Part shown: in pieces, positions 1 to 64,000 of the stretch | Layout: each line of letters starts with the position of its first letter | How positions within the stretch are numbered: position 1 is the first letter of the stretch | NCBI GenBank assembly: GCA_040218735.1 | Contig: JAVJQW010000062.1 | Span: forward strand, 96,001-160,000 | Origin: Deltaproteobacteria bacterium | GTDB lineage: Bacteria > Myxococcota > Kuafuiibacteriia > Kuafuiibacteriales > Kuafuiibacteriaceae | Direction of reading: 5' to 3' | Length of the DNA: 64,000 nucleotides | Position numbers and translations under genes: made by a program | The notes under the pieces: model-generated | Database searches by the model: none | Told to the model about the DNA's origin: nothing | Seen by the model: only the letters and a program-made list of their open reading frames with translations

Positions 1-1
1 C

Positions 2-172
2 ACGATGGACTCGGAGCTGTCCGCGGAGCACGCGTTCCACGAGACGCTGAAGGTGCTCAGGGCCCAGACGGAGCGCGCCGATCTCCCGGATCGTGACGCC
101 GTGCTGCAGGCGATCGACCTGCTCTTCGGGCACCCTTACGTCCGCGTCGTGCTGCAGAAGATCTCGGACTGA
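2..172 (+). CDS. 3' end of a CDS truncated by the window edge (hypothetical)
   Basis: Open frame TMDSELSAEH...VVLQKISD* with GC3-biased codons, TGA at 170-172. Confidence 0.6.
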   Translation, partial: TMDSELSAEHAFHETLKVLRAQTERADLPDRDAVLQAIDLLFGHPYVRVVLQKISD

Positions 173-227
173 ATCGGGCGAAGTTTTTGTTGCCTACCCC
201 TCGGACCTCGTCTAGGAGGGACGGCCT

Positions 228-848
228 ATGTCTCGATACACCGGTCCTCGTCTCAGGATCGCGCGGCGCCTCGGCGGCGCCGAGCTGCCCGGCCTCGTGG
301 TTCCGAAGGAGCTTCGTCGCCCGTATCCGCCCGGCCAGCACGGCCCCACGCAGCGCATCAAGCTGTCGGACTACGCGATTCGTCTGCGTGAGAAGCAGAA
401 GCTGCGCCACCACTACGGCGTCGGTGAGAAGCAGTTCCGTCGGTACATGCTCCGCGCCAAGCGGGCGAAGGGCAACACCGGCTCGAACCTGCTGGTGTTC
501 CTCGAGAGCCGCCTCGACAACGTGGTCTTCCGCCTCGGCTTCGCGCGCACCATCCGCGCCGCGCGCCAGCTCGTGGGCCACGGTCACATCACGGTGAACG
601 GTCACCGGTGTGACATCGCGTCCTGCCAGCTCCGCCCCGGCGACATCGTCGGTGTGCGCGAGAAGAGCAAGATGAAGGAGAAGATCGCGGCCGAGGTCGC
701 CGGTCCGGTGCTCCTCGCCATCCCGTCGTACCTCGAGCGCGAGGACACGGCGCTCCGCGGCACGTTCAAGACCGCGCCCGAGTCGGGGGACTGCCCGCTC
801 GCGATCAACGAAGCCCTCGTCGTCGAGCTCTACGCGCTCGCGATGTAG
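228..848 (+). CDS. rpsD: 30S ribosomal protein S4, stand-alone form without the zinc ribbon
   Basis: MSRYTGPRLRIARRLG, LREKQKLR, LESRLDNVVFRLGFARTIRAARQLVGHGHITVNG; AGGAGG upstream. Confidence 0.97.
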   Translation: MSRYTGPRLRIARRLGGAELPGLVVPKELRRPYPPGQHGPTQRIKLSDYAIRLREKQKLRHHYGVGEKQFRRYMLRAKRAKGNTGSNLLVFLESRLDNVVFRLGFARTIRAARQLVGHGHITVNGHRCDIASCQLRPGDIVGVREKSKMKEKIAAEVAGPVLLAIPSYLEREDTALRGTFKTAPESGDCPLAINEALVVELYALAM

Positions 849-854
849 CGCACG

Positions 855-3098
855 CTACGTCCGTTCTTCCAACACACGCTTGGCCAGGGTGAAGCGCACG
901 TTCGTGCCCTGGCCCAGCTCCGACTCGACCCAGATACGCCCGCCGTGGCGATCCACGATCCGCTTGCAGACGGCGAGGCCGATGCCCGTCCCCGGAAACT
1001 CGCGCTCGCTGTGGAGCCGGCGAAACGCCTCGAAGATGCGCTCGTGGTGCGCCGCCGGGACGCCGATGCCGTTGTCCTTCACCGACACGCTCCACGCGTC
1101 GTCGTGAACGGTCGAGCTCACCTCGACGCGCGGCGTCGATTCACCGCGGAACTTGATCGCGTTGGCCACGAGGTTCTGGAGGAGCTGACGCAACATCGCG
1201 GCGTCACCGACGACCACGGGCAGGCTCGACACGATCACATTCGCCTCGGTCTCCGCGATCGTGTGGGAGAGATCCGTCCGCACCTGCGCCAGGATCTGTG
1301 TGAGATCCACCACCTCGAGCTCGGAGACCCGACGCCCGACCCGCGCGTAGTCGAGGAGATCGGTCACCAGGCGTCGGAGGCGCTCGGCGCTCGACTCGAT
1401 GAACCCGAGGTGCAACGCGGCGTCGTCGCTCAGGCCCTCCCCCAGCTCCCCGCGTAGTAGTCCGGCGAACGACACGATCGAGCGCAGAGGCGCCTTGAGA
1501 TCGTGGGAGGCGACCGCGGCAAAATCACCCAGCTCGGTGTTCGAGCGCTCGAGCTCGGCGTTGAGGCGCTCGAGCTCCGCGAGGACACGTTCGCGTTCGG
1601 AGACCTCGTCGTAGATGACGGCGACCAGGTCGTTGTCGACCCGCGCCGCGCGGATGTCGAACAGCTCCCCGGCCTCGCCGAACGGGTACGCGGAGACCCG
1701 CTGTAGCTCTCGCTTCTCGATCGCGTCGACGTACATCTGGGGAAGGTCCGTCTCGAGGAGCGCCGGAGAGATCTCCGTGATGGGGCGATCGAGGAGCCCA
1801 CCGCGTCCTTCCCACCCATCGGTTGCGAAGCGGTTCCCGTCGACGAAGTGGAGCGTGCTCAGGTCGGAGCGATCTTCGATACGCCCCACCAGGACGCCGA
1901 ACGGCAGGTGGTCGAAGATCTCTCGGTAGATACGGAGCGCGTTCTCACGTTCGCGGAGCTCGTTGATGTCGAGCACCGTCACGAAGCGGCGCACCTCCCC
2001 GTTCGCAGCCCGCTTCACCGTGACATCGAACAGCGCCGCGAAGACGTCACCGTCCCCGCGCACCATCGTGGTCTCGAAGCGTTCGTGGCCGCTCGTCTCG
2101 GCCTTCGTCATCGTGTCGCGCGCGGCCTCGACGGCGCTCGGGTGGAAGAGGGACTCGAGACTTCGTCCGATCAGCTCCGCTTCGGTCACACGGAACTTTC
2201 GAACGAAGGCGGCGTTCACGTCCGAGAGACACCCGCCCTCCCCGGGGGCGATGGCCAAGCCGATGCCGGCGACGCGGAATGCCTCCGCCCACTTGCTCAC
2301 CGTCTCGTCGAGCTCTAGGACCGTCCCTTCCGCCTGGCGAAGGTCGGCGATGTTCGTCGACATCCCGCCCAGCCCGACGATGCGACCGTCGTCGGCGTGT
2401 ACGGGGAAGAGCGAGAGTTGGTAGACGAGTCGCCCCTCGGGGGAGCTGAAGTGCTCCTCGTAGCTCTGGACCGCGTTGGCGTTCAGGACCTCGGCGTCGC
2501 GAGCGTCGACCCGACGCGCGTGGTTCGGATCGAAGTCGTGCTGGGTCCGCCCGATGACGTCCTTCGCTTCACCGGTGATCTTCTCGACGGCCTGACGGAA
2601 GGCCCGGTTCACGAAGGTGAAGTGGCCCTCGACGTCCTTCATGAAGATGGGCTGCGGCGCGGCGTCGAGGAGCGCCGACAGCTCGAGTCCACCGCCCGCG
2701 GTCGGCGACAGGTGCGCCGTGCCCGCGACGACGTCGTCGACGGGTTGCAGCGTGCCGAAAATACCGACGTCCGAGCGCTCGACGACGTGACGTACGAACC
2801 TCAGCGCACCGTCCATGCCACGCACCCGCACGGTGTGTGGTTTCGCAGGTCCGCCCGCGCGCGCCGATCGGACGGCCGCCTCGAACGAACGCCGGTCTGC
2901 GGCGTGGATCAACGCCAGCAACCCGTCGAGCGACTTCAGGTCGGCGTCGGGGTGACCGAGCGCCGCGCAGGCTTCGGCGTCGATGGTGAGCGCGTCGGCC
3001 GCGTCGCAGACGTAGGTGTGAACGCCCGCGAGCCGCGCGCGCCGCGTGTCGTCGCTGGGCGAGCCCATCCCCTTGCGGCAGGATGAATCCTCCCCCAC
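855..3098 (-). CDS. Multi-PAS cytoplasmic sensor histidine kinase (true start may be the ATG near 3069)
   Basis: Several PAS-like segments, H-box ASHDLKAPLR, N-box QNLVANAIKF, G boxes DNGIG and GTGIGLA. Confidence 0.93.
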   Translation of the reverse strand: MGEDSSCRKGMGSPSDDTRRARLAGVHTYVCDAADALTIDAEACAALGHPDADLKSLDGLLALIHAADRRSFEAAVRSARAGGPAKPHTVRVRGMDGALRFVRHVVERSDVGIFGTLQPVDDVVAGTAHLSPTAGGGLELSALLDAAPQPIFMKDVEGHFTFVNRAFRQAVEKITGEAKDVIGRTQHDFDPNHARRVDARDAEVLNANAVQSYEEHFSSPEGRLVYQLSLFPVHADDGRIVGLGGMSTNIADLRQAEGTVLELDETVSKWAEAFRVAGIGLAIAPGEGGCLSDVNAAFVRKFRVTEAELIGRSLESLFHPSAVEAARDTMTKAETSGHERFETTMVRGDGDVFAALFDVTVKRAANGEVRRFVTVLDINELRERENALRIYREIFDHLPFGVLVGRIEDRSDLSTLHFVDGNRFATDGWEGRGGLLDRPITEISPALLETDLPQMYVDAIEKRELQRVSAYPFGEAGELFDIRAARVDNDLVAVIYDEVSERERVLAELERLNAELERSNTELGDFAAVASHDLKAPLRSIVSFAGLLRGELGEGLSDDAALHLGFIESSAERLRRLVTDLLDYARVGRRVSELEVVDLTQILAQVRTDLSHTIAETEANVIVSSLPVVVGDAAMLRQLLQNLVANAIKFRGESTPRVEVSSTVHDDAWSVSVKDNGIGVPAAHHERIFEAFRRLHSEREFPGTGIGLAVCKRIVDRHGGRIWVESELGQGTNVRFTLAKRVLEERT

Positions 3099-3125
3099 CC
3101 AAAACGCAATCGCTGCAGGGCTCGG

Positions 3126-3665
3126 TCAGTCCTTGGGGGGCTTCGACGTTCCAGGGGGAGGCACGGCGCGTGGTTTTTGCGCGCGGACCTGCATGGTCGG
3201 CCTCATGTCGGGCGGGAGGATGTCGGCGAACTGAGCGCGCAGCGGCGTCCAGTCCTCCCGGCGGAGCGTCTCGTAGTCGACGTCGCCCTCGTGTCCGAGC
3301 CCCTTCCAGAGCGGCTGGTAGAAGTCGTCGGGTGAGTAGGCCTCCGCGGCGACCTTCGCGAACGCCATCGAAACCACCGGGTCCAGCCCGGAGTCCGACA
3401 GGATGTTGGCGATGGACGCGACCGAGAGCGCCCCGGTCTCGTCCTCGACGAGCGGGAGGCCACCGTCACCGCGGCCGAGGATTCGGTTCATGCTGATGAG
3501 CGGGTCGCGGATGAGGTGCTCGACGAGCGACTTGCGCTCCACGCCCACCCCGGAGGGGCGCTCCCGCATCAGCAGGCGCAGGAGGCACGTCTTCGCCGCC
3601 TGTTCGGCCTGCGCGGACTCGAGGCCGCATTCTTGGAAGATGTCGATCAGCCAGCGTTGGTCCAC
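3126..3665 (-). CDS. Hypothetical protein
   Basis: 179-aa ORF with typical codon bias and GGAG upstream; fills the gap between genes. Confidence 0.7.
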   Translation of the reverse strand: MDQRWLIDIFQECGLESAQAEQAAKTCLLRLLMRERPSGVGVERKSLVEHLIRDPLISMNRILGRGDGGLPLVEDETGALSVASIANILSDSGLDPVVSMAFAKVAAEAYSPDDFYQPLWKGLGHEGDVDYETLRREDWTPLRAQFADILPPDMRPTMQVRAQKPRAVPPPGTSKPPKD

Positions 3666-3798
3666 CGTTGCTCCGCTCCGTCCTGGGCTGGCGGTATGAT
3701 GCCCTCGAATGCACCTTGTCGTCAGCCCACCTCGAGCGCCAGTTTTTGTCGGCCGGGTGGTCCGCGGTGGGGTCTGACGCTATCCTGCGGCTCGCTCG

Positions 3799-6700
3799 AT
3801 GACTGCACCCCAAGCGGCCCCACCGCCCGAGCGGCTACCGGGAGGAGAAGAGCGCGCGGGTTCGATCACGCTCACGGCGACGGTCGCGAGCGGACGCCGC
3901 TCGACCGCCCTGTTCGGGCATCGCGACGGCGAGGCGACGCCCGTCATCGTCCGGCGCCCGCTCGCCAACCCCGCGCGGTTCCTCGCCGACTGTGAAGAGG
4001 CCGGCGGGCTGCGCGTCGGGGGCGCGGGGGTGACGGAAGACGGGATGCCGACGATGCCGGCCGTCGTCGGCGAGAGCCTCGCGACGGTCCTCGCGTCGCT
4101 CTTCGAGCGGCAAGAGCCCCTCCCGATCCACCTCGCGCTGACGGTCGCGATGGGCATCGCGGACGAGCTGTTGAAGCTCGGTAAGGACGGCGTCCACGGG
4201 GACCTCGTGCCGCATCACGTGCTGATCGGCTACGACGGGTCCGTCGCGCTGATCGATCCGGCGGCGAGCGCCTACCTCGATCGTGCGCAATCTGCGGGGC
4301 GCGAAGGGTACCGGTCCCCGGAGCACATCGACGCGGATGGTCTGACGAAGGCGTCCGACATCTTCGTGCTGGGCATCCTCCTCTTCGAGATGACGACTGG
4401 GCACCCGCTCTACGCCGAGCCCACGCACGCGGACAACGAGGTACGTATCAAGGCCGGCGAGATGCCGAAGCCGCGCACGCTGGTGGGCGACGGCTATCCC
4501 ATCGAGCTGCAGCTGGTGCTCCGCAAGATGCTGCGGCCGCAGACGTCGGGCCGTTTCGCGGACGCGCGCGCCGCGAAGGACGCGTTGCGGCTCGCGGCGA
4601 CGAGCCGGTCCGACGTGGGCCCCGACGCGCTGGGGCAGTGGCTGTCGGACCGATTCCGGGAGCGTCGCGCGGCGTGGGACGACCTGCTCGACGCGACGCG
4701 CGGACGGACGGCGCCGATGCCCGTCGCATCGCGTGCCGCGACGGACGAAACGACGCCCCCGTCGCGCGCCCCGACGGCGCTCGAGTCGCGGCCTTCGCGG
4801 CCGTTCTCGCTGAGCGGAATCACCGCCGAGCCCACGGTCCCGACCCGCGCGCTCCCGCGGACGCCCTCGCCCGCCGACGACAAGGAGAGCCCGCTGGAGG
4901 TCGACACGTTCCAGGAGCTCGCGCCCGTGTCGGGGCCGCTCACGATGGAGGCGATCGAACGGGCGGACGCGGAGGAGCGGTCGCTGTTTTCGTTTCCGTC
5001 CGCCAGTGAAACCGACAACGAGGGCGAGGTCGCGGACGACCCGACGGCTTCGCTCCCGCGTGCGCGCAAACGGGGCGCAGGGCGTGCCGCCATCCCGGGG
5101 ATCATCCCGGACCTCCCGACGGAGGTTTCGGGGCGACGCACGCCGCGGTCCGACGAGTCCACGATGGACGAGGCGTCGGAGCCAACGGCGCTCGACGAGA
5201 TCGTGGAGAGCGATCTGTTGTCGGGATCGCTCGAGGCGCTGACGTTGGAGCCGCTCCCGAGCCTGCAACTCGACGACGACGGTGACGGCGCGCCCCGCTG
5301 GCAGGCGCCGTTGGAGCTCGAGGCGTCGGAGGAGACCGCGACGGGGGACGCGCCGGGCCGCGTGCTACCCGACGTGAGCTTCGACGAGCCCGCGCCCTCG
5401 ACGGGTCCCTCGCCCGCGCCGTTCTCCGCGGAGGACTTCCTCGTGGACGACGAGGACGAGGACGCCCTGCCCGCGCTGGCGGCGGACGACGGGGCCTTCG
5501 CGCCGCTCGACGCCGACTTCCTGGACAGCCTCGCCGACGACACCCCGGCGCCCCTCGCGAGCGCCGACTTCCTCGACGCGCTCCCGAGGCCGGAGGACGC
5601 CGGGTTCGACGTCGACGCCTCCCCCACCACCGACCGTCAGAACGCGGCGGGCGCGCTGGCGCTGGACGACGAAGCCCCCGACACGTTCCCGCCGGACGGC
5701 CTGCTCGGGCTCGACACACCCCACGAGGGGGTGCCGGTGGCGCCCCACGACCCAGGCGCCCCGGCCACCGAGCTTTCGACGCACAGCGGCGGTGGGCTCC
5801 CCGCGCCGATCGACGACGACCACCCGACCCGCCGCGGCAGCGCGCTCCCCGCGCCGAGCGGAGACGATCACGCGACGCGACGCGGGCTCCCCGGGACGAG
5901 CGCCGACGGGATCACGTCGGGCCCTGAGCTCTCCTCGCTCAGCCTCGACGAACACCCGACCCGCCGCGGCGGCGGGCTCCCCGCGCCGAGCAGCGGCAGC
6001 GGGCTCCCGGCGCCGAGCCGAGAAGCCGACCCGGCGAGCCGCGGCAGCGGGGTCCCCACGCCGAGCCGAGAAGCGGTGCCGAGCCGTCCGAGCGGGCTCC
6101 CCGCGCCGAGCCGAGACGGGCTCCCCGCGCCGAGTCGAGACGGGCTCCCCGCGCCGAGCCGAGACGGGCTCGCGGCCCGGGCGACCGGCCTCCCCGCGTC
6201 GAGCGGAGACGCGGCCCCGACGAGCCGCGGGAGCGGGCTCCCCGCGTCGAGCGCCGGCGGCCTCCCCGCGCCGAGCGGTGCGCCCGCGACCCGAGGAAGC
6301 GGGCTCCCGGCCGCACGTCCGAGTGGGCTCCCCGCCGCGGGTCGAGCGGCGCCCCCCGACGGCGCCGTGCCGCACGGCTTCACGGACGCTGCGCCGCCCG
6401 CGTTGGCGCTCGAGGACGAGCTGTCCTCGGACCTGCGCCTCGACAAGCCGAGCTTCGACGAAGAGTCCGACTCGCGCGACCTCACCAGCGATCTCTGGGA
6501 CGACGATCCGAACGAGCCCAACGACACGATCGACGAGAGCGCCGCCGAGGACATCCTGACCCCCGACGAGCTCGCGCTCGTGCAGCGCGCCGCCGAGATC
6601 GTCCCCGCCAAACGCGACGACACGGTCCCGCTGCCGATGTCCCCCTTCCGGGCGGCGACGGATCCCAACCCGAACGCCCCGACCGCGCCCCTGCGCGGCG

Positions 6701-7875
6701 CCACGGATCCGAGCGGGCCACCGAGCGGACTGCCCACGCCCAGCGAGCGCCCCACCGCGATGGGCGGGTCCGCGCCGCTCCCCGCGCACAAACCACGTCC
6801 CAAGCCGAACCCGGACGAGATGTCGGTCCGTCCGATCGCACCGCTGATGAAGCCAGCGGAGTCCGACCGTCCGAACCAACGCGGGATCGCCACCCAGGTC
6901 GTGCGTGACCGCATCACCGACCAGCACGGCGCCGCCATCCCCAGCTCGGACTTCGTCACCGAGGGCCAGGTCCCGACGCAGGTCGTCCGCGAGCGTTCGA
7001 CGTCCACGCCGAGACACGACCGTCGCCCCGCCGTGGAGCGCGATCAGACACCGGTCCGCGCCGGACCGACGCTCGTCGACTCGCTGCTCCCCGAAGACAG
7101 CCAAAACAGCGAGCTGGTCATCCCGCTCTCCGACGACGAGATCCGAAACTCCGAGCGGAGGAAGCGCGTCCTCATCGGCGCGCTCGTCGTCGCGCCCGTC
7201 ACGATCCTCGCGATCGGGTTCCTCGCCTACGCGCAGCTCACGCGCGCGCCGACGGCCGTCTCGATCCCCAGCCAGGGCGCCAACGCCGGTGAGGTGAACA
7301 CCGAAGTGCTCGACCGCGCGCGCGTCGAGCCGCCCGTGAAGGCCGCGCCCGACGAGACCCCGGCGCCCGCGGAGGACGGCGCCCCCTCGGGCGTCGAGGC
7401 CCCACCGCCCGCGGCGCCACCGCCGCCCGTCGCCGCGCCGCCGGTCGAACGCGCGCCGCCGCCGGTCGTGCCTCCGCCGCCGCCCGTCGTGCCTCCGCCG
7501 CCGCCGGTCGAGACCGCACCGCCGGTCGAGACCGCGCCGCCGCCGGTCGAGACCGCGACCGACGAACCGCCGCCCGACGAAGCGCCGCCGGACGAAGCGG
7601 CGCCGGACGAGCCGCAGACACCGACGAAGGTCGTCGTGCGCATCCTCCCCCCGCACGCGAAGTTCGAGGTGGACGGCGTGGAGTACCAAAACGGCGCGAC
7701 GCTCGAGGTCGGTGCCGACCCGATCGACCTCCGCGCGTTCGCGAAGGGCTACATCGCGCAGCGCCAGACGATCGCGCCGTTCGAGCGACGCAACGTCACG
7801 GTCCTCCTGATGAAGGAGCCGCAGCCCGAGTCGAACGAACCGGAGACGATCGAGCCCGAGACGATCGAGCCCTAG
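3799..7875 (+). CDS. Membrane Ser/Thr pseudokinase with a long acidic/Pro-rich linker, TM helix and PEGA-like C-terminus
   Basis: HGDLVPHHVLI, IDPA, YRSPEH, SDIFVLGILLFEMTTG; TM VLIGALVVAPVTILAIGFLAYA. Confidence 0.85.
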   Translation: MTAPQAAPPPERLPGGEERAGSITLTATVASGRRSTALFGHRDGEATPVIVRRPLANPARFLADCEEAGGLRVGGAGVTEDGMPTMPAVVGESLATVLASLFERQEPLPIHLALTVAMGIADELLKLGKDGVHGDLVPHHVLIGYDGSVALIDPAASAYLDRAQSAGREGYRSPEHIDADGLTKASDIFVLGILLFEMTTGHPLYAEPTHADNEVRIKAGEMPKPRTLVGDGYPIELQLVLRKMLRPQTSGRFADARAAKDALRLAATSRSDVGPDALGQWLSDRFRERRAAWDDLLDATRGRTAPMPVASRAATDETTPPSRAPTALESRPSRPFSLSGITAEPTVPTRALPRTPSPADDKESPLEVDTFQELAPVSGPLTMEAIERADAEERSLFSFPSASETDNEGEVADDPTASLPRARKRGAGRAAIPGIIPDLPTEVSGRRTPRSDESTMDEASEPTALDEIVESDLLSGSLEALTLEPLPSLQLDDDGDGAPRWQAPLELEASEETATGDAPGRVLPDVSFDEPAPSTGPSPAPFSAEDFLVDDEDEDALPALAADDGAFAPLDADFLDSLADDTPAPLASADFLDALPRPEDAGFDVDASPTTDRQNAAGALALDDEAPDTFPPDGLLGLDTPHEGVPVAPHDPGAPATELSTHSGGGLPAPIDDDHPTRRGSALPAPSGDDHATRRGLPGTSADGITSGPELSSLSLDEHPTRRGGGLPAPSSGSGLPAPSREADPASRGSGVPTPSREAVPSRPSGLPAPSRDGLPAPSRDGLPAPSRDGLAARATGLPASSGDAAPTSRGSGLPASSAGGLPAPSGAPATRGSGLPAARPSGLPAAGRAAPPDGAVPHGFTDAAPPALALEDELSSDLRLDKPSFDEESDSRDLTSDLWDDDPNEPNDTIDESAAEDILTPDELALVQRAAEIVPAKRDDTVPLPMSPFRAATDPNPNAPTAPLRGATDPSGPPSGLPTPSERPTAMGGSAPLPAHKPRPKPNPDEMSVRPIAPLMKPAESDRPNQRGIATQVVRDRITDQHGAAIPSSDFVTEGQVPTQVVRERSTSTPRHDRRPAVERDQTPVRAGPTLVDSLLPEDSQNSELVIPLSDDEIRNSERRKRVLIGALVVAPVTILAIGFLAYAQLTRAPTAVSIPSQGANAGEVNTEVLDRARVEPPVKAAPDETPAPAEDGAPSGVEAPPPAAPPPPVAAPPVERAPPPVVPPPPPVVPPPPPVETAPPVETAPPPVETATDEPPPDEAPPDEAAPDEPQTPTKVVVRILPPHAKFEVDGVEYQNGATLEVGADPIDLRAFAKGYIAQRQTIAPFERRNVTVLLMKEPQPESNEPETIEPETIEP
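6094..6165 (+). repeat. Three tandem 24-bp coding repeats (GLPAPSRD) inside a wider GLPA(P/S) repeat region at about 5790-6340
   Basis: gggctccccgcgccgag(c/t)cgagac x3 read directly. Confidence 0.9.
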
Positions 7876-7891
7876 TCACGGATTCAAGCCC

Positions 7892-9271
7892 TCAGAAGAT
7901 CATGCGGACGCCGGTGCGGAGGCCGATGACCGTGTCTTGTCCGCCCGTGGCGATGCGCGTCGCGTCGGCCGCGGGATCCAGCGACAGCGTGTACGAGAGG
8001 TACTCGCCCATCAGAACGACGCCGACGCGCGACGTGACGCTGTACCGCAGGCCCGCGGACAGCTCGAGGCCACGCGCGGATCCGTTCGGGAAGTAACCCG
8101 GGGCGAGGATCGGCCCGCCCGAGAGCACCGGCAGGAACGCCGCGGTCACCACGAGCGTCGTCTTCTCCACCACCACGGCTTCGACGTCACCGCCGAGGAA
8201 CGCGCTGACGTATGCGACGTTGGGCAGCTCGAGCTCGGGGACGCCGGAGCTGGACGCGTCGAGCGAGAAGCGCATGACGTGGAGGCCGACGCTCGGCGAC
8301 ACCATCACCGGCACACTCGCCGGCACGCGGATCCGATATCCGAGCCGCGCCTCGACACGGTCGTGCGTCGCGTCGTGTGACGGGCCACCGTCGGGGCGAC
8401 GCGCGCTGATGAACGCGGCGCGTGCGAAGCGGACCCGGGCGAAGAGCGGGTCGAGCCAACGCTTGCCGAGCGAGCGGAGGAAGAACGCCCGCACCGCGAT
8501 CCCGGGCACCGGCATGGCACCGATGTCGAACGCGCGGAGGTTGTCCGTCTGCACACCCTCGAAACCCAACGCCCGCCGGTGCAGCCCCAGCTCCAGCGTC
8601 GCCTCGACCAGCAGCTTGCGCCTCGCCCGCTGGGGAGGCGGTGGCGGAGGCGGCGGTGTGATCGTCGCGGTCGCCGTTGGCGACGACTTCGCGGGCGGAG
8701 GCGGCGGAGGCGGTGGAGGCGGCGGCGGCTCGACCTCGGGCTCGAGCTCGTCGATCGGATCGGGATCCGGCGGAGGGGGCGGCGGCGGTGGTGGTGGTGG
8801 AGGCGGCGGCGCCGCGGCGATCAGCTCGGGGCGATCGATGCTGCGACGAATCCACGTGCGCACCAGCCCCGTGGTGCGTCGGCCGAGCCGACAGCCCCCG
8901 CGGGTGTGGATCTTCTCGAGGCCGACGAGGGCGCGGGTCTTCACGTCGTAGGCCTGCAGGACGATGCCGCGCCCGAGGACGTTGCCGAGCACGATGATGT
9001 CGGCCGCGAGCTCGCCCTGCCTCGACTCCAGCCACTTCGCGAGCGCCTCGAACGTCTTGAAGGACGCCCCGGTCTTCACCTCGGTCCACGGGACGACCTG
9101 GAGCTTCTCGGTGGCGATGACCTCCTCGATGCGCCGCGCACACTCCGGGCCGGTGCGCCCCATGAACGGCGACACCGCGACGCGCGGCGCAGCGGTGGCC
9201 TCGGGGGCCGCGAAGAGCACGGTCGTGACGACGAGGGCGAGCCGCATCGAAGAACGCGCGGACCCTAGCAC
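7892..9271 (-). CDS. Exported protein: N-terminal alpha/beta domain, poly-Pro linker, probable outer-membrane beta-barrel
   Basis: Signal peptide, poly-Pro tracts, alternating hydrophobic strands, terminal Phe (GVRMIF); start probably the second Met. Confidence 0.75.
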   Translation of the reverse strand: MLGSARSSMRLALVVTTVLFAAPEATAAPRVAVSPFMGRTGPECARRIEEVIATEKLQVVPWTEVKTGASFKTFEALAKWLESRQGELAADIIVLGNVLGRGIVLQAYDVKTRALVGLEKIHTRGGCRLGRRTTGLVRTWIRRSIDRPELIAAAPPPPPPPPPPPPPPDPDPIDELEPEVEPPPPPPPPPPPPAKSSPTATATITPPPPPPPPQRARRKLLVEATLELGLHRRALGFEGVQTDNLRAFDIGAMPVPGIAVRAFFLRSLGKRWLDPLFARVRFARAAFISARRPDGGPSHDATHDRVEARLGYRIRVPASVPVMVSPSVGLHVMRFSLDASSSGVPELELPNVAYVSAFLGGDVEAVVVEKTTLVVTAAFLPVLSGGPILAPGYFPNGSARGLELSAGLRYSVTSRVGVVLMGEYLSYTLSLDPAADATRIATGGQDTVIGLRTGVRMIF

Positions 9272-9289
9272 GGACCTACATCGAACGCG

Positions 9290-11218
9290 TCAGTCGCAGG
9301 CGATGATCTCGACGACCGGGTCGCGCGCGACGCCGGCCCAGCTCGCGCCGGACGCCGACGAGACGTTCACCACATCGTCGGTGCCGTTGTTCTGGTAGAT
9401 GAGCGCGTCCGAGTCGTCGCCGGTGAGCGCGGGGCACCCGGCGGCCGCGTACGCGGAGGCGACGCGGTCCGAGTCGACGAGCGCGCCGATGTCCGCGATC
9501 GGGATGTCGGCGGAGACGTTCCCGGCGTCGGGCTCGAGCACCGGGTTCGGCATCGACCACACCTGGGAGAACCACGTGACCGTGAGCGCCTGCATCGTCG
9601 TCGGATTCAGGAAGCCGAACTGAAGCCGGACGCTGTAACTCGCGGCGCGGTCGATCCGGATCGTGCCGTCGGCGTCGAGCCCGAGCGCAAACACCGAGAC
9701 CAGCACGGCGTTCGGATCCTCCATCGCCGCGACCGCGATCGCCTCGTCGAGCCGCTGGCGCATCGTCACCGCGTCGAACTCGCCGGTTCCTCCGACCGTG
9801 AAGATCCGCGCCGGCATCTCGTACGACCCCGACGTCCCGATGCAGCGGTAGTCCGCGTTCACCTTCAGGTCGTCGCCGCCGAACGGGACGGTGACGACGT
9901 CGGGCTGGAGCCGGTTGCCGACCGCGTCCTCGACGATCGCGACGAGCACGTACGTGTTGTCGGGCAACGTCGTGAGATCGACCGTGAAGGTCGCCGGGCT
10001 CGTGTTCGCGACGCCGAGCTCCGTCGCCCCGCCGTACGAGTACGTGCCCTGCGCGTTGCGCGGCATCGCGACCAACCGGATGGAGCCGATGCCCGCGGGC
10101 GCCGTCGCCTCCACCGTCACCTGCGAGACCGCGCTCGGGTTCGGGATCTCGGCGGGCTCGAACCGCGTGATCTGAGGGACGGCCAACGCGAGCGTGTAGC
10201 TCGCGGTCATCATCGTCGCGTTGAGCTCGGTGTCCTTCGCGGTCATCGCGACCGTGGTCGGCCCGGGCTCGAGCCCCTCGAGCGCCGCCGGGAGGTTGAG
10301 CGCTGTCGTCTCCCAGTGCCCGGGGCTCGTCTCCATCGCGTAGACCTGCGCGTCGCCGGAGGGCGTCGCGTCCTCGAGGATCACTTCGAACGACGTGACC
10401 CCCGACGCGTCGGCGATGTCCGCGCCGATCGTCGTGTGGCAGCCGACCATCGAGCCATCCGCCGGCGTGAGGTTCGTGATCTCGGGCCCGAGCTGATCGT
10501 CGATCGGGCACGTCGCGGGGTTGCAGTCGCTGTCGATCGTGTCCGTGCAGTCGTCCGTCGCGCCGGGGAAGATCGTCGCGTCGCGGTCGGCGCAGTCCAT
10601 GCCCGCTTGGCCGTACGGCAGGTCCGGTCGAGGGACGCCGTCCCCGTCGCAGTCTTCGTGGCTGCCGTCCGGCACGATCGTGAACGCGTCCGTCGACGCC
10701 GCGGGTGTGCAGTCGTCCCCGTCGATGACGCCGTCCCCGTCGGAGTCCGGGTTCGTCGGGTCGGCGGACCAGAGGATCTCGTCCAACATCCCGAGCCCGT
10801 CCTGGTCGAGATCACCACCGTCTTCGGGGCGGCCGATCGTGTCGAGCGGGCGAGAGAACACCGGCGACGCAGAGTTGCCGGCGCTCACCGTGAAGGCGTT
10901 CGACGTCCACCGCCCGAGGAACACGCGCTCGCCGCCCGCCGTCGGGACCCCGCGAAAGACGACCTCCAACGTGTACTCACCCGGTCCGGCGTCGACGAAC
11001 CCGGAGAACGTCACGCCGTCGTCGCCGCGCGAGAGCTCGACGCCCTCCCCCGGCGCACCACCGCGCGCCACGAGGTGCGCCGTCGCCGAGAGATCGCCGA
11101 CGGCCGTCAGCGCGCGGACCAGTCGTCCCGGAGCCGGCATCGTCGTCGTGCGCTCCTCGAACGGCGCGCACGTCACCAACGTGCACAACGCAATGGGGAG
11201 CGCACGTCGCACGCTCAT
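9290..11218 (-). CDS. Lipoprotein with Asp-rich Ca-binding (TSP3-like) and MopE-like Cys motifs plus Ig-like domains
   Basis: Start re-called at ATG 11218 (ATGA overlap with the upstream stop); LCTLVTC lipobox-like, DSDGDGVIDGDD, IFPGATDDCTDTIDSDC. Confidence 0.8.
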   Translation of the reverse strand: MSVRRALPIALCTLVTCAPFEERTTTMPAPGRLVRALTAVGDLSATAHLVARGGAPGEGVELSRGDDGVTFSGFVDAGPGEYTLEVVFRGVPTAGGERVFLGRWTSNAFTVSAGNSASPVFSRPLDTIGRPEDGGDLDQDGLGMLDEILWSADPTNPDSDGDGVIDGDDCTPAASTDAFTIVPDGSHEDCDGDGVPRPDLPYGQAGMDCADRDATIFPGATDDCTDTIDSDCNPATCPIDDQLGPEITNLTPADGSMVGCHTTIGADIADASGVTSFEVILEDATPSGDAQVYAMETSPGHWETTALNLPAALEGLEPGPTTVAMTAKDTELNATMMTASYTLALAVPQITRFEPAEIPNPSAVSQVTVEATAPAGIGSIRLVAMPRNAQGTYSYGGATELGVANTSPATFTVDLTTLPDNTYVLVAIVEDAVGNRLQPDVVTVPFGGDDLKVNADYRCIGTSGSYEMPARIFTVGGTGEFDAVTMRQRLDEAIAVAAMEDPNAVLVSVFALGLDADGTIRIDRAASYSVRLQFGFLNPTTMQALTVTWFSQVWSMPNPVLEPDAGNVSADIPIADIGALVDSDRVASAYAAAGCPALTGDDSDALIYQNNGTDDVVNVSSASGASWAGVARDPVVEIIACD

Positions 11219-12066
11219 CGACCTCCGGTGAAGGCGGCGTCGGCGTCGACCGCGACGTTCACGCCGGTCGCGCCGGGTGTGCCGCCGTCGTCGCGACCGA
11301 GCAGATAGGCGGTCCCCACCGCCGCGCCCGCGACGCCGACGGCGGTCGCCGTCCAGAACCACCACGTGGCGTAGAACGGGCTCGACGGCTTGTCCTGCAA
11401 GTCCACGGGGACCGCGGTGACCTTGTCGGTCTTCACGACGACCCACCGTTCGAACGGCAGATGATCCTCGGACGCCACGCGCACGCGACGTGCGCCGACC
11501 GGGATCTTCGACATCTGGCCCGCGGGGGCCGTGCCGCGGATCTCGTCGTCGACGAAGATGCGGCTGCCGTCCTCGGCGCCGGTCACCTCGAGGGAGCCGA
11601 ACAGCGGCGCCTTGGAGAACAGGCGGTCCACCAACGGATCGACGAGCTCCAGGAGCCCGATCGACTCCCCGCCCCAGCGGTCGCTGACGGTGCCGAGCGG
11701 GACGGCGCGCCGCGCATCGACGCTGTTGATCGAGAGCGCGAAGCCCTCTTCGATCTTCGCGACGCGCCCCTTCACGAGGACGTCCGCGCCGAGCATCCCG
11801 CCGATCTCCGCGAGGCAGGAGTCGTCGTCACAGCCGAGGAGCTGCTTTTCGGACTCCTTCTCCAGGAGCGCGCGGATGTCGTCCGGCGAGATGGTCGTGA
11901 CGCCGTCGCGTTTCGCGATGACCTCCGCGAGGCGCGCCGTCATCTGGCGGCCGATGACCGGATCGGCGCCGCCTTCGACGGTCACTTCCAGGATCGCGAT
12001 CTTCTGACCCGCGCTCACGGGCGCGGCGACGAACATGAAGGCGGCGGCGACGAAGAGAGTACGCAA
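11215..12066 (-). CDS. PEGA-domain exported protein with a CsgG/TolB-N-like domain
   Basis: Signal peptide; GCDDDSCLAEIGGMLGAD; GSRIFVDD...PVGARRVRV; FYATWWFW plus hydrophobic tail. Confidence 0.85.
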   Translation of the reverse strand: MRTLFVAAAFMFVAAPVSAGQKIAILEVTVEGGADPVIGRQMTARLAEVIAKRDGVTTISPDDIRALLEKESEKQLLGCDDDSCLAEIGGMLGADVLVKGRVAKIEEGFALSINSVDARRAVPLGTVSDRWGGESIGLLELVDPLVDRLFSKAPLFGSLEVTGAEDGSRIFVDDEIRGTAPAGQMSKIPVGARRVRVASEDHLPFERWVVVKTDKVTAVPVDLQDKPSSPFYATWWFWTATAVGVAGAAVGTAYLLGRDDGGTPGATGVNVAVDADAAFTGGR

Positions 12067-12095
12067 CGCCGCGTCAGGTTAACGCGATGTGTAGC

Positions 12096-13361
12096 CTACG
12101 GACAGGGCTCCTCCGGGTCGTACTCGAAGTGCGCGTGGATCTGATAGTAGCTGCAAGACTGCGCCCCCGCTTTGTTGCGGACGCGCACTTTGACCTGCCG
12201 CGAGTCGTCGCCGCCGCAGGTGCCGCCCCACTTCACCCCCATCACGTAGGAGTTTGCGCTCGGCACCCAGCGCGACGCGGTGCTGCAGATCAGGTTGTCC
12301 GGTCCGACCGCGGTGCAGTTGTCGGTGACCGCGACGCAGACCTCGTAGTCCTCTTCGTTCGCGGCGCCCGACAGCTCAAGCTGCACGACGAGCACGAAGG
12401 CACACTGGCTCGAGCCCGGGAAACACGCGCCGTGGCTCGTCTCCTCCGCGCGGAACCGGTACCAGTCCTCGTCGCCGATCGGATAGATCGTCGGGTACGT
12501 CTGCAGGTTCGCGGGGTCGGAGACGTTGAGCGAGATCCACCCGCCGCCGTCGACCGCGTTCGGCAGGGACGTCGCGCCACCGCAGGTGTTCGAGCCCTCG
12601 AAGGGGTCGTCGTCCCAGCCCACGCCGGTCGCGATGTTCCAGTCCGCGCGCCCGTCGCAGTCGTCGTCGATGCCGTTGCAGGTCTCGGCCACCGGATCGA
12701 TCGCGCCGTCGCAGACCAGGCTCCACTGCCCCTGGCCATCACACGTGAGCGTGCCGGAGCGGCAGGCGCCTTCGTCGATGCCGCAGGTCTGTGTGTCGTT
12801 CGGCGTGCACTGGCAGCCTTCGTCGATGTTGCCGTCGCAGTTGTCGTCGACACCGTTGGTGCAGATCTCCATCGGCTCGGGTCCGATCTCTCCGAAGCAC
12901 TCTTGGTTGAGCACGCCGTCGACACACTGCTGGATGCCGGCGCGGCAGGCGCCGACGTCGGTGCCGCAAGGTTGCGTCATGCCGTGGATGCACTCGCAGC
13001 CCTCGTCGATCTCGTCGTTGCAGTTGTCGTCGATGCCGTTGCAGACCTCTTCCTTCGGCGCGGCCGCGACGCACTCGCCCCACGCGCCGTTTTCGCAGGT
13101 CTGCAGCCCGCCGCCGCAGCCGAGGTCGCAGGCCTGGCGCAGGATGCCGCCGTCATCGCCCTCGTCGACGTCGCCGTCGCAGTCGTCGTCGATGTTGTTG
13201 CAGAGCTCGAGGCCCATGGTGGCCTCGTTCGTCTGGCAGCCCGGCGGCGGGGGCGGCGGGATGAACGTGCTGTCGTCGTCGTCGACCGCCGGATTACAGG
13301 CCGCGGCGAAGAGGATGCCGCAGACCCAGAGCGCTGAACCAAGTAGGGCTTGTCGCGACAT
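12096..13361 (-). CDS. Cys-rich lipoprotein with repeated ExCNGxDD(N/D)CDG metal-binding (MopE-like) motifs
   Basis: Start re-called at ATG 13361 (FAAAC lipobox); four E-x-C-x-G/N-x-D-D-x-C repeats. Confidence 0.85.
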   Translation of the reverse strand: MSRQALLGSALWVCGILFAAACNPAVDDDDSTFIPPPPPPGCQTNEATMGLELCNNIDDDCDGDVDEGDDGGILRQACDLGCGGGLQTCENGAWGECVAAAPKEEVCNGIDDNCNDEIDEGCECIHGMTQPCGTDVGACRAGIQQCVDGVLNQECFGEIGPEPMEICTNGVDDNCDGNIDEGCQCTPNDTQTCGIDEGACRSGTLTCDGQGQWSLVCDGAIDPVAETCNGIDDDCDGRADWNIATGVGWDDDPFEGSNTCGGATSLPNAVDGGGWISLNVSDPANLQTYPTIYPIGDEDWYRFRAEETSHGACFPGSSQCAFVLVVQLELSGAANEEDYEVCVAVTDNCTAVGPDNLICSTASRWVPSANSYVMGVKWGGTCGGDDSRQVKVRVRNKAGAQSCSYYQIHAHFEYDPEEPCP

Positions 13362-13499
13362 GCACCTACACTGAACGTCCGGGCGCGGCCGGTTCATCGG
13401 ACGAACGCCCGAGAGGGCATCGGCGTAGCCCGCATCCCTCGACCGACGGTCGGATCCGACCTCCACCCGACCGTCCGGTCCAGGACGTAGGATTTCTTC

Positions 13500-16400
13500 G
13501 TGGTGGTGCAGCGCGGCCCCTCCGAGCGTCCCTCGTCGTTCGTCTCGGCGCGGTTCTCCCTTGAGCGACGCCTCGGCGCGGGCTCCGTCGGGGTCGTCTA
13601 TCTCGCCTACGATCACGTGCGAAAGGGCTCTGTCGCGCTCAAGACGCTCCGAACGATCGCGCCGCTGCCGCTGTTTCGGTTCAAACAAGAGTTCCGCGCG
13701 CTCACCGACGTCGTTCATCCCAACCTCGTCCAACTCTACGAGCTCATCTGCGAAGACGGTCACTGGTTCTTCACGATGGAGGCCATCCGTGGCGTCGACT
13801 TCGTCACCTACTGTCAGCATAACCCAGACCGGACGCGCGACGCCGTCGTGCAGCTCGTCCGCGGCGTGGCCGCGCTCCACGACGCAGGACGCCTGCACCG
13901 CGACATCAAGCCAAGCAACATCATCGTGACGCCGTCCGGGCGGGTCGTCGTGCTCGACTTCGGCCTCGTCACCGACGTCGACGGCTTCGAGCTCGGCGGC
14001 CGCCAGCGGGTGTGCGGCAGCGCGGGCTACATGTCGCCCGAACAATCGAGCGCGGGACCGCTGACCTTCGCGAGTGATCTGTACGCGGTCGGGTCGGTGC
14101 TGTTCGAAGCCCTCACCGGCCGCCTCCCCTTCGAAGGCACCGTCGAGGACGTCATGGCGATGAAGCGGCGACGCGACGGCCCCTCGCCGAGCGAATTCGT
14201 CACGGATGTCGACCCCACCCTGGATCGCCTCGCCGCCGATCTACTCAAACGAACGCCGGAGGATCGCCCCGGCGAGACCAGCGTCCTGCACCGGCTCGCC
14301 GCGGAGACGATCGACGGCGCGCGACCCGAGCGCGGACGCACCGCCCCGCCGAGCGCGCCGATCCTCGCCGCACGGGAACCGACCTTCGTGGGCCGCGACG
14401 CGCCGCTCGCCCAGCTCCGCGACGCGTTCGATCGTTCGAGCGCGGGGCCCCAGGTCGTCGTCGTTCGCGGCGAATCCGGCGTCGGCAAGAGCGCGCTCGT
14501 CACGCAGTTCCTCGGCCAGCTCGACGCCACCGTGCTCGCGGGCCGGTGTTACGAGCGCGAGTCCGTCCCCTTCAAGGCGATCGACCCCCTCGTCGACGCG
14601 CTGTGCCACCAGCTGATCCTCGCGGGCGCCGTCGATCCCCAAGCGCTCTGCCCCGAGACCGCGGCGCTCGTCGAGGTGTTCCCGGTGCTGAGGCGGTCCC
14701 CGGTGATCGACCGCTGGGTCGACGCCCACGCGAGCCCTGAAGATCCGCGCCAGCTCCGCCTCGACGCGTTCGTCGCGCTCCGCGCGCTGCTCGGCGCGAT
14801 CGCTCGCCCGCGACGCCTCGTGCTCTACGTCGAAGACGCCCACTGGGCCGACGCCGACAGCGCCGCCGCGCTCGCCGCGATCCTCCGCGGTGTCGACGCG
14901 CCCCCGCTCCTGCTCGTGGTGTGCGGCCGCGACGACGAACGGATCGACGGCCTCGTCACCCGCCTCGCCCGCAGCGCCCAGACCATCCGGCTCGACCGCC
15001 TCGAGCCGCACCACGCCGAGGCCCTCGCCCACGCGATGCTCGTCGACGCCGACGTCGCGCCCGACGCCGCACGGTCCCGCGCGGCCGCGATCGCGAGGGA
15101 GGCCGGCGGTCACCCCTTGCTCGTCGAAGAGCTCACGCGTCACGCCATCGAGGAGGCACTCGTCGACGGCGCGGATCTCGCGCTCGAAGCCGTCCTCGCG
15201 CGACGCATCCACCGCCTCGAAGCCGAGGACCGCCGAATCCTGGAGGTCGTCGCGGTGGCCGGGCAGCCGCTCGAACGTGTGATCGCGCTGCGCGCCGCCG
15301 ACGTCGCCAAGTCCGAACGCCACCGCGTCCCCCGCCTGTTCAACGCGCGGCTCCTCGAACGCGCCGGCACGACGGTCGAGTGTGTTCGCACCGCGCACGA
15401 CCGCATCCGTGAGCACGTCGTCCGGCACCTCACGCCGGAGCGACGCCGGTCGATCCACCGTAGACTCGCCGCGGAGCTCGGTCGGATCGACGCCGCCCCG
15501 GAGACGATCGCGGCGCACCACGTCGAGGCCGGTCGCCCCGACCTCGCGGTGGAGCTGTTCGTGCTCGCGGGGCGCAGCGCGTTCGCCGCGTACGCGTTCG
15601 ACCACGCCGCGCAGCTCTTCGCGCGCGCGTTGACGATAACGCCGGACGACGGCGCGCTGCTTCGGCGACGCGCGGACGCGCTGGCGAACGCCGGCCGGGG
15701 CGCGGAGGCGGGCCGCACCTACCTCGCGGCGGCCGAGCGGCTGGGCCCTCGCGACGCCCTCACGTGTCGGCGCTGCGCCGCCGAGCAGCTCCTGCGGTCC
15801 GGTCACGTCGACGAAGGCATCGCGCTGCTCGAGACGGGACTGCGCACCATCGACGCCCCGGTTCCGCAGCGCGATACGAGCGCGGTGTTGTCGCTGGTCC
15901 GGCGCCGCGCCCGTCTGCTCCTACGCGGGACCCACTTCGTGGAGCGCGGGGTGCGCGACGTCGAGAAGGACACGCGGCTCGCGATCGACATGCTGTGGGC
16001 CGGCGCGCTCGGCCTCGCGCTGGTCGACGTGGTGCGCGCCTACGACTACTCCACCGCGCACCTGCTCGCGGCGCTGGACGCGGGGGAGCCGTACCGCGTC
16101 GCGCGCGCGCTCGCCGGCGAAGCGCTCAACTCGGCCGCGGGTGGCTCGGCGACGCGTCGGCGAACGCGGCGTCTGCTGCGCGACGCGGATCGGCTCGCCG
16201 AGCGCATCGACCACCCGCACGCGAAGGGCCTCGTGCTGTTGGCGAGCGGGATGTCGCAGAGCCTCGTCGGGCACTGGCGCGCGTCGCTCGATCCCTACGC
16301 GCGGGCGATCGCGATGTTCGAGCGACGCTGCTCGGGTGTCGCGTGGGAGCGCGACACCGTCGAGCACATGCGGCTGTGGGCGTACGCGTATCTCGGGGAC

Positions 16401-17099
16401 CTCGACGCGATGCGCGAGCGCATCCCGAAGCTCGTGCACGACGCCAAGGAGCGCGGCGACCGCTACGCCGTGTCGCTGTTCACGGGCGGCCTCGCCAACC
16501 TCGTCTTCCTCGCGGACGACGATCCCGACGGAGCGCGGCGCGGCGTCGTCGAAGGGATGCGCCCGTGGTCGACGCACGGCTTCCACCTGCAGCACTACAA
16601 CCAGCTGTTGGCGGCGGCGCACGTCGACCTCTACGAGGGCCGCGCGCTCCGGGCGCACCACAACGTCAGCGAGACGTGGCCGCATCTGATGCGCTCGCAC
16701 CTGTTGTCGGTCGAGCAGATCCGCGTCGAAGCGTGGCACCTCCGTGGCCGGGTCGCGCTCGCCGCCGCGAAGGAAGCGACGGACCCGACGCCCTACCTCG
16801 CCATCGCGACCAAGGCGGTGCGGCGGCTCGAAAAGGAGCGCGTCGCGTGGAGCCGCCCGCTCGCGCGGTTGATCGAGGCCGGGCTCGCCGAGCAGCGCGG
16901 CGCGCTCGACGCGGCCTACACCGCCTACGCCGACGCGATCTGCCGACTCGACGATCAGGACATGGCCTTGCTGGCAAACGCGGCGCGGCGCCGGTTGGGG
17001 ACCTGCGTCGGCGACGGACACACCCGCGACGCGGATGCATGGTTTTCGGCGGCGAGGGTGCGCAAACCTGCGGCGTTTGCGGGCATCTTCGTCCCGTGA
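13500..17099 (+). CDS. Ser/Thr protein kinase fused to an AAA_16/STAND-type ATPase and helical repeats
   Basis: GAGSVG, VALK, HRDIKPSN, DFG, YMSPEQ; FVGR, GESGVGKS, VEDAHWAD. Confidence 0.93.
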   Translation: MVVQRGPSERPSSFVSARFSLERRLGAGSVGVVYLAYDHVRKGSVALKTLRTIAPLPLFRFKQEFRALTDVVHPNLVQLYELICEDGHWFFTMEAIRGVDFVTYCQHNPDRTRDAVVQLVRGVAALHDAGRLHRDIKPSNIIVTPSGRVVVLDFGLVTDVDGFELGGRQRVCGSAGYMSPEQSSAGPLTFASDLYAVGSVLFEALTGRLPFEGTVEDVMAMKRRRDGPSPSEFVTDVDPTLDRLAADLLKRTPEDRPGETSVLHRLAAETIDGARPERGRTAPPSAPILAAREPTFVGRDAPLAQLRDAFDRSSAGPQVVVVRGESGVGKSALVTQFLGQLDATVLAGRCYERESVPFKAIDPLVDALCHQLILAGAVDPQALCPETAALVEVFPVLRRSPVIDRWVDAHASPEDPRQLRLDAFVALRALLGAIARPRRLVLYVEDAHWADADSAAALAAILRGVDAPPLLLVVCGRDDERIDGLVTRLARSAQTIRLDRLEPHHAEALAHAMLVDADVAPDAARSRAAAIAREAGGHPLLVEELTRHAIEEALVDGADLALEAVLARRIHRLEAEDRRILEVVAVAGQPLERVIALRAADVAKSERHRVPRLFNARLLERAGTTVECVRTAHDRIREHVVRHLTPERRRSIHRRLAAELGRIDAAPETIAAHHVEAGRPDLAVELFVLAGRSAFAAYAFDHAAQLFARALTITPDDGALLRRRADALANAGRGAEAGRTYLAAAERLGPRDALTCRRCAAEQLLRSGHVDEGIALLETGLRTIDAPVPQRDTSAVLSLVRRRARLLLRGTHFVERGVRDVEKDTRLAIDMLWAGALGLALVDVVRAYDYSTAHLLAALDAGEPYRVARALAGEALNSAAGGSATRRRTRRLLRDADRLAERIDHPHAKGLVLLASGMSQSLVGHWRASLDPYARAIAMFERRCSGVAWERDTVEHMRLWAYAYLGDLDAMRERIPKLVHDAKERGDRYAVSLFTGGLANLVFLADDDPDGARRGVVEGMRPWSTHGFHLQHYNQLLAAAHVDLYEGRALRAHHNVSETWPHLMRSHLLSVEQIRVEAWHLRGRVALAAAKEATDPTPYLAIATKAVRRLEKERVAWSRPLARLIEAGLAEQRGALDAAYTAYADAICRLDDQDMALLANAARRRLGTCVGDGHTRDADAWFSAARVRKPAAFAGIFVP

Positions 17100-17134
17100 C
17101 GTGACCCCCGGCGAGGGCCTACGATTCAGGGGGC

Positions 17135-18088
17135 GTGGAGGCGACGAAGCGAGATCCGGCGTTCGGGCCGTACCTCCTCGAGCGGCGCATCGCCACCCGT
17201 CGACGCATCGAGCTGTACCGCGCGACCGCGATCGGCACCGACGGCCGCCCGAAGCCGGTGGCGCTGAGACGCACGGGGTCCCTCGACGACGGCGTCCACG
17301 ACCGCTTCCTCGCGGGCGCGATGAACTACGCCGTGGTGCACCACAGCTCGATCGCCGAAGTCGTGGACCTCGGGACGATCGACGGGCGCAGCTACATCGT
17401 CACGGACTTCGTCGATGGGCGTGACCTCCTCAAGGTGCTCGCGCGCTGCGCGCAGGTGCGGCTCGGCTTCCCGACGGACGTGGCGCTGCACGTGTTGGAT
17501 CGTGTCCTCGCCGCGCTGCAGGCCGCGCACGACACCAAGGACCGCGAGGGGCGCTCCGTTCCGATAGTGCACGGCGACCTGTGCCACTCGAACGTGCTGC
17601 TCACGGACGAGGGGGACGTCGCGGTGACGGACTTCTCGATGGGCATCGCGAGCACGCGACGCCGCACGACGTCGGGGCTCCATCAGGGCGCCAAGAACCG
17701 GTTCACCTGCTACGCGAGCCCGGAGCAGCTGCGCGGCGAGACCGCAACGGAGCGGTCCGACGTTTTCATGGCCGGCATCCTCCTGTACGAGCTGGTGACC
17801 GGTCGGGTGCTGTTCAAGGGGCGTGACGACGAGGACCTCGTCGAGCTGATCGCGAGCGAGCGCTTCGAGGTGCCGCTAGAACGGCACCGGGCGGATCTGC
17901 ACCCTCGCCTCGCGCGGATCGTGCACACGGCGCTGGCGGCGGATCCCGCGCATCGCTTCGCGTCGGCGCGCGCGTTCTCGGAGGCGATCGCGGGGCTACT
18001 GGACAGCGTGCAGGCGAGCGTGGATCGGCGGTTCCTCGCGCAGCTGATGCGGCGCCTGTTCGACGCCGGCGCCGCGGCGTCGGCGTAG
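17135..18088 (+). CDS. Ser/Thr kinase-like protein, probable pseudokinase
   Basis: Gly loop replaced (IATRRRIE), VALRR, HGDLCHSN, DFS, YASPEQ. Confidence 0.85.
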   Translation: MEATKRDPAFGPYLLERRIATRRRIELYRATAIGTDGRPKPVALRRTGSLDDGVHDRFLAGAMNYAVVHHSSIAEVVDLGTIDGRSYIVTDFVDGRDLLKVLARCAQVRLGFPTDVALHVLDRVLAALQAAHDTKDREGRSVPIVHGDLCHSNVLLTDEGDVAVTDFSMGIASTRRRTTSGLHQGAKNRFTCYASPEQLRGETATERSDVFMAGILLYELVTGRVLFKGRDDEDLVELIASERFEVPLERHRADLHPRLARIVHTALAADPAHRFASARAFSEAIAGLLDSVQASVDRRFLAQLMRRLFDAGAAASA

Positions 18089-18092
18089 CGCG

Positions 18093-19790
18093 CTACAAGA
18101 CCAACGCGAGCGTCACGGCCGCCAACAGGATCGTCCCGCCCAGCAGCATCAGCACCATCGGGTTGGGGCCGGTGCGGACGCGGTGGAGCGCCGAGACGAC
18201 CTCCTCCACCGGGTCGGGCGGAACCGTCTCCTCTTCGGCCGGCGCAGCGACCGCGAAGTTCGGCTCGACGTCGAAGACCACCGGCGTCGGATCGTTGGCC
18301 TCCGGGACCGACGGCGGGCGACGCGACGGGAGCGGCGGCGGCAGGTCGTCGCGCCTCGACGGGAGCGGCGGCGGCTCCGCCGCGTAGCCCTCCATCGGCT
18401 CCAGCGGATCCACCGTGATCAGATCCGGGTCGATGTCCTCGCGGATGATCATCGCCGAGAGGGTGTCCTCGGGGACGACCGACAGCGGGATGTCGTCCAC
18501 CGTGTCGCCCGGGAACAGGTCCTCGACGCACATGCGCATCGAGCGCTCCGGCGTCGCGCGCTCCATCGGCTTGGAGATGTGCTCGCCCGTGAGCCCGAAC
18601 GCCACCGACGAGCCCTCGTACAGGCCGTGGCGATCCATGAACCTCGACACCAGCGAAGGCATCGCGTGCCGGCCGCTGTCGTGCAGCCACGTGTTCAGCG
18701 CCGTGGCCATCGCCTGCGCGTCCGCGAACCGGTGCGCCGGATCCGCGTTCGTCGCGCGCGCGACGATCTTCTGCAGCCCGACCGGCACGTCCTCCTCGCC
18801 GAGGGTGTGCAGCGGGATCCCGGACTCGATCGTTTGAATGTAAACGCTGTCGGGCCTGCGCCCCTCGAACGCGTCGTGGCCGACCAGCAGCTCGTACAGC
18901 AGTCGTCCGATCGCGTAGACGTCCGACGCGCGCGTCCACCCCTGTTGCTGCAGCGACTCCGGCGCGAGGTACGCCGTGGCGCGCTGGGCCATCTCCATGA
19001 CCGCGTTCATGTCGTCGGCGCGGGACAGCTGCAGCGCAAACGTCGCGAGCTTCACCTGCCCCGTCCTCGAAATCAGCACGTTCGCCGGACACAGCTCGCC
19101 GACGACGACCCGAAGCGAACGCCCGTGTTCGTCGGACAGCTCGTGCGCGTGGTGCAGGCCGCGCAGCACCTCCGCGACGATCCACGCCACGACCTCGAAC
19201 GGCAGCGCTTCCTTGCGCTCCCGCATCTCGGACGTGACGCGCGCGAGGTTGGTGCCCTCGAGGTGCTCGAACGCGACGTACGCGCCCAGCTGATCCTCCC
19301 CGGCGTGTTCGACGCTCACGAGGTTCGGGTGGTGGAACGCGGCGCCGATGCGCGCTTGCGCCAGCGTCCGCGCGCGGCGCGCGGTGTAGTCGAAGTCGTT
19401 CTTCAGGAGCCGCAGCAAGAAGGCGCGGCGCGGGACACCGAACGCCATGGGTTTTTCGCCGATGTACAGGCGCCCGCTCGACGTCGTGCCGAGCGCGTTG
19501 ATCAGCTCGAAACCGCCCGGGCGATCCGGCCCCACCTCGACGCGGCTCTTCCGGTTGATCACCGCGGACAGCGCGGCCTCGCCGACCATCGCGGTGTCGT
19601 CCTCGTCGTCACCGTCGAGCGCGAAGTCCTGCTCCGTGACCGACAACGGTACCGACGAGATCACGGAGAAGCGCGGGGGCGCCTGCGTGTTCACGAGGGT
19701 CGCCACCTCCTCCGAGGGATCCGTGCTGAGGAGGCCTGATTCGATCCTGGGCCGGTTATCCAGGGCGGGCGCTCGACTGTCCTGTCGCAT
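18093..19790 (-). CDS. Membrane-anchored Ser/Thr pseudokinase
   Basis: HHPNLV, VVGELCPANVLI (catalytic Asp replaced by Glu), ATFAL for DFG, YLAPE; C-terminal TM; start uncertain. Confidence 0.85.
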   Translation of the reverse strand: MRQDSRAPALDNRPRIESGLLSTDPSEEVATLVNTQAPPRFSVISSVPLSVTEQDFALDGDDEDDTAMVGEAALSAVINRKSRVEVGPDRPGGFELINALGTTSSGRLYIGEKPMAFGVPRRAFLLRLLKNDFDYTARRARTLAQARIGAAFHHPNLVSVEHAGEDQLGAYVAFEHLEGTNLARVTSEMRERKEALPFEVVAWIVAEVLRGLHHAHELSDEHGRSLRVVVGELCPANVLISRTGQVKLATFALQLSRADDMNAVMEMAQRATAYLAPESLQQQGWTRASDVYAIGRLLYELLVGHDAFEGRRPDSVYIQTIESGIPLHTLGEEDVPVGLQKIVARATNADPAHRFADAQAMATALNTWLHDSGRHAMPSLVSRFMDRHGLYEGSSVAFGLTGEHISKPMERATPERSMRMCVEDLFPGDTVDDIPLSVVPEDTLSAMIIREDIDPDLITVDPLEPMEGYAAEPPPLPSRRDDLPPPLPSRRPPSVPEANDPTPVVFDVEPNFAVAAPAEEETVPPDPVEEVVSALHRVRTGPNPMVLMLLGGTILLAAVTLALVL

Positions 19791-19968
19791 GGGTGGGCTC
19801 CTGGATCCCAGGATCGAGGGACGGAGCCGGCGGCACAACGGGGCGGATGCACCTCAACTGCGCACCTGACCGACCATCGGTCGGCGAATGAGATGACGCC
19901 GCGCTGACGCGAAGAGGACAAACGTCGCAGTTCGGGAAGATAGTGGGTCGGGGGACGTAATCCGGCTC

Positions 19969-21657
19969 GTGCATCGCTGGACAACCGTTCCCCTGCTCGC
20001 CCTCGCGCTCGCTGCGGCGCCGACCCTCGCGGGCGCGACCCCGACCATCACGCTCACCGGCAACGCCGAAGGCCCCAAGACCCACGACGCGCGCGGGACG
20101 GTGTCCGGCATGGTCTACAAGGTCCCCGACAGCCCCTTTCGCGACTGCGGCCTCTACAGCGTGATGGTTCGCGACGTCCTCGCGGTGGTCGAGGTGAAGG
20201 CGAAGACCGAGGCGAAGATCTCCATCGTACGCGACGGACGCGCGATCGACGGCCTCGGGCTCATCCTGAGCGATTTGGAGCGCAAGAAGTACGAGTGCAC
20301 GAAGGGCGGCCGCACCTCGATCGCCAAAATCCTCCAGCCGGGACGGTACGAGGTCTACCTCAAAGCGCTCCGGAGCGCGCTGACCGCGGGCCAAAAGGGC
20401 GACGCTTCCGCGATCGTCCGGGTCGACGTCGCCGCGCCGCCGCCGCCCAAACCGCCGCCCGTCGTCGTCGCGGACCCACTCACCCGGGCCCCCGACATCC
20501 AGCGTGCCGAATTCGTGAAGGGCAGCGGCCAGGTCGTGGTCCAGACCGTCGAGGCCCCCGCAGGGTCGATCCGCGCCAAGTGCGGTCCTTCGCACGACTG
20601 GTCGGGCGGTCAGCCGTACTTCGTGTTCCCCGACGAAGCGAGCCTCGAGATCGACTTCGCCCGGCCGACGGGCGACGTCGTGATCGAGTACGCGTCGGTC
20701 GAGTCGACGGAAGTCGCGCACCACGTGACCTATGCGAACGGACGCACGAGCTGCTTCCCGCTCGAAGACGACAGCCCGCGCAACTTCGGGACCGGTAGGA
20801 TGGCGACGGACCCCGTGATTCCGGACGGACCGGTCCTCGTGCGCGTCGGATTCATCGAGAAGAAGCCGCGGCCGCGGGTGACGGTCGTGATCCGCGAGCG
20901 GAAGACGCCGATCGACGCGCTCGCGGTCATGGGCGACATCCCGAACGAGATACCGCTCGCGGAGCGCTACACGAACCGTTGGGTGCCGTTGATGACGCTG
21001 ACCTGGAACCACGCCGAGGACCTGTCGCTCCTGTTCGAGAAGCTCCCCCGGTCGTTGTGGGTGTACGCGCGCTACGACTTCGACAAGGACGTCGTCAAAC
21101 CGACGTGGCTCGGCGGGATGTCGGGACCGACCGAGGAGGACCTGTTGGCCGTGAAGTACCCCAAGAAGAACGAGCCGCTGCTGCTGGTCGCCGAGCAGAC
21201 GGGGACCGCCGTGATCAGCGCCGACGGCAACCGGTATCGCCTGAAGAGTCGAAGCGCGGTGGTCGACGCCCCGGACGGCGAGCCCGTGTTTCCCGCAAAG
21301 GCGCGCAACGTGACGCTCGATCTCGACGAGGGGTCGGAGCACGCGGACGCGAAGCTCGTCGCTGCCGTCGCCAAACACAAGAAGCGCGCGGCGAAGGCGG
21401 AGGCGTGCTGGTTCAAGACCGTGAAAAAGCTCGGAGGGTTCACCAGCCGCGGCGTGAAGATGTACGAGGTCACCTACCGAAACGGCGAGGTCGTCAGCGT
21501 CCAGGACTACGGCAACAAGGTGAGCCGCCGAGCGTCGAAGAAGTGCGGCGTGAATCGCTACCGGAAGGCGGAGGAGAAGCTCCTTCGACGGCTGCACAAG
21601 TCGTACGACGTGCGCGCCAAGAAGCGCCTGGCGGCGATCGCGGCGAAGGCCAACTAA
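19969..21657 (+). CDS. Secreted hypothetical protein
   Basis: Signal peptide LLALALAAAPTLAG, strong codon bias, Lys-rich C-terminus. Confidence 0.75.
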   Translation: MHRWTTVPLLALALAAAPTLAGATPTITLTGNAEGPKTHDARGTVSGMVYKVPDSPFRDCGLYSVMVRDVLAVVEVKAKTEAKISIVRDGRAIDGLGLILSDLERKKYECTKGGRTSIAKILQPGRYEVYLKALRSALTAGQKGDASAIVRVDVAAPPPPKPPPVVVADPLTRAPDIQRAEFVKGSGQVVVQTVEAPAGSIRAKCGPSHDWSGGQPYFVFPDEASLEIDFARPTGDVVIEYASVESTEVAHHVTYANGRTSCFPLEDDSPRNFGTGRMATDPVIPDGPVLVRVGFIEKKPRPRVTVVIRERKTPIDALAVMGDIPNEIPLAERYTNRWVPLMTLTWNHAEDLSLLFEKLPRSLWVYARYDFDKDVVKPTWLGGMSGPTEEDLLAVKYPKKNEPLLLVAEQTGTAVISADGNRYRLKSRSAVVDAPDGEPVFPAKARNVTLDLDEGSEHADAKLVAAVAKHKKRAAKAEACWFKTVKKLGGFTSRGVKMYEVTYRNGEVVSVQDYGNKVSRRASKKCGVNRYRKAEEKLLRRLHKSYDVRAKKRLAAIAAKAN

Positions 21658-21741
21658 GGGGCCCTCGAGCCTCAGCCCGACGCGAAGCCTTCGAGCCTCG
21701 GTCCGGTCGTCGTTCGCGCGTCAGGAGAAGAGGGAGAAAAA

Positions 21742-21819
21742 TGGCGCACCAGGAAGGATTCGAACCTCCGACCTCCGGATTCGTAGTCCGGCGCTCTATC
21801 CGGGCTAAGCTACTGGTGC
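21742..21819 (-). tRNA. tRNA-Arg(ACG)
   Basis: GCACCAG/CTGGTGC acceptor stem, CCGGA-CTACGAA-TCCGG anticodon arm, GGTTCGAATCC, encoded CCA. Confidence 0.97.
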
Positions 21820-21858
21820 GCTGCCCGGCGCCGTAATCACCATCCGCTGGGACCAATG

Positions 21859-22641
21859 TCAACCGATAAGTCGCTGCGCGGTCGGACGGGCGAGCGCTTC
21901 CGTCTCTTTCGCGCTCGCTTCGATGGCGTCGACCGAATCCACGAGCTCGTCGAGGCGGCCCGAGATCTCCTCGGGGGAGTCCATCGTCGCCACCTGGTCG
22001 CGGATCAGCGCCATCGTGTTCTCGACGAGCTGTAGCTGCCCGCGCGCGTGACGGACCCGCCGTCGCATCTCGGCGACCCGCTCCAGGCGGGCCTCCATCA
22101 GCGCGAGGTTGTCGGCGGCGGTGCGGCGCGCTTCGTCGTCCGAGGTCTTCTCGACCACCGCGCGCTGACGTCGGACCTCCGCTTCGAGCGCGTCGAGATC
22201 CGTCCCGTCGAGGAACGCGTCCAACCGCGCCGCCTCCGAAGCGATCCGCACGAACGACTCGACGAGGTGATCCACCTTCGACAGCTCGCCCTGCATCATC
22301 GACATCGACAGCGACGGGTTCTCACCGGTCAGCCGGTGCACGTCCTTCCGCATCCGATCCACTTCGAGGTAGCGGCGACGGTCGTCCTCCGACACCTTCG
22401 ACAGCTGCGTCTGCGTGTCGACCGCGCGCGCTTCGGACGCCGTGTCCGCGAGCAGCGCGGCGTGGTACCGACGCGGCCCCGGCAACGCGGCGCCGACCGT
22501 CAGCCACAACAGCTCCGTCGCGCCCGCGACCGCGAGCGGAATCCAGGTCCCGGTCAGGAACGCCGTCACGCCGGCGCCCGCCAACATCATGACGTTCAGC
22601 GGGTGCGTGAGGGCGGTGGAGAATCGGCTCGGTGCGGCCAC
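21859..22641 (-). CDS. Membrane-anchored coiled-coil protein, putative PspA partner
   Basis: Two N-terminal TM helices plus long helices; 8 nt downstream of the PspA-family gene. Confidence 0.8.
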
Positions 22642-22649
22642 CGCGCCGA

Positions 22650-23357
<708 letters not shown>

Positions 23358-23475
23358 GTGACCTTTCAGATAACCGCGCGCAAAAACACCGTCAAGCGGC
23401 CCCCACCATGACATCGATCCCGGCCACTGGTAGCGTTCCCGGGCCGCGCTGGGCCCCGGTACGGCCGCTCGAGCC

Positions 23476-26400
23476 ATGAACGTCTCCTGTCCATCGTGCA
23501 AGACCCGCTATTCCGTCGACGACAGCCGCGTCCCTGCGACCGGCGTCACGATCCGCTGCCCCAAATGCAGCCATACGTTCGTCGCCAAACGCCCCGACGC
23601 GGGGGCACGGCCGCAGAGCGCCGTCGCCCTCCCCGGTAGCGTCGCGAACGACCGTCCGGCCGCACCGCGCGGATCCAGCGCCGTCGCCCTCCCCGGCAGC
23701 GTCGCGGGGAACAGCCGAATCCCGGCGGCCACCACCGACGCCGGCCTCGACGACGACCTCGATCTCGGCATCGAGGACACGCCGCCGCCGAGCCCCAGCC
23801 CCGCGCCGGGCGGCTACACGGACCTCCCCGCGCCCCGCGCGAGCGCCGCGCAGGCGCAGTCCTTCGACGACGGCGTCCTCGACTTCATCGACAACACCGC
23901 CGACCGCGCGGGCGTCGATGGCGCCCGGCCGGCCTCCATCGAGTACAAGGTTCGGCGCCGCAACGGACGCGTCGACGGCCCATTCGGCGTGCCGCGCCTC
24001 GTCGTGATGATCCGCAACAAGGAGCTCACGGGCGGCGAGGACATCTCCGAAGACGGCGTGCAGTGGCGCGCGATGACCAGCCACCCCGAGCTCAACCAGG
24101 CGATCAACGCGATCGCCGCGGCCGAAGACGGGATGGCGTTCGGCAACGTCGACCTCCCGATCCCCGCCGGCACGGACCTCCCCGCGAGCCGCGACATGCC
24201 GGACCTCGCCGCGCGCGGTCACGCTGCCCCCAGCAGCGCGCCGCCCGCGTTCGGCGGCGGCGCACCGATCGGCGGTGACCTCGAGCTCGACAGCCCCGGC
24301 GGCGGCAACGCCTTCGGAGGCGGCGGCGGCGGCCGCGCCGCGGCTCCGCGTACCCCCTCGTCCATGGATGACCTCATGGACGATCTCGACCTCGACGACG
24401 ATCTCGGCGACGGCGACCTCGACGATCTCGACGACGATCCCCTCGGCGAGGATCCGCCCGCGCCCGGCGAGCGCGCCGCACGCGCCCCGGACGACCTCGA
24501 GGTCGGCGACATCCCCGAGCTCCCGCCGTTCTGGAAGACGTACAAGAAGCCGATCCTCGCGTTCGTCGGCGCCGCGGCGCTGATCCTGGTCGGCGTCTTC
24601 ACGCAGCTGTTCACCAAGTGCGGCGCGTTCGGCGTGCTGTGCGCCTACGAAGCGATCACCGCCACCGCGCCGCCGCCGGCGCCGCCCAAGCCGCCGCCGC
24701 CCCCGCCGAAGGTCGCCGATCCCAAGGAGATCGCGTCGCTGATCGACTCCGGGACCTACGAAGGCTTCCGTTCGGTGTTCGCGACGATCCAGCAGGCCGG
24801 CCCCACGCTGCCGGACAACATGCTCGCGCTCGCGAAGGCCCGTGGCTTCGCCACGCTCGCGTACGGCCCCGCGGTGTTCCCGCTCGACGACCTGACGAGC
24901 TCGGTCGAAGCGCTCAACACCGTCGACCTCGCGAAGGCGATGGGCGGTAACTCCGCCGCGGCGAACGTCGAGATCCTCAAGGCGCGCTCCGCTCTGGAGA
25001 TCCTCACCGCGCAGGCGGGTTCCGCGGCCAACCAGCTCTCCGGGCTCGCGGCGCAGCGATCGGACGACGAGGAGATCGCGCTCCTGCTGGGGGTCGCGTT
25101 GTCCAAGACGAAGAAACCCGTCGAAGCGCTCGCCGCGCTCGACAAGGCGATCATCGCCGCCCCGAAGTACGCGCCTGCGCTCCACGCGATCGGCGACGTC
25201 GTCGCGTCGATGGAGGAGGAGTCGAGCCAGATCGACGCCGCGGTCTGGTACGAAAAGGCGCTGGTCGCGAAGCCGGAGCACGCCCGCTCCGCGATGGCCG
25301 CCGCGGATCTCTACACCGCGATGCATCGGTTCGGGGAGCGCCGCCGCGTCCGCGTGAAGGCGTGTGAGCACGCGGCGGTCGGCCTGCCGCCGGAGCAACG
25401 GGCGCCGGTGCTGCTCGCGACGGTCCAGGACTTCGACCGCCTCGGCCGCATCCTCGAGGTCACGAAGTTCGCCGCCGAGGGTGCGCGGCTCGAGCCCGCC
25501 AACTCGAAGCACGTCGGGCTCGCGGCCATCGCGCTGTCGGCGGAAGGCAAACACGACGAGGGCTTCGCGCTCATCGACAACCTCCTGAAGCGCAACCCCG
25601 CAGACGCCGAGGGGCTCCTCGCCCGCGCGCGCCTCTACAACGCGACGGAGGACATCGCGAAGGGCTTCCTCGATCTCGACGCCGCCCGAAAGTCGGCACC
25701 GAAGGACTACCGCCCGCCGCTGTGGGAGGCGCGCTTTCACCTTCAGCTCGGCAAGTTCAGCGACGCGCGGCTGTCACTCGCGCGCGCGATCAAGCTCGCG
25801 AAGACGGACCCCACGCCGAGCGTGGAGCTCGGTCGCCTCGACCTCTCCGAGGGTGACGTCGATGCGGCATTCCTCCTCGCGCAGGACGCCGTGAAGGTCG
25901 ACCCGTACGACGCGCGGTCGCACGTGCTCCTCGGCGCGTGTTACGGCGCGCGCGGTCAGCTCGACAAGGCGCTCGAGACGTACCAGACGGCGCGCACGCT
26001 GGACGACGAGCTCGTCGACGCGCAGCTCGGCTACGCGAACACCCTCCGCGAGCTCGGCGCGAAGCGGAAGGATCCGGCCACGTCGAAGGAGCTCGGCGAA
26101 GCGATCCCGACCTACCTCGCCGTGCTCGAAGCGAACCCCGGCAACCCGCAGGTGCTGTTCGAGTACGGACGCGGGCTGGAGATGACCGGCGACGTCCAGG
26201 CCGCGCTCGCGCTGTACAAGGAGGCGTCGAGCCTCGACGAGCGCGACGTCCGCCCGCACCTCAAGATGGTGCAGGCCTACCTCACGCAAGAGGAGCCGGA
26301 CCTCGCGGAGGCCACGAAGTCGCTGAAGGTGGCGAAGAAGATCGAGGCGCAGGCCGGCAAGCCGACCGCGGAGGTGTCCTTCTGGGACGCGCGCGTGGCG

Positions 26401-27024
26401 CTGACCGACAGACGAGTGCACGACGCCGAGTCCGCGATGCGACAGGCGGTGGAGATGGAGCCGAAGAACGCGGAGTACGCGTTCTGGTTGGGGCGGGTTC
26501 TGGAGAAGAACAACTCGCTGTACGAGGCGATCACGTTCTACGAGAAGTCGGTCTCCCTGAACTCGCGGCTGGCGAAGGCGCACCGTGCGCTGGGGTGGAC
26601 GGCGATCGAGCGGCACCAGTTCGAAAAGGCCCGCCTCGCGTTCGAAAAGTACCGTGAAGCCGCGCCGGACGACCCGTCGATCTGGGCCGACATCGGGGAG
26701 AGTTACACGCGGCAGAACATGGACGGTAAGGCGCTCACCGCGTTCGAGAAGGCGGTCGCCGCGAACCCGAAACACGCCGACGCGCTGATGCAGATCGGGC
26801 AGATCCTCAGCCGGCGCGGCAAGGACAAGGACGCCGTGAGTTTCTTCAAGCGAGCGACCCGCGCGGCGCCGAAGCGCGCCGACGCTTGGTGTCAGCTCGG
26901 CATCGCGACGAGTCAGCGCGGCGTGACGAAGGAGTCGCGTCGGGCCCTGCAGAAGTGCATCGAGCTCCCGAACGCCCCCGAGGACATGCGGGTCACCGCG
27001 ACGAACATCCTCGAGTCACGCTGA
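23476..27024 (+). CDS. MJ0042-type zinc-ribbon, GYF-like, TM and TPR protein
   Basis: CPSCKTRY...[10 protein letters not shown]; [14 protein letters not shown]; TM near aa 360; many TPRs. Confidence 0.9.
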
Positions 27025-27028
27025 CGCC

Positions 27029-27940
27029 CTACCAGTAGAGCGCCTCGAACCCGGGGCGATCCAACGCGACCACGATACGAACGTGGTAGGCGGCGCGGGA
27101 CTTCTGCAGCTCGGTGCCGACGAGCGCCGCCTCGATGCAGCCGACCTCCGCGTCCAGATCCGCGGTCACGAGCTCGGCGCGCGCGGCGGTGATTCGACCG
27201 CTGGCGTCGACGTCGGCGACGTACGCCATCGTCACCGGATCCGTGATCGCCTCGCGCGTCGACGCGGTGCACGTCTCGATCTTGTCGCGGGCGGCGGCGA
27301 CCGCGACCGTCGCGCGCTCGTCATCGACGGCGGCGTCGAGGGCGCGCGCTTCGATGCGCACCTTCGCGTCGCCCGGACGAACCCAAGCGGCGAGCCGCTT
27401 CATCGCCTCCGTCTCGAGCTGCGCGAGGGCGTCACCCTCGGCGGGGACCAGCCGATACGCGAGGGCCTCGACGTGCAGCGCCCACTGACCGCTCCCCTTC
27501 TTCGTGAAGCAGGAAGCGAGCGCACCCGCTTCGGCCTCCGCGAGGCGGAACGTGACTTCGAGCTCGAGCGCCTTCGCCGCGCGCTGGGCCTTGGCGCGGT
27601 CGGCGCGGGTCGCGTCGATGGTGAACGCGGCGTCGCGCTCGTCCGCCGACAACAACGCGGCGCCGTCGAGCGCGAGGAGCGGACGATCCAGCGCGAGCGG
27701 GAGCGCGCCGTCCGCGTACGCGCGGAAGTCGAACCCGGCCGGACCGATCCGCGTGCGGTAGACGGCGCCGACCGCGGACGGCTCCCCGCCGCAGAGCTGC
27801 TTCAGGGCGTCGACCGTCAGGGCGCTCGGCTTCGCGAGCGAGCCCGGCCGGTCCGACCGCAGCATCGCGCGCTCGTCGGGGGCCGGCGCGGCCACGAGAC
27901 CGAGGGCGAGCGAGAGGGCGAGCGGCTGCGCGATAACCAT
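27029..27940 (-). CDS. Exported protein with an AgmX/PglI-like (TonB-C-like) C-terminal domain
   Basis: Signal peptide; IETC...VDASGRITAA...VGCIEAAL Cys pair. Confidence 0.65.
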   Translation of the reverse strand: MVIAQPLALSLALGLVAAPAPDERAMLRSDRPGSLAKPSALTVDALKQLCGGEPSAVGAVYRTRIGPAGFDFRAYADGALPLALDRPLLALDGAALLSADERDAAFTIDATRADRAKAQRAAKALELEVTFRLAEAEAGALASCFTKKGSGQWALHVEALAYRLVPAEGDALAQLETEAMKRLAAWVRPGDAKVRIEARALDAAVDDERATVAVAAARDKIETCTASTREAITDPVTMAYVADVDASGRITAARAELVTADLDAEVGCIEAALVGTELQKSRAAYHVRIVVALDRPGFEALYW

Positions 27941-28054
27941 AAAGTGATGCTAAATTATGGTCTAATTAAACATCAATCATGGAGGCCCCACTTCGCACGA
28001 TTTGGTGTTGCGCGTGTGGGACGTTTCTGGTTTATGCGTACGCCTTCCGTGGGC

Positions 28055-28130
<76 letters not shown>

Positions 28131-28147
28131 CACCTTTCCCCGCGGCT

Positions 28148-28663
28148 TCAGTCGCGATCTCCGCACAGCAGGGCCTCTTCGATGCCTTCGATCGGCTCGG
28201 GCCACAGGACCGTCGCGTCGAACCCGTCTTCGAAGGTCCGGAGCAGCTCGTCCGTCACGGTGGCGGTGACGGTGACGCGGCGGTCCTCGATCTCCCACGG
28301 CCGCGCCAAAAGGGCTCGGATTCCGAAGGCTTCGCAGACCTCGCCCGCCCCCGCGAGGCGGGTGACGAGTCGGGAGGTCAGCACCCGCTCCCCGGCCTGC
28401 ACGTCGAAGATCGTGAAGTCGACGGTCGCCCGCGTCCCCGGCAGCCCCGTGGTGCGCACCGCGAGATCCAGGTGGCAGCCCCCCTGGGGCCCGCGGGCGA
28501 GCCGCAGCGTCCCGTCCGGCGGCGCGTAGCCGGTCGCGCCCTGCCCGAGCTCCACCGTCGCCTCCGGGCTCGACGCACAACCGACGTCGAGCGGCGGCAC
28601 CTCCCCGGTGCAGCCGGCGAGCGTCGCGAGGAATACCCAAATCCCGAAGTTTCTCGGCACCAT
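28148..28663 (-). CDS. Hypothetical lipoprotein
   Basis: Start re-called at ATG 28663; LAGC lipobox. Confidence 0.7.
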   Translation of the reverse strand: MVPRNFGIWVFLATLAGCTGEVPPLDVGCASSPEATVELGQGATGYAPPDGTLRLARGPQGGCHLDLAVRTTGLPGTRATVDFTIFDVQAGERVLTSRLVTRLAGAGEVCEAFGIRALLARPWEIEDRRVTVTATVTDELLRTFEDGFDATVLWPEPIEGIEEALLCGDRD

Positions 28664-28784
28664 GGGGCAAGTCGCGGATGGTCGATTCGACCCCCGAAAC
28701 CCGAAAGTGCGCACGCCCGTACGAGACCGGTTCGTCGCACCCCGCGGCGGACCTCGCCGTGCGGCGCCCCAACGGATCGCTCGA

Positions 28785-30473
28785 ATGAAAAGCACGTACG
28801 CCTCGATTACCGCCGTCCTCACGCTTTTGGCGACCCCGGCCGCGGCCGACACCCCGGACATCTTCGGACGTACCGGGATCTACGACCTCACCGGACACCC
28901 CGAAATCGCGGACATCCGCATCGATCAGAGCTTCGTGATGGGCGGCGAGCCCGCCGACCCGGCCCTGAATCGGCTGAAGGGCGCTCCGACCGTCGAGGTC
29001 CGAGAGAACTTCCTGTACGTGCACGACGCGGACGGGCAGCTCACGATCCCGCCGCGCAGCGGACGTGACCTCGGCGAGTACTTCCAGCTCGCGGCGACCG
29101 AGCTGTACCGCGTCCTCCCCGACGAGTTCGTGTTCCTGATCCTGTTCACGACGTTCGACGCCAACGTCGGCGCGTTCTTCTACAGCCCGGAAGCCAACGA
29201 CACCCGCGGCATCGGCTCGCAGGTGTTCGACTCCAACGGGTCGTCCCCGCGCGAAGGTATCGTGTTCATGAACTACTACCGCGCCGTCGACGAGCTGTAC
29301 GGCCAGCTCGGCCTCCCCCAGCCGTCGATCGACGCGCAGCGCCGCAGCATCTTCAACCAGGAGGTCGGGCACCGCTGGGGTTCCTTCGTCACCGTCGGCG
29401 GCGGTCCGAACGGGTCGGGCGACGACATCCTCCTCGGGCGCGACGAAGGGCACTGGAGCTACTTCGCCCACACCGGCGGCTCGCCGATGGAAGGCAACGA
29501 CTGGGCCGACAACGGCAACGGCACGTTCACGACGCGCACCGGCGTCGACAACTACATCTACTCGGACCTCGACCTGTACCTGATGGGCATGCTCGCGCCA
29601 ACCGAGGTGGCGCCGTGGTTCGTCATCGACAACGTCGACGTCGGCGGCGCCCGCGACCTCTCCGGTCGCACCGTGAATCGTGCGTCGCCCCCGCAGTTCA
29701 TCAGCGCCTTCCGCGGCGGGTCGGTGACGGTGAGCGGGACGCGCGTCGAGATGACGGTGCAGAACATCATCAACCGCGCGGGCAACCGAACGCCCAACGC
29801 CGACGACGCGCCCCGCAGCTTCCGCACCGCGATCGTCTTCCTCGGCGGCCAGTCGACGCCGGCGAGCGAGCCCGTGAAGCAGCAGTTCGGCGCGATGGTC
29901 GACAACGTCGTCGCCGGCTTCGAGACCGGCACCGGCGGGCGCGGCACGCTCGACTACATCCTGATGGAGCAGCCCCGCATCCCGATCGGCGGCGTCTGCA
30001 GCCAGGCCTCCGAGTGCGACCCGATGGACGCCACGATCTGCGTCGGCCTCCCCGCCGGCACCACGCCGATCTGCACACGCGCGTGCGACTCGGAGGCGAC
30101 CTGCCCCACCGGCTGGTGCTGCGCGCTCCACGCGCCGAGCGGCACGAACGTGTGCGCCACCGGCGACGCCTGCATCGAGCCGGAGCCGGAACCCGAGCCC
30201 GAGCCGATGACGTGCGCCTGCGACATGACGGCCATGACCTGCGACGCCAACTGCGCCTGCGACACGGACTGCGGCACCGTCGACCCGAGCGGCATCTGCA
30301 GCTGCGACCTCACGTACGCGTGTGACACCGCGCCGGGCGGTGGCGAGTGCCTCTGCGATCCGGAGTGCGACAGCGGCTGCGGCTGCGCGAGCACCGAGGC
30401 CGAGGCCGCGACGACGCCGGCGTTGATGGCGGCGCTGGTGCTGATCGCCTTCGCGATCCGACGACGACGCTGA
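28785..30473 (+). CDS. Surface protein with a metallopeptidase-like domain (QExGH), Cys-rich region and MYXO-CTERM
   Basis: Start ATG 28785 with signal peptide; QEVGHRW...GHWSYF...SPMEGN...DLYLMG; GCGC...TM...RRRR tail. Confidence 0.85.
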   Translation: MKSTYASITAVLTLLATPAAADTPDIFGRTGIYDLTGHPEIADIRIDQSFVMGGEPADPALNRLKGAPTVEVRENFLYVHDADGQLTIPPRSGRDLGEYFQLAATELYRVLPDEFVFLILFTTFDANVGAFFYSPEANDTRGIGSQVFDSNGSSPREGIVFMNYYRAVDELYGQLGLPQPSIDAQRRSIFNQEVGHRWGSFVTVGGGPNGSGDDILLGRDEGHWSYFAHTGGSPMEGNDWADNGNGTFTTRTGVDNYIYSDLDLYLMGMLAPTEVAPWFVIDNVDVGGARDLSGRTVNRASPPQFISAFRGGSVTVSGTRVEMTVQNIINRAGNRTPNADDAPRSFRTAIVFLGGQSTPASEPVKQQFGAMVDNVVAGFETGTGGRGTLDYILMEQPRIPIGGVCSQASECDPMDATICVGLPAGTTPICTRACDSEATCPTGWCCALHAPSGTNVCATGDACIEPEPEPEPEPMTCACDMTAMTCDANCACDTDCGTVDPSGICSCDLTYACDTAPGGGECLCDPECDSGCGCASTEAEAATTPALMAALVLIAFAIRRRR

Positions 30474-30494
30474 ACGAACCGACGCCCTAGACGC

Positions 30495-30538
30495 AAGAAA
30501 GGCCGCGAGCCCCAGGGGCCGCGGCCTTTCGTCTTTTC
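30495..30538. terminator. Probable bidirectional intrinsic terminator
   Basis: gaaaggccgcg...cgcggcctttc stem followed by gtctttt, between convergent genes. Confidence 0.8.
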
Positions 30539-30549
30539 GGGGCTTTCGA

Positions 30550-30825
30550 CTACTTGGGCGGTGCTTCGGGGGGCGTCCCGAGGAGCTCCTCGAGATCGAG
30601 CGCTTCCCCCGTAGCGAAGTGGAAGTACGCCTGCGCGGCCTCCTGCGCGAGCGTCTTGTAGATGGCGTCCCGGTGGGACGAGCTCAATGCGGGGTCGCTC
30701 TGGACCCCGCGGAGTGCCTCTGCGAACGCTTCGAGGTCGGTCCCCGCCTCCGAGATCGTCCGGATGTGTCGGAGGATTCGAGGGTCTCGGGGACCGATGC
30801 GCTCGATCTTGTCGGCGTCTGCCAT
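30550..30825 (-). CDS. Hypothetical protein (91 aa)
   Basis: Protein-like helical ORF between the terminator and the next gene. Confidence 0.65.
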   Translation of the reverse strand: MADADKIERIGPRDPRILRHIRTISEAGTDLEAFAEALRGVQSDPALSSSHRDAIYKTLAQEAAQAYFHFATGEALDLEELLGTPPEAPPK

Positions 30826-30854
30826 GTCGGCGACGACTCTAGCTCAAAAGCGGC

Positions 30855-31202
30855 CTAAAAGGCGCCCCACATCATCGAGCCCATCATCATCGGGTTGTAA
30901 GGCATCGCACCCATCATCATGGGGTTCATGCCGTACGCGCCCATCGCCATCGGGTTCATGAACATCGCGGCACCAAAGCCACCGTTGTACATGGCCGACA
31001 TCGTGCGGCTGCCGAGGAACAGTTTGCCGAGACCATCGCCGAAGTAGGTCTTCAGGAAGCCTCCGCGGCCGGTCATCCGGTTCATCATCCACGCCTGGGT
31101 GAAGTCCGGATCCGAGCCGAAGAGCTTTCCGATCATGTTCGCGCCGGTGAAAAGACCGATCGCGCCCACGGCGAGCTTAGCGGCGAGCAAGGGGAATGCC
31201 AT
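30855..31202 (-). CDS. Gly/Met-rich small hypothetical protein
   Basis: AAAGGAAG RBS; MNPMAMGAYGMNPMMMGAMPYNPMMMG repeats. Confidence 0.75.
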   Translation of the reverse strand: MAFPLLAAKLAVGAIGLFTGANMIGKLFGSDPDFTQAWMMNRMTGRGGFLKTYFGDGLGKLFLGSRTMSAMYNGGFGAAMFMNPMAMGAYGMNPMMMGAMPYNPMMMGSMMWGAF

Positions 31203-31219
31203 GTTCTTGTCTTCCTTTC

Positions 31220-31255
31220 ACACGTACACGTGTACGTGTCGCTCCCTTATCGGCG
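31220..31255 (-). promoter_or_regulatory. Perfect 20-bp palindrome plus a sigma-28-like -10 (GCCGATAA)
   Basis: acacgtacacgtgtacgtgt at 31220-31239; ttatcggc on + reads GCCGATAA on -. Confidence 0.5.
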
Positions 31256-31320
31256 CCCGGGTCCGACCCGTTGCGCGAAAATGATAGACATCACAAACAC
31301 TTACACGAGCCTACAACAGA

Positions 31321-31743
31321 TCACCTTCGGCCGCCGCCGAGGCGCTCCTTCATGAACCGGTCGAAGAGCTCCCGCTCCACCTTCCGATCGCTGGTGGCCT
31401 TGTCCTGCATGCCGCCTTCCCCGGTCGCTGCAGAGACCTTGGTCTCGCCGCCGACCAGCTTGCGGGCGTCACGGGTGGTGTCGCCGATCTGCGCCTCGTC
31501 CTCGGCGTCGACACCGGCACCTTCCGCCGGGAAATCGAGGATGAACGAGTAGTCCAGCGGGTTGTCCATCGCCCACTCGATGTAGCCGAACCACTGCTCA
31601 GGCGTGAGCCCCGTGTTGTCGATGATGATCTTCTGCGTCGCGAACCAGCGCTGCAGGTTGTCCTGCTGCTCCTTGGGGAGGGCCTCGAAGGACTCGAGCC
31701 ACTCCTGAATCGCTTTTTCGTGCTCGGCACCTGCGCTCGCCAT
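31321..31743 (-). CDS. Hypothetical protein
   Basis: 140-aa ORF with strong codon bias. Confidence 0.75.
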   Translation of the reverse strand: MASAGAEHEKAIQEWLESFEALPKEQQDNLQRWFATQKIIIDNTGLTPEQWFGYIEWAMDNPLDYSFILDFPAEGAGVDAEDEAQIGDTTRDARKLVGGETKVSAATGEGGMQDKATSDRKVERELFDRFMKERLGGGRR

Positions 31744-31758
31744 GGAGCGCTCAGAGTA

Positions 31759-32319
31759 TCAAAAGCGGATTTCGATCGCGAGCGAACGATTGTCGGGCAT
31801 CCCGGGTCGCATGCCCCGCTCCGTCAGCGGCACCCGGTAGCTGTCCTTGTACAGCCCCGTGTAGATGCCCAGCACCTTGGGCCCGTACCCCGGCGGGATG
31901 AACATCGTGAACGGATCCGCCACAATCTCCCCGACCTGCCAGACATCGGTCGGGTACTTCCCCTTCGCCGGGAAGTGGTCACCGTGCAGCCGGTTCGCGC
32001 TCCCGCCGATCGCGTCGCCGTGCACGAAGACCTCGTAGTCCTCGGGCATCACCTTGAGCGCCTTCCAGTAGAAGGTGATCGTCACCCGCGTCCCCGGCGT
32101 CGGGTTCGGCGGATCGAGCCGGTACCCGGCGAGCTCCGCCCAGTCCCCGAACACCGCCCCGATCGGCTGCGCTCCGTCGGGGAGCGCGTCGAACAGCAGC
32201 TCGCCGCGCAGACCGTCGCGCGGGAACTCCTCCCGCCGCTCCTTCACGGACTGGGGGTTCGGCAGGCACGCGAGGAGCCCGGCGGCCAGCACACCAGCGA
32301 CGACGCGGAGGCGCTTCAC
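31759..32319 (-). CDS. Lipoprotein with a beta-sandwich domain
   Basis: LLAC lipobox; LAGYRL...ITFYW...YEVFVH...WQVGEIV pattern. Confidence 0.75.
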   Translation of the reverse strand: MKRLRVVAGVLAAGLLACLPNPQSVKERREEFPRDGLRGELLFDALPDGAQPIGAVFGDWAELAGYRLDPPNPTPGTRVTITFYWKALKVMPEDYEVFVHGDAIGGSANRLHGDHFPAKGKYPTDVWQVGEIVADPFTMFIPPGYGPKVLGIYTGLYKDSYRVPLTERGMRPGMPDNRSLAIEIRF

Positions 32320-32322
32320 GAC

Positions 32323-33159
32323 CTACAGCGCGACCTTTTCGATCTTCGGCAGCAGGATGATCTCGAGGCGACGGTTCTTCGCCCGCCCCTCCTCGGTCTC
32401 GTTGCTCTCGATCGGATCGTGCTCCCCGAAGCCCGCCGCGGCGAGCTGGTCCGGGTTGACCCCGTTGTCGATCATCAGCTGCACGACCTCCACGGCGCGC
32501 GCCGTGGACAGGCCCCAGTTGTTCTTGAAGCGGCTCTTGCGGCCGAGCGGCACGTTGTCGGTGTGCCCGGCGATCAGGAACTCGCGGTCCTTCACGTCCT
32601 TGAGCACCGCGGCGACCGACTGCAGGGCCTCCTTACCGTCCTTCTTCAGGCGCTGGCTTCCGCTCGGGAAGAGGATGTTGTCCGGCAGCTTCAGGTTGAT
32701 GCGGCCCTTGCGCATCACGACCTCGAGCTGCCCCGCGTCGACCATCGACTTGAGCTTCTGGGCGATCGCGCGGAACTGCGCCGCCTCCTTCTCCGCCTCG
32801 GCGCGCAGCTTGCGCAGCTGCTCGACCTCCGCCGTCGTCGCGGCGAGGTCCGTCTTCGTCGCCGCGAGGTCCGCGACGCGATCCCCGAGGTCCGCGCGCA
32901 CCCGCGCGAGGTCACCACCGAGCTTCTTCACCTCGCTCTCGAGGCCCTTGATCATCTGATCCTTCGAATCGATGACTTCCTTCTTCTTCGCAGCCTCGTC
33001 GTCCGACGCGGCCTGCATCTTCTTCATCTTGGCGTCGTACTCGGCCTTTTGAGCGTCGAGCGCCTGCTGGACCTTCTGGTCGTGCTCCTCCTGGGAGATG
33101 CCGCACGACACGACGAAGGCGAGCGAGAGAACCGTAAGGGGCAATCGAATGTGCTTCAC
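32323..33159 (-). CDS. OmpA/MotB-family peptidoglycan-binding lipoprotein with coiled coil
   Basis: Start re-called at GTG 33159; VVSC lipobox; ILFPSGS, AGHTDN, NWGLSTARA, KNRRLEI. Confidence 0.92.
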   Translation of the reverse strand: MKHIRLPLTVLSLAFVVSCGISQEEHDQKVQQALDAQKAEYDAKMKKMQAASDDEAAKKKEVIDSKDQMIKGLESEVKKLGGDLARVRADLGDRVADLAATKTDLAATTAEVEQLRKLRAEAEKEAAQFRAIAQKLKSMVDAGQLEVVMRKGRINLKLPDNILFPSGSQRLKKDGKEALQSVAAVLKDVKDREFLIAGHTDNVPLGRKSRFKNNWGLSTARAVEVVQLMIDNGVNPDQLAAAGFGEHDPIESNETEEGRAKNRRLEIILLPKIEKVAL

Positions 33160-33215
33160 GACGGCGAGCCTTCTCGCGCGAATTACGGTGCGAAAGCAAG
33201 CGAACGTTCGGGGCC

Positions 33216-33767
33216 TCAACGGGTCGAGACGTCCACCACGAGATCGCGCGCCGTCACGCGACCCGGCGCGATCTCCACCTCGCACGTGCCTTCGATCGTG
33301 ACGATTCCGCACACCGCGCAGACGTCGTCCGCGGTGACGAACACCGAATAGAAGCCCGCGTCCAACGTCGCCACCACTTCGCCGAGCGCCTCGGACGACG
33401 TGACCTCCAACGCCGCGCGTTCGGACAGCTCGGCGACAGCGTACCCACCGTCGCAGCCGTCGCCGACCGGGACGCTCTGGTTCACGTCCAACACGAACAC
33501 CCGCATCGGGCGCCGCTCCCGCGCGCACGCCGGCATCGTCACCACCTCACAGGACGCGGTGTCGACCCCGCCCTGCGACGCCGACGGTCGGCAGTCGCCG
33601 TAGACGTACGTCGTGCTGAGCGCGATGCCGGTCGAGACCGACGCGTCGATCTTGCGCGCCCGCGCCTCCGTCATGGGCACCGGCGTCGGCGGCGTCGGAC
33701 AGCCCGCTCCGCAGTCCCCGTGCAGGTTGGCGAGCGCGACCAGCACAAACGCCGCGCGCGATCTCAT
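33216..33767 (-). CDS. Cys-containing exported hypothetical protein
   Basis: Start re-called at ATG 33767 (ATGA overlap with the M6 gene stop). Confidence 0.7.
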   Translation of the reverse strand: MRSRAAFVLVALANLHGDCGAGCPTPPTPVPMTEARARKIDASVSTGIALSTTYVYGDCRPSASQGGVDTASCEVVTMPACARERRPMRVFVLDVNQSVPVGDGCDGGYAVAELSERAALEVTSSEALGEVVATLDAGFYSVFVTADDVCAVCGIVTIEGTCEVEIAPGRVTARDLVVDVSTR

Positions 33768-36271
33768 TCGACGTCCTTGGTGTCCTCGTTCAGAAACTGC
33801 AGCAGGTCCATGTCCACGCGACGTTCCTTCTTGCCCTGACCGCGCTCCTCGATCGCCTTCACCGGCGGCGCTTCGGGTTTCTTCCCGGACGCGAGGGCCT
33901 CGTCGATGCGCTGATTCCACCACGCTTGCGTCTCGGCGTCGAACGCCTTCGCCGCGCGCTCCTTGGCCGTGGCGAGGTTCGGCTTCGCGGCGTCACGCTG
34001 GTCGAGCGCGATCTGCGCGCGCGCCATCCAGTACAGGTTCTCGACGGTGCGGTCCCAGCGCTTCAGCCGTTCGTTGATCGCGAGCGAGCGCTTCGCCTCC
34101 GTCACCGTTCGTTCGTGCTGCTTCGCCGCGAACGCCGCCTCCGCGATGTTCTCGTAGACGTCCGCCGCGTTCTTCGCGTCGCTCGCCGCCTCGGCCCGTC
34201 GAAGCGCGCGCTCGAACGACTCGATCGCCTCCGGGTACCGACCGAGCCGGTACGCCGCCACACCCATCGCGTTCACCACGACCGGGATCCACGTCTCGTA
34301 GCGACGCGGCTCCTGCTCCATCTCCGAGAGCAGGCGCGCGTACGTCCCGAGCGCCTCTTCGAGCTTGCCGTCGTCCGCCGCCTTGTCCGCCGCGACCAAC
34401 AGCTGCACACGCACGTCGGAGTCCGACGCTCGCGGCTCGGGCAGCGCGACGTGGTCGAGGTACCCGAACCCGCTCACGCGCAGCACGAAGTCCGACGCTG
34501 GCGTCCGGCCCTGGTCGCGGAAGTTGAACTCCGACTCGAGCTTCTTCTTCACCGACCGCCGAAAACGCGCGCGCTTCGTCGTCGAGAACGGATTCATCGC
34601 CGCGTAGACCTTGCCGTCGCTGATCGCCGACACCCAGACCGTCTGGTGCGCGTCGAGCGCCAAGCCCTTGTCGCCCTTCCCCACGCGTCCGCGCGCCCAC
34701 GTGTATCCCGCGTCGGGGAGCGTCACGCGCACCCGGGTCTCGGCGAGCTGCTTGCCCGGCTTGCCGTTGGCGTCCGCGTACAGCCGCAGCCGCACCGTCC
34801 CGCGCTGGCGAGGTCGGCCCGCGATGAACGCTTCGAGCGCGTACGCGCGGTACCCGCCGGGCGTCGCCTCCAGCTGCATCAACACCTCGGAGCCCGCGCC
34901 GAGGGGCACGGTGGAGAACCGACCGTACTGATAGCCGTCCTTCATCAGCGTGTACGGCACGCCGCCCGGGTCGAAGATCGTCGGACGCACCACGTCGACG
35001 TGCATCACCGACTCCGGCGGTCCGATTACACTCAAACGAATCTGCGAAGGCTGCCCGTCGTTGCCGCGCGCGCTCGGGTTGGTGTCGTCGGAGAGCACCG
35101 CCGGCCCGCGCCCGGAGAAGACGTCCGGCAGGTACTTCGGCGCGGCGGTGCGGTCGAGGCGATCCAGATCCTGGTCGCGCGACGCTTCGACGACGTCGAC
35201 CATCTTGCGCCGCTCGTCGTCGTTGTCACCCTTGCTCTCGTCGATGTGCCAGACGAGGAGCCCCTCCGCGGGGAGCTCGGTGTCGAAGCCCACGCGGCGC
35301 CGGTTCTCCACGAGGAAGTACTCCGGCGAGTCGATCGATCCGATCGGGATCCGCAGCGCAAACGAACGCTCCGACGCCGACGGGATCGCGAAGTTCTGCA
35401 CCGGCCGTGAGATCACGGTGGGCTGGATCCAACCGAGGCGCGCCTTCGCCCACGCCGAGAAGTGCAGCGGTCGCTCGGCGTCGCCCGCCCAGCTCCCCGA
35501 CGCCATCGTGCACCACTGCCCCGCGCCGTGGCTGGAGTAGTCGCGGTCGTACAGGTCCGGCAGCCCGAGGTCGTGCCCGAACTCGTGGACGTACACGCCG
35601 AGCCGCGCGGCGTGGTTCATCACCGTGTAACTCGCGACGCGCAGCCCGCCGGGCAGGTCGACTTGAATCGATCCGCGGTGCGGCCAGATCGGCGAGAAGC
35701 CGTCGAAGCGCCCGGTCTTCTCCGCGTAGATCACCATGACGTGGTCGACGATGCCGTCCTTGCGCGGCCGACCGTGCACGTCGTGGGTGTCGTAGGCCTT
35801 CAGGTCCGTCTTGCGCGCGGCCTGTTTCATCGCCGCCTCGATCAGCTTGTGGACGCCGCGCGGGTCGCCGCCGGTCTGGCTGTACGCGTAGTCCGTCATC
35901 CGGCCCGGCACACGCAGCGGACCGACGACCTCACCCACCAGATCGAACGCGCCGTAGCTGTTCTCCTTGTAGTACTCGCGCATCGACGACGCCGACGTCC
36001 CGAACACCAGGCGCTCGTAGCGCGCGGGGGTGTAACGCTGAGGCCACGGCGAGTCGGCGGTCTCGGCGAGGACGACCAGCAGCCGATGTTTTCCGGACAG
36101 CGCGACGGCCGGCGGCGGCGCGGTCGTGGAGATCGGCTTCACTTCAGTGATCCGCCGGACCTTCACGTTGACGATCGAGTCCTTCGCCTTCCCCGCCTCG
36201 AACCGCGGCGGCATCGCGTGGGCTGCGCTCGCGGTGAGGAGGAAGATCAGGGCTGGCGCAGAACGGAGCAT
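33764..36271 (-). CDS. M6 (immune inhibitor A-like) metalloprotease with a C-terminal TPR domain
   Basis: Signal peptide; YYKENSYG, HEFGHDLGLPDLYD, WCTMASGSW, EYFLVENR, GLLVWHIDE; TPRs. Confidence 0.92.
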   Translation of the reverse strand: MLRSAPALIFLLTASAAHAMPPRFEAGKAKDSIVNVKVRRITEVKPISTTAPPPAVALSGKHRLLVVLAETADSPWPQRYTPARYERLVFGTSASSMREYYKENSYGAFDLVGEVVGPLRVPGRMTDYAYSQTGGDPRGVHKLIEAAMKQAARKTDLKAYDTHDVHGRPRKDGIVDHVMVIYAEKTGRFDGFSPIWPHRGSIQVDLPGGLRVASYTVMNHAARLGVYVHEFGHDLGLPDLYDRDYSSHGAGQWCTMASGSWAGDAERPLHFSAWAKARLGWIQPTVISRPVQNFAIPSASERSFALRIPIGSIDSPEYFLVENRRRVGFDTELPAEGLLVWHIDESKGDNDDERRKMVDVVEASRDQDLDRLDRTAAPKYLPDVFSGRGPAVLSDDTNPSARGNDGQPSQIRLSVIGPPESVMHVDVVRPTIFDPGGVPYTLMKDGYQYGRFSTVPLGAGSEVLMQLEATPGGYRAYALEAFIAGRPRQRGTVRLRLYADANGKPGKQLAETRVRVTLPDAGYTWARGRVGKGDKGLALDAHQTVWVSAISDGKVYAAMNPFSTTKRARFRRSVKKKLESEFNFRDQGRTPASDFVLRVSGFGYLDHVALPEPRASDSDVRVQLLVAADKAADDGKLEEALGTYARLLSEMEQEPRRYETWIPVVVNAMGVAAYRLGRYPEAIESFERALRRAEAASDAKNAADVYENIAEAAFAAKQHERTVTEAKRSLAINERLKRWDRTVENLYWMARAQIALDQRDAAKPNLATAKERAAKAFDAETQAWWNQRIDEALASGKKPEAPPVKAIEERGQGKKERRVDMDLLQFLNEDTKDVE

Positions 36272-36340
36272 GGCCGGTCGAATGTAGCGGGACGTCGAGG
36301 GCGAGGCCACGGGGTGAGGGACCGCACGTCCCGCCGGTGT

Positions 36341-38353
36341 CTACTCCAGGATCTCGTCCACGCGATCGGTCGCCTTGCCGCCCGTCCCCAGCGAACCGTC
36401 GAGCGAGCGGATGTCCGCCTGCGTGATGTCGACATTCGGGACCAGCAGCTCCCGCTGCACCTCACGCGCGATGCGCCGCCCGATCGCGTCGGGTGTATCA
36501 CTCCGCCCCGCAGGGATCGGCACCATCGCGAGCGTGCTGCCGTCCGGCGCGACGAGGTCTACGCGGGTCTCGCCGACCCGCAACACAAAGCCCCACGGCG
36601 CCTCGTCGAACAGCGGCGAGTCTTCGAGCCGATCGATCGCGGCATCCACACCGGGGGTGTCCCCCGCGGGCTCGATCCGGACCGGCAGCGTCATCCCCAT
36701 CCGTCGAATGATCTGCGGGTCACTCGACAGCACGACGCGCAGGTAACCCAACGCATCCTCGAAGCGCTGCTCCTCGCGCGCCGCCGCCTGCGCCACCGCA
36801 GCGACCCGCGCGCGCAGCAACGCCTCCGACGGCGGCAGGACGTCCAACGCCTCCTTCGCCAGCGTGAGCGCCTCCTCCTCGTCACCCGCGAGGAAGGCCG
36901 CCTCGGTCTCGAGCGAGAGGAAGATCTGATCGGCGTACTTCGCGTCGAGCGTCTCTTCGGCGCGCGCCTCCTTCAGCGCAGCACGCGCGACCCCCGGGCC
37001 CACGATCTCGATCACCTCGGCGTCGAGCCACGCCGGCATCTCCAGGGAGCCGGGCACCTCCGGACGCAGCGAGGTCACCAGGCGTTCTCGGTCCGCGAGC
37101 ACCTCCGCCGCCGTGCGGGTCACGACCCACGCGCGGAACCGGAGCATCAGCGCGTCGACGCGGAGGCCGATCGCCTCCTTCCACTCCGAGGCCGCGGCCT
37201 CCTCCTCCAGGCGCCGCGCCGCGGTCAGCTTCGCGACCCGATCCGTGATGGCCGCGCCGCCCTCGTTCTGCTCGGTCGCCGCGCTCGACGTGCCCTGACG
37301 GTCCGGCCGATTGACGGTGCGCGCGGTGATGCGCTCGGCCTCGGTCGGCTTCCCCGCGATGAGCAACACCGACGCGCCGATCAGATCCGCCTCCGACTGA
37401 TCCTGCTGGTCGAGGTACGAGCCGGGACGCGACGCCCGGTACCGGCGCATCTCGCGCCACGACGAAACCGCCTCCGCGAAGCGCCCCTGGCGCAGGTACA
37501 GCCGCACCAGCCGGCCCCACGGGTTCACGGAGCCCTCCGGGGGTCGTCGCGCGGACTCCAGGAAGTACCGCTCCGCCTCGTCGAACCGGAACATCTCCTC
37601 CGACGCGGCCCCCGCGTTCGACAGCTCGATCGCACCGTCGCGACCGGAGCGCATCACGCGCTGCGCTGCGCCCGTGCATGCCTCGTACGCGGCGTCGCGT
37701 TTGCGCTGCTCACTCTCGACCGCACACAGCGCGGTCATCCCCACGGCGCGGTACCACGGCTCCTCGTGGTTGGTCGCGCGCTCGGCGATCTGTTTGGCCT
37801 CTTCGTAGCGCCCGAGCTTCAACAGCGGCCACGCCTTGAGCGGCTCGTAGTCGATCTCCAGCCGCCGGTTCAGCTTGTCGACGTACGCGATCTTCTGCTC
37901 GTGGTGATCCATCTCCCCGTGCACGTAGATGAGCTCGCTCATCGTGCGGTGGAAGACACGCCACAGGGTCCCCTCCATCGCGGGGCGCTCGCCGAAGCGA
38001 TCGATGAAGACCTGCTCGGCGTGGTTCAGGTGGAACAGCGCCTTCGGCAGGTTCCCCTCGCCGAGGTGTTGGGCGAGCCCCATCAGGTAGTTCCCGCGGA
38101 TCGAGTCGGCGTCGCGGTTCAGCACCTCGTTCGCGAGGGTGCGAGTGGTGACGTACTCCCGGCGCTGCGCCGCGCAGTACGCGCCGCGTTCGAGGTCCGT
38201 CCCGCCGAACATCTCGGAGCCGCGGCAGTCCGGCTCGTAGTCCGGAAGGTGTTTCTTCTTCGGTTTCGGCTCGGGGGTGTCGACGGGCGCGGCCGGCTCG
38301 GTCAGGGGCGACTGCGCGACGAAGAGCGCGAGGACGTACGGGAGCGCGCTCAT
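36341..38353 (-). CDS. Exported TPR-like protein
   Basis: N-terminal hydrophobic segment and helical repeats. Confidence 0.8.
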   Translation of the reverse strand: MSALPYVLALFVAQSPLTEPAAPVDTPEPKPKKKHLPDYEPDCRGSEMFGGTDLERGAYCAAQRREYVTTRTLANEVLNRDADSIRGNYLMGLAQHLGEGNLPKALFHLNHAEQVFIDRFGERPAMEGTLWRVFHRTMSELIYVHGEMDHHEQKIAYVDKLNRRLEIDYEPLKAWPLLKLGRYEEAKQIAERATNHEEPWYRAVGMTALCAVESEQRKRDAAYEACTGAAQRVMRSGRDGAIELSNAGAASEEMFRFDEAERYFLESARRPPEGSVNPWGRLVRLYLRQGRFAEAVSSWREMRRYRASRPGSYLDQQDQSEADLIGASVLLIAGKPTEAERITARTVNRPDRQGTSSAATEQNEGGAAITDRVAKLTAARRLEEEAAASEWKEAIGLRVDALMLRFRAWVVTRTAAEVLADRERLVTSLRPEVPGSLEMPAWLDAEVIEIVGPGVARAALKEARAEETLDAKYADQIFLSLETEAAFLAGDEEEALTLAKEALDVLPPSEALLRARVAAVAQAAAREEQRFEDALGYLRVVLSSDPQIIRRMGMTLPVRIEPAGDTPGVDAAIDRLEDSPLFDEAPWGFVLRVGETRVDLVAPDGSTLAMVPIPAGRSDTPDAIGRRIAREVQRELLVPNVDITQADIRSLDGSLGTGGKATDRVDEILE

Positions 38354-38525
38354 ACCTCTCCCTTCCCTGACAACCGTCCGGGCGCCGCGATTCCGAAGAG
38401 TTCCACCGCGCGTTCATTTCTACCGCGGACGCACCGTTCGACGAAAGATGCCTCCAGGGTCATCGCTCCGGCCACGGCCCGGACGCGCGCGCGCTCGACG
38501 CGCGAATCTCCCGGCGATCGCAGGC

Positions 38526-39569
38526 CTACTCGCCCTGGAGCGTGACGCGCGCGACGCGCTCGAGCGGTCCGGCCATCGCGGCGTGGACGACCTCGTCCAC
38601 GTCCGCGCCGCCGGCGCCCAGCTCCACGCGGTGCCCGAAGACGTGCGGCAACAGCGCCGCGAGATCCTCGGAGCTGACGTAGTCGCGCCCGTAGAGCATC
38701 GCGCGCGTCTGGAGCGCCGGCACCGCGAGCACGAGCGCGCGTGTCGAGACACCTTGGAGGACGCGCCGGTCCTCGCGAATCGCGGTGGCGATGTCTACGA
38801 GCGCCTCCTGGATCAGCGGGTGCACGCGCACGCGATCCTCGATCGTCTGGCGCGCGCGGATGATCTCGTCGCGGCTCACCGGCGGCATCGAGCGCGACGC
38901 GCCCGCCTTGCGCTCCGCGATGCTGCGCAACACGTCGAGCTCCGCGCCGCGATCGATGTGTGTCATGCGGATCTTGAAGAGGAAGCGATCGAGCTGCGCG
39001 ACCGGGAGCGGATACGTGCCGGCGAGGTCGAGCGGGTTCTGCGTCGCGATGACGAAGAACAGCTCGTCGAGGCGCCGCGTCCGATTGTCGACGGTGACCT
39101 GCTTCTCGGCCATCGCCTCCAACATCGCGGACTGCACCTTCGGCGAGGTCCGGTTGATCTCGTCCGCGAGCACCACGTGCGCGAACACGGGCCCCGGCCG
39201 GAACGTGAACGACCCGGAGTTCGGCTCGAAGATCGTCGTCCCCATGACGTCCGACGGCAGCAGGTCCGGCGTGAACTGGATGCGACGGAACGGCTCGATG
39301 ACGCCGCGCTCCTCGTCGGAGCGGGTGTCGACGATCGCCTCGCCGAGTGTCTTCGCGAGCGTCGTCTTGCCGGAGCCCGGGAAGTCTTCGAGCAGGATGT
39401 GCCCGTCCGCGAAGAGCGCGTTGAGCACCAGCTCGATGACGTCGTCGCGCCCGCGCACGGCGGAGCGCACGCGGTCGAACAATCGACGCGCCACTTCGTG
39501 ACAGGCGTCGAGCCCGAACGTCTGCGCCGCTGGGGGCGCCGATTGTAGAGGAGTCGTTTCGATTTCCAC
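38526..39569 (-). CDS. moxR: MoxR-family AAA+ ATPase
   Basis: GHILLEDFPGSGKT, RIQFTPDLLPSD, LADEINR, ATQNP, LPVAQLDRF. Confidence 0.96.
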   Translation of the reverse strand: MEIETTPLQSAPPAAQTFGLDACHEVARRLFDRVRSAVRGRDDVIELVLNALFADGHILLEDFPGSGKTTLAKTLGEAIVDTRSDEERGVIEPFRRIQFTPDLLPSDVMGTTIFEPNSGSFTFRPGPVFAHVVLADEINRTSPKVQSAMLEAMAEKQVTVDNRTRRLDELFFVIATQNPLDLAGTYPLPVAQLDRFLFKIRMTHIDRGAELDVLRSIAERKAGASRSMPPVSRDEIIRARQTIEDRVRVHPLIQEALVDIATAIREDRRVLQGVSTRALVLAVPALQTRAMLYGRDYVSSEDLAALLPHVFGHRVELGAGGADVDEVVHAAMAGPLERVARVTLQGE

Positions 39570-39577
39570 GGTTCAGT

Positions 39578-41731
39578 TCACCTCGACCACCACCACGCGA
39601 TGGGGTTCAGCCCGCCGAGCAACCAACGCCACCACGGCGTCGACTGCCGGACCTCGCGCCCCACGTCGGACGACAGCGAACGGACGCTGCGCCCCTTCCC
39701 CGCGGCGAGCGGTGCACGCGAGCCCAGCGCGGTGCCGACGTGCACGCCGGTCAGCGCTTCCAGGCTCGGAGCGATCGTTTCGATGCGTCTTGCGAAGCGC
39801 TCGGGGGGCTCGCCGCGACGACGCGCGTGGCCGACCGCCGAGCATCGATCCAGCGCGGCGCGGTACGCCAGACGCGCCGCCTTCTTCTCGGACGCCAACA
39901 TCGGCACCACGAGCCGCCACAGCTTCACGCCGTACGCGAGCAGCACGAGCACCAGCACGAAGTACGGGACGGCCGCCCACACCTTCTCGAGGAGCTCGCC
40001 GAGCTTCGGCCCCGAGTAGGAGGCGCGCTCGGTGCGGCCCTCCTTGCGCGCCATCTCTCCGAGGAGCTGCTGAAGGTCCTTCTCCTGGAACGGCGACGGC
40101 TCCACGTCCGTCTTCTCGGGGGTCACCTCGATCGGGATCCAGCCGACCCCCTCCAGATAGATCTCTGCCCACGCGTGCGCGTCGCCGCTCTTGATCAGGA
40201 GCGCCGATCCCCCGGCGAGGTTTTCGGCGGGAACGCCGTACCCCGCCGACACCCGCGCGGGCACGCCGAGCGCGCGCACGAGGTACGCCTCGGCGTGCGC
40301 GAGGTGGACGCAGTAGCCGCGTTTGTCCTCGGAGAAGAGGAAGTCCGCGGTCGGGTCGTCGGAGCCCGCGTACTTGTTCTTGAACGAGTACGTCGCGTTC
40401 TTCTCCAGGTAGCGCTTCACGACGAACGCCAACGCGAGCGGGTCCGACTTCAGATCCGGTCGCAGCTGCGACTGCAGCTCACGCGCGAGCTCGTGGTAGC
40501 GCTCGTCGTGCGGCGCCTCGGTGTAGTGGGCCCAGATCTCGTCGCTCCAGTCCGGCGACCCCGGCGCCATGCCGATGAAGGCTTCGTAGTCCTCGGTGAG
40601 CACCTGCGAGACGACGCGATACGCGCGGCGGAAACGCGCCGGCTCCGGGTTCGGCATCGGCGCGACCTCCGTCGCGTCCGTCAGCGCGAACATCCGGCTG
40701 TGCGGCGTGAGGAGCGCGACGTCGGTCGCGACCTCGGTGCGTCCGTCACCGTCGTTGTGCACGCCCGGCACCGGCCGGGTCTCGAACGGGAAGTCGTGCC
40801 GTGCGTCTTCGCCGACGCCAGCGAGCGTCGATTCGATCAGCCGCGCCCCGTTGAACTGCGAGAACGCGCCGTGCCGGAAGTAGAAGATGCCGCTCGACGG
40901 GGTGACGTCGCGGTGGAAGACGACGATCGCGGACGGCTTGCTCTTCTCCTGCTGGCCGCCCTGCGGGAGGTCGTCCTCCTTCTTGTCGTTTTTGTTCTGG
41001 CCGGAGCCCTGCCCGCCCCCCTGACCGTTGCGTTTGTCGTCCTTGTTCTTCTCGAGGTTCTGCCCGACCGCGTTCTTGGCCGGCGTGACGGAGTCGGTGC
41101 CGTGGATCCGCGAAGCGAGGAAGAAGCCGAGGAGCAGGACCAACAGCAGCTGCACGAGCGTGCGTCGTTTGGAGCGACCGTACGCGAGCACCCCCGCGAG
41201 GAGCACGGCGCCGCCGAGGCCCACACCGAGGAACGCGATCACCGGGTCGATCCCCTGGCGCCAGAACCAGTCGGAGATCTCGAGCGGGCGCGCGATCATG
41301 CCGTCGCGGTGCGCTGCGATCGTGGTGACCACCGCGAGCACGACGATCGATCCTTCGAGCGCGAGCGCCGCCCTGAACCGCACCGCCGCTGCACGCAGCG
41401 CCGTCGCGAACCCCCACGTGAGCGTGCCCCACCGCAGCACCTCACCGAGGCGTAACGCGAGCGTCGGCGAGGCGGCGACCGCGATGGCCTCGGAGCCGAG
41501 GAACCACGACGTCACCAGCGCACCGAACCCGACGATGCCCAGGCCCACCGCGAGGATGACCCAGGTGCGGTAACGCAGGCGGAGGAGCCGCGCCGCGAGG
41601 AGCGTCCCGAACACGGCGCCCACGGCGCCCGCGATGAGGCCGGGCGTCAGCGCGATGCGGTGCGCGGCGACCGCGAACGCCGTCGCGAGGAGCAGCCCGT
41701 GGAACAGCTCGGTGGACTTCGACGTCTTCAT
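39578..41731 (-). CDS. Polytopic membrane transglutaminase-like protein
   Basis: About 6-7 TM helices; GYCVHLA, ALGVPARVSAGY, HAWAEIYLEGVGW. Confidence 0.92.
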   Translation of the reverse strand: MKTSKSTELFHGLLLATAFAVAAHRIALTPGLIAGAVGAVFGTLLAARLLRLRYRTWVILAVGLGIVGFGALVTSWFLGSEAIAVAASPTLALRLGEVLRWGTLTWGFATALRAAAVRFRAALALEGSIVVLAVVTTIAAHRDGMIARPLEISDWFWRQGIDPVIAFLGVGLGGAVLLAGVLAYGRSKRRTLVQLLLVLLLGFFLASRIHGTDSVTPAKNAVGQNLEKNKDDKRNGQGGGQGSGQNKNDKKEDDLPQGGQQEKSKPSAIVVFHRDVTPSSGIFYFRHGAFSQFNGARLIESTLAGVGEDARHDFPFETRPVPGVHNDGDGRTEVATDVALLTPHSRMFALTDATEVAPMPNPEPARFRRAYRVVSQVLTEDYEAFIGMAPGSPDWSDEIWAHYTEAPHDERYHELARELQSQLRPDLKSDPLALAFVVKRYLEKNATYSFKNKYAGSDDPTADFLFSEDKRGYCVHLAHAEAYLVRALGVPARVSAGYGVPAENLAGGSALLIKSGDAHAWAEIYLEGVGWIPIEVTPEKTDVEPSPFQEKDLQQLLGEMARKEGRTERASYSGPKLGELLEKVWAAVPYFVLVLVLLAYGVKLWRLVVPMLASEKKAARLAYRAALDRCSAVGHARRRGEPPERFARRIETIAPSLEALTGVHVGTALGSRAPLAAGKGRSVRSLSSDVGREVRQSTPWWRWLLGGLNPIAWWWSR

Positions 41732-43089
41732 GCGACGTGACGCTCCATGGCCTGCCCCAACCCGAGCGGGATCGTCCGACCCGTCACGCGATTCACCGCG
41801 CCGACCTCCGCGCCGGCGCGCGCGAGGCGCTTGGCGATCGAGCTGATCTCCGCCGCGTTCGCGACGTTCTCTTCGGACGGATCCGGATCCTCGGGGACGC
41901 GCAGCACCCGCTCAGCGACGGGTGTCTTCGTGGGCTCATCGACGACGCCGTCCGCCACGAGCACGACGCTGGTGTGCGCGGGGTGGCGAGCGATCGCGGC
42001 GGCGACGGTGTCGACCCACGCGCCGCCCACCGCGGGCACGAAGAGCACCGCGCGCGCCGGCTCGTCCTCGGAGGCGGCGGCGAGGAAGTGAGTGAGGCCG
42101 CCGCCGTGCCCGAGCTCGGCGTCGTTCGAATAGCGGCGGGAGTCGACGATCTGCGCGAGCGCTTCTTCGCGTGTGCTCGCGAGGCGCTCGCCGCCGTCGG
42201 CGCCGAACACCCAACGCTCACCGAGCAAGCCCCCCTCCACCGCGACGCGGGCGGCGGCGGCCGGCGCTTCATCCCCGCGCGCGGCGACGAGGTACGCGGC
42301 GACGCGCACCGCGGGGGCGATCGCGCGCTCGGGCGTGCGGACCATCAGCACCCGCGTCCGCGCGTAGACCTTCCACAGCGCGAGGCGAAGCGGATCCCCG
42401 GGGACGTAGCGACGCATGTCGACGCGGTCCCCTTCGAGCGCGCCGCGCGGGTGCGGACGGTCGTCGCCGCTCGCGAGCGAGCGGAGCAGCGGTGAGCGGC
42501 TCAGCGCGCCGACCCACGGGACGACGGTGACTTCGCGCGCCTCTTCGCGACGAAGCACGATTCGCGCGAGCCCGAAGCCGTCCTCGATGACGAAGCGCCG
42601 ACGGATCTGTTTGGCGTGGGTGCGCGCGGGGCTCTCGACGTTCTCGAGGATCGATCCCTCGACCCGCGCACTCGTGACGGTCATGGCCTCGGGGGTCTCC
42701 CAGACCCACTCGACCTCCAGCAGGGGGAACCAGCGGCGCGCCGGCATGGTGAGCGCGGTGGCAAATCCGCTGACCGCTTCGAAGTACAGCGGCGGCGCCT
42801 CGATGGGCTCGCGCTTCAGGGCGAGGTGCGTCAGCAACGCGCCGACGACGACCACGAGGAACGCGCCCGCGACGAGCGCGATCGCGACGGCCGCGACGAT
42901 CTGCACGGCGTAGTCCGCGCGCGGCAGCCCGAAGAAGAAGTACGCGACGAGCCCGGCGGCGAGGATCACCACGCCGAGGTTCGTCAGCACCAGCCACTCA
43001 CGGAATCGGCGCAGGCCTCGAAGCACGGAGGACATCGACTTCGATTCCGACTGTACCCCAACCACCTCTGTTTTCGCCCCCATGCCCAA
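41728..43089 (-). CDS. DUF58-domain protein
   Basis: MRRYVPGDPLRLALWKVYART..LMVR; 4-nt overlap with the transglutaminase gene; start uncertain. Confidence 0.88.
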   Translation of the reverse strand: MGMGAKTEVVGVQSESKSMSSVLRGLRRFREWLVLTNLGVVILAAGLVAYFFFGLPRADYAVQIVAAVAIALVAGAFLVVVVGALLTHLALKREPIEAPPLYFEAVSGFATALTMPARRWFPLLEVEWVWETPEAMTVTSARVEGSILENVESPARTHAKQIRRRFVIEDGFGLARIVLRREEAREVTVVPWVGALSRSPLLRSLASGDDRPHPRGALEGDRVDMRRYVPGDPLRLALWKVYARTRVLMVRTPERAIAPAVRVAAYLVAARGDEAPAAAARVAVEGGLLGERWVFGADGGERLASTREEALAQIVDSRRYSNDAELGHGGGLTHFLAAASEDEPARAVLFVPAVGGAWVDTVAAAIARHPAHTSVVLVADGVVDEPTKTPVAERVLRVPEDPDPSEENVANAAEISSIAKRLARAGAEVGAVNRVTGRTIPLGLGQAMERHVA

Positions 43090-43131
43090 GCGCCGGGCAT
43101 CCCACCGTTATTCCCGCTATCCTCCGGCGCC

Positions 43132-44943
43132 ATGACGCAGTCCTCGTCCGCGCTCGCGGCCTGCACCCTCGCGCTGGTGTTCGCGTGCGCGAGCGCCAAG
43201 CCCCCCTCCGCGTTCGACGGGCCGCCCCTGACCTCCGAGGCCGACCGCCGGATGGCGATGCTCGCGGAGCGTTTCCTCGACCGGTCGCTGGAGCTGGACC
43301 CCGTCGCGGCGTCGTACGTCGGGTACCACAAGTGGGACGGCCGGCTGCCCGACTACTCGGCGCGGGGGATCCGTAGCGCGATCCACACCCTCCAGTCGTT
43401 TGCGACGGAGCTGCGGCGGATCGACCGCTCGAAGCTGAGCCTCGCCTGGGCGATCGACCACGAGCTGATCCAGGCGCGCATCGAGGACGACCTGTTCGTG
43501 CTGCGCGAGCTGCGCCCGTTCGAGTGGAACGTGAACCTCTACAACGAGGAGATCGGGGCGGCGTTCTACTACCTGTCGATCCCCCCGAAGGACGCGGCCG
43601 AGGTCCCGGCGCGGCTCGACGCGATCGTCGCGCGCGCGAAGGCGCTCCCGCGGTTCGTCGCGGTGGCGAAGTCGAAGCTGGTCCGGCCGCCGAAGATCTT
43701 CACGCAGTTCGTCATCCAGCAGAACCCCGGGAACCGGAAGATGCTCGCCGAGGTCCTCCCGCCGCTCTTCGCGAAACACCCCGAGCACCGCGCGCGCTTC
43801 GAGGCGGTCCTCCCCGCGGCGCTCACGGCGCTCGATGACTTTCAGGCGTTCCTCGAGGGGCCCCTCCTCGAGCGCTCGGACGGCGACTACCGCCTCGGGC
43901 GTTCGCTCTGGGAGAAACATCTGCTGCACACGTTGGGCGCGCAGATGTCGAGCGACGACCTCTACCTCGCGGCGGAGCGCGGGCTCGAGCTGACGCGGCT
44001 GCACATGTACGACCTCGCGCTGCCGCTGTTCAACGAACGGTACCCCGACGACAAACGCTACCTGTCGATGGTCGGCGACGAGCGGATCAACCACGTCGTC
44101 GGTCGGGTGCTCGAGGCGGGCGCGAAAGAGCACGGGACGCCCGAGACGTTCTTCGCCGACGTGAAGAAGACGGCCGATTCGATCCGAGGTTGGTTGGAGG
44201 CTTCGAAGTTCATGCCGCTGCCGCCGAAGGACGACAACTTCGTCATCGAGCCCACGCCCGCGTTCCTCGACGGGCTCGCGGTCGCGTTCTTCAACCCGGC
44301 GCCGGCGTTCGACCCCGACGCGAAGAAGGCGTTCTGGATCAGCACGGTCCCGAGCTCGGGCGACGACAGCGAGAGTTACCTGCGCGAGTACAACAAGTAC
44401 GCGATGGAGGCGCTCACGATCCACGAGGCGCTCCCCGGGCACTACGTGCAGCTGTACTGGTCGAGCCGGAGCAAGAACGCGTCGGTGACGAAGCGCGTGT
44501 TGGAGAGCTCGACGATGGCGGAGGGCTGGGCGGTGATGGTCGAACAGCTCGTACACGAAGCCGGCTACCGTCAGGACCAGCCGCTCTCGATGCTGTTCTC
44601 GCTGAAGATGCGGCTGAGGATCTTCATCAACGCGATGATCGACGCGAAGCTGCACACGTCCGACGACGAGGGCGCGGAGGCCTTCGCGATGATGCTGATG
44701 ACGCAGAAGGGGTTTCAGGAGGAGGCGGAGGCGACCCGAAAGCTGCGACGCGCGCAGCTCACGGCGACGCAGCTGTCGACCTACTTCGTCGGCTACCGCG
44801 AGATGTTGGACCTGTATCGGCGCGCGGCGGCGAAGGGCGGCGACACGTTCGATCGGTCGGCGTTCCTCGCGCAGATGATCGGCTACGGTACGATCTACCC
44901 GAGGATCATCGAGCGCCTTCTTCAGCGAGACGGCTGGCTCTGA
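43132..44943 (+). CDS. DUF885-family lipoprotein (putative metallopeptidase)
   Basis: Start re-called at ATG 43132 (VFAC lipobox); HEALPGHYVQ, AEGWAV, QLSTYFVG. Confidence 0.92.
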   Translation: MTQSSSALAACTLALVFACASAKPPSAFDGPPLTSEADRRMAMLAERFLDRSLELDPVAASYVGYHKWDGRLPDYSARGIRSAIHTLQSFATELRRIDRSKLSLAWAIDHELIQARIEDDLFVLRELRPFEWNVNLYNEEIGAAFYYLSIPPKDAAEVPARLDAIVARAKALPRFVAVAKSKLVRPPKIFTQFVIQQNPGNRKMLAEVLPPLFAKHPEHRARFEAVLPAALTALDDFQAFLEGPLLERSDGDYRLGRSLWEKHLLHTLGAQMSSDDLYLAAERGLELTRLHMYDLALPLFNERYPDDKRYLSMVGDERINHVVGRVLEAGAKEHGTPETFFADVKKTADSIRGWLEASKFMPLPPKDDNFVIEPTPAFLDGLAVAFFNPAPAFDPDAKKAFWISTVPSSGDDSESYLREYNKYAMEALTIHEALPGHYVQLYWSSRSKNASVTKRVLESSTMAEGWAVMVEQLVHEAGYRQDQPLSMLFSLKMRLRIFINAMIDAKLHTSDDEGAEAFAMMLMTQKGFQEEAEATRKLRRAQLTATQLSTYFVGYREMLDLYRRAAAKGGDTFDRSAFLAQMIGYGTIYPRIIERLLQRDGWL

Positions 44944-46588
44944 AAGCGGTGCGCCGCTGCATCCGCGCGAAGGCGCTGTGGAGCGCCTCGCGGGAGATCG
45001 GCTTACCGACCACCATCTCGCCGCGCCGCTCCACGAAGGCGCGCGCGCGTGCGCTGGGGAGGCCGCCGGTCATGAACACGACGCGCGAGCTCAGGTGCGG
45101 CAGCTCGCTCTGTAGCGCCTCGAAGAACGCCGGACCGTCCATGCCGGGCATGATGACGTCGCAGAGGATGATGTCGAACTCCGGGTCGAGGCGGAGCCGC
45201 TCCAGCGCGACCTCACCGCTCGCCTCGGTGACGACCTCGTGGCTCCCCTGCAGGAGCCGAACGAGGCTCGAGCGAATGTCGCGCTCGTCGTCGATGATCA
45301 ACACACGCAGTCGACCGATCGGCACCGGGGTGTAGGGGCCCTCGACCGCATCCTCGGTCTGCACGTCCGGAAGCCACAGGCGGAACGCGCTCCCCTTGGG
45401 GCCCGTACTCTCGAGGGCGAGTGTGCCGCCGTGTTCGTGCGCGATACGCGCCGAGATGGACAGCCCGAGCCCCGTGCCCCGCCCTGCCGACTTGGTCGTG
45501 AAGAGCGACTCGAAGATGCGCGCGCGGTGGGCGTCGGGGATGCCGTTCCCGGTGTCGGTGACGGTGCAGTAGACACCGCCGTCGGCGACGCCGGTCTTGA
45601 TCGTGATGCGGTTGTCGTTGACGTTGCCCTCTTCGATCGCTTGGGCCGCGTTCGAGATGAGGTTGACGATGATCTGACCGATCGCCCCCGCGCGCATCGT
45701 CACGCGTCGCAGCGGCCCCTCTTCGAGCTCGAGCGTCGCGCGCCCTCGCACTTCCGGAGCCGTCATGGTGATCGCGGCACGGACGACCTCGTTGATGTCG
45801 GACGGTGCCGGCGCGCTGTTGCCGTCGACCCGCGTGAAGCGCACGAGGTCACCGACGATCGCGGCCACGCGTTGGATCGCTTCGCGGATCTGGATGCAGC
45901 CCTCTGTGAGGTCGTCCAAGTGCTCGCGTGGGTTCGTCTCCTGGAGGATCTTGTCGAGCGCGTCGTTGGACGATGCGGTCTCCTCCAACAGATCACACAG
46001 GGTGGTGAGGGCCTCCAGCGAGTAATCGCTCGCTTCGGCGTTGGCGAGCACGACCATCGACGGGTTGTTGATCTCGTGTGCGACCCCGGCGGAGAGCCGG
46101 CCGATCGCCGCCAGGCGATCCGCCTGCTCGAGCTGCTTGCGCTGCTCGATGGCCTCCGTGACGTCGCGCGCGACCACCGCGACGAGGTCGCGATTGCCGG
46201 CGGCGAATCGCTTCAAACGAATGTCGCAGACGAACGGGTCGCCGCCCTTTCGGTACGCGCGCACCTGCGGCACCCACGCCTCCCCCGCCTCACTCAGCAC
46301 GTCGTCGAACGAGATGGCGGGCTGGCGTTCGTCACCTGGTGCGAGGTCGCGGTCGGTCATCTGGAGCAGCTCCTCCAGCGAGTACGCAAACAGTGCGATG
46401 GCGGCGGCGTTGGCCTGGACGATCTTGTGGGTCTCGAGCTCGAGGACCAAGACCGCGTCGGGCACGGCCTCGAACAGAGCCTCGTAACTCGCCTCTCGTT
46501 CGGCGAGGCGGGACTCGAACCGCGACGCCTCCGTCTGGAGGCGCGTCATTTCGGTTTCGGCGCGCCGCAGTCTCTCTTCGAGATCCAA
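44906..46588 (-). CDS. Hybrid PAS histidine kinase with receiver domain
   Basis: AGVAHEINNP, NLISNA, GTGLGL, LIIDDE...ILCDVIMPGMDG. Confidence 0.93.
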   Translation of the reverse strand: MDLEERLRRAETEMTRLQTEASRFESRLAEREASYEALFEAVPDAVLVLELETHKIVQANAAAIALFAYSLEELLQMTDRDLAPGDERQPAISFDDVLSEAGEAWVPQVRAYRKGGDPFVCDIRLKRFAAGNRDLVAVVARDVTEAIEQRKQLEQADRLAAIGRLSAGVAHEINNPSMVVLANAEASDYSLEALTTLCDLLEETASSNDALDKILQETNPREHLDDLTEGCIQIREAIQRVAAIVGDLVRFTRVDGNSAPAPSDINEVVRAAITMTAPEVRGRATLELEEGPLRRVTMRAGAIGQIIVNLISNAAQAIEEGNVNDNRITIKTGVADGGVYCTVTDTGNGIPDAHRARIFESLFTTKSAGRGTGLGLSISARIAHEHGGTLALESTGPKGSAFRLWLPDVQTEDAVEGPYTPVPIGRLRVLIIDDERDIRSSLVRLLQGSHEVVTEASGEVALERLRLDPEFDIILCDVIMPGMDGPAFFEALQSELPHLSSRVVFMTGGLPSARARAFVERRGEMVVGKPISREALHSAFARMQRRTAFRASRLAEEGAR

Positions 46589-46628
46589 GCGGGTCTACGA
46601 TAACAGGACTAGCCCGCAGGCAAAAATT

Positions 46629-48470
<1,842 letters not shown>

Positions 48471-48474
48471 CGCG

Positions 48475-48519
48475 AAAAGAAAAAAGGCGCCGTGACCACG
48501 TCCTGTAGGTCACGGCGCC
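48475..48519 (-). terminator. Intrinsic terminator of the 48653-49804 transcript
   Basis: 12-bp stem ggcgccgtgacc/ggtcacggcgcc followed by a U tract on the - strand. Confidence 0.85.
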
Positions 48520-48640
48520 CAAGAGAAACACGAAGCGCGCGCGGGCAGCCACACACCACGAGTTTTGTTCGGACTTCCTGTCCGCGTCGCCCGGCGAGGC
48601 CTCCTGGCCCTGCGCGCGACGTCCCTCCTCCTGGAGGGGA
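48486..48640 (-). ncRNA. 3'-UTR array of four AGGA-loop hairpins (CsrB/Rsm-like CsrA-binding RNA candidate)
   Basis: CCCUCC-AGGA-GGAGGG; GGCC-AGGA-GGCC; CGGAC-AGGAA-GUCCG; terminator apex AC-AGGAC-GU. Confidence 0.6.
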
Positions 48641-48652
48641 TTGAAGCGTTGA

Positions 48653-49804
48653 TTAACGGCCGATCGACTGGATGATGTTCTTGGCCGTCTCGTTGTACTT
48701 GTCGATGATCTGCCGGAGCATGTCGAACATCTGCGAGCGCTTGTCGATGAGGCGCTTGAGCTTCATCGTCTCGACGTCGATGGACGGGCTGGAGCCACCC
48801 CCACCCTTGCCGCCGCCCTTACCGCCGCCTTTGCCGCCGCCCTTTCCACCACCGCTCTGCTGCTGCTGCAGATCGTTGATGTAGTTGGCCATCGCCTCGA
48901 TCTCCTTATCCATCTTCTTCATGATGGCCATGATCAGGAGCGTGACCTTGTCCTCGACGGTAAGGCTCGAGTCGTTGAGGATCGCGGACGTGTCGAGCCC
49001 GTGATCGTTCATGCCGAACGCGCCCTGCGCGGGGTGCGGCGCGCCGTTGCTGTGCGGGCCGCCGGTGTTCCAGTTCCCACCACCGTTCTGCGCGTTGCCC
49101 TGGCCGGGCAGACCGCGGAACCAGTCGGACAGGAGCGACTCGCCACCGATGCCGGAGCCGTTGCCGCTCCCGCTCACATTCCCGCCGCCGAGCAGGTTCG
49201 CGAGCGCGCCCATCATCACCGCGGGGAACGCCATGAACGGCGGCAGGCCCATGCCGGCCGCGGCCTGCGCGAACTGGTCGAGGAACTGCAGCGCCTGGTT
49301 GGTCGCCTGCGAGTGCTGGCCGCCGGCCGGCGCGTAGCCGCGCGGGAACGGGAGGACCGTCATGCGGCCGTCGTTGCGGCCGTCGGGGATGATGTGCCCG
49401 CCGAGCATCATCTCGACCTGCTGACGCGCAAAGGGGTCGTTCGCGAGGAGGCGCTCGAACTGACGCCCCTGCTGGCGGTTCATGATGCCCTCGAAGAAGC
49501 CCTGGCCGGGACGCGCACCAAAGTCGAACGACTGCGGCGGCGCGTACATGCCGGCGGCGGGGCTGCCGGAGTAGGCGTTCGGCGGAATCATCGCGCCCTG
49601 GGCGGGGATGCCTCCGGTCTGGAGGAGGTTCGCGAGCGCGTTGGCACCGAACGAGCCGGCGGCCATCATGAAGCTATCGCGCAGCCCCTGCATGAAGGCC
49701 GGGTTGCCCTGGAACTGCTGCAGCTGATCGAAGAAGCCGTCGACGTTGAAGCCGAGCGCGCGCAGCAGGTGGGAGCCGCCGAGTAGATTCGTGTTCCAGA
49801 CCAT
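48653..49804 (-). CDS. Gly/Gln/Met-rich protein with a C-terminal helical hairpin resembling T3SS filament/needle subunits
   Basis: Strong AAAGGAG RBS; no signal peptide; ...KLKRLIDKRSQMFDMLRQIIDKYNETAKNIIQSIGR*; (GGGK)4 loop. Confidence 0.8.
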   Translation of the reverse strand: MVWNTNLLGGSHLLRALGFNVDGFFDQLQQFQGNPAFMQGLRDSFMMAAGSFGANALANLLQTGGIPAQGAMIPPNAYSGSPAAGMYAPPQSFDFGARPGQGFFEGIMNRQQGRQFERLLANDPFARQQVEMMLGGHIIPDGRNDGRMTVLPFPRGYAPAGGQHSQATNQALQFLDQFAQAAAGMGLPPFMAFPAVMMGALANLLGGGNVSGSGNGSGIGGESLLSDWFRGLPGQGNAQNGGGNWNTGGPHSNGAPHPAQGAFGMNDHGLDTSAILNDSSLTVEDKVTLLIMAIMKKMDKEIEAMANYINDLQQQQSGGGKGGGKGGGKGGGKGGGGSSPSIDVETMKLKRLIDKRSQMFDMLRQIIDKYNETAKNIIQSIGR

Positions 49805-49824
49805 GAGTGTCTCCTTTGCCCTTT

Positions 49825-49848
49825 CGTCGCCCCATCCTGTGAGCGACG
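49825..49848 (-). promoter_or_regulatory. 5'-UTR hairpin with a CsrA-type loop
   Basis: CGUCGCUC-ACAGGAUG-GGGCGACG just upstream of the SD. Confidence 0.6.
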
Positions 49849-49859
49849 CCCCTCTCTAG

Positions 49860-49876
49860 AGCAGGCGCCGTGCCAA
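49860..49876 (-). promoter_or_regulatory. Sigma-54 (-24/-12) promoter
   Basis: TTGGCACGGCGCCTGCT versus consensus TGGCAC-N5-TTGCW. Confidence 0.8.
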
Positions 49877-49972
49877 CAGGCGGAGGGCCCATATCTCGGA
49901 TCGCGCGCCCTCCGTTCACTTGCAGTGCGCACCCGAACAGGTGCAACTCTGCCCACTGCACCCAACTCGTGT

Positions 49973-50800
49973 TCATCCGCGGTGGCGGGTGGAGCGGTCC
50001 TCGTAGTCGGCGCGCGCGGCGTGGTCGGCGTCCCGGAAGAGGCGGTCGACGCCCAGCTTGGCGGCGATGCCCTCCAGGACCCGGCGCGGGAGCAGCGAGG
50101 GCATGGCGGCGATCAAGCGCTGGCTCCTGGGGACGAAGACCTCGATGCGGCGGTTGCGCACCGCGTCGAGGATCGCCGCAGCGACCGCCTCGGGCTCGAC
50201 GGGCGGCGGCCACTGCAGGTCCTTCACCCCCGCGATCAGCTGGGTCCTCACCGGTATGGGGCAGACGTAGCCGAGGTGCACGCCCGTCGCGTCCAGCTCG
50301 AAGCGCACCGCCTCGGTGAGGGCGACGACCGCGTGTTTGGTCGCCGAGTAGACGGCGCCGTACGGGGTCGGGACCTTGCCGGCCATCGATGCCACGTTGA
50401 TCACCGCTCCGCGCCCGCGCCCCTTCATCCGGGGCAGCACGGCGCGCATCCCGTTGAGGACGCCGCGGACGTTCACATCGAGCATCCGTTCGTCGTGGTG
50501 CGCGGGCTGCTCCAAAAACGGGCCGATCGTCATGATCCCCGCGTTGTTGACGAGGACGTCGATCGGGCCGACGTGGGCCTCGACGTCCTCGACGCAGGCC
50601 TCGAACGCCGCCGCGTCGGTGACGTCCAGCCCGCGGACGGGGCTGCCCCCCAGCGCGGCGCCGGCCGCTTCGACCCGGTCACGGTCGCGGTCCGTGAGCA
50701 CGACCTTCGCCCCGGCGTCGACGAACGCGGCCGCCGTCGCCCGCCCAATCCCCTGCGCCGCCCCGGTCACGAGGACGACCTGTCCGCGCACATCCACCAC
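49973..50800 (-). CDS. SDR-family oxidoreductase
   Basis: TGAAQGIG, NNAGI, YSATK. Confidence 0.95.
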   Translation of the reverse strand: MVDVRGQVVLVTGAAQGIGRATAAAFVDAGAKVVLTDRDRDRVEAAGAALGGSPVRGLDVTDAAAFEACVEDVEAHVGPIDVLVNNAGIMTIGPFLEQPAHHDERMLDVNVRGVLNGMRAVLPRMKGRGRGAVINVASMAGKVPTPYGAVYSATKHAVVALTEAVRFELDATGVHLGYVCPIPVRTQLIAGVKDLQWPPPVEPEAVAAAILDAVRNRRIEVFVPRSQRLIAAMPSLLPRRVLEGIAAKLGVDRLFRDADHAARADYEDRSTRHRG

Positions 50801-50922
50801 CCGTCAGGCCTACCACGACGTGATCGCGCAAACGATGTCTCGCCCGGCGCGCCGGCTCGGTCCGTAGAAGGAGAGGAGAAGCGCCCCAGTTTGACTGGGA
50901 TTCTCCGCTGCGGGAGGCTTGG

Positions 50923-52932
50923 GTGAGGATGGCCGGGGAGCAAGGCACCGTACGCCAGATCGGGCGCTACGAGGTCATCCGCAAGATCGCGACCGGGGGC
51001 ATGGCCGAGCTGTTCCTGGCCCGGTTCGTCGGTCCGGGCGGGTTCGAGAAGCGGTGTGCGCTCAAGCGCATCCTGCCCCAGTTCGCCTCCGACCAGGTCT
51101 TCACGCGCATGTTCCTCAACGAGGCGCGCGTCACGGCGATGTTCGACCACCCCAACCTCGTCCAGATCTTCGAGCTGGGTCAGGACGAGCGAGGTCAGTT
51201 CTTCATCGCGATGGAGCTGGTGAACGGGATCAACCTTCGTCAGTTGCTGCACCTCACGCGCGAGCGACAGATCCCCATACCCCCGGAGCTCGCCGCCTTC
51301 ATGATGACGCAGGCGCTCGACGGGCTGGCGTATGCGCACGGTTTTCACGATCCGGACGGTCGTCCTCTGAACCTCGTCCACCGGGACATCAGCCCGCAGA
51401 ACATCCTCGTCTCCTACGAGGGTGCGGTGAAGCTGGTCGACTTCGGCATCGTGAAGGGCTCGTCGATCAGCGGCGAGACGCAAGCCGGCATGCTCAAGGG
51501 GAAGGTCACGTACATGTCGCCCGAGCAGGCCTCGGGGGAGCGCATGGACGGGCGCTCCGACCTGTTCTCCCTCGGCGTCTGTTTCTACGAGCTCATCGCG
51601 CAGGAGCGGCCCTTCGTGGCGGTCAACGAGCTGATGACGCTCAAGGCGATCCTCGAGAAGCCGCCGGTCGCCCTCACCCGCTACGTCCCCGACGTCCCCG
51701 AGGCGATCGAGCGCGCCATCTACCGCGCGCTCGAGAAGAACCCGGACGACCGGTACACCTCGGCCCGCGAGTTCCACCTGGAGCTCACCGCGATCCTGCG
51801 CGCCTGCCCCACGCCGATCGGGCGACACGTCGTCGCGGAGTTCCTGCAGAGCCTCACCGAAGCGAGCACCGTCCAGTTCGACGCGAGCCGCCTCCGCATC
51901 CCGCGGCGCGCGCGCACCGCGGGGTTCGGCCACTCGGCGACGGCGGCGGAGACGCCCATCCCTCCGGCGCCGCGGCCGATGCCCGTAGATCGCGCGCCGA
52001 CGATCCGCCCCGACCCCACGCCGACCCCCACCGGCGCGGGCGTCGCGCCGCTCACCTCGATCTCCACGGACCTGCGCGCGGCTGGCCTCGACCGACGCGT
52101 GACCCCGGCGATGTTGATCGTGTTCCTCGTCTCGGCCCTCACCGGCGCCGCGGTGGTGTGGGCCGCGATGCGGGAGCCGACGCCCGTGGTGGTGGAGGGC
52201 CTCCACGAGCCCTCGGACACCGTCCCGCCGATCGCCACGTCCGACCCGCCCGCGATCGCGGCGAACCTCGAGATAGCCGCGCCGCCGCCGGCCGAGGTCG
52301 CGACGGAGGCGGACGCGGGCGTCGCGCGCGACGCGGGCGTCGAGCCGGTCGAAGCCTCCCCGCCGCCGAAGTCGACGAAGCCGGAGAAAAAGAAACGCCG
52401 ACGCCGCAAGAAGCGGCGCACGCCGGTGGAGGAAGCGCCGCCTCCCCCGCCGCCGCCGGACCGCTCCCCGGGCGACGCGCCGCGCACGACGGTGACCCGC
52501 ATCGAGCCGCCCCCCGCGCCAAAAGCGCCGACGGGCTCCGTCCGCCTGACCTCGTCACCGTCCGGGCTGTTCGTCACGGAGGGCCGCAAGAAGCTCGGCA
52601 CGACGCCGCTCCGCCTGGACCTCGAGTCGGGTCGCCACCGCCTCGTCCTGTCGAGCCGAAGGCTCGGCATCCGGCGCGTCCTCAACCTCGACATCAACGC
52701 GAACACGACGACCACCGAGATCGTCACCATCCCCAAGGGATCGCTGAAGGTGATCTCCCGCCCCTGGGCCTGGGTTCACCACAACGGCACGAAGGTCGGC
52801 CGCACCCCCCTGACCTTCGAAGCCTACGAAGGCAAGCACGAGCTACGCCTGGTCGCGGAGACCGGCGAGGAGCAGTCCCGCGTCGTGCAGACGAAGGGCG
52901 ACGGCGAGCAGCTGGTGACGGTGAAGTTCTAG
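50923..52932 (+). CDS. Membrane Ser/Thr protein kinase with PEGA domains
   Basis: GGMAE, ALKR, HRDISPQN, DFG, KGKVTYMSPEQ; TM; two PEGA-like repeats. Confidence 0.95.
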   Translation: MRMAGEQGTVRQIGRYEVIRKIATGGMAELFLARFVGPGGFEKRCALKRILPQFASDQVFTRMFLNEARVTAMFDHPNLVQIFELGQDERGQFFIAMELVNGINLRQLLHLTRERQIPIPPELAAFMMTQALDGLAYAHGFHDPDGRPLNLVHRDISPQNILVSYEGAVKLVDFGIVKGSSISGETQAGMLKGKVTYMSPEQASGERMDGRSDLFSLGVCFYELIAQERPFVAVNELMTLKAILEKPPVALTRYVPDVPEAIERAIYRALEKNPDDRYTSAREFHLELTAILRACPTPIGRHVVAEFLQSLTEASTVQFDASRLRIPRRARTAGFGHSATAAETPIPPAPRPMPVDRAPTIRPDPTPTPTGAGVAPLTSISTDLRAAGLDRRVTPAMLIVFLVSALTGAAVVWAAMREPTPVVVEGLHEPSDTVPPIATSDPPAIAANLEIAAPPPAEVATEADAGVARDAGVEPVEASPPPKSTKPEKKKRRRRKKRRTPVEEAPPPPPPPDRSPGDAPRTTVTRIEPPPAPKAPTGSVRLTSSPSGLFVTEGRKKLGTTPLRLDLESGRHRLVLSSRRLGIRRVLNLDINANTTTTEIVTIPKGSLKVISRPWAWVHHNGTKVGRTPLTFEAYEGKHELRLVAETGEEQSRVVQTKGDGEQLVTVKF

Positions 52933-53064
52933 CGAGGCTGCGCCTCGAACGGTCCAGGCTCGGTCGAAACGCAGTGCGGCGCATCCTCGCGCTGGCAGCC
53001 CACAGCGGGCAGCCAGCAGCTTTGGTGCCGCGATCGTTGGGCCGGGCTTAGGCCTCCCCAGAGA

Positions 53065-54585
53065 TCAATGAACGCCGTGCATCCACTTCTTCAGGAACGG
53101 CGAGAGCGCGGTGATGACCACGCCGCCGACGAGCGGGAGCAGCACGAGCAGCAGGAAGAAGCCCGGGAGGCCCGGGAACACAAACGTGTGCTCGGCGGGG
53201 GCGCCGCCCTCGCCGGGGAGGAAGGCGCGCGACAGGACGGCGACCTGCGCGCCGACGAAGTTCGCGCCGGCGAGGGAGAGGAACCAGATGCCCATCATCA
53301 GCGCCTGCAGGCGCTTCGGGGCCAGCTTCGTCACCATCGACAGACCGACCGGCGAGAGGCACAGCTCACCCCAGGTGACGACGACGAACGTGATGAAGAG
53401 CCAGTGCGGACCGGCCATGCCGCCGTCCTGCGCCTGCATCGAGCCGAAGATCATCGCGATGAACGACAGGCCGAGGAGCCACTGACCCCACGCGAACTTC
53501 ATCGGCGTCGACGGGTTCTTGTCCATGGCGTTGAGCTTCACCCACAGCCACGAGAACACCGGCGCGAACACCACGATCGCGAGCGGGTTCACCGCTTGGT
53601 ACCAGGTCGCCGGGAACGCCGTGCCGAAGATCGTGCGGTCCGTGTTCTCCGCGGCGAACACGTTCAGCGTCGTGCCGGCCTGCTCGAAGAACGCCCAGAA
53701 CATGATGTTGCCGAGGATGGCGAGCACGACGATGACGACGAGCCGCTGGAAGTCGACCGACGTGAGCGGGCGCGTGGCCTCGTGCGCGTCCACGCGGGCG
53801 GCCTCGATCTCCTCCGGCGTCGGGTCGCGACCCGCCTCCTTGGCGGCGTCGTGGCTCGGCGGCAGGCCGATGCCCGCGAGGTACTTCGGGCGGAGGAACT
53901 GGTAGCAGATCAGCCCCATGATCATGCCGACCGCCGCGGCGCCGAAGCCCCAGTGCCAGCCGACCTTCTCGCCGAGCGTACCGGCGACGAGCGGCGACAG
54001 GAGCGCGCCGAGGTTGATGCCCATGTAGAAGATCGTGAACCCGGAGTCGCGGCGCGGGTCACCCTCGCCGTACAGCTGACCGACCATCACGGACACACAC
54101 GGCTTGAAGAAGCCGGTACCGACGACGATCAGGACCAGACCGCCGACGAAGCAGATCAGCGAGCCCGCGCTCGCCTGCATGCTCACCACCGAGCCGGGCG
54201 TGATCCCGAACAGCTCGGTCCCCGCCAGCGTGATGTGGCCCGCGGCGATGATCCAACCGCCGATCAACATCGAGCGGTGTGTCCCGAGGAACTTGTCCGC
54301 GAGCCAGCCGCCGACCAACGGCGTGATGTACACCGCCGACGTGTAGTACCCGTACAGCTCGTACGCCGACGCCTCGTCCCAGCCGAAGCCGGGGTTCCAG
54401 TTCTTCCCCCCGTCGGGGAGCAGCTCGTCGGTGCTCGCGATCAGGTACAGCACCAAGAGCGCGCGCATCCCGTAGTAGGAGAACCGCTCCCACATCTCGG
54501 TGATGAAGAGGACCCAGAGTCCCTTGGGATGCCCGGACGGCGCCGGCTGCGCTTGGCCATGCATGATTTCGGGGGCGTAAGTCAC
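53065..54585 (-). CDS. POT/PTR2 proton-dependent oligopeptide transporter
   Basis: EMWERFSYYGMR, GTGFFKP, FTIFYMGINLG, ELCLSPVGLS. Confidence 0.96.
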   Translation of the reverse strand: MTYAPEIMHGQAQPAPSGHPKGLWVLFITEMWERFSYYGMRALLVLYLIASTDELLPDGGKNWNPGFGWDEASAYELYGYYTSAVYITPLVGGWLADKFLGTHRSMLIGGWIIAAGHITLAGTELFGITPGSVVSMQASAGSLICFVGGLVLIVVGTGFFKPCVSVMVGQLYGEGDPRRDSGFTIFYMGINLGALLSPLVAGTLGEKVGWHWGFGAAAVGMIMGLICYQFLRPKYLAGIGLPPSHDAAKEAGRDPTPEEIEAARVDAHEATRPLTSVDFQRLVVIVVLAILGNIMFWAFFEQAGTTLNVFAAENTDRTIFGTAFPATWYQAVNPLAIVVFAPVFSWLWVKLNAMDKNPSTPMKFAWGQWLLGLSFIAMIFGSMQAQDGGMAGPHWLFITFVVVTWGELCLSPVGLSMVTKLAPKRLQALMMGIWFLSLAGANFVGAQVAVLSRAFLPGEGGAPAEHTFVFPGLPGFFLLLVLLPLVGGVVITALSPFLKKWMHGVH

Positions 54586-54600
54586 AGCGTTGTGACGTAC
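54577..54600. promoter_or_regulatory. Candidate operator (imperfect palindrome)
   Basis: gtaagtcaca-gcgt-tgtgacgtac, 9 of 10 positions inverted-matched, at the POT gene start. Confidence 0.5.
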
Positions 54601-54656
54601 ACGTCAACCGACAACGGCGCGTCCAGACCTCGGGGTCGTTCAGGGCCTCGGGGCGT

Positions 54657-55052
54657 TCACGGCGTGTGGCTGCCGAGGACGATCGTCTCTTCGGTCTGCT
54701 CGCCGTTCACGATCTCGACGCCCTCGAGGCACCCGAACGCGATCGGCACGCCGCCCGCGTCGAAGCCCCACACCGCCAACGCGTAGGTGCCCGCGCGGAG
54801 GTCGAAGAGCACGCCGGTCGCCGCGTCGTCCGCGGCGTTCACGCTCATCGTCTGATTGTGCAGACCGAGGGTCGCCGCCGACGACAGCTCGATCCCCAGG
54901 CAGCTCGCGTCCCCCGGGTACAGGGAGATGCGCGCCGTCGTCATGTTCGGGAACAGGCCGCGGCTGGTCGCGTCGATCGACAGCCCCAAACCGGGCTCGC
55001 CGCCGCCGCAGGCGACCAGCGCCAACAGCGCGAGCGCGCCGAGGCGCCTCAT
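54657..55052 (-). CDS. Hypothetical lipoprotein
   Basis: Start re-called at ATG 55052 (ATGA overlap); LVAC lipobox. Confidence 0.75.
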   Translation of the reverse strand: MRRLGALALLALVACGGGEPGLGLSIDATSRGLFPNMTTARISLYPGDASCLGIELSSAATLGLHNQTMSVNAADDAATGVLFDLRAGTYALAVWGFDAGGVPIAFGCLEGVEIVNGEQTEETIVLGSHTP

Positions 55053-55669
55053 TGGAAGTCCACGACGAGGCATCCGCCGTCCCCCCGATCACAAGCGGTG
55101 CTCGACCCACCGAGCGCCACGATGGCGACCACCGTCGCCACGGCCACGACCCCCGCGCCAATCCCCACGAACACCCACGGGCTCACGCCGTCGTCCTTGG
55201 GCGGCAGCTTCGTCACCGTCGTCTCCCCCGACGTCGGCGGCGGAGGCGGCGGTGGCACGAGCTCCACCTCGTCCGGCGGAGGGGGTGGAGGCGGCGGCGG
55301 TGGAGGCGGTGGCGAGGACGCCGTCGGCATCGAGCTCTTCACCCGCGCGATGGCGATCTTCGTCTTGGGTGAGGTCCCCTCGGGGACGACGACGTTCCGG
55401 TCGAGCTTCAGCGCCTGCACGAAGGCGGCGTCGGCGGCCTCGGTGTTGCCGAGCTCGAAGTCGAGCATCCCGAGGTAGAGGAACGCGCGGGCGCGATCGG
55501 CGTCGGGCAGATCCTTCGCGCGGCTCGCGGCGTTCAGCCGCGCGCGGGCGCGGTCGATGTCGAGGTTGTCGTAGAAGGCGATGCCGTCATCGAGGTCGCG
55601 TTTGCCGTCCGCGAGCGCGGCGCCCGGGAGCAGGCAGCACGCGAGCACCACTGATGCGGTCCACCGCAA
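55049..55669 (-). CDS. Exported TPR protein with poly-Pro linker and C-terminal TM
   Basis: Probable TTG start; AFLYLGMLDFELG TPR; PWVFVGIGAGVV anchor. Confidence 0.75.
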   Translation of the reverse strand: MRWTASVVLACCLLPGAALADGKRDLDDGIAFYDNLDIDRARARLNAASRAKDLPDADRARAFLYLGMLDFELGNTEAADAAFVQALKLDRNVVVPEGTSPKTKIAIARVKSSMPTASSPPPPPPPPPPPPPDEVELVPPPPPPPTSGETTVTKLPPKDDGVSPWVFVGIGAGVVAVATVVAIVALGGSSTACDRGDGGCLVVDFQ

Positions 55670-55692
55670 GTCTTTGGGTTCCGAGGCGCCGG

Positions 55693-55983
55693 TCAGGCCG
55701 TGCCGGCGAGCGCCGCCTTGAGGCGCTTCTGAATCGACTTCTCGAGGAGGTCCGGCTTCACGCCCGCCATCTTGGCCATCATGCCCAGCTTGACCACGAC
55801 GGTGACGTTCTTGTCCGTGACACGCACGTCGCCGGAGGCGCCCGTCCCCTTGAGGTCGGCGTTCGCCCCGCTCCACTCGAGCTTCATCCCATACTTCGAG
55901 AGGTCCCCCTCGAAGCTGGCGAGCGACTTCTTGGCGTCGTCGACGGAGAGCGCGTGCGATTCGGTGACCGTAATCGTGCTCAT
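55693..55983 (-). CDS. Polyhydroxyalkanoic acid system (PHA_gran_rgn-like) protein
   Basis: MSTITVTESHALSVDDAK...YGMKLEWSG...GASGDV pattern. Confidence 0.75.
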   Translation of the reverse strand: MSTITVTESHALSVDDAKKSLASFEGDLSKYGMKLEWSGANADLKGTGASGDVRVTDKNVTVVVKLGMMAKMAGVKPDLLEKSIQKRLKAALAGTA

Positions 55984-55993
55984 GAGCGCCGAC

Positions 55994-56161
55994 CTACTTC
56001 AGCTTCTTCTCGACGAAGAGGACGTGCTTGCGCGCCTTCGGGTCGTACTTCTTGAGCTCCAGCTTGTTGGTCATCGTCCGGCGGTTCTTGGTGGTGATGT
56101 AGAAGAACCCGGTGCCCGCCGATGACTCGAGCTTGATCTTTTCGCGGCCGGTCTTTGCCAT
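55994..56161 (-). CDS. rpmG: 50S ribosomal protein L33, Cys-free form; not in the ORF track
   Basis: [55 protein letters not shown]. Confidence 0.97.
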
Positions 56162-56217
56162 GGTCCGGCCTGGCTATCCGATGTCCGCCCAATCAGCAAG
56201 GGCTTTGTCGCCCTGCG

Positions 56218-57255
56218 CTACAGCGCGTGCTCCATCCGCACCGCCGGCGCCTTGCCCCGGCACGGGCGCACCTCGCCGATGATCCAGGCCGACAGCTCGG
56301 CGGCGAGCGCCTCGGCCCGCCGGGGGGAGACCGCCATCAGCAAGCCCCCGCTCGTCTGCGGGTCCGCCGCCAGCCGGGTCGCGGCCCGCGGGGCGGTCTT
56401 GGCGGGCGCGAACTGGCGCCCGTAGCCGTTCAGGTTGACCTGCGTCGGGCCGACCTCGACCCCCTGCCCCAGGTAATCCATGACGCCCGGCAGCGTGGGG
56501 AGCGCCGAGGCGTCGAGCATCACGTCCACGTTCGACGCCCGCGCGATGTTGAGCGCGTGGCCCGCCAGGCCGAACCCGGTCACGTCGGTTGCGCAGCGAA
56601 CCCGGGCCTCGATCATCGCGGCGCTCGCGACGTCGTTCAGGGTCGTCATCGACGCGACGAGCGCGCGCGTCTGCTTCGCCGTGCGCAGCCCGTTCTTCAT
56701 CGCCTGGTACAGGACCCCCGTCCCGAGGGGCTTCGTCAGGACCAGGACGTCCTTCGGTTTGGCACCGGCGACCGTCGTCATCTTCTTGCTGCGCACGATG
56801 CCCGTCACCGCGAAGCCGAGCTTGAGCTCGGAGTCCTTCACCGTGTGCCCACCGATCAACATCGCACCCGCCGAGAACAGCAGCTCCTCCGCGCCGCGGA
56901 GCATCGGCCCCAGCGCGCGCGGCGGCAGATCCTTGGGGACGGCGAGGAACGACACCGCGGACATCGGCTGCCCGCCCATCGCGAAGATGTCGCTCACCGC
57001 GTTGGCGGCGGCGACGCGCCCGAAGGTCTCGGGGTCATCGACGATCGGCGTGATGACGTCGATGGTGTGGAGCAGCCCGCGATCCGCGTCCAGGCGCACC
57101 GCTCCAGCGTCGTCGACCGTGTTCATGTCGACGAGGATTCGTTTATCGGCCCGCGGCGCGAGCGAACCGAGCATGGCCTTCAGGTCACCCGGACCCAACT
57201 TGGCCGCTCACCCACCCGACAGCGCGTATTGGGTGAGACGAATGCGCTTTCCCAT
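56218..57255 (-). CDS. selD: Selenide, water dikinase (selenophosphate synthetase), selenocysteine-containing
   Basis: ATG 57255 MGKRIRLTQYALSGG-UGA(57208-57210)-AAKLGP; DDAG, AANAVSDIFAMGG, GGHT, TDVTGFGLAGH, DPQTSGGLL. Confidence 0.95.
57175..57207 (-). promoter_or_regulatory. Bacterial SECIS-like hairpin
   Basis: UUGGGUC-CGGGU-GACCUGA upper stem, GGCC/GGCC lower stem; loop begins 16 nt after the UGA. Confidence 0.7.
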
Positions 57256-57265
57256 CGACGTCGGC

Positions 57266-57937
57266 TTAGTCGTCCGTCGTCTGCGAAGCAAGCGTCGCCT
57301 CGATCGCGCGGCGGGTGTGCACACGTTCGAGGCGCCTCGCGTCGGCGAGCGCGCGCTCGAGGTCCTCGGCGCGATCGACGTCGTAGCCGACCTCGAGCTT
57401 CGCGATCTTCAGCGCAGCGGCGCCCGCCGCACGTTCCGTCGCGGCCATGACCTCGGGGGTCGACCACGGGATGTCTTGGAGCAGCGCAGGCTGCGGACCC
57501 GCGAACCCGACGAGATCGTAGCCGCCGTCTTCGGTCGGCCCAAAGACCGCGTCGTGCTCCGCGAGCGCGGCGAACGCGGCGCGGATGCGACCGGGCGCCA
57601 TCGTCGGGGCGTCGCTCCCGAGCACCAGCACGTGATCGGCGGCGCCGCGCACGCGTGCGTCTTCGATGCGCGCGCCCAACCCTTCGCCGGACTGCGCCGC
57701 GACGTCCCACCCCGCGGGCGCGAGCGCGCGGGCTTCGTCGATCGTGTCGCCCTCCGTGAGCGCGCAGGAGAAGACGCGGCGTTCGTTCGTCTCGCGATCG
57801 ACGTACGCGAACACGTCGGCGAGGAACGCACCGTACAGGTGCGCGGCGTTCTCGGGCGTGAGCGGCGGGCACATCCGCGTCTTCACGCGCCCCGGGCGGG
57901 GCAACTTGCCCATGACGACGACGGCGCGCGTCGTCAT
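57266..57937 (-). CDS. DUF2064/TIGR04282-type nucleotide-sugar transferase-like protein
   Basis: Start re-called at ATG 57937; KLPRPGRVKTRM, QSGEGLGARI, GSDAP, GPTEDGGY, IPWST, DVD. Confidence 0.9.
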   Translation of the reverse strand: MTTRAVVVMGKLPRPGRVKTRMCPPLTPENAAHLYGAFLADVFAYVDRETNERRVFSCALTEGDTIDEARALAPAGWDVAAQSGEGLGARIEDARVRGAADHVLVLGSDAPTMAPGRIRAAFAALAEHDAVFGPTEDGGYDLVGFAGPQPALLQDIPWSTPEVMAATERAAGAAALKIAKLEVGYDVDRAEDLERALADARRLERVHTRRAIEATLASQTTDD

Positions 57938-58836
57938 CGCATCACGCACTGGAACCCTTGCGCGGTCATGATGCAGGCGGTGCCGGGCGGGCAGCTGTTG
58001 GGATCGTTCGGGTCGCAGGAACCGGGCGCCCCGCTTCCGCCGTCGCGCCCCTGGCCGCTCCCACACACCGTCGTGATCCCGCGGCCCGGCGTCTGCTGCG
58101 GGAGGCACATCAGCGGCGCGACACACGCGCCCGCGACGTTTGGATCACACGCTTCCCCCGCCTCCGCCGGTTCGCCGCAGGTGCATCGCGCCTGGCCGAA
58201 GACGATCGGACACGTGCAGCCGAGCGAGGTCTGACAGGAGCCGTCACCCGGTTCACAGGCGCGCCCTTCGGCGCCGTCGCTACAGAAGAAGAACGCGCCG
58301 CCGCCCGAGCCGATCGCTCGGACACACACGCCGTTCGGGCACGTCTCCGGGACGAAGCGATCACACAGCTCGTTGTTCGGATCGTGGGCGTCGCGGCAGC
58401 GGCAGTCCGTCGTGCTCGAAGCGTCCGTGTAACAGACACACCCGAGCTGCGTGGTGCAGATATCCGCGGTCTTGGAGCACGCGATCCCCAGGCGACCGTC
58501 GCTGCAGATGTCGATATCGAAGCCTTCGGAGCGCGCGCGCACGCATTGGAACGGGCTCTCGCAGGTCTCGGGGTGTTGGACGTCGCACGGTTCGTTGAAC
58601 GCCTTGGGTGTATGGCACCCGCAGTCGCCGAGGATGCAGCCGCACACCTGCCCGCCGCTGCACGTCACCGGGCACTGGTACGGCCCCGCGTCATTGAGGC
58701 CGGAGTCGTAGAAGCCGGCGTCGATGAAGCCGGCGTCGGGGATCGTGAACGCACCACCGTCGATGCCACGCTGCCCGGAGGTGTCCTTGCAGGTCACCAG
58801 CAGCAGGAGAGCGAAGACGGAAGCGAGGCGACGCAC
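57934..58836 (-). CDS. Cys-rich lipoprotein
   Basis: LVTC lipobox, DAG repeats, duplicated CSDGxxGxxC...CxTxLGCxC units. Confidence 0.8.
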   Translation of the reverse strand: MRRLASVFALLLLVTCKDTSGQRGIDGGAFTIPDAGFIDAGFYDSGLNDAGPYQCPVTCSGGQVCGCILGDCGCHTPKAFNEPCDVQHPETCESPFQCVRARSEGFDIDICSDGRLGIACSKTADICTTQLGCVCYTDASSTTDCRCRDAHDPNNELCDRFVPETCPNGVCVRAIGSGGGAFFFCSDGAEGRACEPGDGSCQTSLGCTCPIVFGQARCTCGEPAEAGEACDPNVAGACVAPLMCLPQQTPGRGITTVCGSGQGRDGGSGAPGSCDPNDPNSCPPGTACIMTAQGFQCVMR

Positions 58837-58870
58837 GATTTGGCATCATCGCCGCGCGACACACGCGAGG

Positions 58871-59890
58871 TCAAAACAGGCCGAGCGCGAGCAGGTCCTG
58901 GACGTCGAGCAGCCCCACCGGGCGGTGCTTCGTATCCACGACCGCGACCTGGTCGACGTGATGCGCCCGCATCACCGCCGCCGCCTCCGCGACACGCTGA
59001 TCCGGCGTGATGGTCTTGGGCAAAGTCGACATCACCGAAGAGATCGGCGCCGCGAGATCACAGGTGCCCGACTCCATCAGGCGGCGCAGGTCGCCGTCCG
59101 TGAACATGCCGACGAGCTTCTTGTAGGGACCGATCACCGTCGCCGCGCCGGGGCGACCGGGCGTCGACGTCATCACGCTGATCACCTCGGCGATCGTCGC
59201 CTTCGGCTTCACACACGGCAGCATCTCGCCGCCCCGCATGACGTCCTCGACGAGCATCAGCCGCCGACCGAGCGAGCCGGCGGGGTGGAACTGCTTGAAC
59301 TCGTCCTCGGTGAAGCCGCGCAGCTCGAGCACGACCATCGCGAGCGCGTCGCCGAGCGCGAGCATCACGGTGGTCGACGTGGTCGGCGCGAGGCCGGTCC
59401 CCGCTTCGTCCCAGCGGCCCATCTCGATCGTCAGGTCCGCGCCGCGCGCGAGTGAGGAGCGCTTCGACGCGGTCATCGCGATCACCGTCGCGCCGACCTG
59501 CTTCACCGCGGGGATGAGCCGCAGCATCTCCTCGGTCTCCCCCGAGTGCGACAGCGCGAGCACCACGTCCGCCGGCGTGAGCCGACCGAGGTCGCCGTGC
59601 AGCGCGTCGGCCGGGTGGAGGAACAACGACGGGGTGCCGGTGGAGGCAAACGTCGCGGAGATCTTCTGCGAGACGAAGTTCGCCTTGCCCATCCCCGTGA
59701 CGACGAGGCGCCCCTCACACGCGGCGATGAGGTGCGTCGCCTTCGTGAAGGCGCCGTTCAGGCGCTCCCCGGCCTCGGCGACCGCGCGTGCTTCGTCGGC
59801 GAGGACACGCCGCCCGATCGCGAGCGGCCGCACCGTCGACTTTCGCTTCAATGGATTGCGGCGCCGGGCCACGGCGCGGACCGTAGCCAC
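58871..59890 (-). CDS. kdsD: KpsF/GutQ-family arabinose-5-phosphate isomerase (SIS plus 2 CBS)
   Basis: VTGMGKA, ASTGTPS, HPADALHGDLG, APTTST, FHPAGSLG, TDGDLRR; start uncertain. Confidence 0.92.
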   Translation of the reverse strand: MATVRAVARRRNPLKRKSTVRPLAIGRRVLADEARAVAEAGERLNGAFTKATHLIAACEGRLVVTGMGKANFVSQKISATFASTGTPSLFLHPADALHGDLGRLTPADVVLALSHSGETEEMLRLIPAVKQVGATVIAMTASKRSSLARGADLTIEMGRWDEAGTGLAPTTSTTVMLALGDALAMVVLELRGFTEDEFKQFHPAGSLGRRLMLVEDVMRGGEMLPCVKPKATIAEVISVMTSTPGRPGAATVIGPYKKLVGMFTDGDLRRLMESGTCDLAAPISSVMSTLPKTITPDQRVAEAAAVMRAHHVDQVAVVDTKHRPVGLLDVQDLLALGLF

Positions 59891-59910
59891 CCGCCGCGGG
59901 AGCTGTAAAG

Positions 59911-61278
59911 TCAGATCGCCAGCAGGACGCTGGTACCGATCTTGAGATCCCCGCTGAAGACCGTCGCGCCCTCCAGCGGCGGGTCGTCCACGAACGGCGT
60001 GCGGTCCCCCATCCCGGTGAGCCCGACACGCTGGAACGTGTAGCTCACGCCGAGCTGCAGCCCGAACGCGGACGAGACCCAGAAGCGCCCGCCGCCGCCG
60101 ACGCGGAAGTTGATGCCGAACCCGTCACGCCCCGTGGTCGTGGGGCCTTCGTTGTAGACGGGGACGATCCCGAAGCGGCCCTCGGCGTCGAGCACGAGCT
60201 GCTCGTTCACCTGAACGGTGGCGCGCCCACCCGCTTCGAGCCCGATCGCGGACCAGCTCACGACGACGGTGTTCTCACCCTGCCCTTCCACGGTCATGGA
60301 GTCGTAGAAGAACCCGGCCAGCGGCGTGAGCACGAACCGCCCGGCCTCGTCGTCGCCGAATCGCGCGAGCTCGAGGTTGTAGTGCGCCGCGACGCCGACG
60401 TTGAAGAAGCGCCCGGTCGGCTCCGCGGGCGACACCGCGGGCTCGACGTCGATCGAGTACTTCACCGGCACGAACGACAGCCGCGCGTCGAAACCAAAGC
60501 CCACGCCGGGGATCGTCACACGCGCCCCCGCGTCGATCAGCATGAGCGGCGACAACGTGTACGCCAGCCCGGTGACGACGCCGCCGACCGCGACGGTGTA
60601 CGCGGACAGGGCCTGCGTCCCCGCGCCGAGGCGGAGCTGCAACATGCTCTGCTCGCCGCTCCCCGAGCCCTCCGATCCACCGACGCTCGTCTGCGCCCCC
60701 GTCGGCGACTCGTCCTTGGGTTTCGGCCGCGCGGCGGGGGGTGGCGGCGGCGGATCCGGATCGGGGGTCACCGCGGCGATCGGCGCGGGCGGCGGCGGCG
60801 GTGGTGCCGACACGCGGGACTTGATCGAGGCGGCCATCCCGCTCCCGATCGCGCGGCCGATCTTGGTCGCGCTCTTCCCGCGCCGGTAGGACTTCTTGAT
60901 CTTCTCGATCTCTTCGCCGGTGCGCACGTCGATCAGACGCGCCGTCGCGAAGTACTTCTTGCGGCTCCGGGTGATCTTCACGAGCAGCTGATACTGCGCG
61001 TCTGCGGCTTGCGCGGCCTCCAACGAGGTGGCCTTGGCGCCCGCGGACTTCGCGGCGCCGCGCAGCTCCTTGCCGTACACGACGAGCAGCCCCTGGCCGG
61101 CGAGGCCGGCGACGATGCCGCGCGTGAGGTTTTGCGCCTTCGCGCGGCGGGGGCCGCGAATCTTGGGGAGGGCGACGGACGCTTCCTGCGCCTCGGCGAG
61201 GTCGGGGGCGACCGCCGCCAGGAAGGCAGCCGTCGCGAGCGCTATCGATCTGATCGACACGCTCGCATCATACAACAT
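59911..61278 (-). CDS. Exported protein with Pro-rich linker and probable beta-barrel
   Basis: Signal peptide; same layout as 7892-9271. Confidence 0.75.
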   Translation of the reverse strand: MLYDASVSIRSIALATAAFLAAVAPDLAEAQEASVALPKIRGPRRAKAQNLTRGIVAGLAGQGLLVVYGKELRGAAKSAGAKATSLEAAQAADAQYQLLVKITRSRKKYFATARLIDVRTGEEIEKIKKSYRRGKSATKIGRAIGSGMAASIKSRVSAPPPPPPAPIAAVTPDPDPPPPPPAARPKPKDESPTGAQTSVGGSEGSGSGEQSMLQLRLGAGTQALSAYTVAVGGVVTGLAYTLSPLMLIDAGARVTIPGVGFGFDARLSFVPVKYSIDVEPAVSPAEPTGRFFNVGVAAHYNLELARFGDDEAGRFVLTPLAGFFYDSMTVEGQGENTVVVSWSAIGLEAGGRATVQVNEQLVLDAEGRFGIVPVYNEGPTTTGRDGFGINFRVGGGGRFWVSSAFGLQLGVSYTFQRVGLTGMGDRTPFVDDPPLEGATVFSGDLKIGTSVLLAI

Positions 61279-61289
61279 CCGACACCGAC

Positions 61290-63353
61290 TCAGCGGGAGC
61301 CAAAGATCCGATCGAGGAGACTCTTACGCTGCGCCGCAGGGTCGGCTTCCACGTCCGAGGCTTTCACCTCGTTCTCCCCCTTCGGTACGGTCCCGGTGAA
61401 ACGCGAGCCGCTGTCCTTCGGCGCCTCCTTCGGCGCTTTCGGGCTGCTCTGCGCCTCGGCGGACACGGTCGCGGGTTTCGACGACGCGTCGCCGTTCGAA
61501 CCCTTGCCGGCCTTCTGCTCTTCCTCGCGTCGCTTCCGCCTGGCCTGGCGTTCGGCTTTGAGTCTTTCGAGCATCTCGGCGGACGGGCGACCGGTGAACG
61601 TGGTGTCGCCCTTCGCTTCGATCGCGGGCGCGCTCTTGTCGCTCTTCTCGCTCCGCTCGCCCTTGGCGGCGCCGCGCTCCGACGACTTCGCTTCGCCGTC
61701 CTCGCCGCCGCGACGACGTTTGCGCTTGGACTTCTTCTTCGGGAGCTCCGAGACGGAGACCTCGTTGCTGTCGGCCTGCGCCTCGCGGCGCTTCTTCGTG
61801 CGGCGACGTTTGCGCTGCGAGCGATCCCGACGCCGGTCCTCGCGCGGCGGGAGCTTGTCGGTGATCTCGGCGAGCACCTCGCCCTTCGAGAGGAACGTGA
61901 CCTCGTCCTGGTTGCGCTCCATCTCCGGGCGCGCCTTCACGACGATGCGGCAGTCGTACTCCTTCTCGAGCGCCATCAGCTGCGCGCGGCGCTGGTTGAG
62001 CATGTACTCCGCCGTCTCGCGGTGCGTCGTCACCCTCGCCTCGCCGACGCCGCCCTGCGCGAGCCGCGCCTCGAGGCGACGCACCAGCGACAGCGAGTGC
62101 GACTCGGCGCTCCGACGCCAGCCGGTGCCGCCGCAGGTCTCGCAGCGGTGCTGGAACGCGCGCCGCATCCCCTGACGGATGCGCTGGCGGGTCAGGACAC
62201 ACAGGCCCTTGGAGTTGATGCGCGAGATCTTGTAGCGCGCCTTGTCGTCCTTGGCCGCCTCCGCGAGGACCTTCTCGACCTCGCGTTTGTGCTTCGTCAT
62301 CTCCATGTCGATGAAGTCGATGACGACGATGCCGCCGAGGTCGCGCAACTTGAGTTGACGCGCGATCTCCTCGGCCGCCTCACTGTTCACGGCGAAGACG
62401 GTGTCCTCGTGGCCCCCCTCGCGGGTGTTCTTGCCCGAGTTCACGTCGATGGCGACGAGCGCCTCGGTCTGGTCCACGACGATCGAGCCGCCGCTCGGGA
62501 GCGCCACGCGACGCTCGAACGTGGACTCGATCTGCGCCTCCACGTGGTAGTACGCGAAGATCGGGATCGGGTTCGAGTAGAAGTGCAGCCGGTCCTTGAA
62601 GTCCGGCATCACCTCGTCGAAGTACTCGACCGCGGCGTCGTACTCCTCCTGGGTGTCGATCCAGACCTCGTCGATGTCCTCGTTGAAGAAGTCGCGCAGC
62701 GTGCGCGCGACGAGGTCCGGCTCGGCGTAGAGGATCGACGGAGCCCGCGCGATCTCGGCGGCCTTCGTGACCTTCTCGTACTGCGCCGAGACGGCGTCGA
62801 GGTCCTTCTGGATCCCGACCCGCGTCTGGTTGAGCCCGGCGGTCCGGACGATGAAGCCGCAACCCTCGGGTTTGTTCAGCTTCGACGCCATGGTGCGGAT
62901 CCGCTTACGCACCTTGTCGTCCTCGATCTTGCGCGAGATGCCACCGGCGTCGCTGCCGGGCATCAGCACGGTGTACCGACCGGCCAGCGACAGGTACGTC
63001 GTGAGCGTCACGCCCTTGTCGCCGATGGCGTCCTTGGCGACCTGGACGACGATGTCCTGGCCGCGCCGCACCACGTCCGTGATGCGCGGCGACTCCTTGG
63101 CGGACCAGCGGCGATAGTATTGGTCGGGCTTGATCTCCGAGAACGGGAGGAAGCCCTGCTTGTGGGAGCCGATGTCGACGAAAGCGGCCTCGAGGCTGCC
63201 TTCGACGTTGTGGACGACACCTTTGTAGATGTTGCCCTTCAGTGTGCTCGTTTCGGACGCTTCGATGTCGAGCTCGGCGAGCTCACCATCCTCCACCACG
63301 GCGATGCGCAGCTCGTTTTGAGCTGTCGCGTTGATCAACATTTTGATGGTCAT
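61290..63353 (-). CDS. rne: Ribonuclease E/G family
   Basis: MLINAT, KGNIYKG, AAFVDIG, IDVNSG, RDLGGIVVIDFIDM, CETCGGTG zinc link, Arg-rich tail. Confidence 0.95.
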   Translation of the reverse strand: MTIKMLINATAQNELRIAVVEDGELAELDIEASETSTLKGNIYKGVVHNVEGSLEAAFVDIGSHKQGFLPFSEIKPDQYYRRWSAKESPRITDVVRRGQDIVVQVAKDAIGDKGVTLTTYLSLAGRYTVLMPGSDAGGISRKIEDDKVRKRIRTMASKLNKPEGCGFIVRTAGLNQTRVGIQKDLDAVSAQYEKVTKAAEIARAPSILYAEPDLVARTLRDFFNEDIDEVWIDTQEEYDAAVEYFDEVMPDFKDRLHFYSNPIPIFAYYHVEAQIESTFERRVALPSGGSIVVDQTEALVAIDVNSGKNTREGGHEDTVFAVNSEAAEEIARQLKLRDLGGIVVIDFIDMEMTKHKREVEKVLAEAAKDDKARYKISRINSKGLCVLTRQRIRQGMRRAFQHRCETCGGTGWRRSAESHSLSLVRRLEARLAQGGVGEARVTTHRETAEYMLNQRRAQLMALEKEYDCRIVVKARPEMERNQDEVTFLSKGEVLAEITDKLPPREDRRRDRSQRKRRRTKKRREAQADSNEVSVSELPKKKSKRKRRRGGEDGEAKSSERGAAKGERSEKSDKSAPAIEAKGDTTFTGRPSAEMLERLKAERQARRKRREEEQKAGKGSNGDASSKPATVSAEAQSSPKAPKEAPKDSGSRFTGTVPKGENEVKASDVEADPAAQRKSLLDRIFGSR

Positions 63354-63642
63354 TGAAAGGTCGTCTCCGGGAGCCGTTCGCACTTTCGGTGCGGGTGCCG
63401 CGGATCGTGTCGCGTTGGCTTCGATCTCGCGCCGGTCGACCTAGGTGGGGTCGAGATGGGATCGTACGGATCAGCACGCGGGCTCCAGCTTCGTCGCGCT
63501 CGTTCTTCGGGCCGTTCGTCGGCGCGCGGCGCGCGGGTTGAATGGAAGGCAGCATACACGGCCACGCCGGGTTGTCCTAGGTAAACGCATCCGCGATCTA
63601 GGGTAGGAGGGAGCGGGACGTTGGGTGTATGGATCGGCCGCC

Positions 63643-64000
63643 ATGGACAACCTCGACCTCCCCACCGGCCTGGCTTTCGACGACGTCCTCCTGGAGCCCG
63701 GGTATTCGGAAACCCTACCCCGTGAGACCCAGGTCCGGACCCAGCTGACCGCGCGCATCCGGCTCGAGCTGCCGCTGCTCTCCGCCGCGATGGACACGGT
63801 GACGGAGTCGCGGCTCGCGATCGCCCTCGCCCAGCTCGGCGGGATCGGCGTCATCCACAAGAACATGACCCCGGCGCAGCACGCGGCGGAGGTCCGGCGG
63901 GTGAAGCGGTTCGAGTCGGCGATGATCCACAACCCGATCACCGTGCGCCCCGACCAACCGGTGCGGGACGCCATCGGGCTGACGATCGAGCACGGCTTCT
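63643..64000 (+). CDS. guaB: IMP dehydrogenase, 5' part
   Basis: [11 protein letters not shown]...[29 protein letters not shown]. Confidence 0.95.

Follow-up and report, generated by a model that had tools for sequence, protein, structure and literature searches.

The 3′ UTR of a gene for a 383-aa protein in a myxobacterial genome folds into hairpins that present the heptamer CAGGANG in four apical loops. We propose, with a probability of about 45%, that this UTR binds CsrA and titrates it in the manner of RsmW, as part of a sigma54-driven mRNA that CsrA itself represses. Most likely, an RsmW-type candidate decoy in the 3′ UTR is here joined to a flaA-like dual-function mRNA, in a myxobacterium that carries FliW. 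The coordinates of the features are collected in Table 1 and refer to the window, i.e. the whole 64,000-nt stretch of DNA that was analysed.

Structure of the 3′ UTR

The stretch had been flagged in an initial annotation as a CsrB/RsmY-like RNA embedded in a 3′ UTR. Its placement was right: the stretch lies between the stop codon of the 383-aa gene and the beginning of an ABC exporter gene, both on the minus strand; it is the 3′ UTR of the former, with a strong intrinsic terminator at its end. Folding of positions 48470–48660 of the minus strand gave a minimum free energy (MFE) of −93.7 kcal/mol (z = −4.15), and none of 200 shuffles was as stable. The fold consists of five hairpins, namely hairpins 1, 2 and 3, one hairpin without GGA and the terminator. 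Four consecutive stems with AGGA at the apex had been described on one strand. All four loops lie exactly at the positions given (on the minus strand, AGGA 48632–48629, AGGA 48605–48602, AGGAA 48579–48575 and AGGAC 48504–48500), but the stems are not consecutive, as the GGA-free hairpin (48562–48526) is situated between hairpin 3 and the terminator.

A minus-strand fold that sequesters the GGA triplets in stems had been named beforehand as grounds for giving up the idea. Instead, all four GGA triplets are exposed, with a probability of being unpaired of 0.98–1.0, irrespective of whether the UTR was folded alone or together with 145 or 345 nt of the upstream coding sequence. The heptamer CAGGANG is common to the four loops, as CAGGAGG in hairpins 1 and 2, CAGGAAG in hairpin 3 and CAGGACG in the terminator. 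The loops fit the CsrA/RsmE recognition context; for the terminator apex, the annotation had pointed to the CsrA SELEX consensus. AGGA tetraloops with a paired flanking C and G, as in hairpins 1 and 2, may suit CsrA/RsmE less than penta- or hexaloops. The distances from GGA to GGA among the four loops are 27, 26 and 75 nt. Altogether the 175-nt UTR contains seven GGA, of which four are apical. It shares with Csr/Rsm-type RNAs both the presence of several exposed GGA and the Rho-independent terminator at the 3′ end. The terminator stem comprises 13 bp, a bulge and 2 bp (−28.8 kcal/mol alone, z = −6.45) and is followed by six U. As a genome background, GGA was found in the loop of 4 of 53 strict terminator-like hairpins.

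Table 1. Features of the 383-aa gene, its leader and its 3′ UTR, in the order of transcription (window coordinates).
Feature	Coordinates	Strand	Description
Sigma54-type −24/−12 promoter element, predicted	49860..49875	minus	TGGCAC-N5-CTGCT, 71 nt upstream of the start codon
5′ leader hairpin, candidate CsrA site 1	49825..49848	minus	CGUCGC-UCACAGGAUGGG-GCGACG; CAGGAUG 49839-49833 in the loop
Shine-Dalgarno (SD) AAAGGAG, candidate CsrA site 2	49811..49817	minus	GGA ~22 nt downstream of the leader-hairpin GGA
CDS, 383-aa protein P0001	48653..49804	minus	Myxococcota-restricted family; Gly/Lys repeats; hyper-conserved C-terminal helical hairpin
Hairpin-forming stretch of the 3′ UTR	48485-48638	minus	Hairpins with CAGGANG apical loops
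Hairpin 1	48623..48638	minus	CCCUCC-AGGA-GGAGGG; motif CAGGAGG; −11.8 kcal/mol alone; P unpaired 1.0
Hairpin 2	48586..48620	minus	Compound stem, inner GGGCC-AGGA-GGCCU 48610-48597; motif CAGGAGG; −14.3 kcal/mol alone
Hairpin 3	48570..48584	minus	CGGAC-AGGAA-GUCCG; motif CAGGAAG; −7.4 kcal/mol alone; z = −3.34
Hairpin without GGA and pyrimidine-rich single-stranded linker	48526..48562	minus	Linker CUUCGUGUUUCUCUU; most conserved part of the UTR
Intrinsic terminator	48475..48520 (stem-loop 48520-48485)	minus	Loop AGGAC; motif CAGGACG 48505-48499; then UUUUUUCUUUU
ABC exporter gene (ABC_tran domain)	46629..48470	minus	Starts ~5 nt past the U-rich tract, without an obvious SD

GGA loops in the genome and chance

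GGA loops averaged 0.15 in dinucleotide shuffles of the UTR (220 nt), and none of 100 shuffles had as many as four. Across the 11.6 Mb genome, CAGGANG occurs 9657 times on both strands and forms 22 clusters of at least three copies in 170 nt, two of which contain four. The UTR is the only one of these clusters in which all motifs are apical (4/4), and none of the rest has a codon periodicity as low (0.12). Zero to two motifs are in loops in each of the remaining 21, and in 20 of them codon periodicity is at least 0.30.

A genome-wide scan for clustered GGA loops had been proposed as a check. It singled out the UTR as the sole cluster with four of four CAGGANG apical, but plain GGA or AGGA loop clusters showed no excess over controls. 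With a strict hairpin scan of the 11.6 Mb, 72 clusters of at least three AGGA apexes in 170 nt were found, compared to 8–322 for nine control tetramers. In non-coding sequence (3.08 Mb with padding), a scan by folding yielded 44 loci with at least three GGA loops versus 12–107 for four control trinucleotides, and five loci with at least four GGA loops (two of them tandem repeats) versus 4–8; the control values are estimates scaled from samples of 798–934 candidates each. Non-coding segments were padded by 100 nt because the periodicity mask covered the UTR partly, and the scan pipelines scored the UTR as three loops owing to its bulged terminator and to clipping by the scanning frame. In a loose genome scan (stem of at least 4, loop of 4–9, bare GGA), clusters ran into the thousands whatever the motif, and the scan was uninformative. 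One look-alike locus (contig C28, 71660–71860) was discarded, as it lies upstream of an unrelated SGL-family gene.

Since GGA loops are not enriched over controls, this genome has no general tendency towards clusters of CsrA-type loops, and any genome can be expected to contain a few four-loop clusters of one trinucleotide or another. The tests for chance thus point both ways, with the plain GGA scans on one side and the local shuffles and the uniqueness of the CAGGANG cluster on the other. We judge that the UTR cluster is not due to chance, as the shuffles, its uniqueness and the selection described below argue against it.

Conservation of the UTR among relatives

By DNA search the whole UTR was recovered only in a relative of the same genus (G001). 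The UTR cores of the two genomes are identical at 146 of 160 positions (91%), compared to 68% of the four-fold degenerate sites in the two flanking genes (129/175 and 171/266, pooled 300/441; binomial p = 2.5e-12). The UTR is under purifying selection. That selection would act on the loops and not on the stems, as had been suggested, agrees with our data only in part: the most conserved part, about 50 nt at 100% identity, is the GGA-free hairpin together with the linker before the terminator. As this stretch is without GGA, selection is not solely on the loops.

All four GGA loops are kept in G001, which has a fifth GGA hairpin upstream. There, hairpin 1 is identical in sequence, hairpin 2 is identical in its inner part and has indels in the outer stem, the loop of hairpin 3 reads AGGAU and so retains its GGA, and the terminator loop has changed at three positions around an intact CAGGA. 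No compensatory pairs were found between these two genomes, in which the stems are identical.

In a second genus (g7, genomes G015 and G007) the UTR of the orthologue is unalignable with ours and contains three and two to three GGA-apex hairpins, with the loops CAGGAAG/CAGGACG and ACAGGAUG/ACAGGACG. The terminators of these two genomes differ from each other in their stems and have a GGA apex in both. A single G·U to G–C change is the only stem change of a compensatory kind in this pair. The comparative support comes from these two pairs of closely related genomes, and a metagenome scan found no close orthologue for covariation.

Among 48 distinct 3′ UTRs of the gene family, GGA-apex hairpins number none in 41, one in three and two to five in four; in one of the three single-hairpin UTRs (L075) the terminator apex is CAGGAAG. 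The multi-site UTR is therefore absent from 44 of the 48, including those of the best orthologues in the CsrA-bearing genomes G004, G008 and G011. Because these orthologues are without the feature even though CsrA is present, the multi-site UTR is dispensable for the gene; it is a lineage-specific elaboration and not a requirement of the gene. A mobile repeat was rejected as an explanation, as the UTR is single-copy and the three other DNA matches in its own genome correspond to the conserved C-terminal coding part of paralogues. Natural DNA variants from three runs did not alter the UTR apart from a single difference outside the stems; the coding sequence was about 1% diverged, so this comparison was uninformative.

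Host gene, promoter and leader

The 383-aa protein has no Pfam or NCBIfam match and belongs to a large family annotated as hypothetical throughout. Matches to the family come nearly all from Myxococcota MAGs, with a few partial ones in MAGs labelled otherwise, and its C-terminal 45 residues are about 85–100% identical across genera. One paralogue is encoded between FlhB/SctU, two TPR proteins and FHIPEP/SctV. Atlas leads were weak (T3SS needle, NolX and effector clusters, all below 0.9). The protein is probably a T3SS-associated exported protein. We rejected a flagellin-like nature, as hhalign of the family profile gave a probability of 0.1% against the flagellin of the same genome and there was no match to the Flagellin Pfam model. 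The protein had no PDB sequence match, and Foldseek returned nothing at E ≤0.001 for a model with a mean pLDDT of 66.

Transcription of the gene is predicted to start from a sigma54-type promoter, judged by its consensus. Of 12 family members examined, 8 have the pattern TGGYNN-N5-YTGC at a distance of 57–91 nt before the start. On the minus strand between 48300 and 50050, which includes the end of the coding sequence, we detected no promoter of the sigma70 type.

By its sequence, the 5′ leader displays the classic two-site layout of CsrA-repressed mRNAs (hag/flaA type, with one-dimer spacing), made up of a candidate hairpin site and a candidate site over the SD; the hairpin is part of the leader MFE. 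Among 14 leaders of the family, a GGA-apex hairpin occurs in the MFE of six, compared with 1.9 expected from shuffles. GGA in the SD window was found in 13 (3.9 expected), where SDs hold GGA for ribosomal reasons too, and both elements together in 5 of the 14 (0.6 expected). This CsrA-type leader and the pairing of csrA with fliW had been missed in the initial annotation. Together they make a dual-function mRNA or a cis-regulatory role no less plausible than a free CsrB-like sRNA.

On the 3′ side, an ABC-type gene follows the orthologue also in L003, L007, L020 and L075, so the gene pair is syntenic. Pairing of the linker with the SD of its own mRNA was considered and rejected: the duplex reaches −14.4 kcal/mol compared to a shuffle mean of −14.1, with 45% of shuffles as good, and in G001 it is worse than the shuffles.

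CsrA and FliW

The genome contains one csrA gene (PF02599, 73.4 bits; contig C23, near 367.5 kb), which encodes a protein of 78 aa. Its ORF is overlapped by that of fliW (PF02623, 87.3 bits), and the genome thus possesses the csrA–fliW combination of hag/flaA-type systems. The other trait of these systems, flagellin as the regulated gene, does not apply to the 383-aa gene. Of 19 relatives of family f1, 16 possess CsrA, 17 FliW, 16 flagellin and 14 a member of the 383-aa family. CsrA is present in G001 and in both g7 genomes, G007 and G015. RNase E/G is encoded in the genome.

Transcript data

One metatranscriptome contig of 138 nt, from a relative with about 93% identity, covers positions 48555–48689, i.e. 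from the coding sequence across the stop codon through hairpins 1–3, with the GGA loops unchanged. It has a depth of 3, carries no strand information and could stem from DNA carry-over; contigs of this kind cannot show RNA ends. Run X20 gave no RNA contig over 48400–48554 and is uninformative on transcript ends.

Comparison with known Csr/Rsm RNAs

At gathering thresholds, the window contained no member of Rfam clan CL00106 (CsrB, CsrC, RsmX/Y/Z, RsmW). The best permissive match was RsmW (RF02809), over the full model length (1–124) with 25.7 bits at a cut-off of 52 (E = 0.058). This speaks against the proposed membership in the CsrB/RsmY group, and by the same score the UTR has no detectable homology to RsmW and is not a member of its family. 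RsmW is nevertheless its closest functional analogue. CsrB/CsrC and RsmX/Y/Z resemble the UTR in their repeated GGA loops on hairpins and in their terminator, and the CsrB repeat matches CAGGANG. Unlike the UTR, they have genes of their own, transcribed from GacA/UvrY-dependent promoters, and carry many more sites.

RsmW is an RsmA-binding RNA of Pseudomonas aeruginosa that derives from a 3′ UTR and, in the available part of the report, has three of its seven GGA on outer stem-loops (PMC4950607). According to the accessible sections of two reports, it shares a transcript with PA4570 and is released from the pa4570 mRNA by cleavage, apparently by RNase E (PMC4950607; bioRxiv 10.64898/2026.09.03.749296). 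As far as these descriptions extend, the UTR and RsmW have in common that they lie in the 3′ UTR of an upstream gene (a small one in the case of RsmW) with no terminator in between, that they end in a terminator of their own and that a subset of their several GGA is on outer stem-loops. They differ in their hosts, a myxobacterium with a FliW-paired CsrA as opposed to a gammaproteobacterium with Gac/Rsm. They also differ in the upstream gene, which here encodes a probably T3SS-associated protein and has a CsrA-type leader.

In the CsrA–FliW system of Campylobacter jejuni, CsrA represses the flaA mRNA and is also titrated by it, as the available text of PMC4894983 describes. Within that description the flaA mRNA is similar to the 383-aa mRNA, as an exported-protein mRNA with GGA apical loops in a FliW-type system without canonical sponge sRNAs. 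The spacing of the leader sites is nearly the same, with about 21 nt in flaA according to the part of the article at hand (PMC4894983) and about 22 nt in the 383-aa gene. In the same description the titrating sites of flaA are two leader hairpins, whereas the 383-aa mRNA has four additional candidate sites in its 3′ UTR. Furthermore, the 383-aa protein is dissimilar to flagellin, the product of flaA.

In Bacillus subtilis, the hag system likewise has adjacent csrA and fliW and a leader with a GGA hairpin and a site over the SD, in the portion of PMC7652899 that was available. The 383-aa gene, unlike hag, does not encode flagellin. To our knowledge, no CsrA sites have been described in the 3′ UTR of hag.

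According to the accessible text of PMC7652899, Gammaproteobacteria lack fliW, and the gene anti-correlates with BarA–UvrY, the drivers of Csr sRNAs. Gammaproteobacteria have established decoy RNAs of CsrA that depend on systems of the BarA/UvrY type, and FliW-using bacteria are generally thought to be without them, within what could be consulted of two articles (PMC4894983; PMC7652899). The one mRNA titrator documented there for FliW-type systems is the Campylobacter flaA leader (PMC4894983; PMC7652899). For Myxococcota, we found no Csr RNA among the papers listed in searches of the literature outside subscription journals, and the annotation likewise was aware of none. Myxobacterial cittilin inhibits the CsrA of other bacteria.

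Proposed titration of CsrA and alternative explanations

The 3′ UTR shares its mRNA with a CsrA-type two-site leader, so the single CsrA most likely acts on this transcript and is in turn titrated by it. In our model, sigma54 would turn on the gene, and the UTR would then soak up CsrA, for which its four CAGGANG loops, spaced as given above, may offer room for about two dimers. Capture of CsrA would relieve the repression of the mRNA's own translation and of other targets, such as flagellin and the paralogous T3SS-associated genes. The titrator could be the whole mRNA or, as with RsmW in Pseudomonas, a 3′ fragment that is protected by the terminator after decay of the coding sequence. We infer CsrA binding, titration and any processing, as we do all functional steps, from the fold and exposed motifs of the UTR, its uniqueness in the genome, its conservation, the csrA–fliW pair and the layout of the leader. 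Four sites are a small capacity compared to the classic sponges, which counts against titration.

The serious rival to titration is that CsrA binds the loops but acts in cis, a reading we consider doubtful. CsrA could then protect the mRNA from 3′–5′ or RNase E decay, strengthen the repression of translation through a bridge to the leader sites or affect read-through of the terminator into the ABC gene. The candidate CsrA sites in the leader of the same mRNA are consistent with such a role, and a capacity of about two dimers fits local better than global action. The ABC gene follows within a few nucleotides, has no SD of its own and is retained next to the orthologues; in G011 (L020) the pair is separated by about 50 nt with no terminator, which suggests an ancestral operon. 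A CsrA-type loop at the terminator apex recurs in orthologues as well. In Pseudomonas, RsmA alters the levels of the PA4570–rsmW co-transcript, as stated in the available part of PMC4950607. Against regulation in cis, the same gene pair is without the sites in L007, L020 and L060. Furthermore, we know of no case in which binding at a terminator apex alters intrinsic termination.

It is unlikely that the UTR is a structured 3′ end independent of CsrA, in which protective stem-loops with a terminator, a base-pairing sRNA with its seed in the linker or a platform for another protein would be the functional part and the GGA loops incidental. The best-conserved stretch of about 50 nt at 100% identity, being the GGA-free hairpin and the linker, would agree with this, and sRNAs derived from 3′ UTRs usually carry their seed at such a position before the terminator. 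The lack of genome-wide enrichment of GGA-loop clusters and the many family UTRs without GGA-apex hairpins point in the same direction. However, a CsrA-independent role leaves unexplained why CAGGANG is present in all four loops and at no other locus of the genome in this arrangement, why GGA persists amid changes of other loop bases, why GGA apexes sit on unrelated stems in g7 and why the same mRNA has a leader with CsrA layout. Its linker–SD version is no better than shuffles, as described above.

That the loops are SD-like decoys or stabilisers for ribosomes, or a chance pattern of GC-rich DNA, is very improbable: hairpins 1 and 2 do contain a perfect AGGAGG and an 11.6 Mb genome gives a handful of clusters with at least four loops for any trinucleotide, but CAGGAAG in hairpin 3 and CAGGACG in the terminator are poor SDs, so that CAGGANG and not the SD is the common feature, and local shuffles, purifying selection and the uniqueness test speak against chance.

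Implications of the proposed CsrA titration by the UTR

Titration by the 3′ UTR, if true, would mean that RNA-based titration of CsrA had an independent origin in a lineage of the deltaproteobacterial type. Capture of CsrA by a 3′ UTR has so far been shown only in Pseudomonas-type bacteria, and the RsmW principle of an embedded decoy would extend beyond them. CsrA would also become tied to a gene family that is associated with a non-flagellar T3SS.

A more far-reaching scenario, which we regard as rather improbable, is that the mRNA of a non-flagellar structural or exported protein with a T3SS association carries its own CsrA sponge in the 3′ UTR, that sigma54-dependent transcription sets the level of free CsrA and thereby couples an injectisome-like apparatus with the synthesis of flagellin, and that the UTR, protected by its terminator, persists as a decoy. 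It would then be the first Csr-type decoy RNA in a FliW-type system outside the Gammaproteobacteria, and RNA and protein antagonists of CsrA would occur together in one cell. The element is short (175 nt) and CsrA is small (78 aa), so a direct in vitro test is feasible despite the organism being uncultured.

Flagellar genes of the genome

The true flagellin genes are located elsewhere in the genome, away from the UTR locus. Their leaders, which we used as a positive control, have GGA-rich SDs and one small ACGGAC hairpin, which is suggestive only. In total, the genome contains two true flagellins and seven matches to FHIPEP (FlhA/SctV), which is unexpected for Myxococcota.

Family of the 383-aa protein

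The 383-aa protein belongs to a large, multi-copy family, nearly all members of which come from Myxococcota MAGs and which is annotated as hypothetical throughout. The C-terminal 45 residues (PSIDVETMKLKR.IDKR.QMFDMLRQIIDKYNETAKN.IQSIGR) show about 85–100% identity across genera, compared with about 40–60% over the remainder. One paralogue lies within an FlhB/FHIPEP export-gate cluster flanked by TPR chaperone-like genes, which suggests that the family is a candidate T3SS needle, filament or translocator-like substrate. A sigma54-type −24/−12 element was found 57–91 nt 5′ of the start codon in eight of 12 family members examined.

The source genome, from Myxococcota, measures 11.6 Mb at a completeness of 96%. 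It carries genes for two genuine flagellins, with N-termini MALVINTNISALRAQ... and MAMTINTNIMSLRAQ..., and has seven FHIPEP (FlhA/SctV) matches, six of them full-length. Flagellin_C is present in 16 of 19 relatives from the same family. Since Myxococcota are known for gliding motility, this set is unusual for the phylum.

Terminator region and the downstream ABC exporter gene

Directly 5′ of the terminator, the linker CUUCGUGUUUCUCUU, rich in pyrimidines, and the GGA-less hairpin before it are 100% identical between the source genome and a same-genus genome, and are more conserved than the GGA hairpins. Pairing of this linker with the Shine-Dalgarno sequence of its own gene was examined and rejected.

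The start codon of the ABC exporter ORF, an AUG at position 48470, follows the U-rich tract of the terminator by only about 5 nt, and the ORF lacks a recognisable Shine-Dalgarno sequence. In a relative (G011), the same gene pair lies about 50 nt apart without a terminator. Based on these observations, the two genes may form an operon into which an attenuator has been inserted; alternatively, the annotated ABC start may be wrong.

csrA-fliW neighbourhood and other GGA-loop stretches

The overlapping csrA-fliW pair is followed directly by a gene whose product has an RsbRD_N-type (stressosome-like) N-terminal domain, and an aspartokinase gene lies upstream; the pair is therefore outside any flagellar operon. 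The genome has two RNase E/G family genes, one inside the window.

A second non-coding stretch, on contig C28, carries a series of three hairpins with AGGA at the apex (GAGCUCG-AGGA-CGAGCUC, GCC-AGGA-GGC and CGCAG-AGGA-CUGCG) upstream of an SMP-30/gluconolactonase-like gene (PF08450), and is possibly another CsrA-binding leader. Two further hits of the GGA-loop scan, C58:37496-37745 (+) and C29:57302-57548 (+), were false positives caused by tandem arrays: in one, a GGCGGGAAGGCC-type 12-mer recurs about 12 times; the other consists of GGACTCGGAATC-type repeats and is probably coding.

Coordinates of the features (C, contigs of the source genome G000; L, extracted loci)
Feature	Position	Strand	Remark
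383-aa family gene	window 48653-49804	-	
Paralogues	C23:321088-322086, C50:50721-51599, C14:38633-39823		
Sigma54-type element	window 49860-49875	-	TGGYNN-N5-YTGC
Equivalent elements	L004, L007, L035, L036, L048, L052, L054		
Hairpin without GGA	window 48526-48562	-	linker to 48521
Terminator end/ABC exporter start	window 48468-48485	-	
Flagellin/FHIPEP loci	C41:351753-356766, C23:323241-325271		five more FHIPEP loci (L022-L031)
RsbRD_N-type protein gene	L001:2227-2736	+	next after fliW
RNase E/G family gene	window 62181-62990 = C18:158181-158990	-	
Second AGGA-hairpin stretch	C28:71660-71860 = L066:3161-3361	+

Follow-up and report, generated by a model that had tools for sequence, protein, structure and literature searches.

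A predicted sigma-54-dependent gene from a type III secretion-linked Myxococcota family, with a candidate CsrA-type leader and an array of GGA-loop hairpins after its stop codon

The window analysed here is a stretch of 64,000 nucleotides from a large, GC-rich genome (11.6 Mb) of a marine member of the Myxococcota. Its minus strand carries a gene for a protein of 383 aa (CDS 48653–49804, ATG at 49804, read directly from the DNA), whose neighbours are an SDR gene and, directly on its 3' side, the gene for an ABC exporter, an MsbA-like half-transporter of 613 aa (46629–48470, minus strand). A gap of 182 nt separates the two genes, which share a strand, and this order, a homologue of the 383-aa gene followed by the ABC exporter, is kept in 7 loci belonging to 5 genera. 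A sequence-only reading had described at this locus a signal-peptide-less ORF with a near-consensus sigma-54 promoter, a 5' hairpin with an 8-bp stem and a GGA-containing Shine-Dalgarno sequence (SD) in front of it, and AGGA-loop hairpins and a terminator behind it: all of these elements are on the minus strand, each where that reading placed it, and the ORF is borne out by direct reading. The description of the gene as an orphan stands with regard to type III secretion system (T3SS) clusters, as there is no T3SS gene on its contig (0 of the 7 FHIPEP loci of the genome), but not with regard to the conserved exporter neighbour.

The putative promoter, TGGCACGGCGCCTGCT (49860–49875, minus strand; TGGCAC-N5-CTGCT, with the −24 GG and the −12 GC), was recognized by a motif scan and by comparison with homologues. 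It is the sole match to TGGCACN5YTGCW in the 64-kb window (0.02 expected; only 2 of 100 shuffled windows contained any match), and with respect to the consensus TGGCAC-N5-TTGCW its spacing is exact and there is one mismatch, in the −12 element. The pattern TGGY-N8-TGC is found upstream of the homologous genes on the sense strand in 14 of 15 cases and on the antisense strand in none of the 15; in 12 homologues with the promoter pattern the distance from the −12 C to the ATG is 43–80 nt. Paralogues on contigs C14 and C50 likewise bear TGGC-N8-(T/G)TGC, rpoN is found in the genome on contig C9, and one paralogue adjoins the gene for a sigma-54 activator. Three TGCA motifs, 45–100 nt on the 5' side of the −24 element, form a candidate upstream activator site (UAS) for an enhancer-binding protein (49921–49960, minus strand; TGCA-N11-TGCA-N17-TGCA), recognized by the enrichment of TGCA in the homologues: the −130 to −40 windows of 14 homologous loci contain 34 copies in 1,260 nt, versus 125 in the remaining 54,770 nt of these loci, a 12-fold enrichment. 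The strict palindrome TGCAC-N6-10-GTGCA is present in 4 of 15 loci, versus 0 in 56,509 nt of control sequence. Since the window contains no other match to the promoter motif, its pattern recurs upstream of nearly all homologues and a TGCA-rich site lies behind it, we regard the assignment to sigma-54, as predicted also by the sequence-only reading, as well supported; the gene would be driven by sigma-54 together with an activator.

From the position of the −12 GC the RNA is predicted to start at approximately 49849. One nt later begins a hairpin (49825–49848, minus strand) with a stem of 8 bp, CGUCGCUC/GGGCGACG, and the loop ACAGGAUG at 49833–49840, so that the mRNA is predicted to open with a hairpin showing CAGGAUG in its loop, the first predicted CsrA site. 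The second predicted site is the SD itself, AAAGGAG (49811–49817, minus strand, read directly), which is 22 nt from the loop and whose GGAG (49811–49814) is separated from the ATG by 6 nt. The two GGA motifs, one in the hairpin loop and one in the SD, are within reach of a single CsrA dimer, and would reproduce the arrangement by which such a dimer blocks ribosome binding on flagellin mRNAs. By itself the fold of the hairpin is unremarkable (z = −1.69, with an equal fold in 11 of 200 shuffles). A GGA-loop hairpin of at least 4 bp, however, opens the predicted 5' UTR in 8 of 13 homologues, versus 1.13 expected from 300 shuffles per homologue, and its stems vary between genera (CGUCGCUC, GCUGCC, CUGCC, UGGCC) while the loop motif is constant; this recurrence on differing stems favours the claim of a CsrA-type leader. 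The count leaves out L036, which has no sigma-54 pattern and hence no predicted start, and L049, whose predicted UTR is 5 nt long and whose start codon is probably mis-assigned. When the homologues are sorted by genome, the hairpin is present in 8 of the 11 genomes with csrA (the exceptions being those of L026, L029 and L043) and in neither of the 2 in which csrA was not found. An alignment of the 5' hairpins with MAFFT was discarded, as the stems came out misaligned.

It could be argued that neither this hairpin nor those after the stop codon have anything to do with CsrA, being GC-rich stabilisers that protect the mRNA from 5'-end-dependent decay on one side and, together with the terminator, from exonucleases on the other; the GGA and AGGA loops would then be just purine-rich, SD-like sequence of a kind common in this genome. 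The unremarkable fold of the 5' hairpin taken alone agrees with this explanation, which nevertheless has to account for the excess of GGA loops on different stems in the homologues and for the lack of the hairpin in the two genomes that gave no csrA match. We consider it rather improbable, and return to it below with the statistics of AGGA loops in the genome.

The predicted binder is the single CsrA of the genome (68.6 bits; cut-off, 27), whose gene adjoins fliW. Besides csrA and fliW, and in support of the earlier interpretation, the genome has rpoN and several genes for sct/fli export. Judging from its promoter and hairpins, the 383-aa gene seems to be controlled in a flagellin-like manner, the hag/CsrA/FliW system of Bacillus subtilis being a related known case. 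In Campylobacter jejuni the leader of flaA has two ANGGA stem-loops, the second of them over the RBS (Dugar et al. 2016, PMC4894983). The two genes have in common a short 5' UTR (about 45 nt here and 45 nt in flaA), with GGA in the loop of a hairpin close to its 5' end and a second GGA at the RBS, another GGA just within the ORF, and the presence of csrA and fliW, with an mRNA that could be both CsrA-repressed and CsrA-titrating. They differ in that no hairpin loop is predicted around the second GGA here, and in that the additional CsrA sites predicted here come after the stop codon, while those of flaA are in the leader; moreover, the 383-aa gene does not encode a flagellin. By analogy to the flagellin system, the 383-aa protein is a candidate partner of FliW; structure prediction of FliW with the C-terminal hairpin of the protein returned no answer in two runs (score 0.00), which speaks neither for nor against binding. 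In the literature library searched, no paper contains both "Myxococcota" and "FliW". The CesT-CsrA partner switch of enteropathogenic E. coli (EPEC) is a precedent for a protein antagonist that links CsrA to a non-flagellar type III system (PMC5864733); there the antagonist is an effector chaperone, unlike the sole candidate antagonist seen here, FliW.

Beyond the stop codon the transcript can be folded into a series of hairpins, all on the minus strand. Three of them were obtained both from the fold and from a strict scan for AGGA loops: CCCUCC-AGGA-GGAGGG (48623–48638), GGGCC-AGGA-GGCCU (48597–48610, within a longer helix at 48585–48621) and CGGAC-AGGAA-GUCCG (48570–48584). They are followed by a hairpin without GGA, with loop GCUGCCCG (48526–48565), which is 100% identical in a sister genome, and by an intrinsic-terminator-like element (48471–48520), recognized from the fold, in which a hairpin with a 13-bp stem and AGGAC in its loop (48485–48520) precedes UUUUUUCUUUU (U6CU4), in keeping with the GC-rich stem and U-tract of rho-independent terminators. 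The terminator hairpin is omitted by the consensus scan because its loop and bulge fall outside the scan rules. Overall this region contains 7 GGA triplets, 4 of which are in hairpin loops if that of the terminator is included, and its folding energy (−89.3 kcal/mol, z = −3.96) was equalled in none of 200 shuffles. An RNA-library contig from a related strain spans 48555–48689, that is, the end of the CDS and the first three hairpins, although contigs give neither transcript ends nor levels; among the contigs of this one metatranscriptome the 5' UTR and the terminator are without cover.

The number of AGGA loops is not in itself distinctive. Of the 93,393 occurrences of AGGA, the strict scan places 7,249 (7.8%) in loops closed by a stem of 5 bp or more, a share similar to that of control tetramers (6.9–8.6%), and the genome contains 35 clusters of three distinct strict hairpins within 250 nt, so that the count alone is within what a GC-rich genome of 11.6 Mb yields somewhere, and the triple array cannot be called unique. 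Seven of the 35 clusters are outside high-GC3 ORFs, and the one in the window, at 69 nt, is the tightest of these seven. (A lax scan for GGA in loops, allowing stems of at least 5 with G-U pairs and loops of up to 10, did not discriminate, since 16% of all GGA triplets qualified; the strict AGGA scan was therefore used instead.) Both the tetramer frequencies and the 35 clusters are what would be expected of hairpins unrelated to CsrA. What does not fit that explanation is the behaviour of the loops in comparisons: between genomes G000 and G001 the loop bases shift and GGA is kept (AGGAA to AGGAU, ACAGGACGU to UCAGGAAGA), and a second genus repeats the layout with a different sequence. Each of the 4 loci from genera g1 and g7 has GGA-loop hairpins closed off by a GGA-loop terminator. 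Between the two g1 genomes the array is 85–90% identical, with 89% aa identity in the coding sequence: since the array is no better conserved than the CDS, constraint on it is not demonstrated by this pair.

Among 4,227 Rfam families the best match to the array is RsmW (RF02809, Csr/Rsm clan CL00106; 25.7 bits, E 0.087), and RsmW is again the best match to the syntenic spacer of the second genus, whose sequence is different (26.3 bits, E 0.43); both scores reach about half of the 52-bit gathering score. At the other two array loci, L023 and L026, there was no Rsm match at E ≤ 5. A genome scan with RF02809 scored just 150 of some 16,511 candidates without returning the window's own site, and is uninformative on other copies. 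RsmW of Pseudomonas aeruginosa is processed from a 3' UTR, out of the transcript of the upstream gene (PMC4950607). The resemblance extends to a GGA-rich structured RNA placed right after an ORF, with GGA in the terminator loop, and to the number of GGA triplets, which is 7 in both. The differences are that the array belongs to another phylum and lacks the context of a Gac system, that it also precedes a co-oriented gene, and that its binding of CsrA and its processing are candidate properties. With the three GGA-loop hairpins and the GGA-loop terminator, the RsmW-like array would offer four more potential CsrA sites, and we predict that it most likely binds CsrA too.

Two uses of such binding can be envisaged. 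The array may serve as a sponge that titrates CsrA, within the 3' UTR or as a 3'-derived RNA; alternatively, it may set how much transcription and translation reach the ABC exporter, whose ATG comes 12 nt past the U-tract without a recognizable SD. The built-in sponge of the sequence-only reading is accordingly retained in part: an array of GGA loops does exist, but it is limited to 2 of the 5 genera with the gene-exporter order, and it doubles as the spacer or leader of the exporter gene, which leaves the attenuator reading equally open. In its full form that reading takes the array to be a CsrA-responsive intercistronic attenuator or leader rather than a sponge, with gene and exporter in one operon: the terminator would yield high expression of the structural gene and low expression of the exporter, and CsrA on the GGA loops, one of which, in the terminator, is 25–35 nt before the SD-less ATG, would tune read-through or exporter translation. 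A multi-site CsrA leader that acts on termination is established for E. coli pgaA, and the conserved position of the exporter on the same strand, the short distance of its ATG from the U-tract and the lack of any sigma-70-like promoter on the minus strand of the spacer would all be accounted for. On the other hand, the other three syntenic genera make do with spacers of 53–69 nt that have no array and no GGA loops, and the architecture is akin to that of Rsm sponges, RsmW being twice the best Rfam match. We think attenuation in place of titration somewhat unlikely; the two roles are, in any case, compatible with each other.

The 383-aa protein has no Pfam or NCBIfam family, and belongs to a multi-copy family of the Myxococcota. 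Its N-terminal part is poorly conserved and has no hydrophobic signal at the N-terminus; a conserved central domain (approximately residues 90–155, pLDDT above 90) is followed by a Gly-rich low-complexity stretch and then, in residues 283–382, by a very conserved segment of helix, Gly-Lys loop and helix, modelled as a helical hairpin (pLDDT 65–78). There are also stand-alone forms of 104–131 aa. Searches of the PDB gave matches attributable only to Gly-linker artefacts with the single sequence, and nothing below E 0.45 with a profile. When the full-length model (mean pLDDT 62.5) was used as the query, Foldseek returned nothing at E ≤ 0.001, and VIA-align returned only generic helical hairpins covering residues 279–383 (Z ≤ 8.9).

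The link of the family with type III secretion comes from a sister clade, which is embedded between sctU and sctV in the order x151-TPR173-gene-TPR274-SctV in 9 genomes, the family member being flanked by TPR chaperone-like genes; the SctV of these clusters scores 844 bits against the non-flagellar SctV cut-off of 692. Such a context of export-apparatus and chaperone genes surrounds the sister clade and not the 383-aa gene. The pairing with a 173-aa TPR protein recurs for a distant homologue from a second family of the Myxococcota. In hhalign, the C-terminal domain aligns with PF09392-matching domains of Myxococcota over 37 columns, C-terminus to C-terminus (probability 83%, E 9e-6), a value to be read with the reservation that helical low-complexity profiles can align by composition. 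PF09392 itself has no match in the 383-aa protein at E ≤ 10, and none in the 20 genomes of the host family at E ≤ 0.001. Leads from a protein atlas, each below 0.9, name only the needle, NolX and a chlamydial T3SS effector family. The resemblance of the C-terminal helix to the T3SS needle domain is weak. In common with the needle protein SctF (PF09392) there are a helix-loop-helix hairpin whose most conserved part is the C-terminal helix, ending in ...IIQSIGR, the profile-profile match over the last 37 residues, the existence of stand-alone forms and the TPR genes beside paralogues; unlike SctF, the protein is about 380 aa long with an N-terminal extension of 270 aa, falls short of the Pfam threshold and has a Gly/Lys loop, where the SctF needle has a short P-x-x-P turn. 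The conserved C-terminal hairpin and the needle domain are probably distantly related.

Of the earlier proposal of type III export, a type III connection is supported for the family, by the sct clusters of the sister clade and the weak needle-profile match, and not for the surroundings of the gene itself, which adjoins an ABC exporter. This opens the way to another explanation, according to which the protein is no type III substrate: it would leave through the neighbouring ABC transporter by a type-I-like route, or stay inside the cell, and its C-terminal hairpin would be a generic coiled coil. The conserved synteny with the exporter, a Gly-rich protein devoid of signal peptide, fold searches that yield generic hairpins and a contig without T3SS genes are all consistent with this. 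Yet the exporter is below the cut-off of every type I secretion model and has no membrane-fusion or outer-membrane partner beside it, and the explanation leaves aside the fixed position of the sister clade in sctU/sctV clusters, the recurrence of the TPR partner in a second family and the tie of the last helix to needle domains. On balance we find it unlikely.

The two clades also differ in their predicted promoters. In the T3SS-cluster clade 7 of 8 loci carry AGCAAC-N15/16-CCGATA with a sigma-28-like −10 element, which we tentatively take to be a sigma-28 promoter on the strength of the general sigma-28 consensus and of the presence of fliA. The flaA gene of C. jejuni uses sigma-28, unlike the 383-aa gene with its predicted sigma-54 promoter; in epsilon-proteobacteria more generally flaA is under sigma-28 and flaB under sigma-54. 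Like the flaA/flaB pair, the family discussed here would have two clades of one structural protein under different alternative sigma factors, although its proteins are not flagellins.

These results can be put together in a proposal that leaves the earlier interpretation partly supported: a sigma-54-dependent gene, from a Myxococcota-specific family tied to non-flagellar type III secretion, would have a CsrA-type leader and an array that most likely binds CsrA. High expression, a role as polymer subunit and secretion coupling by way of FliW, which that interpretation also entails, are conjectural. Taken whole, we judge this proposal to stand evenly between right and wrong. CsrA-FliW control of flagellins, the coupling of CsrA to a chaperone in one injectisome (EPEC CesT) and 3'-UTR-derived Rsm sponges in Pseudomonas are already known. 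Here the three themes come together at a single gene, whose multi-copy family is uncharacterised and has ties to non-flagellar type III secretion, in a phylum with very little work on CsrA. Should the predictions prove right, the locus would provide a compact model of secretion-coupled translational homeostasis beyond flagella, a candidate RNA antagonist within a FliW-type Csr system, and named candidates for exported structural parts of the myxobacterial T3SS, the best-studied Myxococcota type III system being described as "needleless". Thanks to the signals that emerge from comparison (the promoter, the UAS, the GGA hairpin and whether csrA is present), it lends itself to direct testing, and we consider it a good experimental lead. 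A much bolder extension, which we offer as a doubtful speculation, is that the type III systems of Myxococcota have in this family their missing extracellular substrate, be it needle-, filament- or translocon-like, under the full flagellin logic: one clade would have a sigma-28-like promoter and the other a sigma-54 promoter, CsrA would repress through the 5' GGA hairpin, and release by FliW or by the RsmW-like tail of the mRNA would tie synthesis of a non-flagellar polymer to its export.

Leaders of comparable design were also sought elsewhere. Among the T3SS-clade paralogues just 3 of the 8 examined have a GGA-loop hairpin. A scan of the genome for a possible regulon, combining an AGGA hairpin with a GGA-containing SD and a start codon, gave 106 candidates, many of which are spurious ORFs; they include FlgD, FlgE, a protein of the T3SS cluster on contig C70 and the paralogue on contig C23. 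The flagellin-1 leader of the same genome has an AAGGA loop over its SD.

A strict scan of the 11.6-Mb genome, in which the whole AGGA had to lie in a loop no longer than 8 nt on a stem of 5 or more pairs, returned 7,249 sites, a share similar to that of control tetramers; three distinct hairpins of this kind fall within 250 nt in 35 clusters, 7 of which are outside high-GC3 ORFs. The cluster of the window is, at 69 nt, the tightest of these 7. Since the AGGA share resembles that of the controls and 35 clusters exist, the number of hairpins alone does not set the locus apart; the comparative data do. The six other apparently non-coding clusters of the source genome (contig C23, minus strand, 450470-450654 and 129089-129334; C42, plus strand, 298810-298981, and minus strand, 452465-452715; C60, plus strand, 148483-148710; C21, plus strand, 134-334) may represent additional CsrA-binding RNAs or have arisen by chance.

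The 383-aa ORF starts with ATG and occupies 48653-49804 on the minus strand of the window. Upstream of it, TGGCACGGCGCCTGCT at 49860-49875 (minus strand) is a sigma-54-type site, the single match to TGGCAC-N5-YTGCW in 64 kb, where 0.02 are expected. In a set of 15 loci, drawn from 13 genomes within the taxonomic family of the source genome and each with a match spanning essentially the whole protein, TGGY-N8-TGC occurs within 250 nt upstream of the start on the sense strand in 14 and on the antisense strand in none; at 12 loci the distance between the -12 C and the ATG is 43-80 nt, with outliers at 150 nt and 14 nt. Between 40 and 130 nt upstream of the -24 element, TGCA occurs 34 times in 1,260 nt, versus 125 in 54,770 nt elsewhere in the loci, and a perfect TGCAC-N6-10-GTGCA palindrome, which we take to resemble an NtrC-type site, is found at 4 loci versus none in 56.5 kb of control sequence. 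The paralogues on contigs C14 and C50 have the same promoter type, and a PspF/NtrC-type AAA+ activator gene lies two genes from the latter. The sequence-only reading had described a promoter, leader hairpin, SD, ORF, AGGA hairpins and terminator, and all of them are present, as is rpoN in the genome; with the site unique in the window and its pattern recurring upstream of the homologous genes, the sigma-54 promoter is very probably real, and established as far as sequence allows.

A hairpin with an 8-bp stem and ACAGGAUG in the loop (49825-49848, minus strand) begins twelve nt after the -12 GC and is followed by the SD AAAGGAG, 6 nt before the ATG. By itself this hairpin is unremarkable (z = -1.69). 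With the RNA start placed 12 nt downstream of the -12 C, we folded the predicted 5' UTRs of 13 loci, a set without L036 (a locus with no promoter pattern) and L049 (one with a 5-nt UTR). A GGA-loop hairpin opens the predicted UTR in 8 of the 13, where 300 dinucleotide shuffles per UTR give an expectation of 1.13; the stems vary among genera, and the loop motif and its position are constant, so that the GGA loops of the leader do recur in homologues, on differing stems. Of 20 genomes examined in the taxonomic family, 17 have a detected csrA. Eight of 11 genomes with csrA show the leader hairpin, and the two in which csrA was not detected (91% and 93% complete) both lack it, in a comparison of small numbers and of related, non-independent genomes. 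The source genome has both csrA and fliW, the regulators invoked earlier; fliW directly follows the single csrA, and the pair lies apart from the flagellar clusters. The 78-aa length of the csrA product fits a FliW-type CsrA with a C-terminal extension. The flagellin-1 leader of this genome carries AAGGA in a predicted hairpin loop over the SD. The layout of the leader of the 383-aa gene also matches that of C. jejuni flaA, for which the published account gives a 45-nt UTR that contains two ANGGA stem-loops, of which the second covers the RBS, and a GGA just within the ORF (PMC4894983). We consider it rather probable that CsrA represses through the leader; a FliW partner switch acting on the 383-aa protein is quite unlikely.

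The 178 nt after the TAA stop have a folding energy of -89.3 kcal/mol (z = -3.96; 0/200 shuffles equally stable) and comprise three small hairpins (loops AGGA, AGGA and AGGAA), one GGA-free hairpin and, at the end, a terminator hairpin of 13 bp that has AGGAC in the loop and runs into U6CU4. Because an MsbA-like ABC-exporter gene, which has no evident SD, starts 12 nt past the U-tract, this array is more than a 3' UTR. It could plausibly be a sponge, a CsrA-tuned attenuator ahead of the exporter gene, or both together, readings that sequence does not separate. The order of 383-aa-type gene and ABC exporter is found at 7 loci in 5 genera. In three genera the spacer has 53-69 nt and no GGA loops; in g1 (the source genus, with one other genome) and g7 (two genomes) it has 182-282 nt and 3-5 GGA-loop hairpins, ending in a terminator-like GGA-loop hairpin with a U-rich tail. 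The g7 spacers are not alignable with those of g1 by eye. Per alignment column, identity between the two g1 spacers is 85% when a 38-nt indel, which brings a fifth GGA hairpin, is included; in their loops the bases around GGA vary and GGA is kept. Among 4,227 Rfam families the best match of the array is RsmW (Csr/Rsm clan), over the full model length, with 25.7 bits (E 0.087), below the gathering score of 52; RsmW is again the best match of one g7 spacer (26.3 bits, E 0.43), and no Rsm match at E <= 5 came from the remaining g7 locus or from the second genome of g1. RsmW is reported to be processed out of the 3' UTR of the ORF ahead of it and to contain 7 GGA motifs (PMC4950607). The RsmW-type matches, the g1 and g7 layout and the retained GGA thus make the array a plausible CsrA-binding module; that it does bind CsrA is about an even call, and the sponge function proposed earlier is doubtful. 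A metatranscriptome contig of a related strain (138 nt, depth 3) spans the end of the CDS and hairpins 1-3; it gives neither RNA ends nor levels, and may reflect DNA carry-over. The GGA-free hairpin (48526-48565, minus strand) is part of a 60-nt segment, located between hairpin 3 and the terminator, that is 100% identical in the two g1 genomes, with variable flanks.

Searches of Pfam and NCBIfam placed the 383-aa protein in no family, and no relative of solved structure was found by sequence. Its homologues are unnamed Myxococcota proteins only (206 matches; 469 representative clusters for the C-terminal domain), with 2-9 copies per genome. The last 110 residues are almost invariant, a helix, a Gly/Lys-rich loop and a helix ending in IIQSIGR, and this hairpin also occurs as stand-alone proteins of 104-131 aa; the central domain (residues 90-155) has a confident structure model. 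Ahead of the central domain, at about columns 120-130 of the family alignment, most members carry a C-x-C motif (consensus MxxCxCxxxYAxP); residues 79-86 of the 383-aa protein, SGSPAAGMYAPP, have lost both cysteines. One genome, G003 (96% complete), has csrA and fliW, no flagellin that could be found, and seven family matches all confined to the N-terminal half of the profile.

In a maximum-likelihood tree of 31 full-length members (L041 and L048, not full-length, were left out), one well-supported clade (99/86) is set apart from the remaining members. This sister clade is found in 9 genomes within a cluster of a 151-aa ORF, a 173-aa TPR protein, the family member, a 274-aa TPR protein and SctV, with SctU upstream in the source genome; the SctV scores 844 bits against a cut-off of 692 with the non-flagellar SctV model and fails the FlhA model. 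The association of the sister clade with type III secretion is well supported, and from it we infer one for the 383-aa protein itself. In a profile-profile comparison the C-terminal domain aligns end-to-end with Myxococcota domains that match PF09392, the needle family (hhalign probability 83%, E 9e-6, 37 columns), and a language-model atlas gave T3SS-related leads only, all below 0.9. The M. xanthus T3SS is described as having neither needle nor translocon (PMC12075869). The 383-aa protein may be a needle, a filament or a translocator. Export of the 383-aa paralogue by a T3SS is possible, at somewhat less than even chance. Several sct/fli export genes are present: the source genome has six full-length and one partial FlhA/SctV (FHIPEP; contigs C23, C59, C41, C70, C38, C9 and C16), and also encodes flagellins, FlgD, FlgE and FliA. 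In a second Myxococcota family, 40 of 54 genomes carry a distant homologue in single copy; in the single instance inspected, a 173-aa TPR protein again follows it, with no SctV within 10 kb.

At least one non-flagellar SctV belongs to a minimal sctU...sctV cluster, with a TonB-receptor gene and alaS on its flanks. A second SctV (L052, contig C70, 142000-158000) sits amid small coiled-coil proteins, with a 169-aa protein that weakly matches a needle domain (E 0.0013), a calpain-family protease, and a 334-aa neighbour preceded by a GGA-loop hairpin and a GGA SD. Two FliW types exist in the taxonomic family, adjacent to csrA versus between flgL and flagellin genes (g2, g5), as compared over loci L077-L081 versus L018 and L082-L095; the source genome has the csrA-linked type only.

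The motif AGCAAC-N15/16-(G)CCGATA(A/C) is present 58-152 nt upstream of the start at 7 of 8 loci of the T3SS-cluster clade (L012, on contig C23 about 152 nt upstream of 320866, L037, L038, L039, L040, L034 and L046). CCGATA, by consensus presumably a sigma-28/FliA-like -10 element, was found 0 times in the 27,263 nt of remaining locus sequence and upstream of 0/15 sigma-54-type genes; fliA is present in the source genome, along with two near-cut-off paralogues. With CCGATA in the sister clade and sigma-54 sites in this one, the family is split between sigma-28-like and sigma-54 promoters, like flaA and flaB of epsilon-proteobacteria, which are divided between sigma-28 and sigma-54 promoters. 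The term flagellin-style control is therefore apt, and reaches past what the sequence-only reading had covered.

Each mechanism has a precedent, in flaA/hag, RsmW and CesT; the novelty lies in their combination, in the phylum of the host and in the protein family. Our literature search found no paper with "Myxococcota" and "FliW" together, and, among the papers listed for myxobacteria, CsrA and sigma-54, nothing on the subject. Finally, DNA near-identical to the locus (window 48300-50000) occurs in metagenomes of sponge, aquaculture and biofloc origin from separate studies (runs X2, X3 and X4), so that the organism, or strains close to it, can be placed in marine or aquaculture settings.
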